From Candidatus Methanosuratincola verstraetei (lineage in GTDB: Archaea > Thermoproteota > Methanomethylicia > Methanomethylicales > Methanomethylicaceae): DNA of 64,000 nt. Positions 1-64,000 of this stretch are shown piece after piece (position 1 is the stretch's first letter; each line of letters begins with the position of its first letter). The notes beneath the pieces were generated by a model. The model worked only from the letters and a program-made list of their open reading frames with translations. It searched no databases and had not been told where the DNA came from. The DNA lies in contig CP186953.1 of assembly GCA_049570475.1 (NCBI GenBank), forward strand, positions 1,440,080-1,504,079, in the 5' to 3' direction. The translations under genes and the position numbers were made by a program.

Positions 1-192
1 TTGGTTTCCGTCCTTTCCATACGCATCCCCTTACCAATCATGGCGCCGTAATAAAAACCTTTCCCGCTCCATCCGCTGCCTTCTAAGAAGCCTCCGCGGG
101 CCTAGCAACGCGCCAGGCATTGTGGCTTGCTGGTTTTGGTTGAGCTTGCCTTATAAGACCATGATTCGTATGCTTAAGCAAGGTGTTCCAAA

Positions 193-1332
193 ATGCCAGA
201 ACTGACGAGGGATGAGATGCTTGAACTCGCTTCATTGCTCGTGAAGCGCTCGATGTCAATCGGGAGGAAGCCGGGAGGGGGCTTCGACTCGGTCTCGATC
301 ATGTACAACGACCAGGACCCATCCTGCAGGGAGTTTGCCGAACTGGTGGAGGAGGAGTGCTGGAGGCAGGGTTCCTACACGATAATCAGGGGGTACTCCT
401 CCGTTCGGAACAGGAGGAAGTACGAGCTCTCCCCAGAGGAGTCCTTGAAGGGGATGGATCCGATCGCGAGGGCCATAGCAGAGACCGTTGATGTCAGGAT
501 GTTCATAGGCGAGGAGGACGACCCTTACTGGTCCGAGGGGGTTTCCGATAAGGTGAGGCTGACCGCGCCTAACAGGCAGAAGCTCTACGAGATAATGGAC
601 AGGCGGGGCGTCCGGTGGGTCTACTTCGGGTGGCCGATCCCAGGGGCTGCAAAAGGCTACGGGTGCCCAGTGGAGAGGTTCAGGGAGATCTTCTTCAACA
701 GCATCAGGGCCTCCTTCTCGGCCGAGCTCCTAGACCTCTGCGGCTACTACTCGCGGGCGCTTAGCGGCGTCGATCGGGTCAGGATACTGGCTGAGGACAC
801 CGACCTATCCTTCAGCGTCAAGGGCAGGCCGGTGATAGTCGACGACGGCATAATCTCGAGGGAGGACATGGAGAATGGCGACGTCGGTCTAAACATACCG
901 TCCGGGGAGGTCTTCATAGCCCCGCTTGAGACAAGCGCCAACGGATACATCACCTTCCCGGTCGTGGTCATACCAGGATTCGGGAGGATCGACCGCCTCA
1001 GGCTCGAGTTCAGGGACGGGAAGGTCGCCTCTTACCTCGCCGAAAATGGCGCAGATCGCTTCGCAAAGTTCCTTGAGGCTAATACGGGCGAGAAGGACAG
1101 GATCGCCGAGCTGGGCATAGGCTGCAACCCAGGAGCGGAGTTCACCGGCGGGAGCATAATCATAGACGAGAAGATCTACAGGACGGTCCACATCGCGATC
1201 GGGAACAACACCGGATCCTACCACGGGACGAACCAGGCCTCGAGCCACCTCGACATGATCAAGGATATGCGCGGAGGGCAGCTCTTCTTCGACGGGAAGC
1301 TGGTGATGGAGCATGGCGAGCCAGTCAGGTGA
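193..1332 (+). CDS. M29 family aminopeptidase (AmpS/PepS-like)
   Basis: 379-aa ORF; the overall length and the C-terminal IAIGNNTG...HLDMI region resemble thermophilic M29 aminopeptidases. Confidence 0.6.
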   Translation: MPELTRDEMLELASLLVKRSMSIGRKPGGGFDSVSIMYNDQDPSCREFAELVEEECWRQGSYTIIRGYSSVRNRRKYELSPEESLKGMDPIARAIAETVDVRMFIGEEDDPYWSEGVSDKVRLTAPNRQKLYEIMDRRGVRWVYFGWPIPGAAKGYGCPVERFREIFFNSIRASFSAELLDLCGYYSRALSGVDRVRILAEDTDLSFSVKGRPVIVDDGIISREDMENGDVGLNIPSGEVFIAPLETSANGYITFPVVVIPGFGRIDRLRLEFRDGKVASYLAENGADRFAKFLEANTGEKDRIAELGIGCNPGAEFTGGSIIIDEKIYRTVHIAIGNNTGSYHGTNQASSHLDMIKDMRGGQLFFDGKLVMEHGEPVR

Positions 1333-1927
1333 TGCGCTCAGGAGGCTCGCGGAGTCTATACTCCACGGAAAGCAAGGCTCCCAGGAGATCGCCCTCTCAT
1401 GCCTCGAGCAGGGCTTGGGCGTGGACGAGATCCTTGCCAAGGGCGTGATAGGCGCATGGCTCGAGTTCGCCGCCTGGTACGACAGGGATCCAGACGGCGC
1501 GCTCAAGGGTTGGATGGAGTCGTACAATGCAACCAACAGGGTGCTGAGGGCGCTCGAGGCTGCGATCAGGGCGCCTGAGAACCCGCCCTTCTCGGCTGCC
1601 GTCTTCACAGTGAGGGGCGAAGGGCACGTGCTCATGCGCGACGTCCTCTCCCTCCTACTTCGGTCGCGAGGCGTCAGGGTCTACAGCAGCAGGAAAGGCC
1701 TCGTCCAGGAGGATCTCGCGGACCCGATCTCCGACCCTTCGCTCAAATGGCTGGTGGTGTCGTGCACCGAGGCTGACCTGAACGAACAGGTGTCCGCGAT
1801 TATAAGGTGGGCGAAGCAGAAGCGACCCGATCTCCGTGCGGTCGCAGGAGGCCCCCAAGCTGAAAAAGTGGGCGCAGACATAGTTGTCAACGACCCATAC
1901 GATCTGCTCAAGGTACTCGGGGTGTAA
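1313..1927 (+). CDS. Stand-alone B12-binding domain protein (helical cap plus Rossmann B12-binding domain)
   Basis: 204 aa. The N-terminal helical region resembles a B12-binding_2 cap. The C-terminal part has a GEGHVLMRDV...AVAGGP pattern resembling the corrinoid-binding HxxG...GG fold. The start overlaps the aminopeptidase stop. Confidence 0.45.
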   Translation: MASQSGDALRRLAESILHGKQGSQEIALSCLEQGLGVDEILAKGVIGAWLEFAAWYDRDPDGALKGWMESYNATNRVLRALEAAIRAPENPPFSAAVFTVRGEGHVLMRDVLSLLLRSRGVRVYSSRKGLVQEDLADPISDPSLKWLVVSCTEADLNEQVSAIIRWAKQKRPDLRAVAGGPQAEKVGADIVVNDPYDLLKVLGV

Positions 1928-1996
1928 AAATCAGTCATCCAGATCATCCGGGATCGGCGGACGGCGAAGGACAAGCTGGAAGAAGTTGGTGGGAGA

Positions 1997-2275
1997 TCAG
2001 ACGAGCTTCGGGGTGATCTTCTTGCTCACCGCTATCTCGTCGACACTCTTTAGCGCTGTGCTGTTCTCAGCCAGAACCTTGGCTACCTCCTCGTAGCAGA
2101 TGCTGTTCCCCTGTATGATCATCCTGATCGTCTCGGTCTTTATGTCGGTCTCCACGACGTTGATGCTCACGTTGTCTACGCCCTCAATCTTGCATATGGC
2201 CTTGGAGAGCTCGGCTATAGAGATCTCCCTCGGCTTCAGCGCGTCCAGCACGAGCTTCTTTATGTCTATGCTCAA
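1997..2275 (-). CDS. DUF211-like small archaeal protein
   Basis: 92-aa acidic alpha/beta protein; resembles the conserved archaeal DUF211 family. Confidence 0.35.
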   Translation of the reverse strand: MSIDIKKLVLDALKPREISIAELSKAICKIEGVDNVSINVVETDIKTETIRMIIQGNSICYEEVAKVLAENSTALKSVDEIAVSKKITPKLV

Positions 2276-2414
2276 TAGGATACCCCTGGAATAAGATCCG
2301 CTTGCAGTTTTTTACCTTTTCCCTTTCCAAAAAATGCGGAAATTGCCGGTTTGGCACTGCTTAATTTTTCGACCTTAAATTGCTAGCTATGGCCTCATTT
2401 ATTTGGGTCTGAGT

Positions 2415-3023
2415 TTAGACACCCGCGCCGGTGAGGAAGAGTATTGCCACTATGGCCAGCCCCATCGCGACGGTCAGCAGGCTGTACTTGAGCCGGTTGG
2501 CTGACGCAATCTTGCCTAGGTAAATCCCGAGCAGCGCTAGGGTCGAGAGGTTGATCGCGATCGAGGCTACCATCGCATACTGCAGCGAGAGCGCAGATGG
2601 GGATATTTCGTGGATCATGAACGGGATCAGCGTGAGGAATATGGTCAGCGCAGGGGAGATCCCGTCAACGACCGCGAGCGCAAAAGTCACGAATTTCGAT
2701 GCCCGGTATATGATGCTGTCCTTGATCTCCATCATTATGCTCTCTTCTATCTCCTTGATCTTCCTGGAGCGCTCAGCTTTCTCTGATAGGAACGCCCCGA
2801 CGAACCCGGAGATTCCGGTCGCGAGCGCGAGCCCTAACCCCGAGTTGATTATGAGGTGCGCATCGGCCTTCCCCGTTATGTAAGCCCCCATCACCACCCC
2901 GAGAATGGCGAGCGCCCCGTCGAAGGAGTTCATCACGAAGTACCTCCTGGACAGCTCGGCCGCCCCCGCAACGCTGAAGTACTTCCTTGCCCTCTTCCTG
3001 AATCTCCTTATCCTGCGCAGCAT
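2415..3023 (-). CDS. VIT1/CCC1 family membrane protein (putative iron/manganese transporter)
   Basis: 202 aa; a cytosolic helical N-terminus followed by multiple TM helices, similar to the DUF125/VIT family. Confidence 0.45.
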   Translation of the reverse strand: MLRRIRRFRKRARKYFSVAGAAELSRRYFVMNSFDGALAILGVVMGAYITGKADAHLIINSGLGLALATGISGFVGAFLSEKAERSRKIKEIEESIMMEIKDSIIYRASKFVTFALAVVDGISPALTIFLTLIPFMIHEISPSALSLQYAMVASIAINLSTLALLGIYLGKIASANRLKYSLLTVAMGLAIVAILFLTGAGV

Positions 3024-3053
3024 GCTACCAATTTTGCCCCCTTGTCAAATGCC

Positions 3054-3737
3054 TCATGGCGATCCGCCGATCAGGTACTCCGTCGGGTCCTTGACGCCGG
3101 CCTCGGCAAAAGCCCTTTTCCTGTTCTCGCAGGACTCGCAGGACCCGCAGTGGATCTCCCCGTCCCGGTAGCAGCTCCAGGTGAGCTCGAACGGGACGCC
3201 TAGCCTCGCGCCAAGCCTGACGACCTCGCTCTTCTTAAGCGAGAGCAATGGGGCCTCGATTGAGATGTCGGATCCGGTCCCGAGCTTTGCAGCCCTCTCC
3301 ATCGCCTCCACGAACTCCCTCCTGCAGTCAGGGTAGTTCTCGGCGTCCGACGCATGTGCCCCGTAGAGCACATGCCTGGCGCCTATCGAGTCTGCATAGG
3401 CGACCGCCGCAGATAGGAGCACCGCGTTCCTGAACGGGACTATTATCGGCTTAGAGAACTCCCTGGTTATCTCTATCCCGCGGTCGACCAGCGAGGTGGC
3501 GCCCATGTAGAGCTCCGAGAGCCCGCTGAGGTCCACGAGCCTCCACGGGAGCCCAAGCCTTTTGGAAACCTCCCTGGCGCTCCTGATCTCGGCCCTGGCG
3601 ATCTGCCCGTAGTCGAAGGTTATCGGGAAGGCGCTGAAGCCGTTGTCTAGGGCATAGTAGAGCACCGTGGTGCTGTCGAGGCCGCCCGAGATTACTACGA
3701 CCGCGCCCTCCTTTTTGGATGCCATCCTGGATGCCAT
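3054..3737 (-). CDS. queC: 7-cyano-7-deazaguanine synthase
   Basis: PP-loop SGGLDSTT near the N-terminus; C-terminal zinc cluster CGSCESCENRKRAF; typical length. Confidence 0.85.
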   Translation of the reverse strand: MASRMASKKEGAVVVISGGLDSTTVLYYALDNGFSAFPITFDYGQIARAEIRSAREVSKRLGLPWRLVDLSGLSELYMGATSLVDRGIEITREFSKPIIVPFRNAVLLSAAVAYADSIGARHVLYGAHASDAENYPDCRREFVEAMERAAKLGTGSDISIEAPLLSLKKSEVVRLGARLGVPFELTWSCYRDGEIHCGSCESCENRKRAFAEAGVKDPTEYLIGGSP

Positions 3738-4214
3738 TCACCTCACCCCTGCCCTCTTGAGTGAAACATATAGCAGGTAACCGAGCCCGATCGTGGCGAT
3801 GCCGACGCCGACGATCAGGTACGCGAATGTGATCAGGAAAGGCAGCCCCAGCACGTAGTTGAGGAGCGCCCCGACCCAAGCTGAGATTATCATGGTGTAG
3901 CACACGAGCCCGGCGATGACTGACCTGCCCCTGAGCCTCAGGACTATCAAAAGTGCGATGAAGGTCGGGATCGCGCTGAGCAGGTCCAGGGGGCCGAGCG
4001 GGCTGGCAAGGTTGCCTATGAATACCCCCAGGCTGATCCCAAGAGCTGCCGGAAGCCCGATCAGCGGGACGATGCCGATGAGCGCGTTCGCAACCCTGAT
4101 CTGGATCGCGCCGAAGCTTATTGGAGCCAAGGAAATTGTTAAAGCCGCATAGACTGCGGCTATTATGGCTGTCTTGACGACAGCCCTAGTTTTCGAAGGT
4201 GTTGGCTTTTGCAT
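3738..4214 (-). CDS. QueT-like queuosine-precursor transporter (ECF S-component-like membrane protein)
   Basis: 158-aa polytopic membrane protein immediately upstream of queC on the same strand; resembles the QueT family. Confidence 0.4.
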   Translation of the reverse strand: MQKPTPSKTRAVVKTAIIAAVYAALTISLAPISFGAIQIRVANALIGIVPLIGLPAALGISLGVFIGNLASPLGPLDLLSAIPTFIALLIVLRLRGRSVIAGLVCYTMIISAWVGALLNYVLGLPFLITFAYLIVGVGIATIGLGYLLYVSLKRAGVR

Positions 4215-4492
4215 AATCTCCCAACTCCGGGTTTTCTAAGGCGGAACGGGTGGGAGACCACTCACCCGCCTAGGGTTCTAAAACATTCAAGCCCTGATAT
4301 TTAAATTATACCGTTCCTAAATATTCCGTTCAGCTTTCTTGGCGCTGCCGGGGACCGTGCTGGGATTGGCTGGACGTGCAGGAGCGAGGCGCGGGCCCAT
4401 CTTGATGCGCATCAGATCAGGGAATCTCCTTGACTTGATCTGCAGCTCCGATACTGTTTTTAAAACCTCGCACGATATTCTGAGCGAGGCAC

Positions 4493-5392
4493 ATGCCAGG
4501 CAACTCTTCCTCCCCCCCAATCTACCCATTCCTTAAGTGGGCTGGCGGAAAGTCCCAGCTGCTGGACAACATCGTGGGGTGCATGCCGGAGGACTTCGGG
4601 ACTTACTTTGAGCCTTTCCTCGGAGGCGGCGCGCTCTTCTTCAGGCTCGTCTCGATGGGGAGGGTGAGGCGCGCCATCCTTTCAGATCTGAACAGGGACC
4701 TGATAAACTGCTATGTCGTGGTCAGGGACGAGCTCGACGCCCTGATCTCGCGGCTGGAGTACTACCAGAAGTATGTCGGAGCGAAGGACTTCTTCTACGA
4801 GGTCGCACGGCCTTCGTTCAACAAGATCAGGCTGAAGAATGGACTTGAGAAGAATGTCGAGAAGGCTGCGCTGCTGATATACCTGAACAAGACCTGCTTC
4901 AACGGGCTCTACCGAGTTAACTCGAAGGGGGAGTTCAATGTCCCTTGGGGTCGGTACGACTCCCCCTCGCTCTTCGATGAGGCGAACCTAAGGGCTGTGA
5001 GCAGGGCGCTTGATCAGAGATGGGTCGAGATAATGTGCTGCGACTACAGGGAGGCGGTGAAGCTGGCTAGAGCCGGAGACCTCGTCTACTTTGACCCTCC
5101 ATACCAACCGCTCAGCCGAACATCCTCTTTCACGCAGTACACGCCCGATTCATTCTCCGAAGAGGACCAGCGGGCGCTTGCTGAGGCATTCAGGGATCTG
5201 GACGGGAGGGGGTGCAAGGTCGTGATGAGCAACTCCTCCAGCCCGCTGGTGGAGGGTCTTTACCGCGATTACATATCAAGGGGGCAATTCAGGGTTGCGA
5301 TGGCTGCAAGGGCGATCTCGTGCCTGGGGGACGGCAGGGGGAGGATCCCGGAGTATATAATATTCAACTACCCGATGCCTCGCAATCAGTGA
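4493..5392 (+). CDS. dam: DNA adenine methyltransferase (Dam/D12 class N6-MTase)
   Basis: N-terminal motif FLKWAGGKSQL and catalytic DPPY in VYFDPPYQPLS; no restriction endonuclease ORF is adjacent. Confidence 0.85.
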   Translation: MPGNSSSPPIYPFLKWAGGKSQLLDNIVGCMPEDFGTYFEPFLGGGALFFRLVSMGRVRRAILSDLNRDLINCYVVVRDELDALISRLEYYQKYVGAKDFFYEVARPSFNKIRLKNGLEKNVEKAALLIYLNKTCFNGLYRVNSKGEFNVPWGRYDSPSLFDEANLRAVSRALDQRWVEIMCCDYREAVKLARAGDLVYFDPPYQPLSRTSSFTQYTPDSFSEEDQRALAEAFRDLDGRGCKVVMSNSSSPLVEGLYRDYISRGQFRVAMAARAISCLGDGRGRIPEYIIFNYPMPRNQ

Positions 5393-5545
5393 TGCAGCAG
5401 GGATGGATCAGCAGCTGTCCTCTGGGCGTTAGCAGGCGCCCTCGCTGCGATTGATGGATGCCCCATTGCGAATCGGGCTTCCTAGAGTCGCTTTTGGAAG
5501 CTTTTATTAAACCTGACTCTACCCAATAAGAGAAGTGGTGAGAGA

Positions 5546-6706
5546 TTGTCGCTCTCTGGCCGAATGCTTAACCTCAAGGAGTCTGGCACGCTGAAAATAC
5601 TCGACAAGGTCAAGTCCCTTCAGTCCAAGGGGATTGACGTGATCCAGCTAGACGTTGGCGAGCCTGACTTCGACACTCCTAGGAACATCGTTGAGGCTGC
5701 CCACCGGGCGATGCTCGAAGGGTTCACCCACTACACCCCCAGCGCCGGGATCCCTGAGCTTAGGGATGCAGTCGCGGAGAAGCTCAGGTCCGAGAACGGG
5801 CTGGACGTCAGGCGCGAGAACGTGCTGATAACGCCCGGCTCAAAACAGGCGCTTTTCTACGCGGTGATGGCTCTGGTCGAGGAGGGCGAGGAGGTGATTG
5901 TGCCCACGCCAGCCTGGCCCTCATACGTTGAGATGGTGACTGTCGCGGGCGGGACGGTGAGGGAGATCCCTGCAAAAGACGGCTTTTCGCCTGACATCGA
6001 AGGGATAAAGTCAGCCGTGAACGAGAGGACCAAGCTGATGATCCTGAACTCGCCGAACAACCCGACCGGGTATGTCTACACCAAGGAAGAGCTGGGGGCC
6101 CTTGCAGAGATAGCCTCAGACTCGAGGATATACGTCCTCTCTGACGAGATCTATGAGAAGATGCTCTACGAGGGGGAATTCAGGAGCTTTGGATCATTTC
6201 CGGGCGTAGATGATCTGGTGATCACCGTCAACGGGTTCTCGAAGACTTACGCGATGACCGGGTGGCGCATCGGTTACGCCGCGGGCCCGCGCGACGTGAT
6301 AGCCGCGATGAACAAGCTCCAGCAGCACTCTGCGAGCTGCCCCGCATCGTTCGTCCAGAAGGCGGCTCTCGCTGCCCTCAGCCCAGAGACCCCTGTAAGG
6401 CCCATGATCGAGGAGTTCAGGAGGAGGAGAGACTTCCTCTGCAGCGAACTTAACAGGATGGGCGCATTCAAGGTTCTGCCGCCGAAGGGCGCGTTCTACC
6501 TCTTCCCTGACATTTCCGGAACTGGGATCGAGTCTGTCGAGCTCTGCAATCTGCTTCTTGAGGAGGGCCATGTAAGCACCACCCCAGGGGAGGCATTCGG
6601 CGGGTTCTCTGGGCACATACGGCTCTCTTATGCCAACTCGATGGAAAGGCTGCGTGCTGCTGCCGATAGGATAAGGGGCGTTCTTGAAAAGCATGGTTTA
6701 GCATGA
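5546..6706 (+). CDS. Aspartate/aromatic aminotransferase (class I PLP-dependent)
   Basis: NPxNPTG motif, SKTYAMTGWRIGY with the Schiff-base lysine context, 386 aa. Confidence 0.8.
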   Translation: MSLSGRMLNLKESGTLKILDKVKSLQSKGIDVIQLDVGEPDFDTPRNIVEAAHRAMLEGFTHYTPSAGIPELRDAVAEKLRSENGLDVRRENVLITPGSKQALFYAVMALVEEGEEVIVPTPAWPSYVEMVTVAGGTVREIPAKDGFSPDIEGIKSAVNERTKLMILNSPNNPTGYVYTKEELGALAEIASDSRIYVLSDEIYEKMLYEGEFRSFGSFPGVDDLVITVNGFSKTYAMTGWRIGYAAGPRDVIAAMNKLQQHSASCPASFVQKAALAALSPETPVRPMIEEFRRRRDFLCSELNRMGAFKVLPPKGAFYLFPDISGTGIESVELCNLLLEEGHVSTTPGEAFGGFSGHIRLSYANSMERLRAAADRIRGVLEKHGLA

Positions 6707-6710
6707 ACAG

Positions 6711-7445
6711 GTGTTGGCTGTGGCTAGTGTGCTGAAGAATCCGCATAGGCGGAGGATATTGGAGCTGCTCTACAGCCGAAAGGCAATGACCCCGAAGGAG
6801 ATAGCGGAGGACCTAAAGATAGGCGTCCCAACGGTTTACTACCACCTCGAAATCCTCAGGGAGTACGTGCAGAAGACAGCAAGGGGCGAGTTCTCGATCA
6901 CTGACAAGGGCATGGAAGCCTACAAGAAGGAGGTCTTGAACTCGCCCGAATCGGTTGGGACTTCCCACGCTTTCGTTTACAGGATCATTTCAAGGCCCGT
7001 CCTTCTGCTGGTGATGGGGCTTGCTGCAGCGGCTGCAGAATTGTCAGCCTGCAGCATATTGGGCTATGTCCCACTCCTCATGGGCTACGTCCCTGTCCTT
7101 GAGGCATCAAGTCTCTTCTTTAATTACGCTGCAAGCCTAGTCGTGGCATTCATTGTATTCGAGTTTGCCTCGTTGGCAATCACCCGGAGGCTGGGAGGGG
7201 AGGCTGCTCTGTTTGCAGGAACGATGATCTCCAGAGCCCCCCTTCTGCTCCTTTTCCTGATACCTGCTGCTGGTCTAGGGGGATCCATTTTTTCAATAAT
7301 TATGACCGCACTAGCCCAGTTGCTTTCGGTCTTCATCATGTCCATATTCCTCTCTCTATCAAGAGGGCTGCGCCAGGAGTACTCGATAATGATATGCTTG
7401 ATCATCCTCTATGGGAATCTCCTAGTTTATTCACGGATGTGGTGA
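6711..7445 (+). CDS. ArsR-family winged-HTH regulator fused to a C-terminal membrane domain
   Basis: N-terminal RRRILELLYS...PTVYYHLEILRE HTH followed by about 4 hydrophobic TM segments. Confidence 0.5.
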   Translation: MLAVASVLKNPHRRRILELLYSRKAMTPKEIAEDLKIGVPTVYYHLEILREYVQKTARGEFSITDKGMEAYKKEVLNSPESVGTSHAFVYRIISRPVLLLVMGLAAAAAELSACSILGYVPLLMGYVPVLEASSLFFNYAASLVVAFIVFEFASLAITRRLGGEAALFAGTMISRAPLLLLFLIPAAGLGGSIFSIIMTALAQLLSVFIMSIFLSLSRGLRQEYSIMICLIILYGNLLVYSRMW

Positions 7446-7493
7446 TTTTTTAAAATTAAAAGAAAAAAGAATAATAAAAAAAAATAATGAAGA
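7446..7493. terminator. AT-rich convergent intergenic region, probable bidirectional archaeal T-tract terminator
   Basis: About 48 bp at over 85% A+T (long A and T runs) between a plus-strand and a minus-strand gene in an otherwise GC-rich region. Confidence 0.35.
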
Positions 7494-9212
7494 TCAGGCT
7501 GCAGCCGGGTGCCTTCTTATGAACAATATCAGTGCGACTGCCCCGGCCAACACAATTGCGCTTGCGGCGAAGAGCTCATACGATCTTCCCCAGCTCGGCG
7601 CCGATGGCACTGCCTGGACTGACGAGATGCCCGTCGGCCCAAGCGTCACTATGTATGCTGAGTCTCCAGACGGTTGCTCAATGCCTAGGCTTGGGTCATG
7701 GATCAGGGTTCCGTTGAAGTATGGGTAGCAGAGGTACACCTTGACATGGTTGCCCGCGCTGAGGTAGGAGGCTGTGACATCCACTGTCGACTGGTTACCA
7801 TCCTTGTCTATGACGATTGCGGTCGGAACAAACTTGAAGAAGCCCCCTAGCGTCCCTTCTTCTGTCAGCTTTAGCTTTGCAGGCGCCAGGAACTTCATGA
7901 GCCTGCCCGCGACGTTCTTCTGAGCCCATTTGAGGTGGAAATTGAAGCTGTTGGCGTCCTGATCCTGCCTCTGTACATTGAGAGTGGCATTAGCGTCGTC
8001 TGCGCTGAATACGAAGTTGCCGCCTGCTGCCTGCATCTTGACGTCCTCGAGGTCGTTGAAAAGGTCTGAGACACTCCCGTTGACATGGAATGAAGATGCA
8101 TCCACCCAGAGCGCCAATGCTGGCGAGATTGTTACCGAGGTGGTGTTGAGGAATGATATGGTTTTCGGATCGAAGTTCCAATCCCAGTCCTTGACCACTA
8201 GGTCGACCTTCATCTCCCCGGCCGCCACATTGTAAGAGTACTGTTCGCCAGCTGCGTTGACAGTCTCGGTGACTGGCTGCCTGTATATTCTCACAGAGAG
8301 GTTTACATTCCCTTCGGCAAAGTCGAACTTCTGCGGGGCATCCACAAGAGTGAGGTTGAAAGCGAGCCCTATCGGCGTCCCGTTGCTGGCAGTGATCTCC
8401 CTGACATCGCCCATCTCCCACTTGCACCCTGAGAATGGAAGCAGTCCAGGGTGGAAGCCTTCGGCTATGCTGTCCAACTTCTGCCTCTTCTCTATGAGGT
8501 CGCCTATCATCGCTTTTGTCCTTTCCGTTATCGTCTGGGTCAGCCTCTGGCATGCCCTTATGGCTGTCGAGATCGAATTCTGGATCGTATTCTTGCTAGC
8601 CCCGCTGTCTATTGCACCTATGGCGCTGTTTATTGCAGCTATAGCATCGTCTATCTCCTGGGAGATTTCAGAATCGTTTACCTTTGGTTTTAGTCCGGCC
8701 AGCTCGTTTTCCGCTTCTTGCAGCATGGTCTTGACCTGGCTAAGATCAGGCTTGAAGAGCATAAGTTTCCCTGCGGCAAGCATCAGCCTGCTATGTGCCT
8801 CGAATGCCACTGAAAGCCCCTTGGCCGCAGCCCCTGCCTTGGCAAGATCGAGGGCATTTGCGGTCTGTATGATCCTCTGCCATAGGGTCCCTTCTGCAAC
8901 ATTCAACGTGCTGAATCTGGATCCGTTGACCTCTGCATATTCTATGAGACCCTTGAAGTGCACCACATAGACCTTGGAGGTGTCATTGTTTGCCCACCAC
9001 ACGAAGAACGGCTTAGTCCCGTTCCTCGGGAAGACGATCGTAAGGTCATCGGTGGTGATTTTCTTGTAATTGCCTTCGTCCGTCATCTGCAAACTGGCAC
9101 TGGCCGCACTCGGCTGGGCGGATGCCTGCGGGAAGGCTGCTACCCCCCCTACGAGGAGCAGCATGACAATCAACAAACCAGCTACTCTGCTACCTTCCAT
9201 CAGAATCACCAT
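7494..9212 (-). CDS. Secreted cell-surface protein with N-terminal signal peptide and C-terminal TM anchor
   Basis: 572 aa; hydrophobic signal at the N-terminus, a Thr/Ser/Asn-rich body with NxT/S sequons, C-terminal hydrophobic helix plus RRHP tail. Confidence 0.4.
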   Translation of the reverse strand: MVILMEGSRVAGLLIVMLLLVGGVAAFPQASAQPSAASASLQMTDEGNYKKITTDDLTIVFPRNGTKPFFVWWANNDTSKVYVVHFKGLIEYAEVNGSRFSTLNVAEGTLWQRIIQTANALDLAKAGAAAKGLSVAFEAHSRLMLAAGKLMLFKPDLSQVKTMLQEAENELAGLKPKVNDSEISQEIDDAIAAINSAIGAIDSGASKNTIQNSISTAIRACQRLTQTITERTKAMIGDLIEKRQKLDSIAEGFHPGLLPFSGCKWEMGDVREITASNGTPIGLAFNLTLVDAPQKFDFAEGNVNLSVRIYRQPVTETVNAAGEQYSYNVAAGEMKVDLVVKDWDWNFDPKTISFLNTTSVTISPALALWVDASSFHVNGSVSDLFNDLEDVKMQAAGGNFVFSADDANATLNVQRQDQDANSFNFHLKWAQKNVAGRLMKFLAPAKLKLTEEGTLGGFFKFVPTAIVIDKDGNQSTVDVTASYLSAGNHVKVYLCYPYFNGTLIHDPSLGIEQPSGDSAYIVTLGPTGISSVQAVPSAPSWGRSYELFAASAIVLAGAVALILFIRRHPAAA

Positions 9213-9365
9213 GTTAGGATTTGCACGAACCCAATATAACCTCTTCTAAGTTTAAAATTTGGATAAAATTTTCGAATTTTCGAATTTATTGACGTGATAG
9301 AGTTTTCTCTTATTTATGAACTGTTGCTTCTTGGAATGCCAAATCGCGAAAATCATAGTCTAATC

Positions 9366-10118
9366 TCATAGTTCTTGTTTGCCCTTCGCCGGAATCCATG
9401 CCGCATAGTAAACCAGCGCAATCAGGGCCACCCCGACTGTGCCCGGTAGGAGGTACCCTGTTTTGAAGAGGTATCCCGTCCAGAAAGAGAGTGTCAATAT
9501 GGCGCCGGATGAGGCGCCTGGGGGCAATTCCCTGAACACCATCTCCTTCCTGAGCAAAAAGAGCGTTGCTGCAGAGTAAGCTAGCCCCGTCGTTGCCCAG
9601 CCCAAGTAGTTTATAAGAGGGACGCCGTAATACGCGCCGGGGTCTTCCCATCCCCAGAGCCCTGCAGCCACCGCGCCAGGGTCGAGTGCCAGGTCAAAAG
9701 CGACAAGGATCGCCGCGCTCAGGAACGTGGTGCGCAGATGATCATCTCTGGTGAACCTGCGGGCGACTGAGACGGCGCCGAGCAGCATAGGGAGGTATGA
9801 CAGCGGAAGCGCAAAAGGCACTATGCTGAGGAGTAGGGGGCCCAGCGCATTAGAGTAGCTGAATTTTCCATATGGGAACCCCGTTATGACGGAGATCCCT
9901 TCTACCGCGGTTGCAGCGACACCTACGGCTGCTAGCGTCAGGGTTCCCTTCTTCCAGCCTGCCCACTTTATGAACGACGCGAAGGATGGGGCTGCGAATA
10001 GTGCCACGGACAGCACGGAGACTGTCCCCGCTTCTGGGATAGATGCAAAATCCACCACCGTGAGCGAAGAAAGAAAAACAACCACGCTCGAGGCGAGCAT
10101 CAGCCAAATCCGGCCCAA
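9366..10118 (-). CDS. Carotenoid biosynthesis membrane protein (CruF-like C50 carotenoid hydratase / lycopene-cyclase-domain family)
   Basis: 250-aa polytopic membrane protein immediately downstream of the lyeJ-like prenyltransferase, crtB and crtI; the gene order matches haloarchaeal bacterioruberin clusters. Confidence 0.4.
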   Translation of the reverse strand: MGRIWLMLASSVVVFLSSLTVVDFASIPEAGTVSVLSVALFAAPSFASFIKWAGWKKGTLTLAAVGVAATAVEGISVITGFPYGKFSYSNALGPLLLSIVPFALPLSYLPMLLGAVSVARRFTRDDHLRTTFLSAAILVAFDLALDPGAVAAGLWGWEDPGAYYGVPLINYLGWATTGLAYSAATLFLLRKEMVFRELPPGASSGAILTLSFWTGYLFKTGYLLPGTVGVALIALVYYAAWIPAKGKQEL

Positions 10119-10121
10119 AGA

Positions 10122-10987
10122 TCACACCTTCGAGAGCGTCACCATCAAGAAGAGTAGGCCCCCCAGCGTCCAGTTTATGTAAGGGAGGGTCCAGTATGCC
10201 CTCTCCAACACCCCCCTCTTCACAAGCACGATGAGGGGAAGCGCAGGGTAGATCAGTGACAGGTAGCCGAGAGGGTGGAACCCGCTGAGTGTGATCACCA
10301 GGTAGCTGAGCAGCGACCAGAATGCCAGGCAGATTATGAGCGCAGCCCGCTCGCCGAAGTATACCGGCGTAGTCTTTATCCCTGCGGCCCTGTCGCACCC
10401 GACATCCGGAACGGCTGAGAATATATGCATCGCCGATATGTGTGCAAAACCTCCGATAACTAGCGGCAGGGGCGGGAGCGTTCCAGCCGCCAAGTAGTAG
10501 CCGAATATCCCTGGCATTATGTACAGCATGTTAGAGGCGAAGTCTAGGAATGGAATGCCCTTGAACCTCAGGGGCGGTGCGCTGTAGAAGTACGACAGAA
10601 AGAGGAACCCCGAGAAGATCGCCCTCAGCTCCCAGCCCTGGAAAGCCATCAGCGCCAGGCTGAGGAAAGTCACTGCCCACAGCAGCCTCTTAAGCATGTC
10701 CCGCTCCCCTGCGCCTAGCCTGTGCTCCTTGGCGCCATCCTTTTTTGGGTTTAGCGAGTCGGTCTTCTCATCCCAGTAGTCGTTGATCCCGTATATGAAG
10801 AGATTTGCCGGGAAGAAGAAGTAAGCCAAGTAAACCGCGTACTCTGGCCTCAGGAACTCTGTCCAGCTACCCATGCCCAGAGCGTAGCCTACGACATAAG
10901 TCCCGGCAGTGTAAATCCAGAAGCGGAACCTGGAGACCCTGAAGGCGAACGAGAGTGTCCGCCACAAGAAACTCACCTGGGTATCTG
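10122..10987 (-). CDS. UbiA-family prenyltransferase (lycopene elongase LyeJ-like)
   Basis: Polytopic protein with the Asp-rich NDYWDEKTD motif. The track ORF runs 86 codons upstream into crtB; the likely real start is the GTG at 10987. Confidence 0.55.
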
Positions 10988-11857
10988 CCTTCGGCTCAAC
11001 ATTGCCTCCTTCTTGATCCTGCTCTTCTGCTTTATGTTCAGGTAGAGCATGTTGTAGGAGGCAGTAGCGAAGATCCTGGCTGTCGAGGGCCTGATCTTCT
11101 TCCGGTAGACCGCGAACGGATCCCTGGAAATCTGAGCCGCAGTCCAGTTGTACATGTCCGCCGCGCTCTTTATCGGTATCAGGTACCGCTTGGGGATGAA
11201 CCTGTATCCCTCCTCGGCTTTCCTCTGCCACTTGCAGTAGAGCCCGAGCTCCTTCCTCACCAAGCCCCTGAAGTTCTCGGGGAATCTCTTAACAGTGCTG
11301 TACTTCAGGTCCGGGAGCCCGAACTCCTCAAGGTCCTCGATTGGGAAATAAGTCCTGCCTAAAGAGAGATCCTCGTTGATGTCCCTGATGAAGTTGATAT
11401 ACTGCATTGCCCTGCCTTGGTGCATGGCCGCATCGTAGGACTCCTTGGGGAGGCCGAGTATCTTTGCCATCATCAAGCCTATCACCTCCGCTGAGCCGTA
11501 GAGGTACGCACTCAGCTCGCCGAGCGTCCTGTAGGAGCTCTTAACCAGGTCGCTCTCCATGGACCATAGGAATGCCTTGACCCAATCCTTGGGTATCCCG
11601 CGCCTCCTCACAAGGTACCCGAAAGAGTCCACCACGATGTCGCCTGTCCATTCGCCCCCAATGGCCCTCTCGGTCCTGTCCATCAGCTCGTAGAACTCCC
11701 TTTCCTTCTGCGGGATCGTGTCCACCAAGTTGTCGGCTACCCTCACGTAGCCGTACAGGACGAAGACGTCAGCCTTAACGTCGTGCGGGAAGAACAGGGT
11801 GCTCGTGAAGAAAGTCTTGCTGCCCTTCTTGAATATGTTGTAATGCAGCGTCTGCAA
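10973..11857 (-). CDS. crtB: Phytoene synthase
   Basis: Squalene/phytoene synthase fold with Asp-rich YVRVADNLVD and INFIRDINED motifs. Confidence 0.8.
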   Translation of the reverse strand: MQTLHYNIFKKGSKTFFTSTLFFPHDVKADVFVLYGYVRVADNLVDTIPQKEREFYELMDRTERAIGGEWTGDIVVDSFGYLVRRRGIPKDWVKAFLWSMESDLVKSSYRTLGELSAYLYGSAEVIGLMMAKILGLPKESYDAAMHQGRAMQYINFIRDINEDLSLGRTYFPIEDLEEFGLPDLKYSTVKRFPENFRGLVRKELGLYCKWQRKAEEGYRFIPKRYLIPIKSAADMYNWTAAQISRDPFAVYRKKIRPSTARIFATASYNMLYLNIKQKSRIKKEAMLSRRQIPR

Positions 11858-11872
11858 AGCCTTATCCCCCGC

Positions 11873-13363
11873 TCAGCCCGCGCTATGCGCCTTCCTGATC
11901 ACGTCTGCTACTATCGTGGACGATATCATCGTCATAGGCACGCCTATGCCAGGGTGTGTATACTGGCCCGTGTAGTAGAGGTTCTCCACCTTCTTGCTGC
12001 GGTGGGCTGGTCTCCAGAGCGCAGTCTGCCTCATCGTATGCGTCAGCCCGAGCGCTGTGCCCTTGTATGCATTATACCTCTCCTTGAAGTCGTTGATCGA
12101 GAATATCCTCTTCACCGCAACGGATCCCCTGATGTCCTCCCCCACTGTTTTCTCCAGATGGTCCATTATCTTGTTGTAAAGCTCTTCCCTCCGCACCGGG
12201 GTGTCCGGGAGGCCTGGCGCCAGAGCAACCAGTATGAAAAGCGCGTCGCACCCTGGTGGCGCTGCGTAGGGATCAGTCCTCGACGGCACGTTCACGTAGT
12301 ATGAGGGGCTGTCGGGCCATGCAGCCTTCTTTGGGTCGAAGATTTGCTCGAAGCTGTTCTCCCAATCCTTGTCGAGGAACAGAGTGTGGTGCTCAAGCCC
12401 CTTGACCCGCTTCTTCACGCCCACATAAGCGACGAACGCTGACGGCGCAAGGATCCTGCTGTCCCAGTAGTCCCTGTTGTACGTCCTGTCCTCAGGTGAG
12501 AGGAGCTGAAGCTCTGAGAACGGGTAGTCCGCGTTGACTATTACCAGATCTGCTGGATAGTCCCCTTTCTCAGCCCTCACACCGATCGCCTTGCCTCCCT
12601 TTGTAATTATTTCGGTCACAGCCTCATTGAACTTGAACTCAGCGCCGTAGCTCTTTGCGATATCATGGACTGCCTCAGCCACCTTCCTTATCCCGCCGAC
12701 AGGGTACCACACCCCCAGCGTCAGGTCGATGTGGGACATGATGTGGTAGAATGACGGGGTATTCTTCGGCGAACCCCCCAGGAAGCCAATCGAGTACTCT
12801 ACGATCTTCCTTGCCTTGTCGCTATCGAAGTGCTTCCTGACGAAGCTGTCTAGGTTCTCGAAGATGTGGAGCTTGTACCCCTGTGCGATGAGCTTCCCGT
12901 CCATGAAGTCGAGTATCGACTTGTAGTCCCTGTAGAGCATCTCGTTTATGGAAAGGTCGTACTTCTCCTTTGCGGACTCGAGATACTTCCTCAGCTTAGC
13001 CCCGCCGTTCGGCTCCAGCGAGTCGAAGAGCTGGAAGTTCTTCTCGAGATCTGCAGCGACATCGACCACGCTCCCGTCGTGGAAGTATATCCTGTATGAT
13101 GGGTCGAGCCTCTTCAGCTCGAAGAAATCTTCCGGCTTCTTTCCAAACTCCGAAAAGAATTTCTCGAATACATCGGGCATCAGGTACCAGGAGGGCCCCA
13201 TGTCGAATGTGAAGCCGCCCTCGCTGTACACGCTCGCCCTGCCTCCAGGACCCTCGTTCTTCTCAAAAACTGTGACCTCAAAGCCGTCGCGGGAGAGCAG
13301 CGCCGCAGCGGACAGCCCTCCGAACCCTGCGCCAACCACTATAGCCTTAATTGTGTTGCACAC
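11873..13363 (-). CDS. crtI: Phytoene desaturase family oxidoreductase (CrtI/CrtD)
   Basis: N-terminal FAD motif VVGAGFGGLSAA...EKNEGPGGRA, 496 aa. Confidence 0.85.
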   Translation of the reverse strand: MCNTIKAIVVGAGFGGLSAAALLSRDGFEVTVFEKNEGPGGRASVYSEGGFTFDMGPSWYLMPDVFEKFFSEFGKKPEDFFELKRLDPSYRIYFHDGSVVDVAADLEKNFQLFDSLEPNGGAKLRKYLESAKEKYDLSINEMLYRDYKSILDFMDGKLIAQGYKLHIFENLDSFVRKHFDSDKARKIVEYSIGFLGGSPKNTPSFYHIMSHIDLTLGVWYPVGGIRKVAEAVHDIAKSYGAEFKFNEAVTEIITKGGKAIGVRAEKGDYPADLVIVNADYPFSELQLLSPEDRTYNRDYWDSRILAPSAFVAYVGVKKRVKGLEHHTLFLDKDWENSFEQIFDPKKAAWPDSPSYYVNVPSRTDPYAAPPGCDALFILVALAPGLPDTPVRREELYNKIMDHLEKTVGEDIRGSVAVKRIFSINDFKERYNAYKGTALGLTHTMRQTALWRPAHRSKKVENLYYTGQYTHPGIGVPMTMISSTIVADVIRKAHSAG

Positions 13364-13635
13364 CCCAAAAATCGTACTGAAGAATCAGTTTTTTTGAATT
13401 ATATATAAATGTTTCGTACTGTCGGGAAAAGTTCTTTAAAAAAAAGACAAACTTTCAGTGCAATCCGGTCATGGAGTTTTTGCCTCTTGTGATAAAAATC
13501 GTTCTAACCCTTGAGCGGCATTTTGAGCAGAAATAGGAAAACTTAATCACTAGGTTGCATTCGGCAGTTTGGCATTCATAATACCTGGCGTAAAAAGTCG
13601 ACTATTGGGGGATTCGCCCACCGAAGTTTTTTAAG

Positions 13636-14544
13636 GTGGTTCCTGGCTCAAAATCCAAAAAGGTGCCCCATTTGCCGAACCCCCTCAATGAAAAGCAGAA
13701 GGCTATAGCGAGCCTCTTCATCTCGACGCTGATCTGGGGCATCTCGTTCCCGATGATCAAGGTCGCCCTTTACGATGTCGACCCTCTCCTCTTCGTTTGC
13801 GTGCGCTTCATTCTGGCATCGCTGCTGGTGATCGCCTACCTGCTCTTCACGAGGCGACGGGTGCGCAGGCTTCTGAGGGGGCGGGTGCTGTGGATACTCG
13901 GGATCACGAACGGGGTAGGCTTCGCGATGGAGACCTATGGGATGAGTTTCACTACCGCTTCAAAGGCCTCGCTGCTCGTGAATGTGAATGTCGTCTTCAT
14001 GGCGATATTTAGCTCCCTCCTGCTGGGGGAGAGGCTAAACAACAGGAGCAAGCTCGGGATACTTATGGGGCTCCTGGGGGTATTCCTGACCACGACAGGG
14101 GGAGACCTCTCAGTCCTGAGCAGCGGATCCGCAATAGGCGATGCTATTATCTTCGCCGGAGGCATCATCTGGGCGTACTCGATGATATACAACAAGAAGG
14201 CGGCGACGCAGGAGGGGCTCACGCCAATGGAGGTGACCGAGTCGATGATCTTGACCTCGACAGTCGCGCTGCTGCCGTTCCTTCCCCTTTCATCCTTCAA
14301 GTTCGAACCTAACCCGCTCTCTATCTCGGCGATGGTCTACGTGGCCCTGCTCTGCACAATAGTCGCCTTCTTCCTCTTCTACAAGGCCCTCCAGAAGCTT
14401 ACGGTGGTCAACAGCGGGATGGTAATGCTTTTTGAGATAGTGATCGCGATAGGGGTCTCTTTCCTGTTCCTCGGAGAGACGCTGCTGCCTGTAGGCGTGT
14501 TCGGCGGGTTACTGATAGCGATCGGCATCCTTTTGGTGAGCTGA
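13636..14544 (+). CDS. EamA/DMT superfamily transporter
   Basis: About 10 TM helices in two repeated halves; typical DMT architecture. Confidence 0.55.
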   Translation: MVPGSKSKKVPHLPNPLNEKQKAIASLFISTLIWGISFPMIKVALYDVDPLLFVCVRFILASLLVIAYLLFTRRRVRRLLRGRVLWILGITNGVGFAMETYGMSFTTASKASLLVNVNVVFMAIFSSLLLGERLNNRSKLGILMGLLGVFLTTTGGDLSVLSSGSAIGDAIIFAGGIIWAYSMIYNKKAATQEGLTPMEVTESMILTSTVALLPFLPLSSFKFEPNPLSISAMVYVALLCTIVAFFLFYKALQKLTVVNSGMVMLFEIVIAIGVSFLFLGETLLPVGVFGGLLIAIGILLVS

Positions 14545-14764
14545 ACAATTCTTCTCACCGATCCGAGGCTCGACCACAGAAACGCGGAAGGCTTCGAGGA
14601 AGCTGGGCCTTGGGCCCTCTGCATCACGGAATCCCCAAGATCAAGCGGTCAACCCGTCCTTAGACGTGGCAATGATTTCTCGCATTGCCAACTCAGACCA
14701 GCCCGTTCAGGCAGGTCAAATGTTTTATCCCTGTGGGTATATGATTTGAGGGGATGGTGATCTA

Positions 14765-15316
14765 TTGGAGACTCTGGCGAAGACGGCAATGCTGCTCGCC
14801 GCTATCCTTCTCTCCTTTACTGCGCAGTGCTTCCATTCAGTAGCGTGCTCGGAGATCGACATGGTCTCCACCGTTGTTTCGGTTTACGACGGGGACACTT
14901 TCACCCTTGCAACGGGCGACAAAGTCCGGCTTGCAGACATCAATGCGCCAGAGATGGGTGAGAAAGGCTCCATAGAGGCTAGAGACTACCTCTCCTCGCT
15001 GGTCAGGCAGAAGACAGTCTACTTGGACATAGACGACATGAACAGGACCGACAAATACGGCAGGCTTGTCTGCGTGGTCTACGTCGACTACAACTCTACC
15101 CACTATCTCAATGTCAACAAGGCCCTCATCGACGGCGGCTACGCTGAAATAAAGGACTATCCAAACGAGTTCGATCCCCGCTCATTTGTGCTGTATCTCA
15201 CCAAGGCGATTGCAGACCATCCTGGAGCGGCCAGTCCCCTCCCTGAACCAGTATTTGCGGTCACAGTCGCAGCCCTTGTTATTGGGTTGCTGGCGGCGTT
15301 CCTGAGGAGGCGGTAA
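14765..15316 (+). CDS. Staphylococcal-nuclease-like thermonuclease, membrane-anchored/secreted
   Basis: N-terminal signal, SNase core DGDTF...RLADINAPE, C-terminal TM anchor plus RRR. Confidence 0.7.
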   Translation: METLAKTAMLLAAILLSFTAQCFHSVACSEIDMVSTVVSVYDGDTFTLATGDKVRLADINAPEMGEKGSIEARDYLSSLVRQKTVYLDIDDMNRTDKYGRLVCVVYVDYNSTHYLNVNKALIDGGYAEIKDYPNEFDPRSFVLYLTKAIADHPGAASPLPEPVFAVTVAALVIGLLAAFLRRR

Positions 15317-15538
15317 CAGTCTCGCTTTGCAATGGGCCGGTGCTTGCAAGCGCCCCATGGCGCTTAGGAGCCGCTTAAATGGGCTGCTAATTATTCCCCT
15401 TTCTCGAAGCCATTTGGTTGCTCAATTTTCGCCCTCGGTGGTTGTGTTTTTTCCAGCAATGAGGGGGTCGCCGAAATAGTGACTTATCACAAAATTTAAA
15501 TACCACTGCATAGTGTGATATATCTCAAAAAGGTGTTC

Positions 15539-15925
15539 ATGATGAAGATTGCTTTTGTTACGGAGGACGGCAAGACTATCTGCAGGCACTTCGGGAGGGC
15601 GCCGTACTACCTCTTGGTTGAGCTGGACGGCAAGAATGTGGTCAGCAAGCGGCTGGTCCCGAAGGGCGGCTGCGCCAACCGCGGCCATCACGGTGACGAA
15701 GCCCATGAGGGCGTCCACTTGGGGAGCGAGGAGAGGCACAAATCCATGATCCAGCAGGCTGACGGCTGCGAAATAGTCGTCTCAGGGGGGATGGGCATGG
15801 GTGCTTACCAGTCCCTGATGCTGAGCGGGGTCGAGGTGTACGTAACTAAAGTTGAGGACATCGACGAAGCCATTTCCCTCCTCGCAGAGAATAAGCTGGA
15901 CAACAACCTCGAACTTCTGCACTAG
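15539..15925 (+). CDS. NifB/NifX-type dinitrogenase FeMo-cofactor-binding domain protein (stand-alone)
   Basis: About 128 aa with the KIAF...DG...HFG...Y pattern typical of this domain; TATA-like AAATTTAAATA about 40 bp upstream. Confidence 0.55.
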   Translation: MMKIAFVTEDGKTICRHFGRAPYYLLVELDGKNVVSKRLVPKGGCANRGHHGDEAHEGVHLGSEERHKSMIQQADGCEIVVSGGMGMGAYQSLMLSGVEVYVTKVEDIDEAISLLAENKLDNNLELLH

Positions 15926-16297
15926 CCTTCTTTTTATCTTCTTTTCATTTTCCAACGACAACCCATGCTGCGCTGAGGCGACCCGAGCCTTTGGCTTGTG
16001 CCCGATCGGGATCGGGATCGGAAAAAAGGCAAACCCGGAGAGAGACTCTTCAGCGAAATTATCCTGTTGCGCGGCACCCGTCCTGCCATGGTAATTTGAT
16101 GTTATTGGAATGGCATTTCTAGGCGAAAGTGATAATACCATAATCTGGTCGGTGCGTTGCCTTTGGGGATCAATGCTAGGGCATGCTGGGGTGCAGGGGG
16201 CGGTCAGGGGATGCCTTCTGAAGCTTACGCTGATGCGGCTTTTCGAGGTGCGGGCTTTGTCAGGGCCTCCTCGATCCAGCCGCGGGGCGCACCCCTG

Positions 16298-17254
16298 ATG
16301 ACCGGTTGCCCTGCCTTGGACTCGCTAATGGGAGGGATCTGCGGCGGCGTCACCTACCTTTTCTCGGGCGCCCCTGCGTTCTTGGATGCGCTCTTGCACA
16401 ACATCCTGGTCGCGGGGTGCTCCAGGGGGGAGGTCGCCTACATGAACAACACCGACTACTATGGCACCAGGAGCGAGATCTCGCCAGGCAGGATAGCCCT
16501 GATCGCGAAGCAGAATGGTCTCGACTATACTGCAGTGCTAGAGAGGATCATCTTCACCGCAGCATACAGCAGGGAGAGGCAGCCCTGGGCGGCAGGGGCG
16601 CTTGAGAGGGCAGTAAGGGAATCCGGGAGAGCAGCCCTGATCGCAGCCCATGACATATCGGCTTTCCGGGGCGAGGCGGGTGAGGGCTCCTTTGAGATGG
16701 ACCTGGTCGCCTCCTCCTTGTGGAGATTGGCCTCGGAGACCGGTGCCGCAGCCGTCTTCACCTCCCGAGACCGCAGGCTCTGCTCCAGCCTGGTCTTGGA
16801 TCTGTCACAGGTGGCCGTTGACTTCCGCAGCGTCAAGGGGGGCGTCCGCGCGACGCTCCTGCGGCACCCCGACCGGGCAACGCCCGCATCTGCCCTGATA
16901 GCCTTTCCAGAAAATTGGCATGGAGGTGATCTTATGGGGAGGATAACCCCGCCATTCAGGCAGTCGTACCAGGATCTTTTGGGGTCGCTGAGGGGCGCAT
17001 ACCTGCCGCTTATGAGATGCCAGGAGAACAGGTCTGGGTTTGAACTGCTGGTTCGGGATGCATGGGACAGGGAGTATGCTGCGATGGCAGCCTCCGGGAT
17101 CCCAATCGCCCTGGATGTAATGAACCTGACCGCGAACGCGCACAACAGGGGCGAGATAGAGGCTCTGAAGCGCGAGCTCGCTGAGAAGGAGGCCAGGATA
17201 AAAGCATTGGAGGCCAAGGTTGCTGCGCTAGAGTATCGGACGCCTGGCCATTAG
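16298..17254 (+). CDS. Degenerate RecA/KaiC-superfamily pseudo-ATPase with C-terminal coiled coil
   Basis: LDSLMGGICGGVTYLFSGAPAF resembles a KaiC/RadB core, but the Walker A GKT is replaced; C-terminal heptad EALKRELAEKEARIKALEAKVAALE. Confidence 0.3.
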   Translation: MTGCPALDSLMGGICGGVTYLFSGAPAFLDALLHNILVAGCSRGEVAYMNNTDYYGTRSEISPGRIALIAKQNGLDYTAVLERIIFTAAYSRERQPWAAGALERAVRESGRAALIAAHDISAFRGEAGEGSFEMDLVASSLWRLASETGAAAVFTSRDRRLCSSLVLDLSQVAVDFRSVKGGVRATLLRHPDRATPASALIAFPENWHGGDLMGRITPPFRQSYQDLLGSLRGAYLPLMRCQENRSGFELLVRDAWDREYAAMAASGIPIALDVMNLTANAHNRGEIEALKRELAEKEARIKALEAKVAALEYRTPGH

Positions 17255-17416
17255 CGTTGCCTGAAAAATGCGACGCCCGTCGCTGCCCCAAAGAAGGGAG
17301 GGGGGCGACTCCTGATCCTGGAACTGCTAACCAAACGCCCTGCTTTTTCCAGCCATCCATGCGGGATCCCAACGGGTAAATAAAGATCCGTGTTCTAATG
17401 ATATTGAGGAAAAAAG

Positions 17417-18070
17417 ATGTCGATCGAATCGAACAAGATCTTAGGCGGCGTTGGTGCGATATTGCTATTCATCGGGGTAATCCCGTTCCGTTACATGGGT
17501 GTAATTTCGCTTGTCGGTCTGATACTGATTCTGGTCGCGCTGTCCGGCTTCGCCAGTATATACGGGGACAGGAGGATCTTCAACAATTTCCTATACGGTA
17601 TAATTGCAGGAATAATTGGCGCGGCAGTTGCAGTTGCGGTAGCCTTATTTTCTGTTTTGTCCGTCTTGACCCAACTTCTTTATGAAATCTTCCCAGGATG
17701 GAATGGCGACTGGACCGCCCTCCAGGGGATGACGCCAGACACCTCTAACCTGGAAACGGGCACAATATTATCCCTATTGGGCGGGATCCTTGTTGTACTC
17801 GTGATACTTTATATAACCGCAATCTTAGGCGGCTTCTTCACCAGGCGGTCGTTCAAGGCCCTATCGGAGAAAACAGGCATCGGGCTCTTCTCGACAGCAG
17901 GGCTGATATTTTTCATTGGAACTTTCCTTACCATCATACTCATAGGGTTCCTTCTAATCTGGATCTCAATACTCCTGATCGCGATTGCCTTCTTCCAAAT
18001 AAGGGCACAGCCAGAAGCCCCCGCAGCCGCAACCGCAGCGGTCGCCCCTCCCGCACCCTCGACGGGATGA
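17417..18070 (+). CDS. Polytopic membrane protein of unknown function
   Basis: 217 aa, 5-6 TM helices, Ala/Pro-rich tail. Confidence 0.4.
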   Translation: MSIESNKILGGVGAILLFIGVIPFRYMGVISLVGLILILVALSGFASIYGDRRIFNNFLYGIIAGIIGAAVAVAVALFSVLSVLTQLLYEIFPGWNGDWTALQGMTPDTSNLETGTILSLLGGILVVLVILYITAILGGFFTRRSFKALSEKTGIGLFSTAGLIFFIGTFLTIILIGFLLIWISILLIAIAFFQIRAQPEAPAAATAAVAPPAPSTG

Positions 18071-18094
18071 CCGCCAATCAAAAATAACCAATTG

Positions 18095-18112
18095 CATTTT
18101 TCTTTTTTCTGA
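18095..18112 (+). terminator. T-tract archaeal terminator candidate
   Basis: GCATTTTTCTTTTTTCT directly after the stop of the 17417..18070 gene. Confidence 0.35.
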
Positions 18113-18192
18113 ATGGTGCAACCAAACCACTCTTTTTTCCGTCTGACGCAAAGAGATGATTCGATGCGGCGCATTCATCAGCCTATCTTTTT

Positions 18193-18480
18193 TCAATCCT
18201 GCGCATCCCGGGCGCGTTCAAGATTGTACTGCCTGATCGCTTCCCTAATCCCAAAAAACCAATGAAGCATGGCATGCAAATAAAAACTCCAGTTGATCAA
18301 GGTATCTTCATAAACAAACTTTTCCTTGGAGAGTCTGTTGGGCGAAAATGTTTCCTGCCCCAGGCTTGCCGGTGCAATGTTGATCCCATGGTAGTGCCAA
18401 GAATTTTTGGCGAAAGTGACAGAATGATCACGAGCAGTTAAGAATGTGGCAAACCGCTGTAATGGGAGCTGCGGCATCCG
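18193..18480 (-). CDS. Hypothetical protein
   Basis: About 95 aa after trimming the track ORF to an internal Met so it does not overlap polB; no recognisable motif. Confidence 0.2.
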   Translation of the reverse strand, partial: RMPQLPLQRFATFLTARDHSVTFAKNSWHYHGINIAPASLGQETFSPNRLSKEKFVYEDTLINWSFYLHAMLHWFFGIREAIRQYNLERARDAQD

Positions 18481-18516
18481 AGCACTGTCCGACGGGTCGC
18501 TGGGGCTCAAGGGGGC

Positions 18517-20685
18517 GTGGTGTGTTTGGGGCGCGAACGCGGTTGGATATTGGACGCATACGTCAATGGAACAGAGGCGGTCGTCTGGATAAAGACCGAG
18601 GGCGGGCGGGCCCTGCGCTTGAGGGATCAGTACGCCCCGTTCTTCCACGTTCTCTGCAGCCCGGGATGCGAGGAAGGGATCGCTTACCAGATCTCCGAGT
18701 GCCCCGAGGTCAGGAGGGTCTGCGCTGAGGAGCTAATCCCGTCTTTTGGCGATCGCGCCAGGCAGATGTTGAAGGTAGAGACTTGGGGTCTGCACCTCCG
18801 GAGGCTGGCCTTTGCGGCAAAGCGGATCCCTGGGGTCGAAGCCGTCTACAACCTTCCCCTCAGCCACGTGCAGCGCTACCTCTTCACGAGGCTCAGGGCA
18901 GAGCCAACTTCTAGGGTCGAGGCTGACTTCGACGGGGACCGGCTTCTGGCAGTCAGGAAGCTGGATGACGAGGAGGGGCTGGCGCCTCCGCCCTTCAGCC
19001 TGGCTGCTTTCGCCCCCAGGATGGAGAGGCGTGGCGGTCGGTGGGAATTGAGGTCGGTCCGATGCACTTCCTGCGGGTACGAAGCATCCGGAGGCGAGGC
19101 GCACGTCCTGGAATCATTTTTTGACCATCTCGCCTCCGAGGATCCTGACCTCGTCCTGATCCCCGATCTGGACAGGCGGTTTTACCCTTCGATACAGTGG
19201 CTTTCAAAGGAGGAAGGGGTGCCGCTCAGGCTGGGGAGGTGCGGCGATCCTTACAAGCGCCTCCAAGGGTCTGCAGCGGGCAGGGTCTTCCTAGGCTCAG
19301 TCTTCTACGGGTTCAGCGCCGACAGGTGGGGCATTGCCGGCCTAGTTGAGCGATCCAGGTTCGCATTCGCCACGATGGGGCAGGCGACGAGGTGGCTCAG
19401 CAATAGGGCGATCGACTCCAGGACATCGTTCGAGCTGATCAGCAGGGGGCATGCGGTGCCTGAGGAGGACTACAGGGAGTGCGCAAGGCCGCTGGGCGAG
19501 CTCGCTGCAAGGGACCGGGGCGGGATCACCTTCACCCCCGTACCGGGAATGCTCTACGAGAACGTTGCCGCCCTCGACTTCGACTCCCAATACCCCAGCC
19601 TGATCCTGAGGGACGGGATCAGCTACGAGAGCCCATACGGGAGCGGGGGCAGCACCGGCGATGCAGGGGCCCCCTGCGCCGGCGACGGCAGGGGCAAGCC
19701 GATCCTCGGGTCCGTGATCGAAGAGTGGCTCAGGAGGCGGCTCGCGCTGAAACGCCTCCGCAGGACCCTTGCAGAAGGAACGGACGATCGGAGGTTCTGC
19801 GAGGAGCGGATAAGCGCGATCAAGATGATACTCGTCACTATATACGGGGTCTCGGGGTGCTGCAGGAACCGCTTCGGGAACCCTGTTGTCTTCGAGGAGA
19901 TCAACCGGAGATCCAGGGAGGCGATGGTGGCTGCCAAGAGGATCGCCGACGCAAAGGGATTCCGCGTTATCTATGCCGATGTCGACTCGATCTTCGTTAC
20001 CAGGCGAGGTGCGTCCATTTCCGAATACGCGGACCTAGCTGGCACCATCGGGTCAGAGACCGGGCTCTCCATTTCGATCGACCGCCACTTCAAGTTCTTG
20101 GCATTCCCGAGGCTCAGGCGAGACCCGTCCTCTTCAGCGCTGAAGCGGTACTTCGGCGTGACCTACGACGGCGAGGTCGTGGCGCGGGGCATAGAGATGC
20201 GGAGGGGGGACATGCCGGGGGTGGTTAGGAGGTTCCAGGAGGGGCTGATAAGGGAGGTCTTCTCCTGCAGGGACTCTGAGGAAGTCCTCTCCTTGGGCGT
20301 CTGTCGGGGGAGGGCCCTTCTCAGGAGAGCCCTCAGGGAGATCAGCGCTGGCATGCCCTGCAAGGAAGGCCTTGTGGTCAGGAGGCGCCTGGGGAAGGAT
20401 CCAGGATCCTACAAGGTGAGCACAGCTGAGCGCTCTGCGGCCCTCCAGCTTCTCGCCCTCGGGAAGGGTGCCTCTCCAGGCGAAGAGGTCGAGTTCGTCC
20501 GATCCAGCGCCTCCCACCAGAACCCCTTGTGCAGGGTAAGGATCCCGGATCTCTTCAGCGGCAACTTCGACAGGGCATATTATGGAAGGCTCTTGACCGA
20601 GGCTGCCAGGGTTGTATTCGAGAGCATCGGCGCCGGTGAGGTCGCTGACAGGCAGCAGGCAAGCCTGGTGCAGTGGATGGGTTAG
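18517..20685 (+). CDS. polB: Family B DNA polymerase, compact, with degenerate 3'-5' exonuclease motifs (PolB2-like)
   Basis: Motif A DFDSQYPSL, motif B-like KMILVTIYGVSG, motif C YADVDS and a KRY motif are present. Exo I (FDIET) is replaced by FAPRM and Exo II is degenerate. At 722 aa it is short for a replicative PolB. Confidence 0.75.
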   Translation: MVCLGRERGWILDAYVNGTEAVVWIKTEGGRALRLRDQYAPFFHVLCSPGCEEGIAYQISECPEVRRVCAEELIPSFGDRARQMLKVETWGLHLRRLAFAAKRIPGVEAVYNLPLSHVQRYLFTRLRAEPTSRVEADFDGDRLLAVRKLDDEEGLAPPPFSLAAFAPRMERRGGRWELRSVRCTSCGYEASGGEAHVLESFFDHLASEDPDLVLIPDLDRRFYPSIQWLSKEEGVPLRLGRCGDPYKRLQGSAAGRVFLGSVFYGFSADRWGIAGLVERSRFAFATMGQATRWLSNRAIDSRTSFELISRGHAVPEEDYRECARPLGELAARDRGGITFTPVPGMLYENVAALDFDSQYPSLILRDGISYESPYGSGGSTGDAGAPCAGDGRGKPILGSVIEEWLRRRLALKRLRRTLAEGTDDRRFCEERISAIKMILVTIYGVSGCCRNRFGNPVVFEEINRRSREAMVAAKRIADAKGFRVIYADVDSIFVTRRGASISEYADLAGTIGSETGLSISIDRHFKFLAFPRLRRDPSSSALKRYFGVTYDGEVVARGIEMRRGDMPGVVRRFQEGLIREVFSCRDSEEVLSLGVCRGRALLRRALREISAGMPCKEGLVVRRRLGKDPGSYKVSTAERSAALQLLALGKGASPGEEVEFVRSSASHQNPLCRVRIPDLFSGNFDRAYYGRLLTEAARVVFESIGAGEVADRQQASLVQWMG

Positions 20686-20887
20686 CCCCAAACTAGCCAT
20701 TTCCCCCCTCAAATCATAATGGTTTGGAATCGAGGGGTTTTCGGGCAGAATGGGGATCCCTCTAGACGGCTTATATCCATGGTTGTTGGGGCGCCTCATG
20801 GGCTTGATTAGCTGCCTTTTCAATCACGGGCTGCAATTCGATCCCTGCTGATCGAAAAGCGAATTGGGTTCAAAGCAATAATATTTT

Positions 20888-22339
20888 ATGAATTTCTTGG
20901 CAAATTTTATTAGCCATCTTTGCGCATATACAATCATGATCAGCACAGCTGACCTTGCCGTCATAGCTGCCTACATGGTCGTTGTCTTCTTAATAGGAGT
21001 CATATACCGGAAGTCCGGTTCTACATACGAATACATGGTCGCTGGAGGTCGCATGGGCTTCCTCTCTTCATATTCGACTTTTGCTGCAACGGCGATAGGT
21101 GCAGGCTTCGCGATGGGGATCATCGGCAACGTGTACCGATTGGGCATTTCTGGGGCTTGGACGCTGTTGGCATTCGGGTTCGGGTTCGCGATGATATACC
21201 TCCTGATGCCGAGGGTAAGGCGCCTTGGCGAGAAGTACCGGTTCACCACCCTCCCGGAGATGGTAGGCAAGAGGATGGGGAGGGGCGTCCGGGTGCTCGC
21301 GGGAATAGTTACGGTGGCGGGCATCTCAGGATTCATAGCCGACAACTTCGTGGGTCTCGGGACGATCTTCAAAGTATACTTCGGCATAGACCTCTGGGTC
21401 GGGATACTTGTGGCTGCGGCCATAACTGCCTTTTACACCGTGCTAGGCGGTCAGGTTGCAGTCATCAGGACGGACATGATACAGTGGGCAATAGCGGCAT
21501 TCGGGATTGCGTTCATTGTGTTGCCGCTGGCCCTGGCAAGCGCAGGAGGCTGGGAAAAAATCGCCTCGACCCTCCCCCCTGATCGCCTGAGCCTTTCATC
21601 CCTCTCAGCTTACGCAATAGCCGGCGGGCTGACCTCAATGGTCTTTGGGGTCCAGTTCCAGAACCACTTGGTGCAGAGGCAGTGGGTCGCCAAGGACAGG
21701 AAGGTGCTGCTTAGGTCGGCAGTCCTTGCAAACCTTACATTCTTCCTCTGGGCAGCCGTCTGCACAGTGATAGGTCTTGCGGGCGCAGTGGTCTTCCCAA
21801 GCCTCTCTTCAGCGCAGTCGCTCCTTCCTCTCGTGGTGAACGAGGTCGTGCCCGCGGGCCTCAGCGGCTTCGTCATCGCCGCCCTCCTCTCAATCATAAT
21901 GTCGAGCGTGGACTCCTTCCTGATTGGGGTCTCCTCGAGCCTCTCGAAGGACATAGTGGGCGTTGCCTTCCCGGATATGGACGACAGGCGGATGCTCCAG
22001 GTGACCAGGCTGAGCGCCCTGCTACTGACGCTCCTTGCGGTCGGGATCGCGATCCTCTACCCAGACATCCTGGGTCTGATAGTGGCTTTCTTCTCCACGA
22101 TTGCAAGCGGGCTCGGGGTGCCGGTTCTTGCAACGCTCTTCTGGAGGAGGGCTACGCCCCCGGGAGTCGCGGCTGGGATAATGGCAGGATCTATAGTGGC
22201 GCTCTACCTCCGCCTGACCGCATCGCCGTTCGATCCATCGCTTGTAGGGGTCCCTGTGAGCCTCGCAGCGACCGTGCTCGTCAGCCTTGCAACGAAGCCC
22301 CAGCCGAAGCCGCTGATCGACGAGTACTTCGGAAAATGA
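20888..22339 (+). CDS. Sodium:solute symporter family (SSS) transporter
   Basis: 483 aa, about 13 TM helices; SSS-like N-terminal region. Confidence 0.7.
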   Translation: MNFLANFISHLCAYTIMISTADLAVIAAYMVVVFLIGVIYRKSGSTYEYMVAGGRMGFLSSYSTFAATAIGAGFAMGIIGNVYRLGISGAWTLLAFGFGFAMIYLLMPRVRRLGEKYRFTTLPEMVGKRMGRGVRVLAGIVTVAGISGFIADNFVGLGTIFKVYFGIDLWVGILVAAAITAFYTVLGGQVAVIRTDMIQWAIAAFGIAFIVLPLALASAGGWEKIASTLPPDRLSLSSLSAYAIAGGLTSMVFGVQFQNHLVQRQWVAKDRKVLLRSAVLANLTFFLWAAVCTVIGLAGAVVFPSLSSAQSLLPLVVNEVVPAGLSGFVIAALLSIIMSSVDSFLIGVSSSLSKDIVGVAFPDMDDRRMLQVTRLSALLLTLLAVGIAILYPDILGLIVAFFSTIASGLGVPVLATLFWRRATPPGVAAGIMAGSIVALYLRLTASPFDPSLVGVPVSLAATVLVSLATKPQPKPLIDEYFGK

Positions 22340-23364
22340 CGGAAACTGGAAAAAATGGAGTAAAAGAGGTAACTGGAATGAAATTCAGCAGGAGAAGAAA
22401 AGTCCTGGTCTCAGCGCTTGCAATCGCCCTGATTGTGTTTCTGGTGGTGCCTTTCCTGATACCGATCCCGCCGCTCACGGGCACATTCCCCTCAGACAGG
22501 CTCGGGAAATCCGACAGCCGTTTCGCTGTAGTGAACGGGATAAAAGTGCATTACAAGATGTACGGGTCGGGAGAGCCCGTGGTCATCCTCATGCATGGCT
22601 TCGGGGCCTATTCTTTCTCATTCGATCCTGTAATGCAGCCCCTCTCCGAATACGGGACGGTCATCGCGTTCGACAGGCCAGCGTTCGGATTCACCGAGCG
22701 CCCAATACTGGACACTTGGGAAGGCCCCAACCCCTACACGAACGAGTTCGCGGCTGACCTTGCGGTAGGCCTCATGGACGAGCTGGGGATAGGCAAGGCG
22801 ATCCTGGTCGGGCATTCTGCCGGGGGCGCTGTCGCAATCCTCACGTACTACCGCCACCCCGAGAGGGTGAGCGCGTTGATACTCGAGGACGCCGCAGTCT
22901 ACGGCGGAGGGGTGCCCTGGTACATCGGGCTATTCCTGTGGCTGCCGCAGGTCCAGAGGCTCGGTCCGCTCCTGGTCAGGGGGATCGCTGGGGATAGCGG
23001 GATAAGCACAATTTACCTCGCGTGGCACGACGACTCCAAGATAACCCCGGACATAATAGAGGGCTACCGTAGGCCGCTGATGGCTGATGGATGGGACTAT
23101 GCCCTCTGGCAGTACACGCTCGCCTCGGGTGGGTCGGACCTTAAATCGAACCTGAGCAGAATCTCGGTCCCCGTTCTGGTAATGACAGGTTCCGATGACA
23201 AGATAGTCCCGCCCGACAACGCAATCCGCCTCTCCGAGGAGATCCCTGGTTCTTCCCTAGTCGTGATACCTGACTGCGGGCACATCCCCCACGAAGAAAC
23301 CCCTCAAGAGTTCTTGGGGGCAGTGATCTCTTTCATGCGATCAAGTGGTCTGGCAGCTCGCTGA
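22336..23364 (+). CDS. Alpha/beta hydrolase
   Basis: HGFG oxyanion motif, nucleophile elbow GHSAGG, C-terminal DCGH. Confidence 0.75.
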   Translation: MTETGKNGVKEVTGMKFSRRRKVLVSALAIALIVFLVVPFLIPIPPLTGTFPSDRLGKSDSRFAVVNGIKVHYKMYGSGEPVVILMHGFGAYSFSFDPVMQPLSEYGTVIAFDRPAFGFTERPILDTWEGPNPYTNEFAADLAVGLMDELGIGKAILVGHSAGGAVAILTYYRHPERVSALILEDAAVYGGGVPWYIGLFLWLPQVQRLGPLLVRGIAGDSGISTIYLAWHDDSKITPDIIEGYRRPLMADGWDYALWQYTLASGGSDLKSNLSRISVPVLVMTGSDDKIVPPDNAIRLSEEIPGSSLVVIPDCGHIPHEETPQEFLGAVISFMRSSGLAAR

Positions 23365-23450
23365 CACCAAGCGACTGCCAAGGTTTTTCTATCACGCCTG
23401 CGTAAGTGATCATGCGCTCTGCGCGCGGAACGCATGTTTAGCCGTGGTAG

Positions 23451-24719
23451 ATGATATTGATAGTACTCAAGGACAAAAAAGATTATGATCGGCTCGAACC
23501 CGAGTTCAGGGACAAGGTGAACTCGTACATCTGCTTTGCGAGGTGGTACGTCCCCTACTACAGGCGGTCTCTGCAGGACTTCTGCGCGGACTTCAGCAGG
23601 TACTACGAGATGCCGCTTACTAAGGACGACAGCCTATCGTCCGACCCGCTCTCCTTCGTGGCATTCCAGGACAGGGTTGTCCGCGCGACTACCTCAGGGG
23701 GGACGTCGGGGAAGCGGAAGATGATCTTCAGGACCGAAGAGGATCTCGATCGGAGCGTCGATACTGTGGCGAAGGTATTCCGCGGGGCTGGCGTGAAGAG
23801 GGGTGACAGGATAGCTATCCTGCAGCCTTTCGACATGTGGAACACCGGGCACCATGCGATGGCGGCTTTCCAGCGGATCGGGGCGCTGAGCTTCCCTTTG
23901 GGCCTCTCCGGGACGGACGAGTACGTTCTCTGGATCCTGGAGAAGCTCTGCTGCAACGTCATATTCGCAACCCCGTCCCGCGCCTCATTCTTAGCCTCGC
24001 TGCATAAGGGAGGGCTGTGCCTGGAGAGGGTGCTCTGCACCGGCGAGCCGATACTTGAGGCGCACCGCGAGTCGGTCAGGAAGGCGTGGGGAGCCGAGAT
24101 CTTCGGTACCTACGGCACCGAGGAGGTCGATGGGATAGCCTACGAGTGCGCGGCTCACGACGGCTACCACCTTGTGGACGAGGACCTCATCGTTGAGATT
24201 CTTGACCCTGAGACGCTCATGCCTGCAGGGGGGCGTACCGGGCTTCTTGTCCTGAGCAAGATAAACCGCACCGGGACTGTGCTGTTGAGGTATTCCGTCG
24301 GCGACATCGTTGAGGTCGACGAGAAGCCCTGCAGGTGCGGGTCCAGCATGCCCAGGATCAAGTTCATCAGGAGGGCTTCCGAGATCATCTACCTCTACAA
24401 CGGGCTGAAGATCTCCCTGCAGCCAATCGAGGGAGCCATAAGGTCCGTGCTCGGGTACGTGCCGCTATACCAGATCATCCTGGAAGGGAGTGGCGGGAAA
24501 GAGGTCATGACGCTGGTTATCCAGAAGGGCGGATCCGACGAGGTTCGCGATCGAGTCTTGAGGTCCTTCCTCTCCTCGATCCCTGACCTTGAGGAGGCTT
24601 ACGCCTTGGACAAGACCATTGAGATCAAGGTAGTTCTTGACGCATCCTTCTCCTCATTCTCAATGACCGGGAGGGGCAAGCTGCCAAGGGTGGTCGACCG
24701 GAGGAAACCCCAGCCTTAG
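23451..24719 (+). CDS. Phenylacetate-CoA ligase family adenylate-forming enzyme (PaaK / F390 synthetase-like)
   Basis: TSGGTSGKRK P-loop-like AMP-binding motif; length and architecture fit the PaaK-like ANL superfamily. Confidence 0.55.
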   Translation: MILIVLKDKKDYDRLEPEFRDKVNSYICFARWYVPYYRRSLQDFCADFSRYYEMPLTKDDSLSSDPLSFVAFQDRVVRATTSGGTSGKRKMIFRTEEDLDRSVDTVAKVFRGAGVKRGDRIAILQPFDMWNTGHHAMAAFQRIGALSFPLGLSGTDEYVLWILEKLCCNVIFATPSRASFLASLHKGGLCLERVLCTGEPILEAHRESVRKAWGAEIFGTYGTEEVDGIAYECAAHDGYHLVDEDLIVEILDPETLMPAGGRTGLLVLSKINRTGTVLLRYSVGDIVEVDEKPCRCGSSMPRIKFIRRASEIIYLYNGLKISLQPIEGAIRSVLGYVPLYQIILEGSGGKEVMTLVIQKGGSDEVRDRVLRSFLSSIPDLEEAYALDKTIEIKVVLDASFSSFSMTGRGKLPRVVDRRKPQP

Positions 24720-24739
24720 GTGCGCCGATAGCCCTTGGC

Positions 24740-25318
24740 TCATCCTCTTCCATCTGGCGCATTGCCGCATCCCAGCTTCTCCGCCAGCTCCCTGAGGGCC
24801 TCGAGCAGCTCCACAAGCTTCTCCCTGGTCCTGGCGTCGGCTATCTTCCCGTCTGCGCCGAACTTCTTCTCTGCATTAGGGACAAAGAGCTCCGGGTACA
24901 CCAGCGCATGCATACCTAGCCCGACGCATATCTGCCTCAGGTGGTACTGCGCCCTCGATGTTCCCATCGATCCCGTGGAAGCCCCTGCGATCGCAACAGG
25001 CTTGCCTTCGAAAGGGCTCTCCTCAAATGGCCTGGATGCCCAGTCGATCGCATTCTTGAGGACGCCTGGGACCGAATAGTTGTATTCAGGGGTGCAGAAC
25101 AACAGCGCATCGGCTGACCTTACCTTCTCCTTCAGCGCTACGACCCTCTCGGGAGGCGCGTTCTCGAGATCCTGGTTGAACGGCGGTATGCCCTCCAGAT
25201 CAAAGATCTCGACCTCGATCCCATTTGGGGCGAGATCCCTCGCGTTGAGCGCGAGCGCCCTGTTGAAAGACCCTCTCCTGAGGCTACCGGGGATTGCCAA
25301 GACCTTCATGCGAACCAT
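24740..25318 (-). CDS. NADPH-dependent FMN reductase (ArsH/SsuE-like flavodoxin fold)
   Basis: N-terminal KVLAIPGSLRRGSFN motif; lies divergent from the ACR3 gene. Confidence 0.7.
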   Translation of the reverse strand: MVRMKVLAIPGSLRRGSFNRALALNARDLAPNGIEVEIFDLEGIPPFNQDLENAPPERVVALKEKVRSADALLFCTPEYNYSVPGVLKNAIDWASRPFEESPFEGKPVAIAGASTGSMGTSRAQYHLRQICVGLGMHALVYPELFVPNAEKKFGADGKIADARTREKLVELLEALRELAEKLGCGNAPDGRG

Positions 25319-25391
25319 CAGATAATTGATATCCGCACAGCAAATAAATTATTAGCGGACCCCCTGTGTTGGTCGCGTTTCCAGGTCGATA

Positions 25392-25439
25392 CCCTTATAT
25401 ATTCAAATTCACAATTATCGATTAATATTACATTGTAAT
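25392..25439 (+). promoter_or_regulatory. TATA-like box plus perfect 6-bp inverted repeat (ATTACA-T-TGTAAT) upstream of the ACR3 gene
   Basis: CCTTATATATTC at 25392-25404 and the palindrome at 25427-25439 between the TATA box and the start codon at 25452. Confidence 0.4.
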
Positions 25440-25451
25440 GAGGCAATCCTG

Positions 25452-26501
25452 ATGTCTGAGGTAAAGTTCGGGATATGGGAAAAATACCTTAGCGTATGGG
25501 TATTCCTTTTCATCGTGGTTGGAATAGCCATAGGGAGGCTCTTCCCTGGCGTTTCTGACCTGCTCGGGCAGTTCTCAGTTGCGTACGTGAATGTGCCTAT
25601 CGCGATCTGCCTCTTCGCCATGATCTACCCAATAATGGTGCAGATTGACTTCAATGAAGTGATCAGGGCTGGGAAGACCATAAAGCCGATCGCGGCCACG
25701 CTCTTTGTGAACTGGGCGATAAAGCCCTTCACCATGGCTTTCTTCGGCTGGGCATTCCTGCTGGTGATGTTCTCGCCGTTCATACCCGATTCTCTGGCTG
25801 CGCAATACCAGTACGGGCTAATTCTGCTCGGCGTGGCCCCGTGCACAGCGATGGTCCTCGTGTGGAGCTACCTTGCAAGGGGGAACATGGGGCACACGCT
25901 GGTCATGGTTGCAATAAACTCGCTGACAATGGTTGCTCTGTACGCCCCCCTCGCGGTATTCCTGCTGGGCATATCTGGGATTTCTATCCCCTGGGAAACG
26001 ATAGGATTCGCAATAACAATGTACATACTGCTGCCGCTGATAGCGGGCTTCTACACGAGAAGGTATGCCCTCAGGAGGAAGGGTCTCGAGTGGCTCAACA
26101 CCTCCCTGAAGCCGAAGCTCGGAAGGGCGTCAATAATTGCCCTCCTTGTCACGCTGATCATCCTCTTCTCTACACAAGGCTATTTGATCCTCGAGCAGCC
26201 CCTGGTCATCGTCATGATCGCGTTGCCCATCTTCATCAACATACTCGTGATCTTCATAATAGCTTACGCCATATCGAAGCTGATTGGGCTCCCCTACGAG
26301 GATGCCGCACCCACGGCGCTCATCGGCGGGAGCAACCACTTTGAGGTAGCCATAGCGGTGGCAATAACCCTTTTCGGGCTCGAGTCTGGCGCCGCGCTCT
26401 CCACAGTGGTCGGGGTGCTCACGGAGGTCCCATTTATGCTGCTGCTGGTTTACCTCTGCAAGGCAACGAGAGGCTGGTTCAAGGCAAAGGATAGGGATTG
26501 A
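25452..26501 (+). CDS. acr3: Arsenite efflux transporter ACR3 family
   Basis: 349 aa, 10 TM helices; N-terminal region typical of ACR3. Confidence 0.75.
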   Translation: MSEVKFGIWEKYLSVWVFLFIVVGIAIGRLFPGVSDLLGQFSVAYVNVPIAICLFAMIYPIMVQIDFNEVIRAGKTIKPIAATLFVNWAIKPFTMAFFGWAFLLVMFSPFIPDSLAAQYQYGLILLGVAPCTAMVLVWSYLARGNMGHTLVMVAINSLTMVALYAPLAVFLLGISGISIPWETIGFAITMYILLPLIAGFYTRRYALRRKGLEWLNTSLKPKLGRASIIALLVTLIILFSTQGYLILEQPLVIVMIALPIFINILVIFIIAYAISKLIGLPYEDAAPTALIGGSNHFEVAIAVAITLFGLESGAALSTVVGVLTEVPFMLLLVYLCKATRGWFKAKDRD

Positions 26502-26534
26502 AATACATTTTATTTTTTTATACTACGGGCCGAA

Positions 26535-27735
26535 TTAGGTGAAGCCCCCTTGAAGCTTTAGTATATGAAAGAGTTCGCTCCCATTGAAACGCCCGAGCTT
26601 GCCCTTCGCTGCCGCAGCCTCGGAATACTCCTTCACGCCATCTGGGTTGAGTTTCCATCCTGATGCCACAACAGGAACAGGATCAGCAGTATGCCTCCGC
26701 AGCTCGGTGGATGTAACGTGGTCAGCAAGTACGGCAACAAGGCATTCTTTAAGTTCGATACGTTCCAGCAAGAATCCGATCATCTCGTCTATCCTCCTTA
26801 TCATTCTGATCTTTCCTTGGACGTCCCCATTGTGGCTGAGCTCATCGGTAGCCTCCACGTGCAGGAGTGCAAAGTCAAATTTCTCGAGGGCGTCCAACGC
26901 AGATCTCGCCTTAGAAATGAGATCCGTATCTGGCTTGCCTGTAGCTCCCTGCACTTGGGGCACATGCATCCCACATAACCTGCAAATCCCCTTGATTAGC
27001 GGCACAGCAGCAATCCCTGCCCCCTCCATCCCGTGCCTTTCATTAAAGCTGGGCAGCATCGGCGCCCTCCCCCCGCCCCAAGGGATCAGTGTGAAGCATC
27101 CAGCCGGGCTTTCCACCCTCAGCTTGCCACTGATTATTCTGGCGCTCAATTCCCTGAATTGATAAAGCACCTCGGCGGTCTTCTCCCCCCCAGATCCTGT
27201 TCCCCTCGGGCGATCCGGGAGGCAGCCCAGCCGCTTCGGTTGTGGGTAGGTGATTTCAGGAGCCGACCGCTTGCCCCGAAGGGTCAGAATTCCCCTGTAA
27301 CCCAGCGTAAACCTGAAGCTTGCCTCTATCCCTTCGAACCGATCCTGAAGCTCTTGGTTTATCTCTTTCTCAACCTCTGACCGGATCCCTTCGTCTAGCT
27401 CGACCTTTTCGTCTATTACAACCCCATCCGGGCTCAGCATGCAGAGGTTGCACCTATAAAAAGCGCCGTCAGGCTGCATCTCTATTCCTGCGCCAGCGGC
27501 CTCCAGCGGTCCGCGGCCTGTATAGTAGCGTCGCGGGTTGTACCCAAGGAAATTCAGGTGCGCAACATCGCTTCCTGGCGGAATGCCGGCGATTGGGGGA
27601 TCCATTAGACCGGAACGACCTGTTGCCGCGAGTGTATCCAAATTCTCTGCCCCCGCCGCTTGGAGCGGGGTCTTGCCGCCGAGATCGCCTATGGGCAGGT
27701 CGGCCATGCCGTCTGCGACTATGAGCAGAATCTGC
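26535..27735 (-). CDS. apgM: 2,3-bisphosphoglycerate-independent phosphoglycerate mutase, archaeal type
   Basis: N-terminal MQILLIVADGMADLP motif. The track ORF is extended upstream; the start was trimmed to the ATG at 27735. Confidence 0.7.
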
Positions 27736-27779
27736 ATACATTTTTTGATTTGTGGCAACAACTTTTTATATTTATGGTT

Positions 27780-27794
27780 GGATAATCCATCCTT
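27780..27794 (+). promoter_or_regulatory. GGATAATCCATCCTT motif 15 bp upstream of the btuF-like GTG start
   Basis: Exact 15-nt match to the motif at 37137-37151. Confidence 0.4.
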
Positions 27795-27808
27795 GAGAAA
27801 GAACGGGG

Positions 27809-28915
27809 GTGCCAAAAATAAAAACAATCGGTGCACTAGCCGTCATTGCTTTAGCAATAAGCCTAGTTACCGCTGCTTTGGTATTTTCAAACAACAGCAC
27901 TCTTTCTGCGCTCGACTCCCGGCTGATCGCAATGAACTCGACGCTAAACAATCTCAAGGGCGAACTTAGCTCTCTCCAGGATGAGCTGAATATAGTCAGG
28001 GCTTCCTATTACCCTCTCGTGATTGAAGATGCGCTGGGAAGGGTAGTGACGATAAAATCAGAACCAACAAGGATAGTCTCTGGAGCGCCGTCAATCACCG
28101 AGACCCTCTTTGCGCTAGGGCTTTCAAGCAGAGTAGTGGGCGCCGATTCATACTCGAATTACCCAAGCGAGTTTCTCCAGCTGAAGGCGCAGGGCAAGAT
28201 AGCAATTGTAGGCGGGGTCACGACGCTAGACCCTGAAAAAGTTGCTGCCCAGAAGCCAGATCTCGTTGTCATAGATGCAAGCCTCCAAGGCAAGTTCATC
28301 CCTGCGCTCGAAAGCCTGGGGCTTACGGTTGTAGCGCTTGATACAAAGAGCGTCGAAAGCGCAAAGAGCAACTTCCAGTTGCTTGCAAAGATAACGTACA
28401 AGCTGAGCGAAGGCGTAAGAATAGTGGACCGGCTTAACACAGCCATCCAGAACGTCTCTGGGAAAGTCTCTGGGTCAAGTCCAACAAAAGTGCTCTTCGT
28501 GGTTTGGCATGACCCTATGTATGCCGCCGGAAACGGAACATACCTGGGGGAATTGATCTCGATTGCAGGCGGAGTAAATATTGCAGGCAACAGGACTGGA
28601 TGGGTCGTTGTAAATCCTGAGCAGGTAGTAGCTGCAAACCCTGACGTATTGATAATGAGCTCGATGTCTCTGCCAATGAATCCAGAACAGGTTTTTGCTT
28701 ATTTCAGATCGCTGCCCGGATTCGAAAATGTCAATGCGGTGAGGAATAACAGGGTTTACATTCTTACTGAGGATGCTTCGAACGCGTTGGAGAGGGCAGG
28801 ACCGAGGCTGGTCGATGGCGTTTACATACTGGGATACATACTCCATCCCGAAGCCTTCAAGGTCCAGCTGCCAAACGTGCTCGCCGGGAACTACACAAGC
28901 TATTTGGGGAGATAG
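27809..28915 (+). CDS. ABC transporter periplasmic-type substrate-binding protein (BtuF/FecB cluster, corrinoid/siderophore)
   Basis: GTG start, signal/TM anchor, class III SBP fold; first gene of the cobamide operon. Confidence 0.7.
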   Translation: MPKIKTIGALAVIALAISLVTAALVFSNNSTLSALDSRLIAMNSTLNNLKGELSSLQDELNIVRASYYPLVIEDALGRVVTIKSEPTRIVSGAPSITETLFALGLSSRVVGADSYSNYPSEFLQLKAQGKIAIVGGVTTLDPEKVAAQKPDLVVIDASLQGKFIPALESLGLTVVALDTKSVESAKSNFQLLAKITYKLSEGVRIVDRLNTAIQNVSGKVSGSSPTKVLFVVWHDPMYAAGNGTYLGELISIAGGVNIAGNRTGWVVVNPEQVVAANPDVLIMSSMSLPMNPEQVFAYFRSLPGFENVNAVRNNRVYILTEDASNALERAGPRLVDGVYILGYILHPEAFKVQLPNVLAGNYTSYLGR

Positions 28916-29937
28916 TGCCATTGCATGCACAGCCGGTTAACAAGAGGCTTAGGCTTTCCCTCTACGTCATAACCCTATCCATTTTTTTTAGCCTGGCCTT
29001 CATGATTTCGGTAATGATTGGAACTATGCAGCTCTCGCCATTCGAGGTTGCCGATTCGATCATCAACCCTAACAGCGACCCTGTAGCCAGGAGCATAGTG
29101 TTGGGATACAGGATACCGCGCATCCTGTTCGCATCGCTGACAGGCTTTGTTCTGGGCGTCTCTGGAGGGGTGATACAGACGCTCACTAGAAACCCGCTTG
29201 CAGACCCGTACATAACCGGGATGTCCTCCGGCGCCGCCCTAGGGGCCGCAATCGCTTTTGTCGTTCCATTTTTGCCGTACTATGCGGTTCCAATCATGGC
29301 GTTCTTGGGTGGAGTCTCGATGCTTTTGTTGTCGATATTCCTTGCGAAGAAGGCTGGAGCGGGACCGATAGGGTTTATTCTTGCTGGAGTAGCTGTGGGC
29401 ACCTTCGCAAGCGCGATACTTATGGTAGTCCTAGCGCTCGCATCCGAAAAGTCACATGGCATACTCTACTGGCTCTTCGGATCCTTCTCAACCTCCACAT
29501 GGGGCGATTTACAGACTGCATCTGCAGTCTCGATGCCTGCCATAATATTTGCACTATATAAAGCAAGGGATCTCAATATACTGCTTCTAGGAGAAGAACA
29601 CGCAGCCCAGCTTGGGATCGACTCAAGGCGATTGTGGCTCCTAATGCTACTGCTATCGAGCCTAGCCGTGTCTGCCTGCGTCTCGTTCTGCGGCATAATT
29701 GGTTTCATAGGTCTCGTTGCGCCTCACATGGTGAGGTTAACCATAGGGTCTGACAATAGGTTTGTTCTCCCCCTTGCGGGCTTCACAGGTTCCCTGCTCA
29801 TAGTTATTGCAGACAATATAGTGAGGAATCCGCTAAACCCAATAGCGGAGATGCCCGTGGGGAGCGTCACGTCGATGATAGGCGTCCCGTTCTTCGTATA
29901 TCTCCTGATAAAGAAGGGTAAGAGCTTTGGCATGTAA
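28915..29937 (+). CDS. ABC transporter permease, FecCD/BtuC family
   Basis: 340 aa, about 9-10 TM helices, FecCD-like conserved region. Confidence 0.8.
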   Translation: MPLHAQPVNKRLRLSLYVITLSIFFSLAFMISVMIGTMQLSPFEVADSIINPNSDPVARSIVLGYRIPRILFASLTGFVLGVSGGVIQTLTRNPLADPYITGMSSGAALGAAIAFVVPFLPYYAVPIMAFLGGVSMLLLSIFLAKKAGAGPIGFILAGVAVGTFASAILMVVLALASEKSHGILYWLFGSFSTSTWGDLQTASAVSMPAIIFALYKARDLNILLLGEEHAAQLGIDSRRLWLLMLLLSSLAVSACVSFCGIIGFIGLVAPHMVRLTIGSDNRFVLPLAGFTGSLLIVIADNIVRNPLNPIAEMPVGSVTSMIGVPFFVYLLIKKGKSFGM

Positions 29938-30739
29938 TTTGGTTGTTGATGGAATTAGGGTTGAAATCGGATCCTGCAAGATACTTGACAATATCGAGAT
30001 CAGGGTCGGGGGAGGGGAGATTCTGGCTATAATTGGTCCCAACGGATCTGGGAAGACCACCCTACTCAAGTGCATTTCTAGAACCATCAGCCCTGTCAGT
30101 GGGGAGATAATTGTCTGCGGCAGGCCTGCTAGGGAGTACAGCAATCGCGAGTACTCCAAAACAGTCAGCGCAATGCTTCCACAGTGGCCCAGCGGATTCA
30201 GCATGAAATCCTACGAGATAGTCCTGATGGGCTGCCGTAACCAGTCTACTGGAGTTTGGTGGGAGGGTGAAAAAGAGCTCGAGGTCGCACGTGCAGCCTT
30301 GGGCGTTCTGAACGCCATGGATCTATATGAAAGGGATTTTGATACGCTCAGCAGCGGGGAGCAGAGGAAGGTCCTTATCGCCAAATCGTTGGCGCAGAGG
30401 ACTGGGATAATATTGTTGGACGAGCCTGTTGCATACCTCGACATGAAGCACAAGCTTGAGGTCATGACCGTCCTCAGGGCCCTTGCAGACATGGGGAAGA
30501 CCGTCCTGGTGACTCTTCACGAGATAGACTTGGCATCAAAGTACTGCGAGAATGTGGTGGTTCTAAGCGAGGGCAAGGTAGTGGCTGCCGGAAAGCCGAG
30601 GGAGGTAATCACATCTGAACTCTTGAGCAGCGTTTACGGGGTCGAGGCGGTGGTCAAGTGGGATGAAGAGATCGACTACCCTGTAATTGTACCAAAGACA
30701 GGGCGCCTTCAGAGAGGGGAGATATCTTGCCTAATGTGA
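29927..30739 (+). CDS. ABC transporter ATP-binding protein (BtuD/FepC-like)
   Basis: Walker A GPNGSGKTTLLK, signature LSSGEQRK, Walker B ILLDEP. Confidence 0.85.
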   Translation: MACNLVVDGIRVEIGSCKILDNIEIRVGGGEILAIIGPNGSGKTTLLKCISRTISPVSGEIIVCGRPAREYSNREYSKTVSAMLPQWPSGFSMKSYEIVLMGCRNQSTGVWWEGEKELEVARAALGVLNAMDLYERDFDTLSSGEQRKVLIAKSLAQRTGIILLDEPVAYLDMKHKLEVMTVLRALADMGKTVLVTLHEIDLASKYCENVVVLSEGKVVAAGKPREVITSELLSSVYGVEAVVKWDEEIDYPVIVPKTGRLQRGEISCLM

Positions 30740-31686
30740 ACCCGAAGGAGATGCTCTTCTGCCTACTGAGGGACGCGATCCTGAGGCGGAAACCTGACGG
30801 CGTTGTGCTTTCAGGAGGCATTGACAGCAGCCTGATCGCCGCTCTCACCCCTAAGGGTATGATTAGACTTGGAGTGACCGCAGCCTTTGAAGGCTCAGAA
30901 GCTCATGATAGAGCCTACTCAAAAATGGTTGCTGATAGGCTCGGGATAAGGCATGCCATTGTTGAGTACGGGATGGATGAAGCAGCCGGTGCTGCAAGAG
31001 AGATTGTGAGGCTGCTTAGGACATTCGACCATGTTGAGATAAGGAACGACATAACGATCTACATCGCAATGAAATTCTGCCGAGATGAAGGCATAGGATG
31101 TGTGATGACCGGCGACGGCGGGGATGAACTTTTTGCAGGTTACGACTATATGCTGAAGATGAGAGAACGCGATCTAATAGACTACACCGATTCCCTTATC
31201 GACAAGTGGTCTTTCTCTTCGAGCCGGCTGGGGACGCATTTGGGAATTGAGGTCTCTCAGCCATACCTTGATCCCGGAGTGATCGAGTTCGCACGCCAAT
31301 TGCCTTACGAATGGAGGGTGCGCCGGTCCGGCAAGGTCCTAGGAAAATGGATTCTCAGATCTCTGCTCGAAGAGCTTGGTTTCCCAGAGATAGCATGCAG
31401 AAGTAAGGAGCCTATTGAGCTCGGGAGCGGGAGCGAGTCTATATCAAGGCTTCTGAACGAGGCCTTGGGAGACGAGGCTGATGATATTGTCGCCGAGGCC
31501 CTAGACGACGGGGTACGGTTCTGGAGCAAAGAACAGGCTTACTTCTACAAAATATACAAGGAGATCTTTGGCAAAGTGCCGCGGGCATCGATCCGCGACC
31601 AAGCCTGCGCCTGCTGCGGCGCTGCCCTGGATTCGAGAAGGATGGTTTGCAGTTACTGCGGGTTTAGCAATGGTTCTAATTGGTGA
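30727..31686 (+). CDS. Asparagine-synthetase C-terminal-domain-like PP-loop ATP pyrophosphatase (no glutaminase domain) with C-terminal Cys4 ribbon
   Basis: PP-loop VLSGGIDSS; C-terminal CxCC...CxxC; embedded in the cobamide operon. Confidence 0.5.
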   Translation: MPNVNPKEMLFCLLRDAILRRKPDGVVLSGGIDSSLIAALTPKGMIRLGVTAAFEGSEAHDRAYSKMVADRLGIRHAIVEYGMDEAAGAAREIVRLLRTFDHVEIRNDITIYIAMKFCRDEGIGCVMTGDGGDELFAGYDYMLKMRERDLIDYTDSLIDKWSFSSSRLGTHLGIEVSQPYLDPGVIEFARQLPYEWRVRRSGKVLGKWILRSLLEELGFPEIACRSKEPIELGSGSESISRLLNEALGDEADDIVAEALDDGVRFWSKEQAYFYKIYKEIFGKVPRASIRDQACACCGAALDSRRMVCSYCGFSNGSNW

Positions 31687-31692
31687 GTAATT

Positions 31693-32355
31693 TTGCGGGG
31701 CTTGGCGTTTTTCTCAGGAGGCAAAGACTCCGTCTTTTCATTAATGAAGGCAAAGCAGAACGGCGTCCCTGTCGACTACCTGCTCTTCAACACCCACGAA
31801 TTCCAGATCCCGAACGTCCACGAAATAAACATCTGCCTCGTTAGGGCGATGGCCGATCTCATTGGGATCCCACTAAAGGTTCTCCATCTTGAGCCTGGTA
31901 GGGAGCACGAGGTGCTTTCAAGGCTAATATGCCAACTCAACATTGGAGTGGTGACTGTAGGCAACATCAATGTCATGGACCAGTTGGAATGGTACGAAAA
32001 GCTTTGCAAAGATTCAGGTGCAGCTCTGTACGCCCCCTTGTGGGCCGGCGCTGGCAGTTCGAGTCTTTCGGCACTGATGGATTTGATTAAATCTGGAGTG
32101 AAAGCGATGATCTTCAGCGTAAAGAAGCCAGCCCTATCAGAAGAATTCCTGGGTCGTATCATCGACCCTGTTCTAGCGAGGGACTTGGCGAGGCTAATAG
32201 ATCCTTGTGGCGAAGGTGGCGAATACCATACGCTAGTTTTGGATGCGCCGATCATGTCAGGCCGATTGTCGATCGGTGAATGCTCAACCATAGAATTCGG
32301 TGATCGACTCATGCTTGAAGTTAAGAAGTTCAGGGTGGAGGCTAAAAATGATTGA
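31693..32355 (+). CDS. MJ0570/Dph6-like PP-loop ATP-binding protein (diphthine-ammonia-ligase-type N-domain)
   Basis: FFSGGKDS PP-loop and the conserved CGEGGEYHT motif. Confidence 0.5.
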   Translation: MRGLAFFSGGKDSVFSLMKAKQNGVPVDYLLFNTHEFQIPNVHEINICLVRAMADLIGIPLKVLHLEPGREHEVLSRLICQLNIGVVTVGNINVMDQLEWYEKLCKDSGAALYAPLWAGAGSSSLSALMDLIKSGVKAMIFSVKKPALSEEFLGRIIDPVLARDLARLIDPCGEGGEYHTLVLDAPIMSGRLSIGECSTIEFGDRLMLEVKKFRVEAKND

Positions 32356-33736
32356 TCCTGTTGCAAGGCATGGTGGGGATGCAATCGAGGTGAGCAGGAG
32401 GCTGGGGCTGCCATTGGATTCAATGCTGGATTTCAGTCTCAATGTCAACCCGTACGGCCCGCCATCCTCGGTTTATGACGCGATTAAGGCTCATTCCACT
32501 CAAATCCGCTACTATCCTGAGAGATCTTACCGCAGGCTGAAGTCTTCGATCTCGGGCTTCGTGGGACTGGAGGCGGAGTACGTGATCGTGGGGTGCGGCA
32601 GTACCGAGCTAATACACTCGATACTCTCAAGGTTCGTCCGCAAAGGCCCAGTGGTGCTGCCCCTCCCGTCCTTCAGTGAGTACGAGGCCGCCGCCGCAGC
32701 ACTGGGCCTCGAGACACGATTCATCAACCCCGACGGGTTGAAAGTCGACCTGCATAGCATTTTGGCCCTAGTCGAGGAAGGTGTCGCCAGGTGCGTAATC
32801 CTTTGCAACCCTAACAACCCGACAGGTGAATTTTTGGATCTTGGGCTCGTCAAGGAACTGATTGAATCGGCAGAGGAGAGGGGAGTGACGATCTTGTTAG
32901 ACGAGGCCTATATTGATCTCTGCGAGGGGTCGGAGAGCTTAACCCTCGCGCATGCTGTGAGGGAGTTCCGCAACCTGTTCGTCCTGAGATCGCTCACAAA
33001 GCCCTTTGGGTTCCCCGGATTAAGGGTCGGCTACGCTGTATGCAACCCTGCCTCAGCGAGGGAGTTCGAGTCTACCGCAATGAGCTGGCGGGTAGGGGTA
33101 CTTGAGGAAGCGGCTGCAGTCTCTGCCCTTCAAGAGAGTGGATTCCTACAGGAGTCGAAGAAAAAGATACGCCTTGAAAAGGAGAAACTGTTTAGGGACA
33201 TTGGATCCATAAGAGGCTTGCGCCCCATTGAATCGGTGTCGAATTTCATGATGGTTGATATCTCTGGCGCAGGTCTTGCCCCGAGGAACCTGAGGTGGCG
33301 CCTGCTCTCCTACGGCGTCCTGGTAAGGGAACTGGGCTCGGTGAAGGGGCTGCCTGGCAATTTCATTAGGGTCTGCGTCAGGCGTCCCGAGGAGAACCGT
33401 TTCCTCTTGGAGGCGCTGAGGAACGTGATCAGCTCACTCGACAAGATGCACCCGCACAACATGGTCTGCGAAGAAAAGAAATGCCATCAAAAGGTGGAAG
33501 ACTGCCGACTCTGCTTCTGCCCATTCTACCCATGCCTTGACAATGCAACAGGTGGGGCTTTCGTGGTCAGGGCGAACGGAGGGGTCGTCTGGGGATGCAA
33601 GGACTGCAGCTGGGTGCACCGCACTGATGTGGCAGAAGCTTTGGTGGATGGGCTTTCGCGCATAAACACAAGGTCTGATGATCCTGAAACAATCCTCAAC
33701 GTAAGGAGGCGAGTGCTCGAAACATGCCCGCCTTGA
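32348..33736 (+). CDS. cobD: L-threonine-O-3-phosphate decarboxylase CobD (class I aminotransferase fold) with C-terminal Cys-rich extension
   Basis: Histidinol-phosphate-aminotransferase-like core; an extra C-terminal region of about 100 aa with CEEKKCH...CRLCFCPFYPC...CKDC. Confidence 0.65.
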   Translation: MIDPVARHGGDAIEVSRRLGLPLDSMLDFSLNVNPYGPPSSVYDAIKAHSTQIRYYPERSYRRLKSSISGFVGLEAEYVIVGCGSTELIHSILSRFVRKGPVVLPLPSFSEYEAAAAALGLETRFINPDGLKVDLHSILALVEEGVARCVILCNPNNPTGEFLDLGLVKELIESAEERGVTILLDEAYIDLCEGSESLTLAHAVREFRNLFVLRSLTKPFGFPGLRVGYAVCNPASAREFESTAMSWRVGVLEEAAAVSALQESGFLQESKKKIRLEKEKLFRDIGSIRGLRPIESVSNFMMVDISGAGLAPRNLRWRLLSYGVLVRELGSVKGLPGNFIRVCVRRPEENRFLLEALRNVISSLDKMHPHNMVCEEKKCHQKVEDCRLCFCPFYPCLDNATGGAFVVRANGGVVWGCKDCSWVHRTDVAEALVDGLSRINTRSDDPETILNVRRRVLETCPP

Positions 33737-34674
33737 CTGATTCACTGCTGACTCTTTGGCTCGCCCTTATGATCGATTTGCTTTTAGGCGAGCCCCCAGG
33801 AAACCTGCACCTTACCGTGTGGGCTGGAAAATCGATCGAGAAGCTTGAACCCAGCTTTAGGAAGATCTCCAAGGATGAACGGATCGGAGGCGCGGCGATG
33901 GCCATTTCGGTAATTGCTGCCTTCGTGCTGCTTGCAATCTTGGTCACGAGCCTCTCAAGCATAAGCTGGCCGCTGCATATTCTGGTTTCTGCCTTCTTCC
34001 TGAAAATGACATTTGCCCTTAAATGCATGCACAAGCATGTAGCGCCCATAGCCAAGGAACTAGACTCTGACTTGGACTCCTCCAGGAAGGCTCTCTCACT
34101 CGTAGTCAGGAGGGACACGAAGGTCCTTGACCGCCGCCTTGTTGCCTCGGGAGCTGTAGAAACAGTGGCAGAGGGATTTGTCGATGGTTTCATATCCCCG
34201 ATCTTCTATTACTGCGTCTTGGGTTTGCCTGGTGCTGTGGCCTACAGGGTCATAAACACGCTGGACTCGATGGTGGGGTACAAGGATGAACGATACCTGA
34301 GGTTCGGGCAGTTCTCCGCAAGGCTTGACACAATCGCAAATTACATCCCCTCAAGGCTGACCCCCTTGATCTTCGCGCTCTCTGCTTTCTTGCTAAAGCA
34401 GGACTGGAGGTCATCGATCAAGTTCTGCAGGGCCTACCATGCTTCGACTTCGAGCATCAATGCGGGGTGGCCAATGTCGTCTATGGCTGGCGCTCTGCGG
34501 GTAAGGCTTGAGAAGCCGGGGTGCTATTCGCTCGGGGAGGAGATCGAACCACTGTCATCAGAAAAGATAAGGGCCTCTCTCAGAATTTATGCTGCATCTG
34601 CGATTTTAACCGTTCTTATATTCTCTTCTTTTTTGGTTATCGGAGGGATTATTTATGAGGCGTACTTTGTTTGA
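33724..34674 (+). CDS. cbiB: Adenosylcobinamide-phosphate synthase
   Basis: CobD/CbiB membrane protein family, 316 aa. Confidence 0.75.
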   Translation: MPALTDSLLTLWLALMIDLLLGEPPGNLHLTVWAGKSIEKLEPSFRKISKDERIGGAAMAISVIAAFVLLAILVTSLSSISWPLHILVSAFFLKMTFALKCMHKHVAPIAKELDSDLDSSRKALSLVVRRDTKVLDRRLVASGAVETVAEGFVDGFISPIFYYCVLGLPGAVAYRVINTLDSMVGYKDERYLRFGQFSARLDTIANYIPSRLTPLIFALSAFLLKQDWRSSIKFCRAYHASTSSINAGWPMSSMAGALRVRLEKPGCYSLGEEIEPLSSEKIRASLRIYAASAILTVLIFSSFLVIGGIIYEAYFV

Positions 34675-35773
34675 TGGCGTAGAAGCGATATTGAGCCAAG
34701 ATGCGATCGTTGTCGAGTCCAGCCGCCCGCTGAAAATCTTGAGCTCCGCGCCGGTTAACGGCGGTCTCCAGGTCTCCTCAAGGATAGTGAACCTCAAAGT
34801 CGACAAGAACTTCAGCGGGGATCCGGAGGAACACTTCAGATCCTGGGCAAAGCCATTAGGGTTAGAAGATGCAGTCTGCTTAATGACCGCAGCAGACTTG
34901 ACCAAAGCCGAGGTGGCTGAGAGATCCGGAGAGGTGCACGTAGTAGCCCTGGTTACCGCAGGAGTTTCTAATGCAACTTCTATTGGCGATAAATTTCCAT
35001 CAGGGACAACCGGGACGATAAATCTCATAATCTTGGTAGACAGAGACCTGACGGATGGGTGCATGGCCAATATCGTCATGTCAGCGACAGAGGCAAAGTG
35101 CAAGGCGCTATCTTCCCTGGATGTGCGCAGCGCCGCCAGCAGAGAATCCGCCACCGGCACCTCGTCAGATGCAGTACTCGTCGCGTCTGCTGGCAATGGG
35201 GGTGCCCTAAGATACGCGGGGTCCGCCACTGAGCTTGGGAGGCTCGTAGGCGAATGCGTCGAAGAAGCGGTGAGGAGAGCGGTAATAATGCATGACGGGC
35301 TCGTCCCACACCGCCCCCTCCTCTCTAGGCTAGGCGAGCGCGGGATAACTATCGATGATCTTGTGGAGACGGCGATGGAGATGTACGTGCCTCACCCGAA
35401 GTTCACAAGAGAGAGGGCGAAAAAGATTTTTGAGAAATGCCTTCTCGATGCGATGTCAGACGTGAACATCTCAGCACTCGTCATGGCAGCATTCAGAATG
35501 AATGAGGACGGCGAAAGGGGTCTCCTGCCTGGTGTGGACAGCGTGTCCTTCGAGGGAGATCCTGTTTACCTGGTTGCAGACGAGATATTGGGGATATCGA
35601 TCGCTCTGCAGATAGCGGGGTACTACGGGCTATTCGAGTTCTACAGGTTCGACAGGAGAAAGCCAGGGATCCTTCAGAGGCTTCCGCCCTTTGTCGACGA
35701 CGCAATCGGAGCGCTTTTGGCAGGCGCCTCAAGCCGCATGTACTCTGAGATGCTTAGGGAAAAGAGGGGCTGA
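34655..35773 (+). CDS. cbiZ: CbiZ adenosylcobinamide amidohydrolase fused to a CobZ (PgpA-like) alpha-ribazole-phosphate phosphatase-like C-terminal domain
   Basis: The N-terminal half is CbiZ-like. The C-terminal roughly 170 aa resemble the PgpA/CobZ domain; such fusions are reported in Methanosarcina. Confidence 0.5.
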   Translation: MRRTLFDGVEAILSQDAIVVESSRPLKILSSAPVNGGLQVSSRIVNLKVDKNFSGDPEEHFRSWAKPLGLEDAVCLMTAADLTKAEVAERSGEVHVVALVTAGVSNATSIGDKFPSGTTGTINLIILVDRDLTDGCMANIVMSATEAKCKALSSLDVRSAASRESATGTSSDAVLVASAGNGGALRYAGSATELGRLVGECVEEAVRRAVIMHDGLVPHRPLLSRLGERGITIDDLVETAMEMYVPHPKFTRERAKKIFEKCLLDAMSDVNISALVMAAFRMNEDGERGLLPGVDSVSFEGDPVYLVADEILGISIALQIAGYYGLFEFYRFDRRKPGILQRLPPFVDDAIGALLAGASSRMYSEMLREKRG

Positions 35774-35776
35774 AAA

Positions 35777-36529
35777 ATGGGGCTCATAAGAGGCTTAAGG
35801 TCAGTGATTTCCTTCCTGACGATCCTGCCTTCTGGGGCAGGGACGATCGATGATATGGCACGATACGCCTTCTTCTTCCCTGCCGCCGGAGCCCTGATAG
35901 GAATGATCAGCGGCGGCGCCGGTCTTTTCCTGTTCAAGTTTCTGGATCACAGTCTTGCGGGTTGGCTCACCCTCCTGACGCTGCTCCTGCTGACTGGCTT
36001 CAACCACATTGACGGGGTCCTTGATCTGGGGGACGCCCTCATGGTCAGGGGATCGAGGGAGAGGCGCCTAGAGATACTGCATGACAAGCACCACGGCATC
36101 GGCGGCCATGCCTCACTCTTCTTTTTACTAGTTCTGACCGGGTCTGTGCTTTCGCTGCTTGGGTCTCACGTATTCCTTGCACTCTTGGTCGCAGAGACGC
36201 TGGGCAAGAGCTCGATGGTGATCGCAGGGGGAATGGGCAAGCCGTGCCCCAAGGGGATAGGCAGCTTGTTCATAACCAAGTTGAGAGAAAGGCTATTCAC
36301 TAACATTGCCTTAGCAATCGCCATAGCTCTTGCCGTGGCAATCGCCTCGTGCGGACCCTTCTTTGGCGGGATCCTGCTCTCCGTCTCGATAATATTCTCT
36401 GCACTCTGGGTGACGTATCTCCAAAATCTCTTTGGATGCCTCACAGGTGACATGCTCGGGTGCACAAGCGAGCTTACGCGGCTTGTGTCGCTCTTCGCAT
36501 TCATTGTTCTCCAGGGTGCTTTCACATGA
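35777..36529 (+). CDS. cobS: Cobalamin 5'-phosphate synthase
   Basis: 250-aa polytopic CobS family protein. Confidence 0.8.
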   Translation: MGLIRGLRSVISFLTILPSGAGTIDDMARYAFFFPAAGALIGMISGGAGLFLFKFLDHSLAGWLTLLTLLLLTGFNHIDGVLDLGDALMVRGSRERRLEILHDKHHGIGGHASLFFLLVLTGSVLSLLGSHVFLALLVAETLGKSSMVIAGGMGKPCPKGIGSLFITKLRERLFTNIALAIAIALAVAIASCGPFFGGILLSVSIIFSALWVTYLQNLFGCLTGDMLGCTSELTRLVSLFAFIVLQGAFT

Positions 36530-37155
36530 AATTCATTGGCTTGGTAATGGCGGGAGGGAGGGGAAGCCGGCTCAGTGCGCATGTAGAAAAACCAATGTTG
36601 AGCGTAGGGAAAATGCCGATGATAATGCGTGTAGTCAGTGCCCTTAACAGGTCACCCTCAATCTGCAAGGCTTATGTTGCAGTCTCTCCGCACACGCCGG
36701 AGACCAAGCGATACGTCCTTTCTCTAGCTGCAGCTTCTGTAGTCGATACGCCTGGTTTTGACTACCATGACGACATGCGGTACGCGATAAAAAAGCTTGG
36801 CAATGGTTGCTTCGTTGTGGTCTCGGCAGATCTCCCCCTGCTAAAACCTGGGACAATAGAGGCGGCTACGGCAGCCTACAACGCGCGTGGAAAACCGTCG
36901 CTGACTGTCGTTTCTCCACTCCGGCTATTCGAAGAGTTGGGGCTGGATCCGACTTGGGTTCTTGAAATCGGAGGAGAGAAATTTGTGCCCTGCGGGATAA
37001 ACATTTTGGATGGGGCGTTGATAGATGAGCCCTACATGGAAGAAAGTTACTTTGTGGTCGATGATCCATCGGCGTGCGTCAATGTCAACACCATGCACGA
37101 CCTTTCTGTAGCCGAAAGGCTGATAAACAATAGGAAGGATAATCCATCCTTATAA
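36523..37155 (+). CDS. cobY: Adenosylcobinamide-phosphate guanylyltransferase, archaeal type
   Basis: MKFIGLVMAGGRGSRL nucleotidyltransferase motif; ATGA overlap with the cobS stop. Confidence 0.6.
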   Translation, partial: HMKFIGLVMAGGRGSRLSAHVEKPMLSVGKMPMIMRVVSALNRSPSICKAYVAVSPHTPETKRYVLSLAAASVVDTPGFDYHDDMRYAIKKLGNGCFVVVSADLPLLKPGTIEAATAAYNARGKPSLTVVSPLRLFEELGLDPTWVLEIGGEKFVPCGINILDGALIDEPYMEESYFVVDDPSACVNVNTMHDLSVAERLINNRKDNPSL

Positions 37156-37167
37156 GAATCCATCCTT
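37137..37167 (+). promoter_or_regulatory. Tandem direct repeat AATCCATCCTT (two copies 16 bp apart), the first preceded by the palindrome GGAT-A-ATCC, at the cobY-cobT junction
   Basis: The same 15-mer GGATAATCCATCCTT also occurs at 27780-27794, directly upstream of the btuF-like start. Confidence 0.4.
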
Positions 37168-37191
37168 GTAAGCAATGATGGTGATCATTCT

Positions 37192-38295
37192 ATGGAAAAA
37201 CCTGACATAATCTGCGGATATGAGGAGTCGAAGTGCCTCGATTTTATGAGAAGGATAGGCGGCTCAAGGCCAATCTTCGCATGCGTAATCGCCTCGACTG
37301 ATACTGCAAAGATACCTGGCCTCTCAGCAGCCGGAGCGATGCCCGAGATAACCGATTATACGCCCCCCGCAGATGTTGAGCTGCTCTTTTACGGCAAGTG
37401 CAGGTGCATAGAAGGCGTCCCTGTCACGCCAGACGGGATCCCGACGCCTGCCCTGATCACAATGTCCGCCATCAGGCTCTCGGGAATCCCCTACTTTGTA
37501 GTGAACGGGGGGCTCAGGGTCTTGCCCAAGGTTCCCTTCATAGATGTGGGAGGGAACCCGGGGAAGGACATCAGGTCCGGCAGATCGGTGGAGGACCCAA
37601 AGGAAGTTTACGAGAGATCGTCAATAGTTGGGAGGCAGTTGTCGAGGCTTGCCGATTATCTCGTGGTTGGGGAGAGCATCCCAGGAGGCACGACCACCGC
37701 ACTTTCGGTGCTCCTGGCAATGGGGGTCGATGCCAGCAGGAAAGTGAGCAGCAGCATGCCAAACAACCCGCACGACCTCAAGCTGAGGGTCGTTGAAGAA
37801 GCATTGGCTGCAGCTGGCATCCACTTCGGATCTTTGGAGCGCGATCCCTTCAGGGCAATCTCCTCTGTCGGGGATCCGATGATGCCCGCTGCGGCTGGTT
37901 TGATCGCTGGCGCCGCCGAGGAGGTGCCTGTGATCATGGCTGGCGGCACGCAGATGTGCGCTGTACTAAAGGTGATACAGGCCCTCTCTCCGGGCGTCTT
38001 GGAAAACCTCGCGATAGGCACTACCCGGTGGATCCTGGAGGACAAGACCTCCGACATAAGGGAGCTCGTATCCCAGATCGCGCCGGTCCCTGTGCTTGCT
38101 GCTGGGTTGGATTTTTCCGGCTCCATGTACAGCGGTCTCAGGGCCTACGAGCTCGGCGTGGCGAAAGAGGGCGTAGGCGCTGGAGGATCCAGCATAGCGG
38201 CGATGTTGACTTCGGGGGGCGCGATCACCAAAGCCTCTTTATTGAGGGAGATCGAAGTTAACTACGGGATGCTCACAAATGCCTCCCCCGATTGA
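37192..38295 (+). CDS. cobT: Nicotinate-nucleotide--dimethylbenzimidazole phosphoribosyltransferase, archaeal type
   Basis: 367 aa; resembles the archaeal MJ1598-type CobT family; ends the recognisable cobamide gene set. Confidence 0.65.
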   Translation: MEKPDIICGYEESKCLDFMRRIGGSRPIFACVIASTDTAKIPGLSAAGAMPEITDYTPPADVELLFYGKCRCIEGVPVTPDGIPTPALITMSAIRLSGIPYFVVNGGLRVLPKVPFIDVGGNPGKDIRSGRSVEDPKEVYERSSIVGRQLSRLADYLVVGESIPGGTTTALSVLLAMGVDASRKVSSSMPNNPHDLKLRVVEEALAAAGIHFGSLERDPFRAISSVGDPMMPAAAGLIAGAAEEVPVIMAGGTQMCAVLKVIQALSPGVLENLAIGTTRWILEDKTSDIRELVSQIAPVPVLAAGLDFSGSMYSGLRAYELGVAKEGVGAGGSSIAAMLTSGGAITKASLLREIEVNYGMLTNASPD

Positions 38296-39007
38296 CAGAG
38301 GTGGATGCTTCCGGACAGTGCTGATCTTGGGCGGGGGCAAGTACGGGACCATTGCCCTGAACAGGCTCCGGGGAAGATCAGAAAGGATAATCGTGGTTGA
38401 CATAGACCCTGATTGCCAAGCGGGAAAATACGCCGAAAGGATCTTTTTGGGCAATGCCGATCCTGGCAAAGGGTCGTCCCTCGTCTTGGGCGACGGCGCT
38501 TCATTCCTCTCCCGCCTGATCGATCGGGGCGACGTTCCAGACTTCGTGATCCTGACGATACCCAAGAATGTGATGGCTGCTTTATTCATCTCCTGGGCAG
38601 AGTCGCTCGGCATGAAGGTGCTCTTCGACCCAGACTGGATGCTCGATGTAGCAAAAAGATTTCCCGAGAAATGGATTGTGGCGAAGGACCAGATTTTCGG
38701 GGTCTTGGTTGCGAGCTATGCGCGTGATCATGTCTGCCTGGACGGGTGCACTCAGCCTGAGGTCTGCCCAGTCTCAGGTGAGAGGCGCGAAAAATCGATG
38801 ATCGAGCTCGCGAAAAGCTCGGTGGAGGGGGATTTTGTGAGGATATTCGAGAGCAGGCTCCTTGAGAGCGATGTCGGCGGAGTCGAGGGGTGCGCGATAC
38901 TGGAGGCGTACAGGGAATTCAGCTCGCGCGCCCACAGCGGGATGCGCATTGCCATAGGTACCGCCTGCAGGTGCCATGCAATAGTGAACTTTATGAGGCT
39001 TGCCTGA
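38279..39007 (+). CDS. Uncharacterised Rossmann-like protein with Cys-rich C-terminal half, translationally coupled to cobT
   Basis: N-terminal VLILGGGKYGTIAL dinucleotide-binding-like loop; Cys motifs CLDGC...C and CRC in the C-terminal half; 17-nt overlap with cobT. Confidence 0.3.
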   Translation: MPPPIDRGGCFRTVLILGGGKYGTIALNRLRGRSERIIVVDIDPDCQAGKYAERIFLGNADPGKGSSLVLGDGASFLSRLIDRGDVPDFVILTIPKNVMAALFISWAESLGMKVLFDPDWMLDVAKRFPEKWIVAKDQIFGVLVASYARDHVCLDGCTQPEVCPVSGERREKSMIELAKSSVEGDFVRIFESRLLESDVGGVEGCAILEAYREFSSRAHSGMRIAIGTACRCHAIVNFMRLA

Positions 39008-39012
39008 GAATC

Positions 39013-39414
39013 TTGCATGGTGGGAAATTGAAAGTTAAAAAGAGCGAAGATGAGTGGAAAAGGTCCTTGACCCCTGAGCAGTATCGAGTCCTGAGGAAGG
39101 GGGAGACTGAGCCCCCCTTCACAGGGGAGCTGCTCCACAACAAGGGGGAAGGCGTCTACAAGTGCGCTGGGTGCGGCAATCCTCTGTTCTTGTCCTCGGA
39201 TAAGTTCGACTCCGGGTCTGGATGGCCCAGCTTCCGTGACGCGATTGAAGGGTCGATCGAGTACATCAGGGACACGAGCTACGGCATGGATCGGGTGGAA
39301 GTCAGGTGCAGCCGCTGCGGGGGGCACTTGGGCCACGTCTTCGACGACGGACCGCCCCCGAAAGGGAAAAGGTACTGCATAAACTCCGCGGCAATGGTTT
39401 TTGAGAAGAAATAG
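39013..39414 (+). CDS. msrB: Peptide methionine sulfoxide reductase B
   Basis: Two CxxC pairs (CAGCG...RCSRCGGHLGHVF) and the SelR signature. Confidence 0.8.
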   Translation: MHGGKLKVKKSEDEWKRSLTPEQYRVLRKGETEPPFTGELLHNKGEGVYKCAGCGNPLFLSSDKFDSGSGWPSFRDAIEGSIEYIRDTSYGMDRVEVRCSRCGGHLGHVFDDGPPPKGKRYCINSAAMVFEKK

Positions 39415-39429
39415 GGGGTTTAACTGGGT

Positions 39430-39633
39430 TCAGTCAACCTTCCAGGCTGCGACTGCAATTATGAGCCCTATGGCTATCCCAGTAATCCCGATCAGGGTGC
39501 CGGTGATCCCCAATGCACTGGGATCCATGATGGTGTAGCCTGTAACGACTGCCCCTACCCCTGCGACGATCAGGCCCAGTATTGCCCCATATTTCCTGTA
39601 TCCGCTCGCCAATGGTTCACCCCCATGCGTCAT
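39430..39633 (-). CDS. Small two-TM membrane protein
   Basis: 67 aa, Gly/Ile-rich hydrophobic. Confidence 0.3.
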   Translation of the reverse strand: MTHGGEPLASGYRKYGAILGLIVAGVGAVVTGYTIMDPSALGITGTLIGITGIAIGLIIAVAAWKVD

Positions 39634-39637
39634 TCCC

Positions 39638-40120
39638 TCACGGTTTGGCCCTCCCCTTCTCGAGGTCTACCGCCAGCTCCAAGAATTCGCGGTGCCTCTC
39701 CTCATCCTCGGCTATGCTGTTGAGCACCTTCTTGATAATCCCGTTCTTCTGCTTGAGGTCAAGGGCCTTCGCATATATCCCCACCAAGTACTCCTCATTC
39801 ATGAGCTTCTCGTACTTCACAAGACCTTGCAGGACCTCGAGAGGTGGCTTCTTGCCTATAATGCCCTCCGCCTCATTTAGAATTTTGACCGCCTCCGCTG
39901 CGACGGCACCGGCATCCGCCTCGGGAGCCCTTTCTGGGACCTTTTCCCCCGAGAGGTGCCTGAACACTTCGCTGTGCTTCCTCGAGTCTATTGCCAATAT
40001 CGAGATCAGGAGCCTTGCTGCGCTGTTCTTTACAGAAGGCAGTATCTTTTCATATACCTCTGCGGTCTTCCTTTCATAGTATGCCAGGAAAGCGTATATG
40101 CCCTCCAAAATTCCCACCAA
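39638..40120 (-). CDS. Ferritin-like (rubrerythrin/DUF-type diiron) protein
   Basis: Four-helix pattern with E...E..H-like motifs (EDEERHREFLE). Confidence 0.4.
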   Translation of the reverse strand: MVGILEGIYAFLAYYERKTAEVYEKILPSVKNSAARLLISILAIDSRKHSEVFRHLSGEKVPERAPEADAGAVAAEAVKILNEAEGIIGKKPPLEVLQGLVKYEKLMNEEYLVGIYAKALDLKQKNGIIKKVLNSIAEDEERHREFLELAVDLEKGRAKP

Positions 40121-40219
40121 TTATTCTACTGTTCAATGCACTAATAAATCCAGTGCTGCGCCGTGCGAAATTCTTAAAATAAAGGTGTCAAGATCCGCCA
40201 ATGGTGAGACGAGACGGAT

Positions 40220-41821
40220 TTGCGGAACTTTGCGGCTTTGCTTCTCACAGGTCTGATGACTGGGATTTCCGTCTCCCTCTTCCTGGTGATTTTGGATTTT
40301 TCAAGCAAGGCTCTATCATCGTCTCTGCCTGCCCCACTGCTTGCCTCCTTAAGCATACCTTCTGCTTACCTCATCGTGCGCCTGCTCTCCGACTCAAAGA
40401 AGACCGGTTCCGGCGTGGACAGGTTCCTCGAAACCTACCACCTGAGGCACGGTGCGGCAACACTACGATCCACTGCGGTCAGCGCTGCCTCTTTTGACGA
40501 TGTGTCTGGGAGGTAGCGCGGGACCGGAGGGGCCAGGCTTGACAATGGGCGCAGGGATAGGCTCATGGGTTGCAAGGAGGTTTGGTCTGGATCCTGAGAA
40601 GGTGAAGCGCCTCTACATCACGGGCGCCGCCTCTGGCATCGCTGCAATCTTCAGGGCTCCCCTCACCGGAACTGTCTTCGCGCTCGAGATACCGTACATG
40701 TATGACATGGAAACCGGCGTCTTTGTCTCATCGCTCATTGCTGTTGTAGTCTCCTATGCCTTCACCGTGATCTGCCTCGGCACCGAGCAGCTTTTCCTTT
40801 CCAGTCGGGGACAATCGAAATTACCCCTGATCTTCTGGTCAACTCAGTGGCAGTGGGCTTGATCTCAGCCGCCGTTTCCTTTGCCTTCATTAGCCTCTTC
40901 AAGGCGCTGAAGGCGCAGGCGAATCGCACCAAGTCCGCCCTAGTTCCTTTGGCCGGGGGCAGCGCCTTGGCTGCAATCTCGTTTGCATTCCCAGAAGTGC
41001 TTCGGACCGGCTTTGAGACAATAAAGGGGATAGGCAGCGGGACAATCCCGATCACCCTCTCCTTTGCCGTCGCACTGCTCGTGATGAAGATGCTCGCCAC
41101 CTCTGTTACCCTATCGACTGGCGGATCGGGCGGGCTTTTCCTGCCTTGTATTTTCATGGGCGTGACGCTGGGGGAGGCTTACTCGATAATAACGGGACAT
41201 CCTGATAGTGCGGTGTTCGTCGCTGCTGCTGTCGCCGGGGTGTTTGCAGCCACGAATAAGGCGCTCCTGACCTCGATCCTGTTGGTAAGCGAGACCTTCG
41301 GACCTGTGGTCCTCCTCCCCTCGATAGTCGCAGCCTCGATCTCTTTCCTGATAACAAAAGACCGCTCAATTCACGATCACCAGCTCCTTAGGAGGGTCAC
41401 CAAGAAAGAGATGGCCCTCGAGATGTTCAGCCACAGGATGGGGAACCGGATAAAGGGGGTCAGGGTTGACAGGATCATGGTTTCCAAGCCGGCTGCAATC
41501 GACTCAGGCGCTACTGTGGGCGAGACTCTCGAAACGCTCAAAAAATTCGGATACCGCGTGATGCCGGTGGTTTCGGGGAGGACTTACGTTGGTTACGTTA
41601 CACTGGACATCTTGCTGGTGGAGGAGAAGGAGAAGCCCGTTTCAGAGGTAGTGGTCTTTTCTGATCCCGTCATGCCGGATGAGACTTTGGATCGTCTAGT
41701 TATGCGTATCCTCAACACTGAGGAAACACATGTCTATGTCACGGACGCCGAGTCCAATTTGCTGGGCGTCGTGACCCAGAGCGACATAATCAAAGCCGTC
41801 TTTGAACTTGGGGATCAATGA
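40220..41821 (+). pseudogene. ClC chloride channel with C-terminal CBS pair, interrupted by two frameshifts
   Basis: ClC motifs GSGV, GPEGP and GTVFALEIP, then TM helices and two CBS domains, are spread over three consecutive ORFs in three frames (40220..40516, 40452..40862, 40847..41821). Confidence 0.5.
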
Positions 41822-42545
41822 AGAACGGATTTTGCAGCGGCTGGTAGTCGACAGCGATTGGCTGCAGATCAATCTCCCTGGCCGCCCCCTCCAGTACGCT
41901 GATCAGGTCCATGGGCTTGCAGAGGAAATAGTCCGGCCTTTCATCCCGGGTCTCAAAGAAATTGCAGTCCCCGTAACTGGCGTATGCAGCCTTCATGCCT
42001 ATGCACTTTGCAGCCTTGATGTCCCGCTGTATGCTGTCGCCGACGAATAGGGCCTCCTCCGGTCCGACCCCCAGCAGGCTCAGCGCAACCTCCAGGTGCC
42101 GCGGATCGGGCTTTACCCATTCGGTATCATCCGCACTGACGATCACGTCGAAGTATTGCCTCAGGCGGGTCCTCTCCATCCTTATCGCTGCGTTCGCCCT
42201 CCTGGCATTGGTGACCAGGGCGGTCCTTATGCCCATGTTCCGGAGTATCCTTAGCATCTGGTCCACCCCTTCATAGGGCTTTATCAAGTCGAGCTTTGTC
42301 CTGTCGTAGACCTCGCAGCACTCGAAGTAGAGGTCAAAGTCATAGATTCCAAGGCTTGCCATGTACTCCGCGATCACTGAAAAGCCCTCGTATTCCCCCT
42401 TGCTCCTGATGAACAGATCCAGGAGTTCGAGCCCATTGCCCCTGCCCAACCGGGCCGCCACCGCCCTGCATGCCCCGACCTGCGCATACACGAAGTCCAT
42501 CAGCGTGTTGTCCATGTCAAAGAGCACTGCCTTTATGCTACTCAA
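41790..42545 (-). CDS. HAD-superfamily hydrolase (phosphoglycolate phosphatase-like)
   Basis: Motif I LFDMDNTL, motif III K, motif IV GDSIQRD. Confidence 0.7.
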   Translation of the reverse strand: MSSIKAVLFDMDNTLMDFVYAQVGACRAVAARLGRGNGLELLDLFIRSKGEYEGFSVIAEYMASLGIYDFDLYFECCEVYDRTKLDLIKPYEGVDQMLRILRNMGIRTALVTNARRANAAIRMERTRLRQYFDVIVSADDTEWVKPDPRHLEVALSLLGVGPEEALFVGDSIQRDIKAAKCIGMKAAYASYGDCNFFETRDERPDYFLCKPMDLISVLEGAAREIDLQPIAVDYQPLQNPFFIDPQVQRRL

Positions 42546-43552
42546 CCCTTGAACCCCAACCCTATCAGCTCTCTGCAGGCTTCCAGGTCTTTCTTAAACC
42601 CATCGGCTACCTTTTCATCGAGGAAGAGTGCCTTGAGTTGCTCCGTGTCCCTCTTGCCCCTGAACTCACCGTAAATTACGGCGGAGTTCATCTTGATCAA
42701 TGCCAGCACGCTTGCAAGGTCGGCTATCAGCCTGCACAGCTGCGATCCTGTGCATGATGACTCGCGCGGGATCTCCTTTGGCATCTCGAACAGGAAGTGG
42801 TCGATGCCCTCGGCGTCGCAGATGTCAGTCATCGCGGCGTCTGCGGTTAGCATGACGATCTGTGCGTTCCTCTCGCGGGCGCATTTCGAGACGGTCCTGG
42901 CTATTATCCTGTCCCCCTCCCCCTCTTCGCCAGTGAACCTCTCCGATGCCTCGACTGATATGGCTGCTGCAAGCGCCTTCAGCTCCTTGTTCGCGAACCT
43001 GTATGCCTTCCTCGACTTTTTCATCCTCCTGTTCACCAGCTCGTCCAGCATCCACCTATCGTACGGCGCCGCTTTCTTCATCTGGATTACCTGTTCCTGC
43101 GTGTACTTGTAGTTGTGGACGCTCGTTATCTCGTCCCTGACCGTGCTGACTATGATGCAATCCTTCGGGTCAAGCAGCCCTATGTTGGAGACAAACCTCC
43201 TGTATATTACGTTGGTGTCAAGCGCGAAGAGTGTGTTCTTGTGCGCCCTGTACGCCTTTAGCTTCTCCCTGAATTCCTCCATGTTCGCGAAGCCCAGTAT
43301 CCCGCTGCTCATCATGCACTCGAGGATGTCTGCATACGAGGGCCCCTCGAGGTACGGATCTTCATCCTTTATTCCGAAAGATTCTGGTGTGAGGGATGTG
43401 GACAGCCTGTATTTTCCGTTGAAGCTTGCGCATCTGAAGAGCGGAATGTGGGTGATCGGGTAGGCGAGATCTAAATCCCCAGCGAATAGGTTCACGAGTA
43501 TCTGGATCTCTTCCTCGTTCAGGGTTAATGAGGGCCTGCTTGCTGAGCTCAC
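42542..43552 (-). CDS. PIN-domain nuclease with N-terminal (about 100 aa) and C-terminal extra domains
   Basis: PIN acidic tetrad context FALDTNVIY / VRDEITS / LTADAAMTD / DAEGID; its start overlaps the upstream CARF-like ORF by 4 nt. Confidence 0.45.
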   Translation of the reverse strand: MSSASRPSLTLNEEEIQILVNLFAGDLDLAYPITHIPLFRCASFNGKYRLSTSLTPESFGIKDEDPYLEGPSYADILECMMSSGILGFANMEEFREKLKAYRAHKNTLFALDTNVIYRRFVSNIGLLDPKDCIIVSTVRDEITSVHNYKYTQEQVIQMKKAAPYDRWMLDELVNRRMKKSRKAYRFANKELKALAAAISVEASERFTGEEGEGDRIIARTVSKCARERNAQIVMLTADAAMTDICDAEGIDHFLFEMPKEIPRESSCTGSQLCRLIADLASVLALIKMNSAVIYGEFRGKRDTEQLKALFLDEKVADGFKKDLEACRELIGLGFKG

Positions 43553-44034
43553 TGCTTCCCCACACCCGCCTCTTCAATGAAGTCTCGGAGGGTCTGCCTG
43601 CCCAGCGGGATCATCATGTAGGGCTTTGCGGAGTCGCTGGTGTCGTCTATCTGCAGGTAAAATATGTGATCGACCCCGACGTTATTCAACGGCACCAGCG
43701 CCCCGGCCACTAGGGCCTTCCTCCCTGGGGTTATGTCCACGGCAATCTTATTTCCAGAAGCCTTCCATTCCTTGATGATCTCGGTTATCTTTCTGCCCGC
43801 CTCGATGAAGCCCCCGTCCCTGACAATTTCGCTCCGTATCTCCGGCTGGAAGCCGTATTTGGCTGAGACTGCCCTGATGCCGGCTGAAGCCGCTTCTAGA
43901 CCATCAGCAGTGCCCTCTTCCGCGAATATGACGACCTCATCCGGCTGGTAGTCCCTTTCCCTTACCACTGCGTAGTACGAATTCACCAGTGCCCATCCGC
44001 TCCTCCCCAGCATCGTGATGTATTTGCACCCCAA
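43549..44034 (-). CDS. Minimal stand-alone CARF-like Rossmann sensor domain protein
   Basis: 161 aa; N-terminal strand-Gly ITMLGRSGWALV and the D-x-T-P/G-G-x-K-like motif VDITPGRKALVAGAL resemble CARF core motifs; no effector domain fused. Confidence 0.35.
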   Translation of the reverse strand: MGCKYITMLGRSGWALVNSYYAVVRERDYQPDEVVIFAEEGTADGLEAASAGIRAVSAKYGFQPEIRSEIVRDGGFIEAGRKITEIIKEWKASGNKIAVDITPGRKALVAGALVPLNNVGVDHIFYLQIDDTSDSAKPYMMIPLGRQTLRDFIEEAGVGKQ

Positions 44035-44173
44035 TCAGAACAGCCTCCTGGTCAGACGCTTGGCCCTTCGCCCTGCAAATCCAAGGTGCCGGGCGGATCC
44101 TCTGCACCCGCGCGCCGATTGATCCGATCCGGCTCCTGGCTTAGGTCCATCCTTATCCCGGGTCATGTTCTCA

Positions 44174-44443
44174 TCATCTCCTTCTGCCCTTTGCGCTCTT
44201 CAGGCTTTGCCCAACTGGGGCCTTTCCAGCCATGATGATCCATGAGCCTTTCAGGCTGCCGCCGCAGATTGGGCAGCCGCGCCTCTTGCATGCCGGGCAG
44301 ACCCTCGCCCTGGTGCCGCAAGTTGTGCACTCAGCTTCGACAACAGGAAGGCAATCGCGCCCCTCTATCATCCTCCCGCAAAATTCACAAGAAGAGAACG
44401 TTATGAACAACGGGACCACCGGAAACATGTCTCTCGCCATCAA
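44174..44443 (-). CDS. Small double zinc-ribbon protein
   Basis: Four CxxC pairs (CEFC, CTTC, CPAC, CPIC) in under 90 aa, with a basic tail. Confidence 0.35.
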   Translation of the reverse strand: MMARDMFPVVPLFITFSSCEFCGRMIEGRDCLPVVEAECTTCGTRARVCPACKRRGCPICGGSLKGSWIIMAGKAPVGQSLKSAKGRRR

Positions 44444-44479
44444 TATTTAAATATGATTTATTTAATTTGTTTAATATAT

Positions 44480-45247
44480 TTAATTTTGGGATCGGGCTTC
44501 GAAGCCATTGATCAGCAAGGTGTTCCTGCCCTTCTCCGTAAGACGTACCTTGCTGTTCCTCCCCCTCCCGTCCACCACCAGCAATTCCTTCTCCTCAAGC
44601 GGCCTGATGTACCTGCTCTCTAGTATGACATGCCCGTATGGCTTTGACTTGCCTTCAACCGAGAAGAGGCCCTTCTCCAGGCAGCTCTTCAGCAGCTGGC
44701 TCTTCTTGGGATCTCTTAACTGGTCCACCAGGACAAGGAAGTTCAACTCATCTGGCGTAGGCAGGTCGATCGAGTAGTGCGGCACTATCTCGATCTTGGA
44801 GAGGCCAGCCGAGTTCTGCGCCCTATTGGGATCTACTACCTCGATGTACCTCTCAGGGTAGGCGTAGTAGGCGCTCACGCCCTTCTTGAATGTGAGTGTT
44901 GCGAAGTGGCATGCGACACCCTGTATCGACCCTCCCGAGGATATGTTCACGAAAACATGGTTTCCGGATTCCAGCTCCCCCTCTATTATCTTCCTGCATG
45001 TGTAGATCAGCTTGAATAGGTCCAGCTCTGCCCTGTGGATCTGGTACGGCTTCTGCGCCCTTTCAAGCTCTTCGACTATCCTCTCTTGGCAATTGAGACC
45101 CCTCTGGTTGCTGTCCTGCCTGACAATCAGGTGGATCCTCTCTCCTTTCATCATCATGAACGGGAGAACGACCCTGTCGATCTCGAAGCCAACCGGCGCG
45201 ATGTGGGCCCTCTCAGGGAACCTTCCATTGGCGATGCTTTGAGACAT
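44480..45247 (-). CDS. Csa3-like CARF plus winged-HTH transcriptional regulator
   Basis: N-terminal HIAPVGFEIDRVVLPF resembles the Csa3 VTLGFDE start; Gly-rich NISSGGSIQG loop; C-terminal wHTH ...RNSKVRLTEKGRNTL. Confidence 0.4.
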   Translation of the reverse strand: MSQSIANGRFPERAHIAPVGFEIDRVVLPFMMMKGERIHLIVRQDSNQRGLNCQERIVEELERAQKPYQIHRAELDLFKLIYTCRKIIEGELESGNHVFVNISSGGSIQGVACHFATLTFKKGVSAYYAYPERYIEVVDPNRAQNSAGLSKIEIVPHYSIDLPTPDELNFLVLVDQLRDPKKSQLLKSCLEKGLFSVEGKSKPYGHVILESRYIRPLEEKELLVVDGRGRNSKVRLTEKGRNTLLINGFEARSQN

Positions 45248-45302
45248 AAATTAAGTATGCTTAATAATTTATTTATGTTTATTCTATAAGTAGGCCAAAA
45301 GG

Positions 45303-46004
45303 GTGGGCTGCTTGGGCAACCTCAAGGCGATAGTCGACGAGTACATGAGCATGGCGCGGGGCATAGACGAAATGTGCACCCGGTGCCTGAGGACCGAGCG
45401 ATGGGGCGGCAGCGTCACCCTGATGGTCGTGGACGCCGCATTCACGTCGATAGGGCTGAACTATTTCACGGCAGTCGTGCCGAAGGTTGACTATTTCAGG
45501 AGGGAGTTCGTGGAGGCTGGGCGAATCAAAACGCTAAAGGATCTGGCAGAGTCCGGCACCGACGAACTGCTGGAGGTCTGGAGGAACCGGAGGTCCTGGG
45601 AGGCTGCGCGGGGGATCGCGTCTTACCTCTCCGCCCTCCCCTACGGGACAGACCGGGAAGCGCTCAGGTCTTGGGCCAGATCGTCTTCCCTGGTAAACTG
45701 GAGGCTGGACCCCGTTGGGCGCATAAGAGGGGTCGGGCTCGTCACATACCAGTACCTCAGGATGATGGGGGGCGTCGACACGGTGATGCCGGACAAGATC
45801 GTGAAGCGCGTGATAAACGAGATGCTTGTCAAAGCCGGAGAGGAACCAGTAGAGGACAATTTGGCGTTCATATTGAAGGCGGAGGAGATCGCCAAGCGGA
45901 CGGGGTACCGCCCGATCGACCTCTGCTGGATGACCTGGATGATCCAGCCCGAGGGGAAGATCATGAGGATGGACAAGTACTCGGGATTGCTCCACATGAT
46001 CTGA
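45303..46004 (+). CDS. Helix-hairpin-helix protein, possible HhH-GPD-like DNA glycosylase fold
   Basis: IRGVGLVTYQYLRMMGGVDTVMPDKIVKRV resembles the LPGVG..TA....VDTHv.Rv HhH element of EndoIII-like glycosylases; the catalytic residues are not clearly identifiable. Confidence 0.25.
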   Translation: MGCLGNLKAIVDEYMSMARGIDEMCTRCLRTERWGGSVTLMVVDAAFTSIGLNYFTAVVPKVDYFRREFVEAGRIKTLKDLAESGTDELLEVWRNRRSWEAARGIASYLSALPYGTDREALRSWARSSSLVNWRLDPVGRIRGVGLVTYQYLRMMGGVDTVMPDKIVKRVINEMLVKAGEEPVEDNLAFILKAEEIAKRTGYRPIDLCWMTWMIQPEGKIMRMDKYSGLLHMI

Positions 46005-46054
46005 GCCAAGCGGAAGCGCTCGCAATATGGCCAGCCGGCGCAGAAGGGCTGCAG

Positions 46055-46600
46055 CTACTCTACAAGCAGGAGGCCGTAGAAGGAGGGCTTCGCATCCCTG
46101 CCCTTGCAAACGCCGATCTTGTAGCCCGCCTTTGCCGCTGTGGCGAAGACGTCGATGCCGCACCCCTCCATTGAGGGCCTCAGCTTCTCAGGGTGGATGC
46201 ACGATTCGAGGTTGCACTCCTCGCAGTATGGGCAGCCGTCTGTGGCCAAGGCAAAAGCCTTGTAGTGCCCCCTCAGGAAGGCCTCGCGCTCCAGCCTGAG
46301 CATCAGGTCGTGGCAGAACAATGAGAACTCGCTCAAGTCAGGGGGCTCAATCCTCACCAGTATCGCGTGCCTGTACTCGCCTAGGACCCTGCTGAACTCC
46401 TCCGGGGTAGGCGAAAACGGAGGGCAAGCCAGGGATCTTCCGTAGCCGTCGCATCCGTACTGGCACTTAAGCCTCACCCAGTTGCCGACGACCACTTCTT
46501 TTGCCTCTATGACCCTCGCATCCTCCGCACCCAGCGACACGGCGACCCTGCAAAGCTCAGCGAGCCTCTCCCCCTCTTCGCATTCGGACAATTGGCGCAC
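46055..46600 (-). CDS. DUF2284-like predicted metal-binding protein
   Basis: Cys cluster CQYGCDGYGRSLACPP and a second CPYCEEC cluster. Confidence 0.4.
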   Translation of the reverse strand: MRQLSECEEGERLAELCRVAVSLGAEDARVIEAKEVVVGNWVRLKCQYGCDGYGRSLACPPFSPTPEEFSRVLGEYRHAILVRIEPPDLSEFSLFCHDLMLRLEREAFLRGHYKAFALATDGCPYCEECNLESCIHPEKLRPSMEGCGIDVFATAAKAGYKIGVCKGRDAKPSFYGLLLVE

Positions 46601-46788
46601 CCTGCCTGCTGTCTAATTCCTTGCGCCAACAAATTAAGCATTGGCTTTTGGAGGGGCGCCTCAAGTCAATGGTGGGAAAAACTCGGGTCGCCCTCCCCAT
46701 GCCACTCGGCAACTGGGATCTCGCGCCAAAGACCTATATTGACCAGTTTCGCTGGGATCCAGTCAGGACTCGGCAGGTGCGGCGTGGA

Positions 46789-47790
46789 TCAGGCGGGTCT
46801 CCCGACCAAGATGTTGTCCTTGACCCTGAGCAGCCTCACGTCTATGATCTCCCCAATCCCCCCGTTCGCCTCAACCACAGTGATCAATCTCTTGCCGCTA
46901 GGATCAACCGCTAGCATCTCGCCCTTTAGCCAGCCAGGCCCGACTATCCTTGCCCTTACCCTTTCCCCGCGCCTGTATGGGTTCCTTATGGCCCGCTCTT
47001 TCCTCATCCCAAAGTCGGAGGGCTTGAGGACCAGCTTGACCCCATGCTTGCCCTCCAGCCACCTCAGGCGTTCATAAAAATCGTACCAGCTGATGTACCT
47101 TATCCGCCGATCTTTCCTGCCAAACCTGTGCCTCTCGCACTTCTGAATCCCCAGAGGGGGCCACCTCTTCCCTGCGCCGAGGCTCTTTGCCCAATCGATG
47201 AGGCCGTCCAGCTCGCATGTGTTTATCGGGTTGACCCATACTGGGGCTATCAGCATGTCGATCCCGGTGTTCCTGACCGCATATTCAGCCATTTCCATGA
47301 TCCTGGCAGGGCTGTACGATCCGGTGCCGGAGAGGTCCTTCGCCAGGGCAGGGTCCAACGCGTCCAGGGAAAGGTTGATCCGGGAGAGGCCTGCCGCCCC
47401 GAGATCGTCGAGGATCCGTTCGCTCAGGAGGTAGCCATGGGTCTGCATCGACACCACTTCGACCCCTCTGGTGGAAGACAGCTCGTGGACCAGGTCGGAT
47501 ATCCTTGGGTAGGTTAGGGGATCCCCCACGGTGTCGATATGCGCCTCGACGCCCTTCCCCTTCATGCTGGCCACGGGCCTGAACCACTCCATCAGGTGAT
47601 CTAGATCCACTATGTACTCAGCATTCCTCATCGTTGACTTCGGCCCGGCGTCGGTGGAGCAGAATATGCAGTTCAGGGGGCAAGCCGTTGAAGGCCTCAC
47701 CTGTATCACATTCGTCCCCCTGTCTATCAGTCCGAAAGATATTGCCCCTATCAGCGGCACGTCTTGGGGAACTTTGTATGTCGTAGCCAA
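46789..47790 (-). CDS. Radical SAM protein with C-terminal TRAM-like domain
   Basis: CPLNCIFC (CxxxCxxC) radical SAM cluster motif; C-terminal beta-barrel-like region. Confidence 0.65.
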   Translation of the reverse strand: MATTYKVPQDVPLIGAISFGLIDRGTNVIQVRPSTACPLNCIFCSTDAGPKSTMRNAEYIVDLDHLMEWFRPVASMKGKGVEAHIDTVGDPLTYPRISDLVHELSSTRGVEVVSMQTHGYLLSERILDDLGAAGLSRINLSLDALDPALAKDLSGTGSYSPARIMEMAEYAVRNTGIDMLIAPVWVNPINTCELDGLIDWAKSLGAGKRWPPLGIQKCERHRFGRKDRRIRYISWYDFYERLRWLEGKHGVKLVLKPSDFGMRKERAIRNPYRRGERVRARIVGPGWLKGEMLAVDPSGKRLITVVEANGGIGEIIDVRLLRVKDNILVGRPA

Positions 47791-47903
47791 TTCTGCCCCA
47801 CCCCATTACAGCCACAATCGCCTCCTATAAAAGGGATTTTGGAACCGGTTCGGAAGGAGATCGGGAGTACAATTTATTAGGGGTCTGATCTGCTCTTATC
47901 CTC

Positions 47904-49343
47904 ATGTCCGACAGGGTGTTTTCGATGAGCGGGCTGGAAGTGATGTTCTCCCCAAGGAGCATTGCAGTTGTAGGGGCATCCAAGAACCCCAAGAAGATAG
48001 GATACGAGCTCGTCAGCAACATCCTCACTGGGGGCTACGAGGGGAAGCTCTACCCCGTCAACCCTGAGGGCGCGGATGTGATGGGGCTGAAGTCATACAC
48101 TTCCGTCAGGCAGATCCCTGGGGAGGTCGACCTGGCGGTGATAGCAGTCCCAGCCGCGTATGTGCCGGACGTACTGATGGAATGCGGTGAGAAGGGGATC
48201 AAGGCTGCCCTGATCATCAGCTCCGGATTCAGGGAGGTCGGGAACCTGGATCTCGAGGAGAGGCTGGTCCAGACCGCCAGGAAATACGGCATGCGGATAT
48301 TGGGCCCTAACATCTTCGGCCTCTACTATGCGCCGTCAAAGATGAACGCGACCTTCGGTCTTTCCAGGGTCTTCCCGGGCAGGATAGCTTTCGTGACGCA
48401 GAGCGGCGCCCTGGGCATCGCGATGATGGGGTGGACGAACCTTTACAGGATCGGCGTCTCTGCTGTAGTCAGCATGGGCAACAAGGCAGACATCGAGGAG
48501 GCAGACGTCCTGGACTTCTTCTCGGAGGACAGGAACACCGGGGCCGTCCTGATGTACATCGAGGGCGCCAAGGACGGGAGGCGGCTTCTCGACTCTATGC
48601 GCAGGTCGAGCCTGAAAAAGCCGGTGATAGTGCTCAAGTCTGGAAGGACTGGCGCTGGCGCCTCTGCAGCCTCTTCGCACACAGGATCCCTGGCCGGGTC
48701 TGACGCGGTCTACGACGCAGCGTTCAGGCAGTGCGGGGCCCTCAGGGCGTCCGATCTAGCCCAGGCTTTCGACTGGGCGAAGCTGATGACCCTTCAGCCT
48801 CCCCCGCTGAACGACAACTGCCTCATCATAACAAACGGCGGCGGGGTTGGCGTCATGGCTGCAGACGCCTGCGAAGAGTCTGGAGTGCCTATCCGGCAGC
48901 TGCCAGAGGATCTCCAGCTTGAATTCAAGCGCCTCATGCCCGTCTTCGGGAACTCGAAGAACCCGGTGGACCTGACAGGGCAGGCGTACGAGGAGAGCTA
49001 TGCCAAGTCGGTCGAGCTTGCCCTGAAGGACCCGAGGATAGGGTCTGTCATAGTGCTCTACTGCCAGACCGCGATAACTGATCCCGTATCCATCGCCAAG
49101 GCAATCGCGGACGGCTGCGAGGCGCACGGCTGCGAGAAGACTGTAGTGACGAGCTTCATCGGAGGCACCCAGTGCAACGAGGCGATGCAGAAGCTTGACG
49201 AGCGGGGCATGCCTTCGTATCCGATACCTGAGAGGGCCGTTTCTGCACTAGCAGCCTACTACAGGTGGCAGAGGTACAGGTTGAAAAAAGGGCAGCCTAG
49301 TCCCACCACTTCTTCTCAAGCGGCATCGCAAGTATCTCCTTGA
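47904..49343 (+). CDS. Acetyl-CoA synthetase (ADP-forming) alpha subunit / CoA-binding succinyl-CoA-synthetase-like
   Basis: CoA-binding N-terminus SIAVVGASKNPKKIGY, ligase-CoA domain, phosphohistidine-loop-like SSHTGSLAGS. Confidence 0.7.
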   Translation: MSDRVFSMSGLEVMFSPRSIAVVGASKNPKKIGYELVSNILTGGYEGKLYPVNPEGADVMGLKSYTSVRQIPGEVDLAVIAVPAAYVPDVLMECGEKGIKAALIISSGFREVGNLDLEERLVQTARKYGMRILGPNIFGLYYAPSKMNATFGLSRVFPGRIAFVTQSGALGIAMMGWTNLYRIGVSAVVSMGNKADIEEADVLDFFSEDRNTGAVLMYIEGAKDGRRLLDSMRRSSLKKPVIVLKSGRTGAGASAASSHTGSLAGSDAVYDAAFRQCGALRASDLAQAFDWAKLMTLQPPPLNDNCLIITNGGGVGVMAADACEESGVPIRQLPEDLQLEFKRLMPVFGNSKNPVDLTGQAYEESYAKSVELALKDPRIGSVIVLYCQTAITDPVSIAKAIADGCEAHGCEKTVVTSFIGGTQCNEAMQKLDERGMPSYPIPERAVSALAAYYRWQRYRLKKGQPSPTTSSQAASQVSP

Positions 49344-49923
49344 TCTCGAGCCGCTTGGTCTTGTCCCTGGAGAAGACGGTTCCGGGGAAGGTTGACCTCA
49401 ACACGATGGCTGTGTCTGCACCATCGCCGCTGCCACCGACGCCTATCACGTCCTTGTATGGCTCCAGGACCCCGCACTCGACCGCGCAGAGGACGACCTC
49501 GACTGCGACCTTCATCCCCTGGCCAAAGGCGTATAGGGTGTCCCTGAAGGTCTTTTCAGGCGTCGGGATCTCTGCCTCGGATCCCTCGTACAGGGAACCG
49601 TGGAGCATATAAGGCGCAGAATCGAGCACGATGGCCCCGAGGTTCTCCAGCTCCTCCTTGGCACTCGGGTCCATGCACGGCCACTCGAAGCCCATCTCCC
49701 TCCTGTACGGCCCGTCGGAGACGCAGACTATCCTGGCCTCGTCCCTGAGCGCCCTCGCGAAATCCAGCGCGGTCTTCCCTGTCGAGCTCGCGACCACAAG
49801 GTCCCTTATGCCGCTCCTCTCGATGTGCTTTGTGACCGCCTCCACCACCAGGTCAGTGTTCTGCGGCCCAGGCCTCTCGAAATAATAAACCTCGCGCATC
49901 TTGAAAGTCATAACCGTCCCCAC
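49297..49923 (-). CDS. Conserved hypothetical protein (pyruvate-kinase C-terminal-like alpha/beta domain family)
   Basis: 208 aa; resembles the archaeal COG1751-type protein; weak. Confidence 0.25.
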   Translation of the reverse strand: MGTVMTFKMREVYYFERPGPQNTDLVVEAVTKHIERSGIRDLVVASSTGKTALDFARALRDEARIVCVSDGPYRREMGFEWPCMDPSAKEELENLGAIVLDSAPYMLHGSLYEGSEAEIPTPEKTFRDTLYAFGQGMKVAVEVVLCAVECGVLEPYKDVIGVGGSGDGADTAIVLRSTFPGTVFSRDKTKRLEIKEILAMPLEKKWWD

Positions 49924-49981
49924 TACAATTTGCTGTGCTGCCTTTTAAAAAGGATCTTGCTCTAAAAGGTTATATAACACC

Positions 49982-50437
49982 TTGAAACACCTTAAGGCAG
50001 TGCTTGATATGGCCCTCGACGAACTCGACATGAAGATAATCAATGCGCTGCAGAAGGATGCGAGCCTTTCGTACTCGGAACTTGCGCGGCAGCTAGGCCA
50101 GAACGAGTCCACTATAAGGAAACGGGTGCTGACGCTGAGGGAACGCGGCGTGATCAAGAAGTTCACCATAATCGTCGACAACCTCAAGATCGGGTACAAC
50201 ACCATTGCAGTCGTGGGCTTCGATGTCGATCCGGGCATGCTCCTTGAGGTCGCCCAGAAGCTGTCGGAGCTCGAGGAGGTCCGGTACGTAGCCACCTCGA
50301 CCGGCGACCACATGATCATGGCAGAGATATGGGGCAGGGACGGGCGCGAGCTGTCGCAGACGCTCTCAAAGATAGGCTCGATCCAGGGAATCAAGAGGAT
50401 CTGCCCTTCGATCCTGCTGGAAAAGGTAAAAGAATAG
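49982..50437 (+). CDS. lrp: Lrp/AsnC family transcriptional regulator
   Basis: HTH KIINALQKDASLSYSELARQLG plus a C-terminal RAM domain. Confidence 0.8.
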   Translation: MKHLKAVLDMALDELDMKIINALQKDASLSYSELARQLGQNESTIRKRVLTLRERGVIKKFTIIVDNLKIGYNTIAVVGFDVDPGMLLEVAQKLSELEEVRYVATSTGDHMIMAEIWGRDGRELSQTLSKIGSIQGIKRICPSILLEKVKE

Positions 50438-50469
50438 CCCTTTTTCCGTCTTTGGTCTTCCGCCTCACT

Positions 50470-52815
50470 TCACTCCTTGTGCCTCTTGAGCAGAAGCGAG
50501 TTCGACACCACCGAGACTGAGCTGAGGGACATCGCAAGCGCTGCTATCTCAGGCCTGAGCGTCAGGTATGGGTAAAGTATGCCAGCCGCAATCGGTATGC
50601 CTGCAGAGTTGTAGGCGAGGGCCCAGAACATGTTCTGCCTGATCTTGCTCATGGTCTTCCTCCCGAGCCGGATCGAAGAGACGACGCCCAGCAGGTCATC
50701 CCTCGTCAGGATTATCCCGCCCGCCTCCTTCGCTATCTCGGTCCCGCTGCCGATCGCTATGCCAACGTCAGCTTGGGTCAGCGCCGGTGCATCGTTTATG
50801 CCGTCGCCCACGAATGCGACCACCCTCCCCTCGGACTGGAGCATGGAGATCCTCTGCGCCTTCTCCCCTGGGGAGACCTCCGCGAAGTACTTCTCAATAC
50901 CGATCTCCCTGCAGATCGCCTTCGCGACCCTCTCGTTGTCGCCGGTGATCATGTAGACCTCGAGCCCCTCTTTCTTGAGCCCCTCCACGGCCTCCTTGGC
51001 ATCAGGCTTGGGCCTGTCGATCATTGCTATCATCCCGACGACCTTGCCCCCCAACGCCAGTATTGAGACCGTCTTGCCCTCAGACTCGATCCTTGCGGCT
51101 ACTCCTTCAGCCCCATCCATTGCGATCCCGAGCCTGCCCATGATTTTCCTGTTCCCGATCGCAGCCTCCTTGCCGTCAACCTTGCCCCTAATCCCCTCCC
51201 CGGGGAAAGCCTCGAACTCCTCGAGCCTGTAGCGCGGGAGCCCTGCTGCCCTCTCCATCACCGCGGCTGCGAGCGGGTGCTCCGATCCCCCTTCGAGCGT
51301 GGCGGCTACCCTCAGGATCTCCTCCTCCCCAACCCCTGCGAGGTCAACGACCTCCACGACCGATGGCTTCCCGGCAGTCAGGGTCCCTGTCTTGTCGAAG
51401 ACGACCGTGTCGAGCTTCCTGACCGCCTCGAGTACCTCCCCGCCCTTTATCAGGATGCCCATCTCCGCCCCTTTCCCGATCCCCACCATTATTGCCGCCG
51501 GGGTGGCCAGGCCCAGGGCGCACGGGCATGCTATCACAAGGACTGAGACAGCCATGAGCATGGAGAACCCGATCCCCTTCCCCAAGAGCATCCAGGCTAT
51601 GAATGTGATCAGCGCGATCGATACCACGGCAGGCACGAAGCGCGAGGCGACGTAGTCTGCGAACCTCTGGATCGGCGCCTTCCTGGCCTGGGCCTCCTCC
51701 ACGAAGCTGATGATCTGCGCCAGGAACGAGTCCCTCCCGACCCTCTCGACCCTCACCCTTATCAAGCCCGTCTTGTTGATCGTCCCCCCGATCACGGAGC
51801 CGCCCTCCGCCTTGTCGACCGGCACGCTCTCGCCAGTCACCATCGACTCGTCCACAGCGGCGCTCCCAGAGATTATTGTGCCGTCCGCAGGGATCGCCTC
51901 GCCCGGCCTTACAACCACCTCGTCCCCAGGCGCGAGCTCATCCACCGGGACTTTCCTCTCCTCGCCGCCCTTGACCACCGAGGCGTACTTCGGCTGGAGC
52001 TCCATAAGCTTCCTTATCGACATGGATGCCCTCGACTTTGCGGCATCCTCGAGGTACCTGCCGAGCAGCACGAAAGTTATCAGCATCGCAGCCGCGTCGT
52101 AGTAGAGGTCCCCCGCTGCGAAGAATGTGTTGTATACGCTGTAGAGATAGGCCGCAGTGGCGCCCAGCGCCACGAGCACATTCATGTCGGGCACCCCCCT
52201 CCTGAGCGACTTGTAAGACCCTATGTAGAACGGGCTGCCGCCGACGACCAGGACTGCAGTCCCCAGCAGGAACAGTATGATTGAGCGGTAAGGCAGGTCC
52301 ATCAAGAACATGCTGATGACAAAGATGGGGATGGTCGCGACAAGGCTGAAGAGGAACCTGGGCCTGAACCTGCTTCCCTTGGTGGCGGTGCCTCCCTCCC
52401 TTATCATGGGGGTGTAGCCGAGTCCCTTGATCGCGTCCCTGAGCTCTGATGCAGAAGCCACCGACGGGAGGTATTCCACGATGACCAACTTCGTCGCAAG
52501 GTTCGCGTTGACAGCCACAACGCCGTCCTTCTCCAGCAGCCCCTCCTCCAGCGCCCTTATGCACGATGCGCACCTCATGTCCTCGACATAGAATGCGATC
52601 CTCTCGGCAACAGGCTTGTAGCCCGCCTCCTCGATCGCCCCCTTGATTGATCTGGCATTCGCCAGCGAGGGGTCATACTCGACTATTGCAGTCCCAGATC
52701 CGAAGCTGACCTCCGCCTTGTGCACCCCTTTCAGCGCAGCCAGCGACTTTTCGATGTTCAGCGCGCACGTTGCGCAGTGCATCCCTTCGATCCTGATCGA
52801 CGCTTTCTTCCGCAT
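50470..52815 (-). CDS. copA: Copper-translocating P1B-type ATPase with two N-terminal HMA domains
   Basis: GMHCATC and MRCASC metal-binding motifs, CPC in TM6, DKTGTLT, GDGINDAPAL. Confidence 0.9.
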   Translation of the reverse strand: MRKKASIRIEGMHCATCALNIEKSLAALKGVHKAEVSFGSGTAIVEYDPSLANARSIKGAIEEAGYKPVAERIAFYVEDMRCASCIRALEEGLLEKDGVVAVNANLATKLVIVEYLPSVASASELRDAIKGLGYTPMIREGGTATKGSRFRPRFLFSLVATIPIFVISMFLMDLPYRSIILFLLGTAVLVVGGSPFYIGSYKSLRRGVPDMNVLVALGATAAYLYSVYNTFFAAGDLYYDAAAMLITFVLLGRYLEDAAKSRASMSIRKLMELQPKYASVVKGGEERKVPVDELAPGDEVVVRPGEAIPADGTIISGSAAVDESMVTGESVPVDKAEGGSVIGGTINKTGLIRVRVERVGRDSFLAQIISFVEEAQARKAPIQRFADYVASRFVPAVVSIALITFIAWMLLGKGIGFSMLMAVSVLVIACPCALGLATPAAIMVGIGKGAEMGILIKGGEVLEAVRKLDTVVFDKTGTLTAGKPSVVEVVDLAGVGEEEILRVAATLEGGSEHPLAAAVMERAAGLPRYRLEEFEAFPGEGIRGKVDGKEAAIGNRKIMGRLGIAMDGAEGVAARIESEGKTVSILALGGKVVGMIAMIDRPKPDAKEAVEGLKKEGLEVYMITGDNERVAKAICREIGIEKYFAEVSPGEKAQRISMLQSEGRVVAFVGDGINDAPALTQADVGIAIGSGTEIAKEAGGIILTRDDLLGVVSSIRLGRKTMSKIRQNMFWALAYNSAGIPIAAGILYPYLTLRPEIAALAMSLSSVSVVSNSLLLKRHKE

Positions 52816-52898
52816 GAGTGATCAATCGCAGTGTTTTTCTATTAAGCCTTGCATACCCCTTCCATTGGAGCCCGACGCTTAATTCCGACTGGAGATGA

Positions 52899-53714
52899 AT
52901 GAAGAGCATGCCCCTCCCCCACTGGATGGTAAGGCTGATCATCCGCCTCTTCCCGAAGAGGTTTTCCATAGCGAGGCTGAGCAAGATCCCGGTCTTCGGG
53001 AGCCTGATAGACCTTGCGTTCTTCGACAAGGACCGGATAATGTTCATACCGAGGGTCGTCGATCTCGACGCCAACTTCGCGGAGCCGGAGAGCATCCCCC
53101 TCCCCTACGCTGTAGCCGAGCACTTTGTGAAGATCGCGGATCACCACTGGGTAATGAACTTCTGCATCTGCAGGGTCTCCAACGGGTGCAGGGACTACCC
53201 CCGGGAGCTCGGGTGCCTCTTCCTTGGGGAGGCTTCACAGAGGATCGACCCGAGCCTGGGGCGCAGGGTGACGAGGGAGGAGGCTCTGGAACACCTGAGG
53301 AGGTGCAGGGAAGCCGGGCTCGTCCACCTGGTGGGGAGGAACAAGCTCGACTCGCTGTGGCTCGGGGTGAAGCCCGCGGATCGGCTCCTCACGATCTGCA
53401 ACTGCTGCCCCTGCTGCTGCTTGTGGAAGATGATCCCTGACCTCTCGGTTAAGATAAGGAGGAAAGTGGCGCGGATGCCCGGGGTGGAAGTGAAGGTCGA
53501 CCGGGAGAAGTGCAGGGGCTGCGGGGCCTGCACAGGGGTGTGCTTCGTCAATGCAATATCCCTCGAGGGCGGCAAGGCGCTCATCAGCAGCGAGTGCAGG
53601 GGCTGCGGGAGGTGCGCAGAGTCGTGCCCCAACGGCGCTATATCAGTGACGATCGCCGACAGCGACTACTTGAGGGAAGCGATATCGCAGATCTCTTCTG
53701 CCGTCGAACTCTGA
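52899..53714 (+). CDS. Cys-rich iron-sulfur protein with CNCCPCCC motif and C-terminal 2x[4Fe-4S] ferredoxin domain
   Basis: CRGCGACTGVC and CRGCGRCAESCP ferredoxin motifs, plus the unusual CNCCPCCC cluster. Confidence 0.5.
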   Translation: MKSMPLPHWMVRLIIRLFPKRFSIARLSKIPVFGSLIDLAFFDKDRIMFIPRVVDLDANFAEPESIPLPYAVAEHFVKIADHHWVMNFCICRVSNGCRDYPRELGCLFLGEASQRIDPSLGRRVTREEALEHLRRCREAGLVHLVGRNKLDSLWLGVKPADRLLTICNCCPCCCLWKMIPDLSVKIRRKVARMPGVEVKVDREKCRGCGACTGVCFVNAISLEGGKALISSECRGCGRCAESCPNGAISVTIADSDYLREAISQISSAVEL

Positions 53715-53716
53715 CC

Positions 53717-53863
53717 CTATTTCTTGAGGTACTTCTCCGGGTCTCTGTCGAACATCTTCTTGCAGCCCGGCGCGCAGAAGTAATACGCCTTCCCCTTGTA
53801 CTCGCTCCTGAACTTCGCAGACTTCTCGTCCACTTCCATTCCGCAGACTGGATCTATCGCCAT
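53717..53863 (-). CDS. TRASH/YHS-domain small metal-binding protein (putative copper chaperone); not in the supplied ORF track (under 60 aa)
   Basis: Hand translation of the minus strand gives MAIDPVCGMEVDEKSAKFRSEYKGKAYYFCAPGCKKMFDRDPEKYLKK, with the TRASH signature C-G-M...YYFC..GC; it lies next to copA. Confidence 0.6.
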   Translation of the reverse strand: MAIDPVCGMEVDEKSAKFRSEYKGKAYYFCAPGCKKMFDRDPEKYLKK

Positions 53864-54066
53864 AAGGATCAGTGAATGATATCCCGGCGCGCCTAGAAAA
53901 GCCTATCCCGCAATTTTCGGTCGGGTTAAGCCAAAGGCGGCGCCCCTGGGGTTACAGGTGATCGTGAGATTCGACAGAGCGCGACCGTAACCCCGAGGAG
54001 TCCTATGGCGATAAAATCTCACCCATGCCCTTTTAATAAACTATTTGTTTCATATGGAACAATCAG

Positions 54067-54927
54067 CTATTTCCTGTAGAGCTCCCTCCTCCTGGCTTCG
54101 AGCAGGTCGTTGGGCTGCCCCATGTACTCTGCAGCTGTGATGACCTTGCCGCCGTCCGCCCCCTCGGTGATTGCCTGGATGTACTCCCTGAACTTGAGGT
54201 CCCTGAGGAAGTGGTGGTCCACTACGGCCTCCTTGACGCCGCTGGTGATTATCTGCCTCAGGTTCCTTATGGCTGAGTCCAGCTGATCCCTCGAAGTCCT
54301 GTAGCCCAGCATGTACGTCATCGGCCCGTCGATTATCGCCAGGTCGGGCTTCTCCTTCAGTAGGAATGATGCCTGATCCTCATGGATCGGCCCCTCCACG
54401 TCCGACGTGTGGATCACCTTCATCCCTTCGGACTCGACCATTGTCTGGATCACATACCCGAGCGCGCTGTTCGATCCATGGAAGACCGCCCCGGAGAAGG
54501 AGACCTTGGTCCTGCCGAAGGCGAAGGATTTGCCGTCCGCAATCTCGACCCTGCTTGCCCTCCCCTTCACCATCCCGAGGAAGAGCGGGGCCCTGAAGTC
54601 CCTCTGGCTCCTGTTGATGTCGTTGTTCGGATCCTTGACCAGCACCGTCTTGCCCCCGTATATCTCGAGCGGGATCACATCCCCCGGGTCGTGGTGATCG
54701 TAGTGGTAATGCGAGATGACCAGGACGTCCGCTTCCATCCCCCTCTCGGCGATCCTCTCCGCTGCCTCCCCCATCCTCTCGATTTCGGTCGGGTGGGGTG
54801 GAAGCCCAAACCTGTTGGGCGCCAGCGCGACCCCCGGGTCTATCATCACCTTGACGTCCGGGGTCTCCACGAAAGTGCACATTGACCTGACCCCCATGCT
54901 GTCGAAAGCCAGCAGCTCTACCTTCAT
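54067..54927 (-). CDS. Metallo-beta-lactamase fold hydrolase
   Basis: HYHYDHH (HxHxDH) motif, 286 aa. Confidence 0.7.
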   Translation of the reverse strand: MKVELLAFDSMGVRSMCTFVETPDVKVMIDPGVALAPNRFGLPPHPTEIERMGEAAERIAERGMEADVLVISHYHYDHHDPGDVIPLEIYGGKTVLVKDPNNDINRSQRDFRAPLFLGMVKGRASRVEIADGKSFAFGRTKVSFSGAVFHGSNSALGYVIQTMVESEGMKVIHTSDVEGPIHEDQASFLLKEKPDLAIIDGPMTYMLGYRTSRDQLDSAIRNLRQIITSGVKEAVVDHHFLRDLKFREYIQAITEGADGGKVITAAEYMGQPNDLLEARRRELYRK

Positions 54928-55030
54928 ATCTCCGTCTCCCCTCCTGATCTCCTAAAGGCAGGAAATAAATTGAACTGTCGCCGCCAAACTCCGCACAGCG
55001 CTTTTTAATGGGCTCAGATCTACCTGATCT

Positions 55031-56356
55031 GTGCATCAAATGTACGGCTGGATAGGCGAGATCTTGCCTGCAGAGGCAGCGGGCAGTGTATCCACTCGGG
55101 CATTGGAAGTGAGGTCCAGGCACGCCCCGCTCTGCATACTCTGCAGGGGCGGGAGGCGCCTCTGCGGGAAGGCGGTCTGCCCCATCGAGCTCAAGGCAAG
55201 GGCACTGATAAGCAATTCGGGGGCGGTAATGAGGACCGAGCTTTCGGGATCGTCCCCGCCTTCGGTCTTCGTGGGTCGCTACGGGTACCCGAAGGTCTCA
55301 ATAGGGCCCATGGTCCCGCCTGTTTACGGGGACACTTCTGTGATGGACGTCCCCGAGTCCTGGCTATTTGAGAGCATACCTTCCATCGTCAACTACAGGT
55401 ACTCGCTTGTGAGGGGGACCGCAAGGGTTGAGGTGGACGCCGCAAGGAGGGGAGGGCGCCTCGTGGACTCGCTCCAGGAGCTTTCGATGGGCGCAGCCCC
55501 GGCAGACGCAGAGGTCACTTTCGCCAAACCCCCTGCAGGAAGGATCTCGATAGACGACAACTCCCAGCCGTTCGGGCCGTCCGCGCCCCTGAAGCGATTC
55601 TCGATCTCCGCCGTCAAGGTCGACCACAGGATCGAGAAGGCATTCTACGACGGGGATTGCTTGGCTTCAGAAGCCCTCTACGATCTCTACAATTCGGGCG
55701 TGGAGGTCTCCAAGCTCCAGCGTGCCTTCAGCATGGGCGTCTTCGGCGTCCAGAAGAACAGGCGCCTCGTGCCCACCCGGTGGAGCATAACCGCGGTCGA
55801 CAGCATCCTCTCGCAGAGGCTTATCGAAGAGGTGAAGAGTTATGAGACGATCGACAAGTACCAGGTCTACTTCTGGAAGCACCAGCACAACACATTCGCC
55901 GCCATCCTGCTGCCCAGGGCCTGGTCTTTCGAGTGGATGGAGGCGTGGTTCCCGGGGACCTTCTGGAACCAGGAAGGGACCTCTGCGGCAGTAGAGGGCG
56001 ACTATGAGGGGTACGGCGGCAGGAAGACATACCCAGGGATAGGCGGGTGCTACTTCTCGTGCAGGCTGGGGGTGGCGGAGCACCTGAAGTCGATCCGTAG
56101 GCAGGCCGCCGCGCTCGTGGTGAGGGAGATCATGCCCGAGTTCCCGCTCCCGTTGGGCGTTTGGTTCGTGAGGGAGAACGTCCGCGCAATGTTCAGGAAG
56201 CCGCACAATGAGTTCGACGACCTCCCCTCTGCGCTGCGCCACCTGGGCGGGCTGCTCCGGGTGCCTCTTGGGAAGTGGATCTCGAAGAGCACCATCTTGA
56301 GGGATTCGTTTTTACAGCGGAGGATGGACGAGTACTTCAAGGCAGGAGGTCTGTGA
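55031..56356 (+). CDS. NreA-like (COG1602) putative archaeal DNA-repair protein with N-terminal zinc finger
   Basis: N-terminal CILCRGGRRLCGKAVCP cysteine cluster and length typical of the Nre family. Confidence 0.4.
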   Translation: MHQMYGWIGEILPAEAAGSVSTRALEVRSRHAPLCILCRGGRRLCGKAVCPIELKARALISNSGAVMRTELSGSSPPSVFVGRYGYPKVSIGPMVPPVYGDTSVMDVPESWLFESIPSIVNYRYSLVRGTARVEVDAARRGGRLVDSLQELSMGAAPADAEVTFAKPPAGRISIDDNSQPFGPSAPLKRFSISAVKVDHRIEKAFYDGDCLASEALYDLYNSGVEVSKLQRAFSMGVFGVQKNRRLVPTRWSITAVDSILSQRLIEEVKSYETIDKYQVYFWKHQHNTFAAILLPRAWSFEWMEAWFPGTFWNQEGTSAAVEGDYEGYGGRKTYPGIGGCYFSCRLGVAEHLKSIRRQAAALVVREIMPEFPLPLGVWFVRENVRAMFRKPHNEFDDLPSALRHLGGLLRVPLGKWISKSTILRDSFLQRRMDEYFKAGGL

Positions 56357-57132
56357 TGGCAGCCAGGGCATACGCAAAGTGCAAGACGGTCCTCTCCAGG
56401 AGCCGCCTTCCGGGTCTTGACTATACATTCAACCCGTACGTAGGGTGCGGTCACGGCTGCTTGTACTGCTACGTCCCAGACCTGTTCAGGGGGAAATTCG
56501 CCCGGTGGCCAGCCAAGGTCGAGGCGAAGGATGGCGTGCTCGAAAAGCTCAGGTCTGAAATCAGAAAGTCGAAGCCTGGGGTAGTCGGAATCAGCACCTC
56601 GACGGATCCATACCAGCCGTTGGAGGCAGATCTCGGGATCGTCAGGGAGGCCCTCGAGATATTCAAGGGCGCGGGTTTCCCTGTTTCGATCCAGACAAAG
56701 TCCCCCTTGGCCCTCAGGGATCTCGACGTGCTAAGGGGCATGGAAGCCGAGGTGGGTTTCACGATCGCTTCGCTGAGGGGGGAGTTCAGGGATATGTTCG
56801 AGCCAGGCGCCCCTGACCCTGCATCCCGCCTCCGCGCCATCGGTCAACTGAGCAGGGCCGGGATCAAGACATGGATCTTCTATGGGCCCATAATCCACGG
56901 GTTCAACGACTCAGATGATGATATCAACGGGATCGTGGAGGCTGCGGCAACGTCTGGCAGCAGGCTGCTCTACGACAGGATAAACCTGAAGCCGCTCGTC
57001 AGCCTCAGGCTCAGGAGCGTCATGCCAGGCAGCTACTTCGAAAGCATTGCCACGTTCGATTACCGCAGCGTGTACCGAAAGATCCAGGCGCGGTGCAGGG
57101 AATTGGGCGTCTCGTCTTCGCCTGCCTTCTGA
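56356..57132 (+). CDS. Radical SAM DNA-repair photolyase-like protein (SplB/SPL family)
   Basis: NPYVGCGHGCLYCY cluster motif typical of the SPL-like radical SAM family; 1-nt overlap with the upstream stop. Confidence 0.6.
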   Translation: MAARAYAKCKTVLSRSRLPGLDYTFNPYVGCGHGCLYCYVPDLFRGKFARWPAKVEAKDGVLEKLRSEIRKSKPGVVGISTSTDPYQPLEADLGIVREALEIFKGAGFPVSIQTKSPLALRDLDVLRGMEAEVGFTIASLRGEFRDMFEPGAPDPASRLRAIGQLSRAGIKTWIFYGPIIHGFNDSDDDINGIVEAAATSGSRLLYDRINLKPLVSLRLRSVMPGSYFESIATFDYRSVYRKIQARCRELGVSSSPAF

Positions 57133-57246
57133 GCCCGAGGCTGCCCTGTATTTGTCTTGTTGTTTTTCAGTTATTCTGTTAAATAGAAAAAGAATATAAA
57201 CTCCCTTCCCGAATTATATAACGGTATATATGGGGTATGGGAAAGT

Positions 57247-57717
57247 ATGACCGGCAGCCGACCCTATAGGCTGCTCTCCTCCTTCGCTGGAGGTTCAAAA
57301 CGATCAAAGAGAGGAGTGTCCCCTATTATCTCCACAATCTTCTTGTGCACTATCACTATTGTGGCAGTTGCCGCGATATCCCCACTGATCTCCTCGCGCC
57401 TCTCTTCGCCTGTGCCTTCGATCGCTGTCACTAAGGCGGTCCTCCTGAAGCAGGACAATTACCTCCTCCTCATAGTCAATTTGAAGAACACCGGCAGTTG
57501 CCCGCTGACCCTCAGCTGCACGCTCTACGACTCTGCTTTGACCCCGTACTCTGCAGGATCGGCGCAGACCATAGCCCCCCAAGGGTCGGCTTCGTTCGTG
57601 CTTGAGAGCCAGACGCTTGGCAGCACATTCAGCATAGGGAACGAGTACAGGATAGATCTGACTGATGCGAATTACGGAAGGATGGCAGAGGTGAGGGTCT
57701 TTTGCATGGGCAGGTGA
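57247..57717 (+). CDS. Archaeal type IV pilin-like protein (class III signal peptide)
   Basis: KRG|VSPIISTIFL prepilin peptidase site followed by a hydrophobic helix; TATA-like AATTATATAA about 35 bp upstream. Confidence 0.5.
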   Translation: MTGSRPYRLLSSFAGGSKRSKRGVSPIISTIFLCTITIVAVAAISPLISSRLSSPVPSIAVTKAVLLKQDNYLLLIVNLKNTGSCPLTLSCTLYDSALTPYSAGSAQTIAPQGSASFVLESQTLGSTFSIGNEYRIDLTDANYGRMAEVRVFCMGR

Positions 57718-58883
57718 GCAGAAGAAAGGATAAGGGGATAGTCCCAATACTTGCAGTGGCAGTGCTGATGGGAATAGCCTTCCTCACGACGGGTATCTTC
57801 GCGGTCGAGTTGAACAGAGTCGTTTACAATCCGGCCCCTGAGGATTTGATCATCCAGGACGCCATGCTGATGAAGCACTACGGGTACGCCTCATTCAAGG
57901 TCACAATCCGCAGCAACACAGACCGCGAGCTCGCCCTGTCCGTCAGCGTGATCGGGGAGGACGGCCTCCCTGCGATAAGGGTGGACAGCGTGCGCGTTCC
58001 CCCCAGGGGCGAGACAACAGTCAGCTCCTCAGGGTTGGTTGGCAGCAAATTCTTCGTGGGCAATGGCTACGCAGTCAAGGTCTCTGGCGGAAGCGACATT
58101 GGGACTTCGGGGGTGGTCGAGTGCAAGGGCGTCGAGTTCTCAAGGAATAAGCTCATCATACTTGCCATTGATGGCTTTTCCGCGATCGTTGGCTACAATG
58201 GCGTGACCAATTTCTCTGCAATAGTCGCAGGGGCTGAGGATGCCGCAATAAGGCTTGGGATACCATACGAGAAGGTCACTACGATGTCTAGGTGGCAGTC
58301 GATACTTGCAAACCCTATGGACGGTATTATGGTAATCAACCCATATGGCGGCGGGACCCCGGTGCCTCCGCAGGGGGTAGACAGCCCCCAGCAGTTCCTC
58401 AGGAACCTGAGTTACATCATTGGCAACCACAGCTGGACTTGGGTCCATGTGGGAGGAGAGCCGTTCTCGCTCCTTTCTGACGGCTCCCGCAAGGTCAGCC
58501 TCAATTCTGACAAGGGGATAGAATGGTTCTTCAACACTGACCACGTCACGATCTCTTCCAGCAATGCACCGATGGAGCTGGTTGACTGCGTGCTCACTGA
58601 GACAGACGGTAACAGCCTGAACTACTTCCTCACCGTCACCAATTTCAGGACTCTGCCAGACGAGATGCGGTTCGGATACCCGATCGTCCTGCCCCCGTCC
58701 GACCTGCCCCAGACCAAGTTCGTTTTCTACCAGAAGCGAGATGGCGACAGCCAGACCGGTGCGAGGAGCTTCATCATCGGATCAGGGTACTACGTGCACT
58801 GGGGCGGGCCGAGCAACCTCCTGAGCGAGTTTGAAACCGGTTCTCTCTCGCTGATGCTCGCGCTTTACACCAACCTTAGGTGA
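57702..58883 (+). CDS. Large pilin-like/adhesin-like protein with class III signal peptide
   Basis: RKDKG|IVPILAVAVLMG N-terminus; 393 aa. Confidence 0.45.
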   Translation: MHGQVSRRKDKGIVPILAVAVLMGIAFLTTGIFAVELNRVVYNPAPEDLIIQDAMLMKHYGYASFKVTIRSNTDRELALSVSVIGEDGLPAIRVDSVRVPPRGETTVSSSGLVGSKFFVGNGYAVKVSGGSDIGTSGVVECKGVEFSRNKLIILAIDGFSAIVGYNGVTNFSAIVAGAEDAAIRLGIPYEKVTTMSRWQSILANPMDGIMVINPYGGGTPVPPQGVDSPQQFLRNLSYIIGNHSWTWVHVGGEPFSLLSDGSRKVSLNSDKGIEWFFNTDHVTISSSNAPMELVDCVLTETDGNSLNYFLTVTNFRTLPDEMRFGYPIVLPPSDLPQTKFVFYQKRDGDSQTGARSFIIGSGYYVHWGGPSNLLSEFETGSLSLMLALYTNLR

Positions 58884-59320
58884 TGGGCATGACCAGGGGC
58901 AGGCGGGGCGTCTCTGAGGTAGTTGCTACGCTTGCGCTACTCACAATCACTCTGGTCGCGATGGCGATATACATCCAAGGCTTCAACCTGTATTACTCGG
59001 GGCAGACAGGGCTGCTCTCCGGCATATTCAGGGCTGGAAGCGAGCAGAACTACGAGCGGCTCTCGATCGTCTATGCCTTCCAGAATGGGTCGGGCGCGAA
59101 CACTGCGCTCTACCTGGTAGTCTCGAATTACGGTGCAAGGAATGCGACCATAGATCGGGTGGTGATAGACACCAACATCACTTCATTCTCGCCCCAGACT
59201 ATCCCGGTCGGGCAGGTCTCAGTGATCAGGGTAAATGTCAGCCTCTCGACCGAATCCGTCCACGTCATATCGCTGATCACCGAGAGGAACAACGTGATCT
59301 CTGCAGAGTTCAGGGTGTGA
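58880..59320 (+). CDS. Archaeal type IV pilin-like protein (class III signal peptide)
   Basis: RRG|VSEVVATLALL N-terminus. Confidence 0.55.
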   Translation: MMGMTRGRRGVSEVVATLALLTITLVAMAIYIQGFNLYYSGQTGLLSGIFRAGSEQNYERLSIVYAFQNGSGANTALYLVVSNYGARNATIDRVVIDTNITSFSPQTIPVGQVSVIRVNVSLSTESVHVISLITERNNVISAEFRV

Positions 59321-59799
59321 TCGGTATGGCCAGGCAATCTCTCCACAAGGACAGGAAGGGCATAACTAACGTCATAGGCGCCATACTCTTCGTCTTGGCA
59401 ATCGTGGCGCTCACCTCAATAATCGCAATAGTGGCAGCCGAATACTCCTCGTATGTCAGGAGCGCAGACTACTTGAGCAACCTCGAAAGGGAGCGCTCTT
59501 CTGAGTCGCTGTATTTCACTTACGCCGCAGGCAACCCGCTCAGGTTGAACATTACCAACACCTGCAGCTCCTCGATAAAGATCACCCAGATCGTCGTGCA
59601 CAACAAGACGAGCAACTCCCTCGTGATCAACCCCATCGCCTCGATCCCCATAGTTCTTAACCCGGGCATGACCGAGTACAATTACAGCATCACTGGGATC
59701 GATACCGCACGCTCCAATGCCACCATCATGATAATCACATCGAGGGGCAATGCGTTTGTCATAGTTGTTGAAGGGGGTAATGTAATATTCAGAAACTGA
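59317..59799 (+). CDS. Archaeal type IV pilin-like protein (class III signal peptide)
   Basis: RKG|ITNVIGAILFVL N-terminus. Confidence 0.55.
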   Translation: MIGMARQSLHKDRKGITNVIGAILFVLAIVALTSIIAIVAAEYSSYVRSADYLSNLERERSSESLYFTYAAGNPLRLNITNTCSSSIKITQIVVHNKTSNSLVINPIASIPIVLNPGMTEYNYSITGIDTARSNATIMIITSRGNAFVIVVEGGNVIFRN

Positions 59800-59912
59800 A
59801 CTCGAACTCGAAAATTGACAAGAGATACCTGACTAGGGAGTTCACCCTGCACAAGGCAGGCGACTTCGTCCAGCCCCTGCCAAAGGATGCCGAGCTGCTT
59901 GAGGAGTATGCG

Positions 59913-61331
59913 GTGGGCGGGGCAAAGGTCGGGATATACCAGGTCCTTGGGGACGGGTATTACTGGGTCACCGAGCCCCCCATGGGCGAGGAGGACATGT
60001 ACGTCTATAACCTCCTCATGAATGCGATCTACTACACGCTCCCGCCGACAGAGGAGAAGGAGCCAATCAGGATACTCGAGGAGAGGCTGAGGCACGCGGT
60101 CGAGGAGATGAAGATCGAGATCCCGCCGGAGCAGCTCGAGAAGATAAAGTACTACGTGATCAGGGACGTTCTCGGGTACGGGGTCTTCGACGTGCTGATC
60201 AAGGACGGCAAGATCGAGGACATATCGCTCGCGGGATCGAACAAGCCGGTCTGGGTCTTCCACAGGGACTACTCATACTTGGACTGGCTTACTTCCAACA
60301 TAGCCTTCAACGACGAGGAGTCCCTACAATCGAGCATCATGCTCTTCGCTCACAAGGCTAAGAGGCACATCTCGACAGCCTTCCCCATCTCAGAGGGGTC
60401 GCTTCCAGAGCGGCACAGGTGCGCGCTCACCTTCGCCAACGAAGTGACCCCGTTCGGGTCGAGCCTCACAATAAGGAAGTTCAGGACCGACCCCCTCACG
60501 CTCTGCCACCTGGTCAAGTTCGGGAGCATATCGCCCCTGATGGCCGCCTACTGGTGGATGATCCTGGAGAACCGTGGGTCCACGTTCATAGTCGGTGAGA
60601 TGGCAAGCGGGAAGACCACCCTCCTCAACGCGCTGGCCTCGCTACTGCCGCCGCACTGGAAGATAGTCACCATAGAGGACACGCCCGAGCTCAGGCTGCC
60701 GCACATGGGCTGGAAGCCGCTCGTCGCGAGGCACACATACTCGATCGCAGAGTCGAAGACCGAGATAAGGCTCTACGACCTGGTGAAGCTATCCCTGAGG
60801 GAGAGAGCCCAGTTCATAATCGTCGGCGAGATCAGGGGCGAGGAGGCCTACGTCTTCATCCAGGCGCTTGCCACCGGGCACGGCGGCGGGTGCACCTTCC
60901 ACGGCGACTCGATCGAGTCGATGGTGATGAGGCTCACCACCCCGCCCATAAACGCATCCCCCTCATTCCTGCCCCTCATCAGCTGCGTCGCAATCTCCAG
61001 GATGCTCAGGCTCCCTGGGAAGAAGCCAATCAGGCGCGTCATCGAGCTCGACGAGATCACGGGCGTAAAGGGTCCGAACGAGGTCGCCAGCAACAAGATC
61101 TTCGAGTGGCACGTGGAGGACGACAAGCACTATCCCCTCGAGCCGTCGGCCGTCGTGAAGTCCAGCCAGAAGCTCGAGAAGATAGCAATGATGATAGGCC
61201 TCACGAAGAGGCAGATGGTCAACGAGCTCGCGAGGAGGACCAAATTCATCGAGGATCTCGTTTCCAGGAACATCCTCGAGTACGGGCAGGTCGCCGAGGA
61301 GATAAAGAAGTACTACGTCTCAAGGAAGTGA
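59913..61331 (+). CDS. Type IV pilus/archaellum-type secretion ATPase (FlaI/PilB/VirB11 family)
   Basis: Walker A VGEMASGKTTLLNAL, Asp/His boxes, 472 aa. Confidence 0.85.
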   Translation: MGGAKVGIYQVLGDGYYWVTEPPMGEEDMYVYNLLMNAIYYTLPPTEEKEPIRILEERLRHAVEEMKIEIPPEQLEKIKYYVIRDVLGYGVFDVLIKDGKIEDISLAGSNKPVWVFHRDYSYLDWLTSNIAFNDEESLQSSIMLFAHKAKRHISTAFPISEGSLPERHRCALTFANEVTPFGSSLTIRKFRTDPLTLCHLVKFGSISPLMAAYWWMILENRGSTFIVGEMASGKTTLLNALASLLPPHWKIVTIEDTPELRLPHMGWKPLVARHTYSIAESKTEIRLYDLVKLSLRERAQFIIVGEIRGEEAYVFIQALATGHGGGCTFHGDSIESMVMRLTTPPINASPSFLPLISCVAISRMLRLPGKKPIRRVIELDEITGVKGPNEVASNKIFEWHVEDDKHYPLEPSAVVKSSQKLEKIAMMIGLTKRQMVNELARRTKFIEDLVSRNILEYGQVAEEIKKYYVSRK

Positions 61332-61340
61332 TCCCAGCCA

Positions 61341-63248
61341 ATGCCCAAAGGCCTGAGGAAGAACACCCCCCTGGCGCTCGCGCTGATCTCGGTCGCCGTC
61401 GCGTTCGGCACCCTCGCAGCCGAGCTCCTGCTCGACGTTGGCGTCATGTTCACCTTCCCGACAATAGGCGTGCTGGTTGTCACGGTCGTGCTGACGGTGA
61501 TCGTAGCCCTCAGGGGGCGGCTCTACCTCGGGACCAGGGAGCCTTTCGCCTTGAAGCAATCCGAGGAGTCGAAGGAGGAGGGGAAGAAGAAGGGCGAAGG
61601 GAAGCGTTACCTCAGCCACCTGCCCTCGTGGATGGGGGACCAGCCGCTCATCCGGTACATCTCGAGGGTGCTCGAGAACTCTGTCAAGGACGAGATCCCC
61701 AAGGCGCTGATGTTCCTCAACCCCACCGTCTATTCCAAGTTCTACAGCGCCCTCTTCCTGCTGACGCTCGCAGCCCTGATGCCCTCCGGGGTCGTACTCT
61801 TCCTGGCCCTCAGGAACCCGCTCGCGCTCCTCCTTGTGCTCTCCCCTTTCATAATTGTGCTCCTGCCCATAATGGAAGTGAAGGTGAAGATCTCGAACAG
61901 GAAGAGCGACACGGGGAACGAATTCCCGTTCTTCATGGTCTATGCTGCCACGATACAAGCAGCGGGGCTCTCCCTCTTCAGCGCCCTCGACAGGCTCGCG
62001 GAGTGGCGGATACTCCCGAAGATAAAGCGGGAGGCGCTCGTCGTGAAAAGGGACTATATGTTCTTCTCCCACAACCCCCTCGCGGCGATCGAGAATGTGG
62101 CGAAGCAGCACCCGGACGAAAACGTCAAGACGATCTTCCTCGGCTACACTTCCGTACTCAGGAGCGGCGGGGACCTTGTCGTCTACCTGAACTCGAAGGT
62201 CAAGGACGGCCTCGCATCGGTGATCGAGAAGTGGAGGCGCTACGCCGAGTCCGCGAGCACGCTTGGCGAGATCTCCCTCTCGGTCTTCCTCATGTTCCCC
62301 TCCCTGCTCATCGCCATGTCTGTCGCGTTCGCGAGCAACTACAGCGTCGTGATGATGCAGCTGTACGGCTACCTTATCCTCCCGCTCCTCGGCGGGTTCA
62401 TGATATTCGGGATACACTTCTCCCAGCCGAAGTTCTACGACTCGTACGACATGAACCGCGCGCTATCAATAGCCATCATAGCGGCGGCTGCATTCGGCGC
62501 CGCGACCTTCTTCCTGATCCAGCCCCTGGCGTACTGGCTGGCTGCGACCCTCCTGATATTCTCGGTGATCACGGGGGCTGAGTACCTGAGGGAGCAGAGC
62601 GAGGTCTCCAAGGTCGAGAAGGCGCTCCCGAACTTCCTGAGGGACATCACCGAGATGATGAAGATCGGGTACGACATCAGCCAGGCGCTAATCAACCTCT
62701 CGAAGCAGCGCCAGTACAACAAGGTCTTCGACAGGCTCCTGAAGAGGGTCTCTGAGCACCTCGAGATGAACATGCCGCTCAGGCGCGTCGCGGAGAAGAT
62801 GGCCGTGAGGAGCTGGCTCTGCAGGTACACCTTCTTCATCCTGAGCGAGATAGTCGACACCGGGGGCGGCACCCCGGAGGTCCTCGAGAACCTCACCGGC
62901 TTCGTGAACAGCGTAGTCATCGAGAAATCGAAGGCGAAGAGCACGACGCGGACCTACTCTTTCCTCGGCTATGCTACGCCGGCATTCCTCTCGGCGGTAA
63001 TGGTCTTCATGGCGAACATGCTCTTGCCCTCGCTGGGCAGCATGTCCTTCGGATCGACCCCAATCGCCGTGCTGCCGAACGCAGCGACCCTTGCCCTGAT
63101 AGCCGACACAGGCATGATGGTGGTAGTCCTCACAGCATTCGTGGTCGGGCTCCTGATCGCAAAGATCGTGGACATGAGCGTCTACGCCACATACCACTCC
63201 GCAATAGCCCTGGCGATATGCTTCGTCTCGTTCACATTCATCAGGTGA
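61341..63248 (+). CDS. FlaJ/TadC-like polytopic membrane platform protein
   Basis: 635 aa with two repeated membrane modules separated by cytoplasmic domains; position immediately after the ATPase. Confidence 0.6.
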   Translation: MPKGLRKNTPLALALISVAVAFGTLAAELLLDVGVMFTFPTIGVLVVTVVLTVIVALRGRLYLGTREPFALKQSEESKEEGKKKGEGKRYLSHLPSWMGDQPLIRYISRVLENSVKDEIPKALMFLNPTVYSKFYSALFLLTLAALMPSGVVLFLALRNPLALLLVLSPFIIVLLPIMEVKVKISNRKSDTGNEFPFFMVYAATIQAAGLSLFSALDRLAEWRILPKIKREALVVKRDYMFFSHNPLAAIENVAKQHPDENVKTIFLGYTSVLRSGGDLVVYLNSKVKDGLASVIEKWRRYAESASTLGEISLSVFLMFPSLLIAMSVAFASNYSVVMMQLYGYLILPLLGGFMIFGIHFSQPKFYDSYDMNRALSIAIIAAAAFGAATFFLIQPLAYWLAATLLIFSVITGAEYLREQSEVSKVEKALPNFLRDITEMMKIGYDISQALINLSKQRQYNKVFDRLLKRVSEHLEMNMPLRRVAEKMAVRSWLCRYTFFILSEIVDTGGGTPEVLENLTGFVNSVVIEKSKAKSTTRTYSFLGYATPAFLSAVMVFMANMLLPSLGSMSFGSTPIAVLPNAATLALIADTGMMVVVLTAFVVGLLIAKIVDMSVYATYHSAIALAICFVSFTFIR

Positions 63249-63320
63249 CCTGCTGTAAAAAGCTTTTAAAAGCGGCTGCCTACTCGCTCCTAGGTTAATT
63301 GCCAGGAGCCAGAAGGAGCG

Positions 63321-64000
63321 ATGCCCAACCCATTGGAGAGAGCGCAGCTGACCATGTTCTACGTGGCAGTAGCCGTGTTCTCGACTGCGTTTGGGATAAT
63401 GTCGCCCGCCGTCCCGCTGTACCTGAAGCTCTCGCTGAATGCCAACGACTGGGAGCTCGGGATCCTGGGAGCGGTCCTGGCCCTCCCGTACATCATCGGG
63501 TCGATCCTGTTCGGCAGGGTATCCGACAGGGTCGGGCGGAAGCCCCTGCTCGTGGGCGGGCTCGCCCTTTACTTCTTCGTGATCCTGGCTTACGTCTCGA
63601 CCGCAGACATCCTCGTCCTCGGGGCGCTGCGCTGCCTCGAGGGGATCGCCTTCTCCTCGATATGGCCCTCTGCCGAGGCGTTCGTCGCGGACAGGAGCGG
63701 GGGAGGCGGGCTGGACCGCCAGGTCGGGCACTACAGCGTCGCGTGGAGCGCGGGCTACACCGCTGGGCCCTTCCTCATGGGCGCGGTCCTCTCGGCATTG
63801 AGCCTGGCGCATGCCTTCGCCCTGGCATCAATCCTTGTCATCTGTGGCATCCTCGTTATCCTGACGATCAGGATGCCGCAAGGCAAACCTGAGCCCGATC
63901 CCGTGGACGAGCATGTGCCCCCGCGCGGCGTCTCAGGGCTGGTCTACATCATGATCATCTGGGGGTTCGCAATGCTCACCTACTACTTCCTGCTCCCCCC
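63321..64000 (+). CDS. MFS transporter (5' partial, runs off the window end)
   Basis: MFS motif-A-like GRVSDRVGRKP between TM2 and TM3. Confidence 0.55.
   Translation, partial: MPNPLERAQLTMFYVAVAVFSTAFGIMSPAVPLYLKLSLNANDWELGILGAVLALPYIIGSILFGRVSDRVGRKPLLVGGLALYFFVILAYVSTADILVLGALRCLEGIAFSSIWPSAEAFVADRSGGGGLDRQVGHYSVAWSAGYTAGPFLMGAVLSALSLAHAFALASILVICGILVILTIRMPQGKPEPDPVDEHVPPRGVSGLVYIMIIWGFAMLTYYFLLP

Follow-up and report, generated by a model that had tools for sequence, protein, structure and literature searches.

We find that positions 41790-44034 of the window (the whole 64,000-nucleotide stretch of Candidatus Methanosuratincola verstraetei DNA that was analysed) hold the conserved core of a gene module, consisting of the genes for a stand-alone CARF_m1 sensor, a PIN RNase and a HAD phosphatase, all translationally coupled. 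We suggest, with a probability of about one half, that the locus represents an operon conserved among archaea, with a core made up of a phosphatase and a ligand-gated CARF-PIN RNase split into two proteins. The features of the locus are as follows.

45248-45302, minus strand: AT-rich spacer; TAAATAAAT at 45267-45275, palindrome TTAAG-CATA-CTTAA; putative promoter/operator ahead of the regulator gene
44480-45247, minus strand: 255-aa regulator ORF; CARF domain of the CARF3/HFX_2341 family plus winged helix
44444-44479, minus strand: AT-rich spacer with TAAATAAAT at 44456-44464; candidate archaeal TATA/promoter for the Zn-ribbon, CARF_m1, PIN and HAD genes
44174-44443, minus strand: 89-aa double Zn-ribbon ORF with four CxxC; lineage-specific accessory gene
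43549-44034, minus strand: 161-aa CARF_m1 sensor ORF; stand-alone CARF domain without an effector domain
42542-43552, minus strand: 336-aa PIN RNase ORF; N-terminal beta-rich part, PIN core and C-terminal alpha/beta part
41790-42545, minus strand: 251-aa ORF of a predicted HAD subfamily IA phosphatase (Pfam HAD_2); third coupled core gene

The four minus-strand ORFs claimed as a unit in an initial annotation, from the regulator to the PIN gene, were all found precisely at their coordinates, and because orthologues of the window genes exist at 58-100% identity in other Methanosuratincola and Methanomethylicia genomes, these ORFs are genes and not chance reading frames. The CARF_m1 stop and the PIN GTG start overlap by 4 nt (GTGA, 43552-43549), so that the translational coupling is real and sensor and nuclease are, as had been proposed, separate and coupled polypeptides; 4 nt (TTGA) are likewise shared by the PIN stop and the TTG start of the HAD gene. 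The CARF_m1-PIN pair of the four-gene unit stands, but the delimitation of the unit does not, as the HAD gene had been omitted and the Zn-ribbon gene is restricted to Methanomethylicia.

The 161-aa protein, initially described as a minimal CARF protein lacking an effector domain, is a genuine effector-less CARF domain of the CARF_m1 clade. It matches the PADLOC profile PDLC01971 ('CARF_m1--CARF') at 2.2e-56 over residues 4-156 (model positions 3-154 of 156). When its AF2 model (pLDDT 88.4, pTM 0.85) was searched with Foldseek, all 50 PDB matches listed were CARF proteins (E <= 5.4e-4), headed by Cam1, TtCsm6, Can2, Sis0811, Csa3, Sis0455 and Sso2081, which rules out a metabolic Rossmann fragment. 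PDB sequence searches with single proteins gave no useful match, and TAL-effector matches of a CARF_m1 profile were a repeat artefact in which no single stretch was significant. Both pocket motifs are present, G-x-S/T after beta1 and D-x-T-x-G-x-K after beta4; among 19 diverse members G10, S12, T102, G104 and K106 are invariant and R11, D100 and R105 are kept in at least 90%, and in the ring nuclease Sis0455 the motif residues find their counterparts in G9-T10-S11 and G104-R105-K106. More generally, the Crn1 ring nucleases (Sis0455/Sso2081 and Sis0811/Sso1393) share with CARF_m1 the form of a small stand-alone CARF protein, and their G-x-S and D-I-T-x-G-R-K motifs align with it position for position, including the cA4-binding/catalytic R105 and K106. 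By this residue alignment the CARF_m1 pocket keeps the Ser/Arg/Lys triad that Crn1 enzymes use on cA4 for both binding and cleavage.

The description of the 336-aa product as a multidomain PIN nuclease was likewise upheld. Its match to Pfam PIN_4 (24.3 bits) exceeds the cut-off of 21.9, the acidic residues D112, E141, D214 and D238 are invariant in 71/71 sequences, and the PIN core (about residues 107-254) is flanked by a conserved N-terminal beta-rich domain and a C-terminal alpha/beta domain. Conserved positions in the N-terminal part include E15, Q17, N21, P32, D75 and N90. The protein also matches the fused PADLOC profile 'CARF_m1--CARF_PIN' at 9e-16, over the C-terminal two thirds of the profile. 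Family profiles and structural matching ruled out Nob1 and Fcf1-Utp24, and profile and structural searches ruled out VapC; the two identities that the initial annotation had itself raised against its own reading, a non-CARF Rossmann family for the 161-aa protein and Nob1 or Fcf1 for the 336-aa protein, were thereby both set aside. Of 86 related loci in archaea, 84 have the CARF_m1 and PIN genes side by side, and in some organisms the two are naturally fused, gene to gene (P0131, P0184, P0189, P0211). Since such fusions exist we conclude that the two work together, in agreement with their earlier interpretation as a functional pair.

The closest solved structure is that of SiRe_0806, a fused CARF-PIN protein of Sulfolobus islandicus in complex with cA4 (PDB 9jxw and 9jxx), a protein of which we found no mention in the literature searched. 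It shares its architecture with the window PIN protein beyond the PIN core, but sequence identity to the window proteins is only about 12-14%, and it carries on one polypeptide what the window encodes in two ORFs. The type III-associated 'CARF+PIN' proteins ST0035 and Msed_1167 are probably related to SiRe_0806. The Sulfolobales CARF-PIN proteins are associated with type III loci (PMC6546367), whereas the window module has no cas linkage and is accompanied by a HAD gene and, elsewhere, by a beta-CASP gene. For the Sulfolobus protein ST0035, weak cA4 binding and no activation by cA4 have been reported (PMC6546367), an observation that speaks against a split effector of this type.

The 251-aa product of the third core gene is assigned to the HAD superfamily, subfamily IA phosphatases, by profile and by motifs I-IV (DxDxT, T/S, K, GDxxxD): it matches Pfam HAD_2 at 2.5e-30 (106 bits), and D10-x-D12-x-T14, T112, K145 and D170/D175 are conserved across 48 sequences, while the TIGR02253 score (121) lies under the cut-off of 170. 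The initial annotation had proposed to check whether the gene neighbourhood is conserved, and it is: besides the CARF_m1-PIN pair, the HAD gene is retained directly downstream of PIN in 74/86 loci. A divergent RNase J-like beta-CASP nuclease gene joins the module in 30/86 loci; it is missing at the window locus, and no copy was found elsewhere in the 64 kb window. Such HAD and beta-CASP partners are atypical of known cOA effectors.

Upstream, the initial annotation had seen a Csa3-like CARF-wHTH regulator. The CARF domain and winged helix are present, with matches to Pfam HFX_2341_N (PF19810; 1.2e-23, 84.2 bits, cut-off 30), to the DUF6293_C winged helix (PF22665; 1.1e-12, 48.7 bits, cut-off 27) and to PADLOC CARF3 (2.1e-42), but the Csa3 type was not confirmed. 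Membership in Csa3 (CARF7) is ruled out, as both curated cut-offs are missed (TIGR01884, 24.8 bits against 60.2; PF22662 Csa3_N, 14 bits against 27), and these profile scores place the regulator in the HFX_2341/CARF3 family rather than in Csa3 proper. Its pocket motif, N-x-S-G/S without a lysine, is unlike that of CARF_m1. The Pfam architecture is the same as that of HFX_2341 of Haloferax mediterranei, but the score against the corresponding NCBIfam equivalog is 17 bits versus a cut-off of 500. HFX_2341 is a vertically inherited global repressor, structurally Csa3a-like and with no genomic CRISPR link (PMC11434293). CARF3-type regulators occur in the flanks of 18/86 module loci, from four or more orders, by iterated profile search; tblastn gave 9/86, an underestimate.

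All four CxxC pairs attributed to the small protein were located (C19/C22, C39/C42, C49/C52, C57/C60), and its database matches are weak only (Zn_Tnp_IS91, 4e-4, under cut-off). The gene was seen only in loci of the Methanomethylicia type (L003/4, L007-L011, L013 and the window), where it always has the regulator on one side and the (MBL-)CARF_m1 genes on the other. The 9-mer TAAATAAAT has two copies in the 64 kb window, with 0.11 expected, and both lie here, one in the spacer 44444-44479 and one upstream of the regulator; of four orthologous Methanosuratincola loci examined, three retain the copy in the spacer. Upstream of the regulator, ATAAATAAATTATTAAGCATACTTAA is nearly identical in L007, L008, L010 and L011, and the 139-nt gap ahead of CARF_m1 contains no AT-rich stretch. 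From their sequence, the two AT-rich spacers could serve as promoters or operators.

In our preferred reading, a split and ligand-gated RNase, CARF_m1 would bind a cA4-like oligoadenylate in a pocket formed by Ser12, Arg105 and Lys106, presumably as a dimer like other CARF proteins, and would contact its 336-aa partner so that the metal-dependent PIN RNase is switched on. RNA would then be degraded by the PIN protein for as long as the signal, made elsewhere in the genome, is present. As its pocket matches that of the Crn1 ring nucleases, CARF_m1 may by analogy also cleave its own ligand and in this way limit the response. The substrate of the HAD phosphatase is probably a small phosphorylated product, such as nucleotides released by RNA decay or fragments of the broken-down ligand, and in many lineages, the window lineage excepted, an RNase J-like beta-CASP nuclease would belong to the same operon. 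In Methanomethylicia, expression is probably controlled or accompanied by the upstream CARF3/HFX_2341 regulator and the protein with the Zn-ribbons. The likeliest role would be RNA decay triggered by infection or stress.

The setting of the module bears on this reading. The 64 kb window contains no CRISPR array, tRNA or Rfam RNA, and no Cas10, Csm/Cmr or CD-NTase was among the 25 of 43 matched PADLOC families listed for its 60 other ORFs, in line with the initial report of no CRISPR-Cas or CD-NTase in the window. Among related loci, a CRISPR array lies near 1/86, and Cas10, Cas3 and Cas8 are absent from the 25 of 242 matched families listed for 76 large flanking ORFs; the module is not CRISPR-linked. 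Nor is it the orphan island that it was first taken for, being carried by at least 173 archaeal species-level genomes as an operon that is, from its phylogeny, largely vertically inherited: the PIN family is single-copy-like and its tree agrees with taxonomy, something not usually seen in defence systems. Among the carriers are the complete genome of Ca. Methanosuratincola petrocarbonis (CP130488.1), a 1.52-Mb contig with P0101, species of Methanoculleus and Methanolobus, and A. fulgidus. The module was found on none of 2.9 million viral contigs. Its gene context is of the housekeeping kind in Methanoculleus, where the flanks are stable and non-defence, in the window, and in Helarchaeota, where the CARF_m1-PIN pair is embedded in the exosome superoperon, with Rrp42 on one side and L37ae on the other. 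The tree, this context, the single array-bearing locus and the lack of a cyclase or cas gene among the PADLOC families listed for the window all count against a split cOA effector.

The same observations, along with the breadth of distribution, the absence from viral contigs and the fact that the partners are RNA and nucleotide enzymes, argue for an alternative that we regard as possible, if rather doubtful, namely a housekeeping RNA-turnover operon in which beta-CASP RNase, PIN protein and HAD nucleotidase carry out CRISPR-independent RNA decay or salvage, and CARF_m1 senses an endogenous RNA-derived ligand outside any immune signalling. Such a ligand could be an oligonucleotide or a 2',3'-cyclic phosphate end, for which PMC7790460 offers a precedent in the CARF domain of RtcR. 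However, the pocket corresponds residue for residue to that of cA4-binding ring nucleases, the solved structure that comes closest contains bound cA4, the Helarchaeota case consists of two near-identical MAGs, and defence genes have been inserted inside or beside the operon repeatedly in Archaeoglobi and Thermoplasmata.

It is improbable that CARF_m1 serves chiefly to end cOA signalling in the manner of Crn1, as a stand-alone ring nuclease or signal sponge, with an independently regulated PIN protein merely sharing its operon. In size and in its Ser/Arg/Lys pocket CARF_m1 resembles Sis0455 and Sso2081, two small ring nucleases, and it has no effector domain. Unlike the Crn1 proteins, however, it lacks the C-terminal insertion or wHTH domain, has no CRISPR adjacency and has a PIN RNase as its obligatory partner, either separate or fused. 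Because of the whole-gene fusions, the near-universal adjacency with 4-nt overlaps and the structural likeness of the PIN protein to a fused CARF-PIN protein, which extends past the PIN core, we infer that the two form a physical sensor-effector pair. A toxin-antitoxin-like pair, in which a VapC-like PIN toxin is restrained by CARF_m1 as protein antitoxin and causes abortive infection without a nucleotide ligand, is very improbable, as the upstream partner is a CARF domain with an invariant ligand pocket and not a small DNA-binding antitoxin, the PIN protein, with three domains and 336 aa, is unlike VapC with its roughly 130 aa, the family is single-copy-like and vertically inherited, and HAD and beta-CASP partners are not seen in toxin-antitoxin modules.

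The module had been presented as previously uncharacterised, but as a kind it is not new: the CARF_m1 clade already has profiles in PADLOC-DB v2 ('CARF_m1--CARF' and 'CARF_m1--CARF_PIN'), which we take to derive from the 2020 CARF/SAVED classification of Makarova et al., and the window pair is a member that differs from it in nothing defining. We found no experimental study of the CARF_m1-PIN family in the literature, no mention of Methanosuratincola together with CRISPR in the literature searched, and, in an incomplete coverage of the literature, no description of the HAD and beta-CASP partners, the vertical inheritance or the defence-gene insertions. The family is thus widespread in archaea and already catalogued, and our observation is solid, though no more than moderately new.

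To our knowledge, all biochemically characterised CARF effectors carry sensor and effector on one chain and have been studied as type III CRISPR accessories. The CARF_m1-PIN family splits sensor and effector into coupled genes, comes with a phosphatase and in many cases a beta-CASP RNase, and is fixed across entire lineages of archaea at a distance from cas genes. Regulation of RNA decay in archaea is poorly understood. Tentatively, CARF_m1-PIN-HAD, whether or not joined by the RNase J-like beta-CASP nuclease, might be a CRISPR-independent, largely vertically inherited 'gated degradosome' that in many archaea places core RNA decay under the control of an oligonucleotide second messenger or a signal from RNA ends; it could then represent an ancestral non-immune use of CARF from which the CRISPR ancillary CARF nucleases were recruited, the nearby defence genes being secondary hotspot insertions. 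If its ligand is cA4 synthesised from another locus of the same genome, the module would be a hidden but widespread branch of type III signalling; if the ligand is endogenous, it would tie CARF sensing to ordinary archaeal RNA turnover.

The locus in the window is genuine, and its limits can be drawn more precisely than in the initial annotation; it is neither an orphan island nor categorically new. The four minus-strand reading frames first described are all present with exactly the same ends, and a HAD phosphatase gene that had been left out is an integral, translationally coupled member of the unit:

44480-45247, minus strand: regulator, 255 aa
44174-44443, minus strand: Zn-ribbon protein, 89 aa, with four CxxC pairs
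43549-44034, minus strand: CARF_m1, 161 aa
42542-43552, minus strand: PIN protein, 336 aa
41790-42545: HAD phosphatase (HAD), starting with TTG

The CARF_m1 stop overlaps the GTG start of PIN in GTGA, as expected from the translational coupling proposed for this pair, and the PIN stop overlaps the TTG start of HAD in TTGA.

At least 100 CARF_m1 homologues were found at E <= 0.001. In a scan with one genome per species, 173 genomes carried relatives. The 80 loci taken for comparison span Methanomethylicia, Archaeoglobi, Methanomicrobiales, Methanosarcinaceae, Thermoplasmata, Thermococci and Bathyarchaeia; Helarchaeota loci were added through an exact-protein look-up. By tblastn of the window proteins against the resulting 86 loci, the PIN gene lies directly 3′ of CARF_m1 in 84 (both misses are contig ends) and HAD directly 3′ of PIN in 74, so that this core is conserved in related archaea. 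The Zn-ribbon gene (8/86) is strictly specific to Methanomethylicia in this set. The window-type regulator, at first seen in nine loci, was raised to 18 of the 86 by an iterated profile search (Archaeoglobi, Methanoregulaceae, Methanolobus and Methanomethylicia). Of the four-gene unit originally proposed, the CARF_m1-PIN pair thus stands, while its outer limits do not. Clustering of all flanking reading frames added a further partner in 30 loci, a protein of about 510 aa typically encoded 3–35 nt 5′ of CARF_m1, which judging from its Lactamase_B_2 match, a weak RMMBL match and a below-cut-off match to TIGR00649 (6.6e-20) is a divergent RNase J-like beta-CASP nuclease. It is almost always present where the regulator is, and the sister-lineage locus L013 has the order regulator, Zn-ribbon, beta-CASP, CARF_m1, PIN, HAD. 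In Methanosuratincola the beta-CASP gene is missing, and a GC-rich gap of 139 nt is all that stands in its place. The full archaeal-type set (beta-CASP, CARF_m1, PIN, HAD, CARF3) also occurs on L071, a contig labelled Spirochaetota bacterium; in the PIN tree its sequence groups as sister to one from Methanoregulaceae, and the contig is probably a mis-binned archaeal one.

The assignment of the 161-aa protein to the CARF proteins is confirmed. The PADLOC profile CARF_m1--CARF covers it end to end (2e-56), and it corresponds to the N-terminal third of the CARF_m1--CARF_PIN profile (5e-22); Pfam gives Csa3_N alone, sub-threshold. The top PDB matches of its confident AF2 model (pLDDT 88.4) are all CARF proteins, namely Cam1, TtCsm6, Can2, Sis0811, Csa3, Sis0455 and Sso2081. 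Apparent significance of the CARF_m1 profile against TAL effectors in the PDB (whole-sequence E 2e-6) is an artefact and not homology, because it adds up numerous weak hits of repeats to the segment 'pdeivilaee..lekvkegl'. The 336-aa protein is likewise the multidomain PIN nuclease it was taken for: it passes the Pfam PIN_4 threshold, aligns with positions 227–445 of the fused CARF_m1-PIN profile, and is modelled (pLDDT 79.8) with its PIN core between a beta-rich domain on the N-terminal side and an alpha/beta domain on the C-terminal side. PIN domains of Rrp44/Dis3 are among its better structural matches. The regulator is not of the Csa3 type in the strict sense, as it falls below both Csa3 cut-offs; it consists of HFX_2341_N and a DUF6293 winged helix (PADLOC CARF3, 2e-42). 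The founding HFX_2341 family member is a vertically inherited Haloferax global repressor with no link to CRISPR loci (PMC11434293). PADLOC-DB already contains CARF_m1 profiles of both the stand-alone and the PIN-fused form, so the family is catalogued and the module is not new in kind; the literature searched yielded no experimental work on the family.

The host is Candidatus Methanosuratincola (Methanomethylicia), and a 100%-identical PIN protein is found on a 1.52-Mb NCBI MAG contig. We found no CRISPR-like array, tRNA or Rfam RNA in the 64-kb window. A bulk PADLOC screen of its 60 other reading frames matched 43 families; the 25 of these that were listed contain no Cas10, Csm/Cmr or CD-NTase, in agreement with the initial annotation, and are confined to a Dam-like methyltransferase, generic ATPases and QueC. 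By Pfam, the surrounding genes are metabolic (cobalamin synthesis, transporters, MsrB, Nre). The D12-class (Dam-like) N6-adenine DNA methyltransferase (4493-5392, plus strand; PF02086, 1.4e-61), with QueC nearby (3054-3737, minus strand), is the sole strong defence-library match among the families listed, which include no restriction enzyme partner for it. A ClC chloride-channel gene (40220-41821, plus strand), whose 3′ end overlaps that of HAD convergently by about 32 nt, seems split into at least two overlapping frames, 40452-40862 (Voltage_CLC profile positions 44–153) and 40847-41821 (positions 168–345 and a CBS domain), with a possible N-terminal piece at 40220-40516; a frameshifted pseudogene and an assembly error are the two explanations. 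Divergent from the regulator lies a 233-aa reading frame (45303-46004, plus strand) with no Pfam, NCBIfam or PADLOC match. L013 and Methanosuratincola loci have it in the same place, beside a DUF2284 gene, at 73–84% identity.

The sole AT-rich spacers of the unit lie 5′ of the regulator and of the Zn-ribbon gene. In each of them TAAATAAAT stands 13–28 nt before the start codon; these are its only two copies in the window, against 0.11 expected, and it is kept upstream of the regulator in 4/4 and of the Zn-ribbon gene in 3/4 of the Methanosuratincola loci examined. This suggests that the regulator and Zn-ribbon-CARF_m1-PIN-HAD each have a promoter of their own. Between TAAATAAAT and the regulator ATG (45248-45275, minus strand) is a perfect 5-4-5 palindrome, TTAAG-CATA-CTTAA, in a stretch that is near-identical in four other Methanosuratincola loci and could serve as an autoregulatory operator.

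The genomic context points in two directions. Against a classical defence island, the neighbour-joining tree of PIN proteins tracks taxonomy, no relatives of the module were found among 2.9 million viral contigs, and the Methanoculleus flanks are stable and non-defence. Only one of the 86 loci, L077 (at 33-2503), has a CRISPR-like array near the module (26 repeats, 4.5 kb upstream), directly beside a CARF3-family gene (PDLC01862, 1e-105) and with no cas gene matches between array and module. In the Helarchaeota MAGs L005 and L006 (6001-7480) a CARF_m1-PIN pair without HAD sits within the archaeal exosome superoperon, in the order proteasome alpha, SBDS, Rrp4, Rrp41, Rrp42, CARF_m1-PIN, ribosomal protein L37ae. 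A purely housekeeping role in regulated RNA decay is the rival reading, and we regard it as the less likely one. For a defence link, on the other hand, a co-directional McrB (AAA_5)-McrC pair is inserted precisely in the gap separating CARF_m1 from the beta-CASP gene in five Archaeoglobus loci (L001, at 2537-5999, L012, L015, L020 and L025), ending directly before the CARF_m1 start; a PbeC/DndD gene (7e-102) occupies the same gap in L032 (Thermoplasmatales), L038 has a pAgo gene 1.3 kb upstream, and Mokosh-like and NERD-UvrD helicases lie directly 5′ of the beta-CASP gene in L068. The gap looks like a hotspot of defence-gene insertion inside the operon.

We favor a ligand-gated, stress- or defence-linked module, to which we give a probability of about one half. 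The PIN residues D112, T113, N114, E141, D214 and D238 are invariant in 71 sequences, in which several N-terminal-domain residues are at least 93% conserved, and the HAD motifs are intact. In CARF_m1, G10-R11-S12 and D100-I-T-P-G104-R105-K106 align with G9-T10-S11 and D-I-T-G-G104-R105-K106 of the ring nuclease Sis0455, in which R105 and K106 are needed for binding and cleavage of cA4 and S11 touches the phosphates (PMC9638899); module-linked regulators have another pocket motif, N-x-S-G/S, without the lysine. The one related experimental result in the literature searched counsels caution: ST0035, a CARF-PIN protein of Sulfolobus, showed weak binding of cA4 and no activation by this ligand (PMC6546367). 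Among mechanisms, a split CARF-PIN effector has the best support. In it CARF_m1 would sense, and may also degrade, a cA4-like ligand and would gate its partner PIN RNase, while HAD, and the beta-CASP nuclease where present, would process the products. The signal would come from outside the locus, and in an antiviral role the module could act in trans with type III CRISPR or another cyclase.

Follow-up and report, generated by a model that had tools for sequence, protein, structure and literature searches.

The question raised by this locus of a methanogenic archaeon is whether two overlapping genes at positions 42542-44034 of the window, the 64 kb stretch of DNA that was analysed as a whole, encode a sensor and a nuclease that act together as one split system and, if so, to which of the known CARF or PIN systems that pair belongs. 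Both open reading frames (ORFs), the one CARF-like and the other PIN, proved to be real and, as with all of the features considered here, they lie on the minus strand, in the following arrangement:

46055-46600, minus strand: DUF2284 metal-binding protein, 2.5 kb upstream of the PIN gene
44480-45247, minus strand: Csa3/HFX_2341-like regulator (Pfam HFX_2341_N, E 1.2e-23, plus DUF6293_C; PADLOC CARF3--CARF, E 2e-42)
44174-44443, minus strand: small Cys-rich zinc-ribbon ORF of 89 aa, flanked by the genes for the regulator and CARF
44044-44049, minus strand: AGGAGG Shine-Dalgarno-like motif, read from the sequence, 9 nt 5' of the CARF TTG start
43549-44034, minus strand: CARF_m1 sensor subunit, 161 aa, TTG start
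43549-43552, minus strand: GTGA overlap, with the CARF TGA stop within the PIN GTG start
42542-43552, minus strand: PIN ORF, 336 aa, GTG start
43244-43552, minus strand: PIN protein, N-terminal alpha/beta domain (aa 1-103)
42791-43234, minus strand: PIN_4-type nuclease core, aa 107-254, which holds the acidic tetrad D112, E141, D214 and D238
42545-42790, minus strand: PIN protein, C-terminal domain (aa 255-336), conserved family-wide and without a Pfam family
42542-42545, minus strand: TTGA overlap, with the PIN TGA stop within the HAD TTG start
41790-42545, minus strand: predicted HAD-IA phosphatase, 251 aa (Pfam HAD_2, E 2.5e-30)

The sequence-only reading had described a unit of two translationally coupled genes sharing an ATGA overlap. 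The coupling of the CARF and PIN genes holds, as does the 4-nt length of their overlap, but on the coding strand the overlap reads GTGA rather than ATGA, and the unit does not end at two genes, the HAD gene being a third that is joined through the TTGA overlap. The GTG is the sole possible PIN start 5' of the conserved N-terminal residues E15, Q17, L19 and N21, and close relatives carry ATG in its place. Taken alone, a 4-nt overlap is ordinary in this window, because about 5 of its 45 same-strand junctions show one; the conservation of the overlap, however, exceeds chance. In a non-redundant set of 101 CARF/PIN junctions taken from other archaea, the two genes overlap by 4 nt in 44 (27 ATGA, 15 GTGA and 2 TTGA), by 8-26 nt in 34 and by 1 nt in 5, with the remaining junctions comprising 12 gaps of ≤11 nt, 4 with an inserted gene pair and 2 that are fused, such that the genes overlap or lie no more than 11 nt apart in 95 of the 101.

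Pairing of CARF and PIN is near-obligatory among 105 non-redundant loci, and both the pairing and the tight junction are kept across at least nine archaeal lineages. In PIN-anchored genome loci, counted where the upstream DNA and the PIN N-terminus were retained, the CARF gene lies directly upstream in every case barring two (L016 and L018), which have a gene pair of ~650 nt inserted between the CARF and PIN genes. Approached from the other side, the PIN gene is directly 3' of CARF in 70 of the 72 CARF-anchored metagenome loci with room for it, the two exceptions being an IS-disrupted PIN gene and a contig end. The pairing also holds for a PIN homologue of 26% identity. Independent single-chain CARF-PIN fusions are seen in P0185, P0187 and P0211 (527-531 aa) and in P0132; P0185 fits the fused CARF_m1--CARF_PIN profile end to end, and the window PIN protein aligns with the PIN part of that profile (E 8.8e-16). 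A further fused sequence, P0004, which is identical to the L005 ORF, was discounted as strong evidence of natural fusion because its fusion stems from a 2-nt deletion on a contig of 3.4x coverage. Viral contigs were also scanned for the two proteins, and neither was found.

The upstream protein, previously termed CARF-like, has a genuine CARF domain and belongs to CARF_m1, a minor family already catalogued. Its residues 4-156 align with positions 3-154 of the 156-position PADLOC profile PDLC01971 (CARF_m1--CARF) at an E-value of 2.2e-56, and as a member of this PADLOC-DB family the protein differs in nothing essential. A Rossmann-like CARF fold was found for it, and Pfam Csa3_N scored 21.7 bits, under the gathering score of 27. 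Three motifs stand out, LGRSGW (aa 9-14), DITPGRK (aa 100-106), which is common to this protein and SiRe_0806, and AKPYMMIP (aa 136-143). The CARF signature is reportedly a polar residue after strand 1 and [DN]x[ST]xxx[RK] after strand 4, and it is present here as LGRS12GW and D100-I-T102-P-G-R-K106. All 36 homologues aligned keep T102, G104 and K106, and a profile made from these homologues matched SiRe_0806, Sso1393 and Crn1/Sso2081 in the PDB sequence set; TAL-effector matches that outranked the CARF proteins in that search were set aside as repeat artefacts. By analogy with its homologue SiRe_0806, the CARF protein may form a homodimer that binds a cyclic oligoadenylate or a related nucleotide.

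The PIN assignment of the downstream protein was borne out by Pfam PIN_4 (24.3 bits against a cut-off of 21.9, aa 111-251) and by a PIN-domain fold match, and an AlphaFold2 model (pLDDT 94.5) places N-terminal (~aa 1-103) and C-terminal (~aa 255-336) domains on either side of the PIN core, as had been supposed. The earlier proposal had also been staked on conservation of the acidic tetrad, and it withstands that check: 100 homologues, with identities as low as 18%, all keep D112, E141, D214 and D238. The protein is accordingly a PIN_4-type nuclease of three domains, its tetrad intact and its activity predicted to be metal-dependent, and its nearest PIN relatives are the RNA-processing enzymes Rrp44, Utp24 and Nob1. 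Pfam searches with the isolated N- and C-terminal domains returned no match, and a PDB sequence search with a small PIN alignment returned noise only. The N-terminal domain sits where fused homologues have a region labelled 'HTH', between CARF and PIN, and is likely to be the docking surface for the CARF subunit.

The solved CARF-PIN fusion SiRe_0806 has the same CARF-middle domain-PIN order and overall architecture as the window pair, and when the pair is modelled with AlphaFold as one chain, taken from a covalent fusion that arose by a frameshift, the model as a whole superposes on that structure. Identity between the two is only 14-15%, and SiRe_0806 is one chain of ~430 aa whereas the window has two ORFs in different frames, split exactly at the boundary between CARF and the middle domain, and has in addition a HAD phosphatase coupled downstream. 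Pairing, fusions and superposition thus give strong comparative support to the idea of a split sensor and effector acting together, and the first two genes are a two-gene form of a catalogued single-chain family of antiviral signalling rather than a new kind of system. For the locus as a whole, the explanation that we favour, and consider probable, is a translationally coupled CARF-PIN-HAD operon in which the archaeal CARF-(HTH)-PIN effector family occurs as two polypeptides. This family is CARF_m1 of the Makarova 2020 profile set, and SiRe_0806 is its fused prototype of solved structure. The profile library has no profile of its own for a separate PIN partner, and the CARF_m1 profile names omit the link to the HAD protein, the beta-CASP nuclease and the regulator.

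The HAD gene lies directly downstream of PIN in 56 of the 77 non-redundant loci with room for it; the catalytic motifs of the window protein can be read as intact (D10-x-D12-x-T14, T112, K145, D170/D175), and a rough search for stretches of ≥15 hydrophobic residues found none, as for a soluble protein. A CARF sensor and a HAD phosphatase are likewise combined in Chp, a precedent for HAD effectors under cA4 control, which binds cA4 and dephosphorylates ATP, dATP and IMP (PMC12715507). Chp, however, is a single membrane protein (HAD, four transmembrane helices, CARF), whereas the window HAD is a separate soluble protein, and the window operon adds a PIN RNase. Upstream, a beta-CASP RNA-metabolising MBL is present in 36 of 75 loci, and the Csa3/HFX_2341-like regulator, consisting of a CARF-like N-terminal domain and a winged helix, recurs near the module in other lineages, its neighbour cluster being found in 32 of 138 loci. 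The zinc-ribbon ORF is confined to Methanosuratincola-type loci, and the DUF2284 gene adjoins the CARF gene directly in Thermococci. The coupling of HAD, together with the beta-CASP nuclease and the Csa3-like regulator elsewhere, suggests an uncharacterised multi-enzyme response module.

Under the favoured explanation, ribosomes ending the CARF ORF would re-initiate at the weak GTG start of PIN, and those ending the PIN ORF at the weak TTG start of HAD, and the three proteins would therefore be made together. The fixed stoichiometry and heteromeric CARF-PIN complex envisaged by the sequence-only reading remain an inference: the CARF subunit, probably dimeric, would dock on the PIN N-terminal domain and so rebuild the architecture of SiRe_0806. 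The CARF dimer would then bind a nucleotide as second messenger, for which cyclic tetra-adenylate (cA4) is the likeliest candidate, and in its ligand-bound state would allosterically switch the metal-dependent PIN RNase. That the ligand is probably cA4 is argued by analogy from PDB entry 9JXX, the title of which is 'SiRe_0806 in complex with cA4'; a literature search found no paper on SiRe_0806/9JXW. More speculatively, the HAD phosphatase would serve in the same response, where it may run down the nucleotide pool in the manner of the CARF-HAD effector Chp, or else trim phosphates from the signal or from the cleavage products.

As to the source of such a signal, linkage to a type III CRISPR-Cas locus was not found at the window or the loci scanned. 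Neither the 64-kb window nor any other locus scanned (58 in all, made up of the window and the first 57 loci fetched) showed a CRISPR array, and no cas families were seen among the window genes examined or the recurrent neighbours. The sole CRISPR-like repeat signal, at L025, was a repetitive coding region with units of 78-84 nt. The literature search likewise found no paper on CRISPR in Methanosuratincola. Most fused CARF-PIN members are similarly unlinked to type III CRISPR-Cas loci (Makarova 2014). With neither cas10 nor a CRISPR array nearby, the signal would therefore have to be supplied by a type III system encoded at another genomic site or else by a different source. The neighbours of the module in Methanosuratincola are housekeeping genes, and in Helarchaeota the CARF-PIN pair lies within the exosome superoperon, between Rrp42 and L37ae, so the module may have another ligand or a role outside defence.

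A role in housekeeping or stress RNA metabolism would have the CARF protein sense an endogenous cue, of the kind proposed for RtcR (RNA ends with 2',3'-cyclic phosphate), and the PIN, beta-CASP and HAD proteins process or repair cellular RNA. It is consistent with the housekeeping neighbourhood and the exosome placement just described, with the upstream beta-CASP gene, with the RNA-processing relatives of the PIN domain and with the CRISPR linkage not found in the window and loci scanned. We nevertheless regard it as unlikely, given the patchy distribution of the family (248 cluster representatives among 1.84 billion proteins), the presence, in Archaeoglobi and Methanomicrobia, of defence genes within or beside the module (12-15 loci with McrBC, along with restriction-modification, HepT/MNT and PemK genes) and the crystallisation of the closest solved homologue with cA4. 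Rather doubtful, too, is the proposal that regulator, beta-CASP, CARF_m1, PIN and HAD form a self-contained, CRISPR-independent archaeal system of RNA surveillance or defence, in which the CARF cue would be something other than Cas10-made cA4, e.g. pieces of RNA with a 2',3'-cyclic phosphate at the end or a nucleotide made or trimmed by a partner, and PIN, beta-CASP and HAD would act sequentially on RNA; were it true, the placement in the Helarchaeota exosome superoperon would be a real link to RNA turnover.

Two further alternatives detach the CARF protein from its sensor role. It might chiefly be a stand-alone ring nuclease, co-expressed with an independent PIN RNase that it does not regulate, in the manner of the Crn1 enzymes (Sso2081, Sso1393 and Sis0811) that act alone on cA4. 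CARF_m1, in contrast, is essentially always paired with or fused to PIN, the fused model superposes on the whole of SiRe_0806, and S12 lies outside both the invariant and the ≥90%-conserved columns of the CARF alignment, all of which makes this decidedly unlikely, and the two roles are in any case compatible, since Csm6 is reported to be sensor, effector and ring nuclease in one. Very improbable, in our estimate, is a VapBC-like type II toxin-antitoxin pair, also raised by the sequence-only reading, in which CARF would be the labile antitoxin of a PIN toxin and no nucleotide signal would be involved. A small overlapping gene is typical before PIN toxins, the 4-nt overlap fits and the fused family was labelled 'toxin' by Makarova 2014; the antitoxin of VapBC, however, is a DNA-binding protein (AbrB, RHH, HTH or PHD fold) whereas the upstream protein here has a CARF fold, and VapC is a single domain of ~135 aa (130-150 aa) whereas the PIN protein has three domains. 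The toxin-antitoxin interpretation is thus disfavoured because of the CARF fold upstream, the fused forms and the genuine VapBC pairs that occur as separate insertions.

The proposed two-polypeptide CARF-PIN effector leaves current concepts unchanged and is a good experimental lead rather than a surprise. Because the CARF-PIN family is mostly unlinked to CRISPR loci, it bears on the wider matter of how many CARF proteins respond to type III signals in trans and how many to other cues. To our knowledge, sensor and effector share a single chain in the CARF effectors studied to date, and a natural two-subunit CARF effector would offer a clean system in which to follow how a ligand signal crosses a protein-protein interface to a nuclease.

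The pair of genes encoding a CARF protein and a PIN protein in the window is very probably a split form of CARF_m1-PIN, CARF_m1 being a minor CARF family, and lies within the following arrangement.

Genes of the module and its surroundings in the window
41790..42545, minus strand: HAD hydrolase ORF, TTG start, adjoining PIN and overlapping its stop
42542..43552, minus strand: PIN ORF, 336 aa, GTG start
43549..44034, minus strand: CARF ORF, 161 aa, TTG start
44174-44443: Cys-rich zinc-ribbon ORF, 89 aa, between the regulator and CARF
44480..45247: Csa3/HFX_2341-like regulator (Pfam and PADLOC)
45303-46004, opposite strand: 233-aa ORF, between the regulator and DUF2284
46055-46600: DUF2284 metal-binding protein, 2.5 kb 5' of PIN

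Pfam returned only a sub-threshold Csa3_N match for the CARF protein. The PADLOC library, which holds CARF-family profiles (labels CARF1, CARF3, CARF_m1 and others), gave an end-to-end match to the stand-alone profile CARF_m1--CARF (E 2.2e-56), and the CARF half of the fused profile CARF_m1--CARF_PIN was also matched. An alignment of 36 homologues contained the CARF signature motifs LGRSxW past strand 1 and DITPGRK past strand 4, and a profile built from it recovered known CARF proteins from PDB sequences, the best genuine match being SiRe_0806, a solved single-chain CARF-(HTH)-PIN homologue that also carries DITPGRK; the sequence-only reading of this ORF as CARF-like is thus upheld. TAL-effector matches ranked above the CARF proteins in the PDB search were rejected as repeat artefacts.

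The PIN protein is identical (100%) to a protein catalogued under Candidatus Methanosuratincola, the genus to which the window belongs. It scored above the Pfam PIN_4 threshold, and an exhaustive profile search yielded homologues in 248 cluster representatives. In an alignment of 100 of these homologues, down to 18% identity, the sole invariant columns were D112, E141, R181, D214 and D238, so that the acidic tetrad (D112, E141, D214, D238), on whose conservation the sequence-only reading had made its proposal depend, is retained in 100/100. The AlphaFold2 model (pLDDT 94.5, pTM 0.92) comprises an N-terminal alpha/beta domain (~aa 1-103), a PIN core (aa 107-254) and a C-terminal domain, which agrees with the flanking domains proposed earlier; neither matched a family in Pfam.

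An AGGAGG motif lies 9 nt 5' of the TTG start of the CARF ORF; an alternative ATG at codon 8 would delete the first beta-strand, which is kept in all 36 aligned homologues. GTG is the only start available to PIN 5' of its conserved N-terminal residues and is replaced by ATG in close relatives. The 4 nt proposed to be shared by CARF and PIN were confirmed at 43549..43552, with the coding-strand sequence being GTGA and not ATGA. This overlap is unremarkable by itself because 4-nt overlaps are frequent in this genome (~5/45 same-strand junctions in the window). A second overlap of this kind (TTGA), absent from the sequence-only reading, joins the stop of PIN to the start of HAD, and the coupled pair is therefore better described as a unit of three genes.

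Conservation of the pairing was assessed in a PIN-anchored scan of one genome per species and a CARF-anchored scan of metagenomes. The former recovered PIN homologues at 43 loci, which belong to relatives of Methanosuratincola and to Archaeoglobi, Methanomicrobiales, Thermococci, Hadarchaeota and Thermoplasmata; CARF was 5' of PIN in every locus retaining upstream DNA and the PIN N-terminus, directly so in all but two (L016 and L018). Of the 80 metagenome loci, 72 had room for a downstream gene and PIN followed directly in 70, the exceptions being a contig end and a PIN gene (L097, 453-1605) broken after ~40 codons by a 318-aa ORF, a putative insertion-sequence transposase; no other CARF locus with room lacks an intact PIN gene. 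Even a PIN homologue of 26% identity had a CARF_m1 gene 5' with a 4-nt overlap. Across 101 non-redundant junctions there were 44 overlaps of 4 nt, five of 1 nt and 34 of 8-26 nt, 12 gaps of <=11 nt, four inserted gene pairs of ~650 nt and two fusions. Judged by sequence, the two ORFs inserted in L016 (7309-7999; 95 aa and 138 aa, all junctions overlapping) resemble an antitoxin of the AbrB type and a PIN toxin of the VapC type; similar gaps of ~650 nt occur in L018 and L116. L016 also has an extra 217-aa ORF between PIN and HAD.

Single-chain CARF-PIN fusions formed clusters of their own (P0185, P0187 and P0211, 527-531 aa, and P0132), with P0185 matching CARF_m1--CARF_PIN from end to end. Makarova et al. 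(2014) had already listed a fused family of archaea, 'CARF_HTH_PIN' (e.g. ST0035, DKAM_0747), in their supplement, most members being flagged as outside CRISPR neighbourhoods. One Methanosuratincola MAG (L005, 1587-3077; the same ORF as P0004) has lost 2 nt close to the CARF end, which joins CARF in frame to PIN; with contig coverage of only 3.4x, this may be an assembly error. A physical complex of the two proteins is probable; the model of this covalently linked and possibly erroneous fusion is indirect evidence for it.

HAD, with intact catalytic motifs, was directly 3' of PIN in 56/77 non-redundant loci with room and one gene off in five more; it was absent from 14, mainly Thermococci, Thermoplasmata and a distant branch, and the order in Hadarchaeota was HAD-CARF-PIN. 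A ~512-aa Lactamase_B + RMMBL protein (beta-CASP-type nuclease) was encoded upstream on the same strand in 36/75 loci (adjacent in 16), and the Csa3/HFX_2341-like regulator recurred in 32/138; HFX_2341 is a global repressor with cas genes among its targets (PMC11434293). In Thermococci (L031, L039 and L042, with L121-L130 from metagenomes) DUF2284 adjoins CARF, giving the module a second association that spans lineages. Beyond these families and McrBC, locus comparison revealed no other neighbour common across lineages. The zinc-ribbon ORF, which resembles the zinc-binding domain of the IS91 transposase weakly and below threshold, is confined to Methanosuratincola-type loci, where it takes the place of the beta-CASP gene of other lineages; the 233-aa ORF, which has no match in Pfam, NCBIfam or PADLOC, is also kept in these loci. 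Beside HAD, a CLC chloride-channel gene is split into three ORFs (40201-41821; 98, 136 and 324 aa), as in L048, and is either a frameshifted pseudogene or an assembly error; in L047 it is a single 535-aa gene.

These settings bear on whether the module serves housekeeping RNA metabolism, a reading we keep alive. The other large genes of the window are housekeeping genes, a scan of 58 loci, the 64-kb window among them, detected no CRISPR array, and in two Helarchaeota MAGs (L051, 8001-9480, and L052) the pair, without HAD, lies inside the exosome superoperon (proteasome alpha, SBDS, Rrp4, Rrp41, Rrp42, [CARF, PIN], L37ae, Pcc1, prefoldin beta). A block in L025 (11031-14445; 22 copies of a 78-84-nt unit between PIN and HAD) that appeared CRISPR-like in a k-mer screen was rejected as a repetitive coding region because each unit is a whole number of codons long and spacers are absent. 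The patchy distribution of the module and its proximity to defence genes argue against a housekeeping role. In Archaeoglobus-type loci (L001, 1-5999; also L010, L012, L013, L015 and metagenome loci) an McrBC cassette (small ORF, 272-aa protein without Pfam match, McrB, McrC) separates the beta-CASP gene from CARF, with McrC ending 1 nt ahead of the CARF start; loci related to these, e.g. L015, repeatedly carry a TPR protein. On a JGI metagenome contig (L049, 1-9984; CARF product P0094) the module and an adjacent beta-CASP gene lie among type I restriction-modification, HepT/MNT, PemK and another HFX_2341_N-domain gene, beside methyl-coenzyme M reductase accessory genes, a setting that resembles a defence island, whilst that of the window is housekeeping. 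The toxin-antitoxin-like alternative raised from sequence, a VapBC-like pair, fails, as the defining features of such systems are lacking. A third alternative, less likely than the split effector, is that the CARF protein acts as a stand-alone ring nuclease; ring-nuclease activity may coexist with sensing.

The best-supported interpretation is a split CARF-PIN effector. It belongs to a known kind, since CARF_m1 profiles, both stand-alone and fused to PIN, are published and a fused homologue has been solved with cA4. Our literature search, outside which the 2020 CARF classification fell and which therefore supports no claim of novelty, found neither a description of conserved coupling to a HAD phosphatase, beta-CASP nuclease and Csa3-like regulator nor any experiments with the split form.

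From general knowledge of overlapping stop and start codons, termination-reinitiation at the two overlaps, both with weak starts (GTG for PIN, TTG for HAD), would link the output of CARF, PIN and HAD. The fusions, together with the structural match of the P0004 model to SiRe_0806, suggest the PIN protein's N-terminal domain as the site where the CARF subunit would dock. By analogy with SiRe_0806, whose structure title names cA4, this molecule or a close relative might be the ligand that switches the RNase, an assignment to cA4 that we regard as tentative and somewhat doubtful. More speculatively, HAD may act like the CARF-HAD phosphatase effector Chp, which depletes ATP, dATP and IMP (PMC12715507), and lower the same nucleotides.
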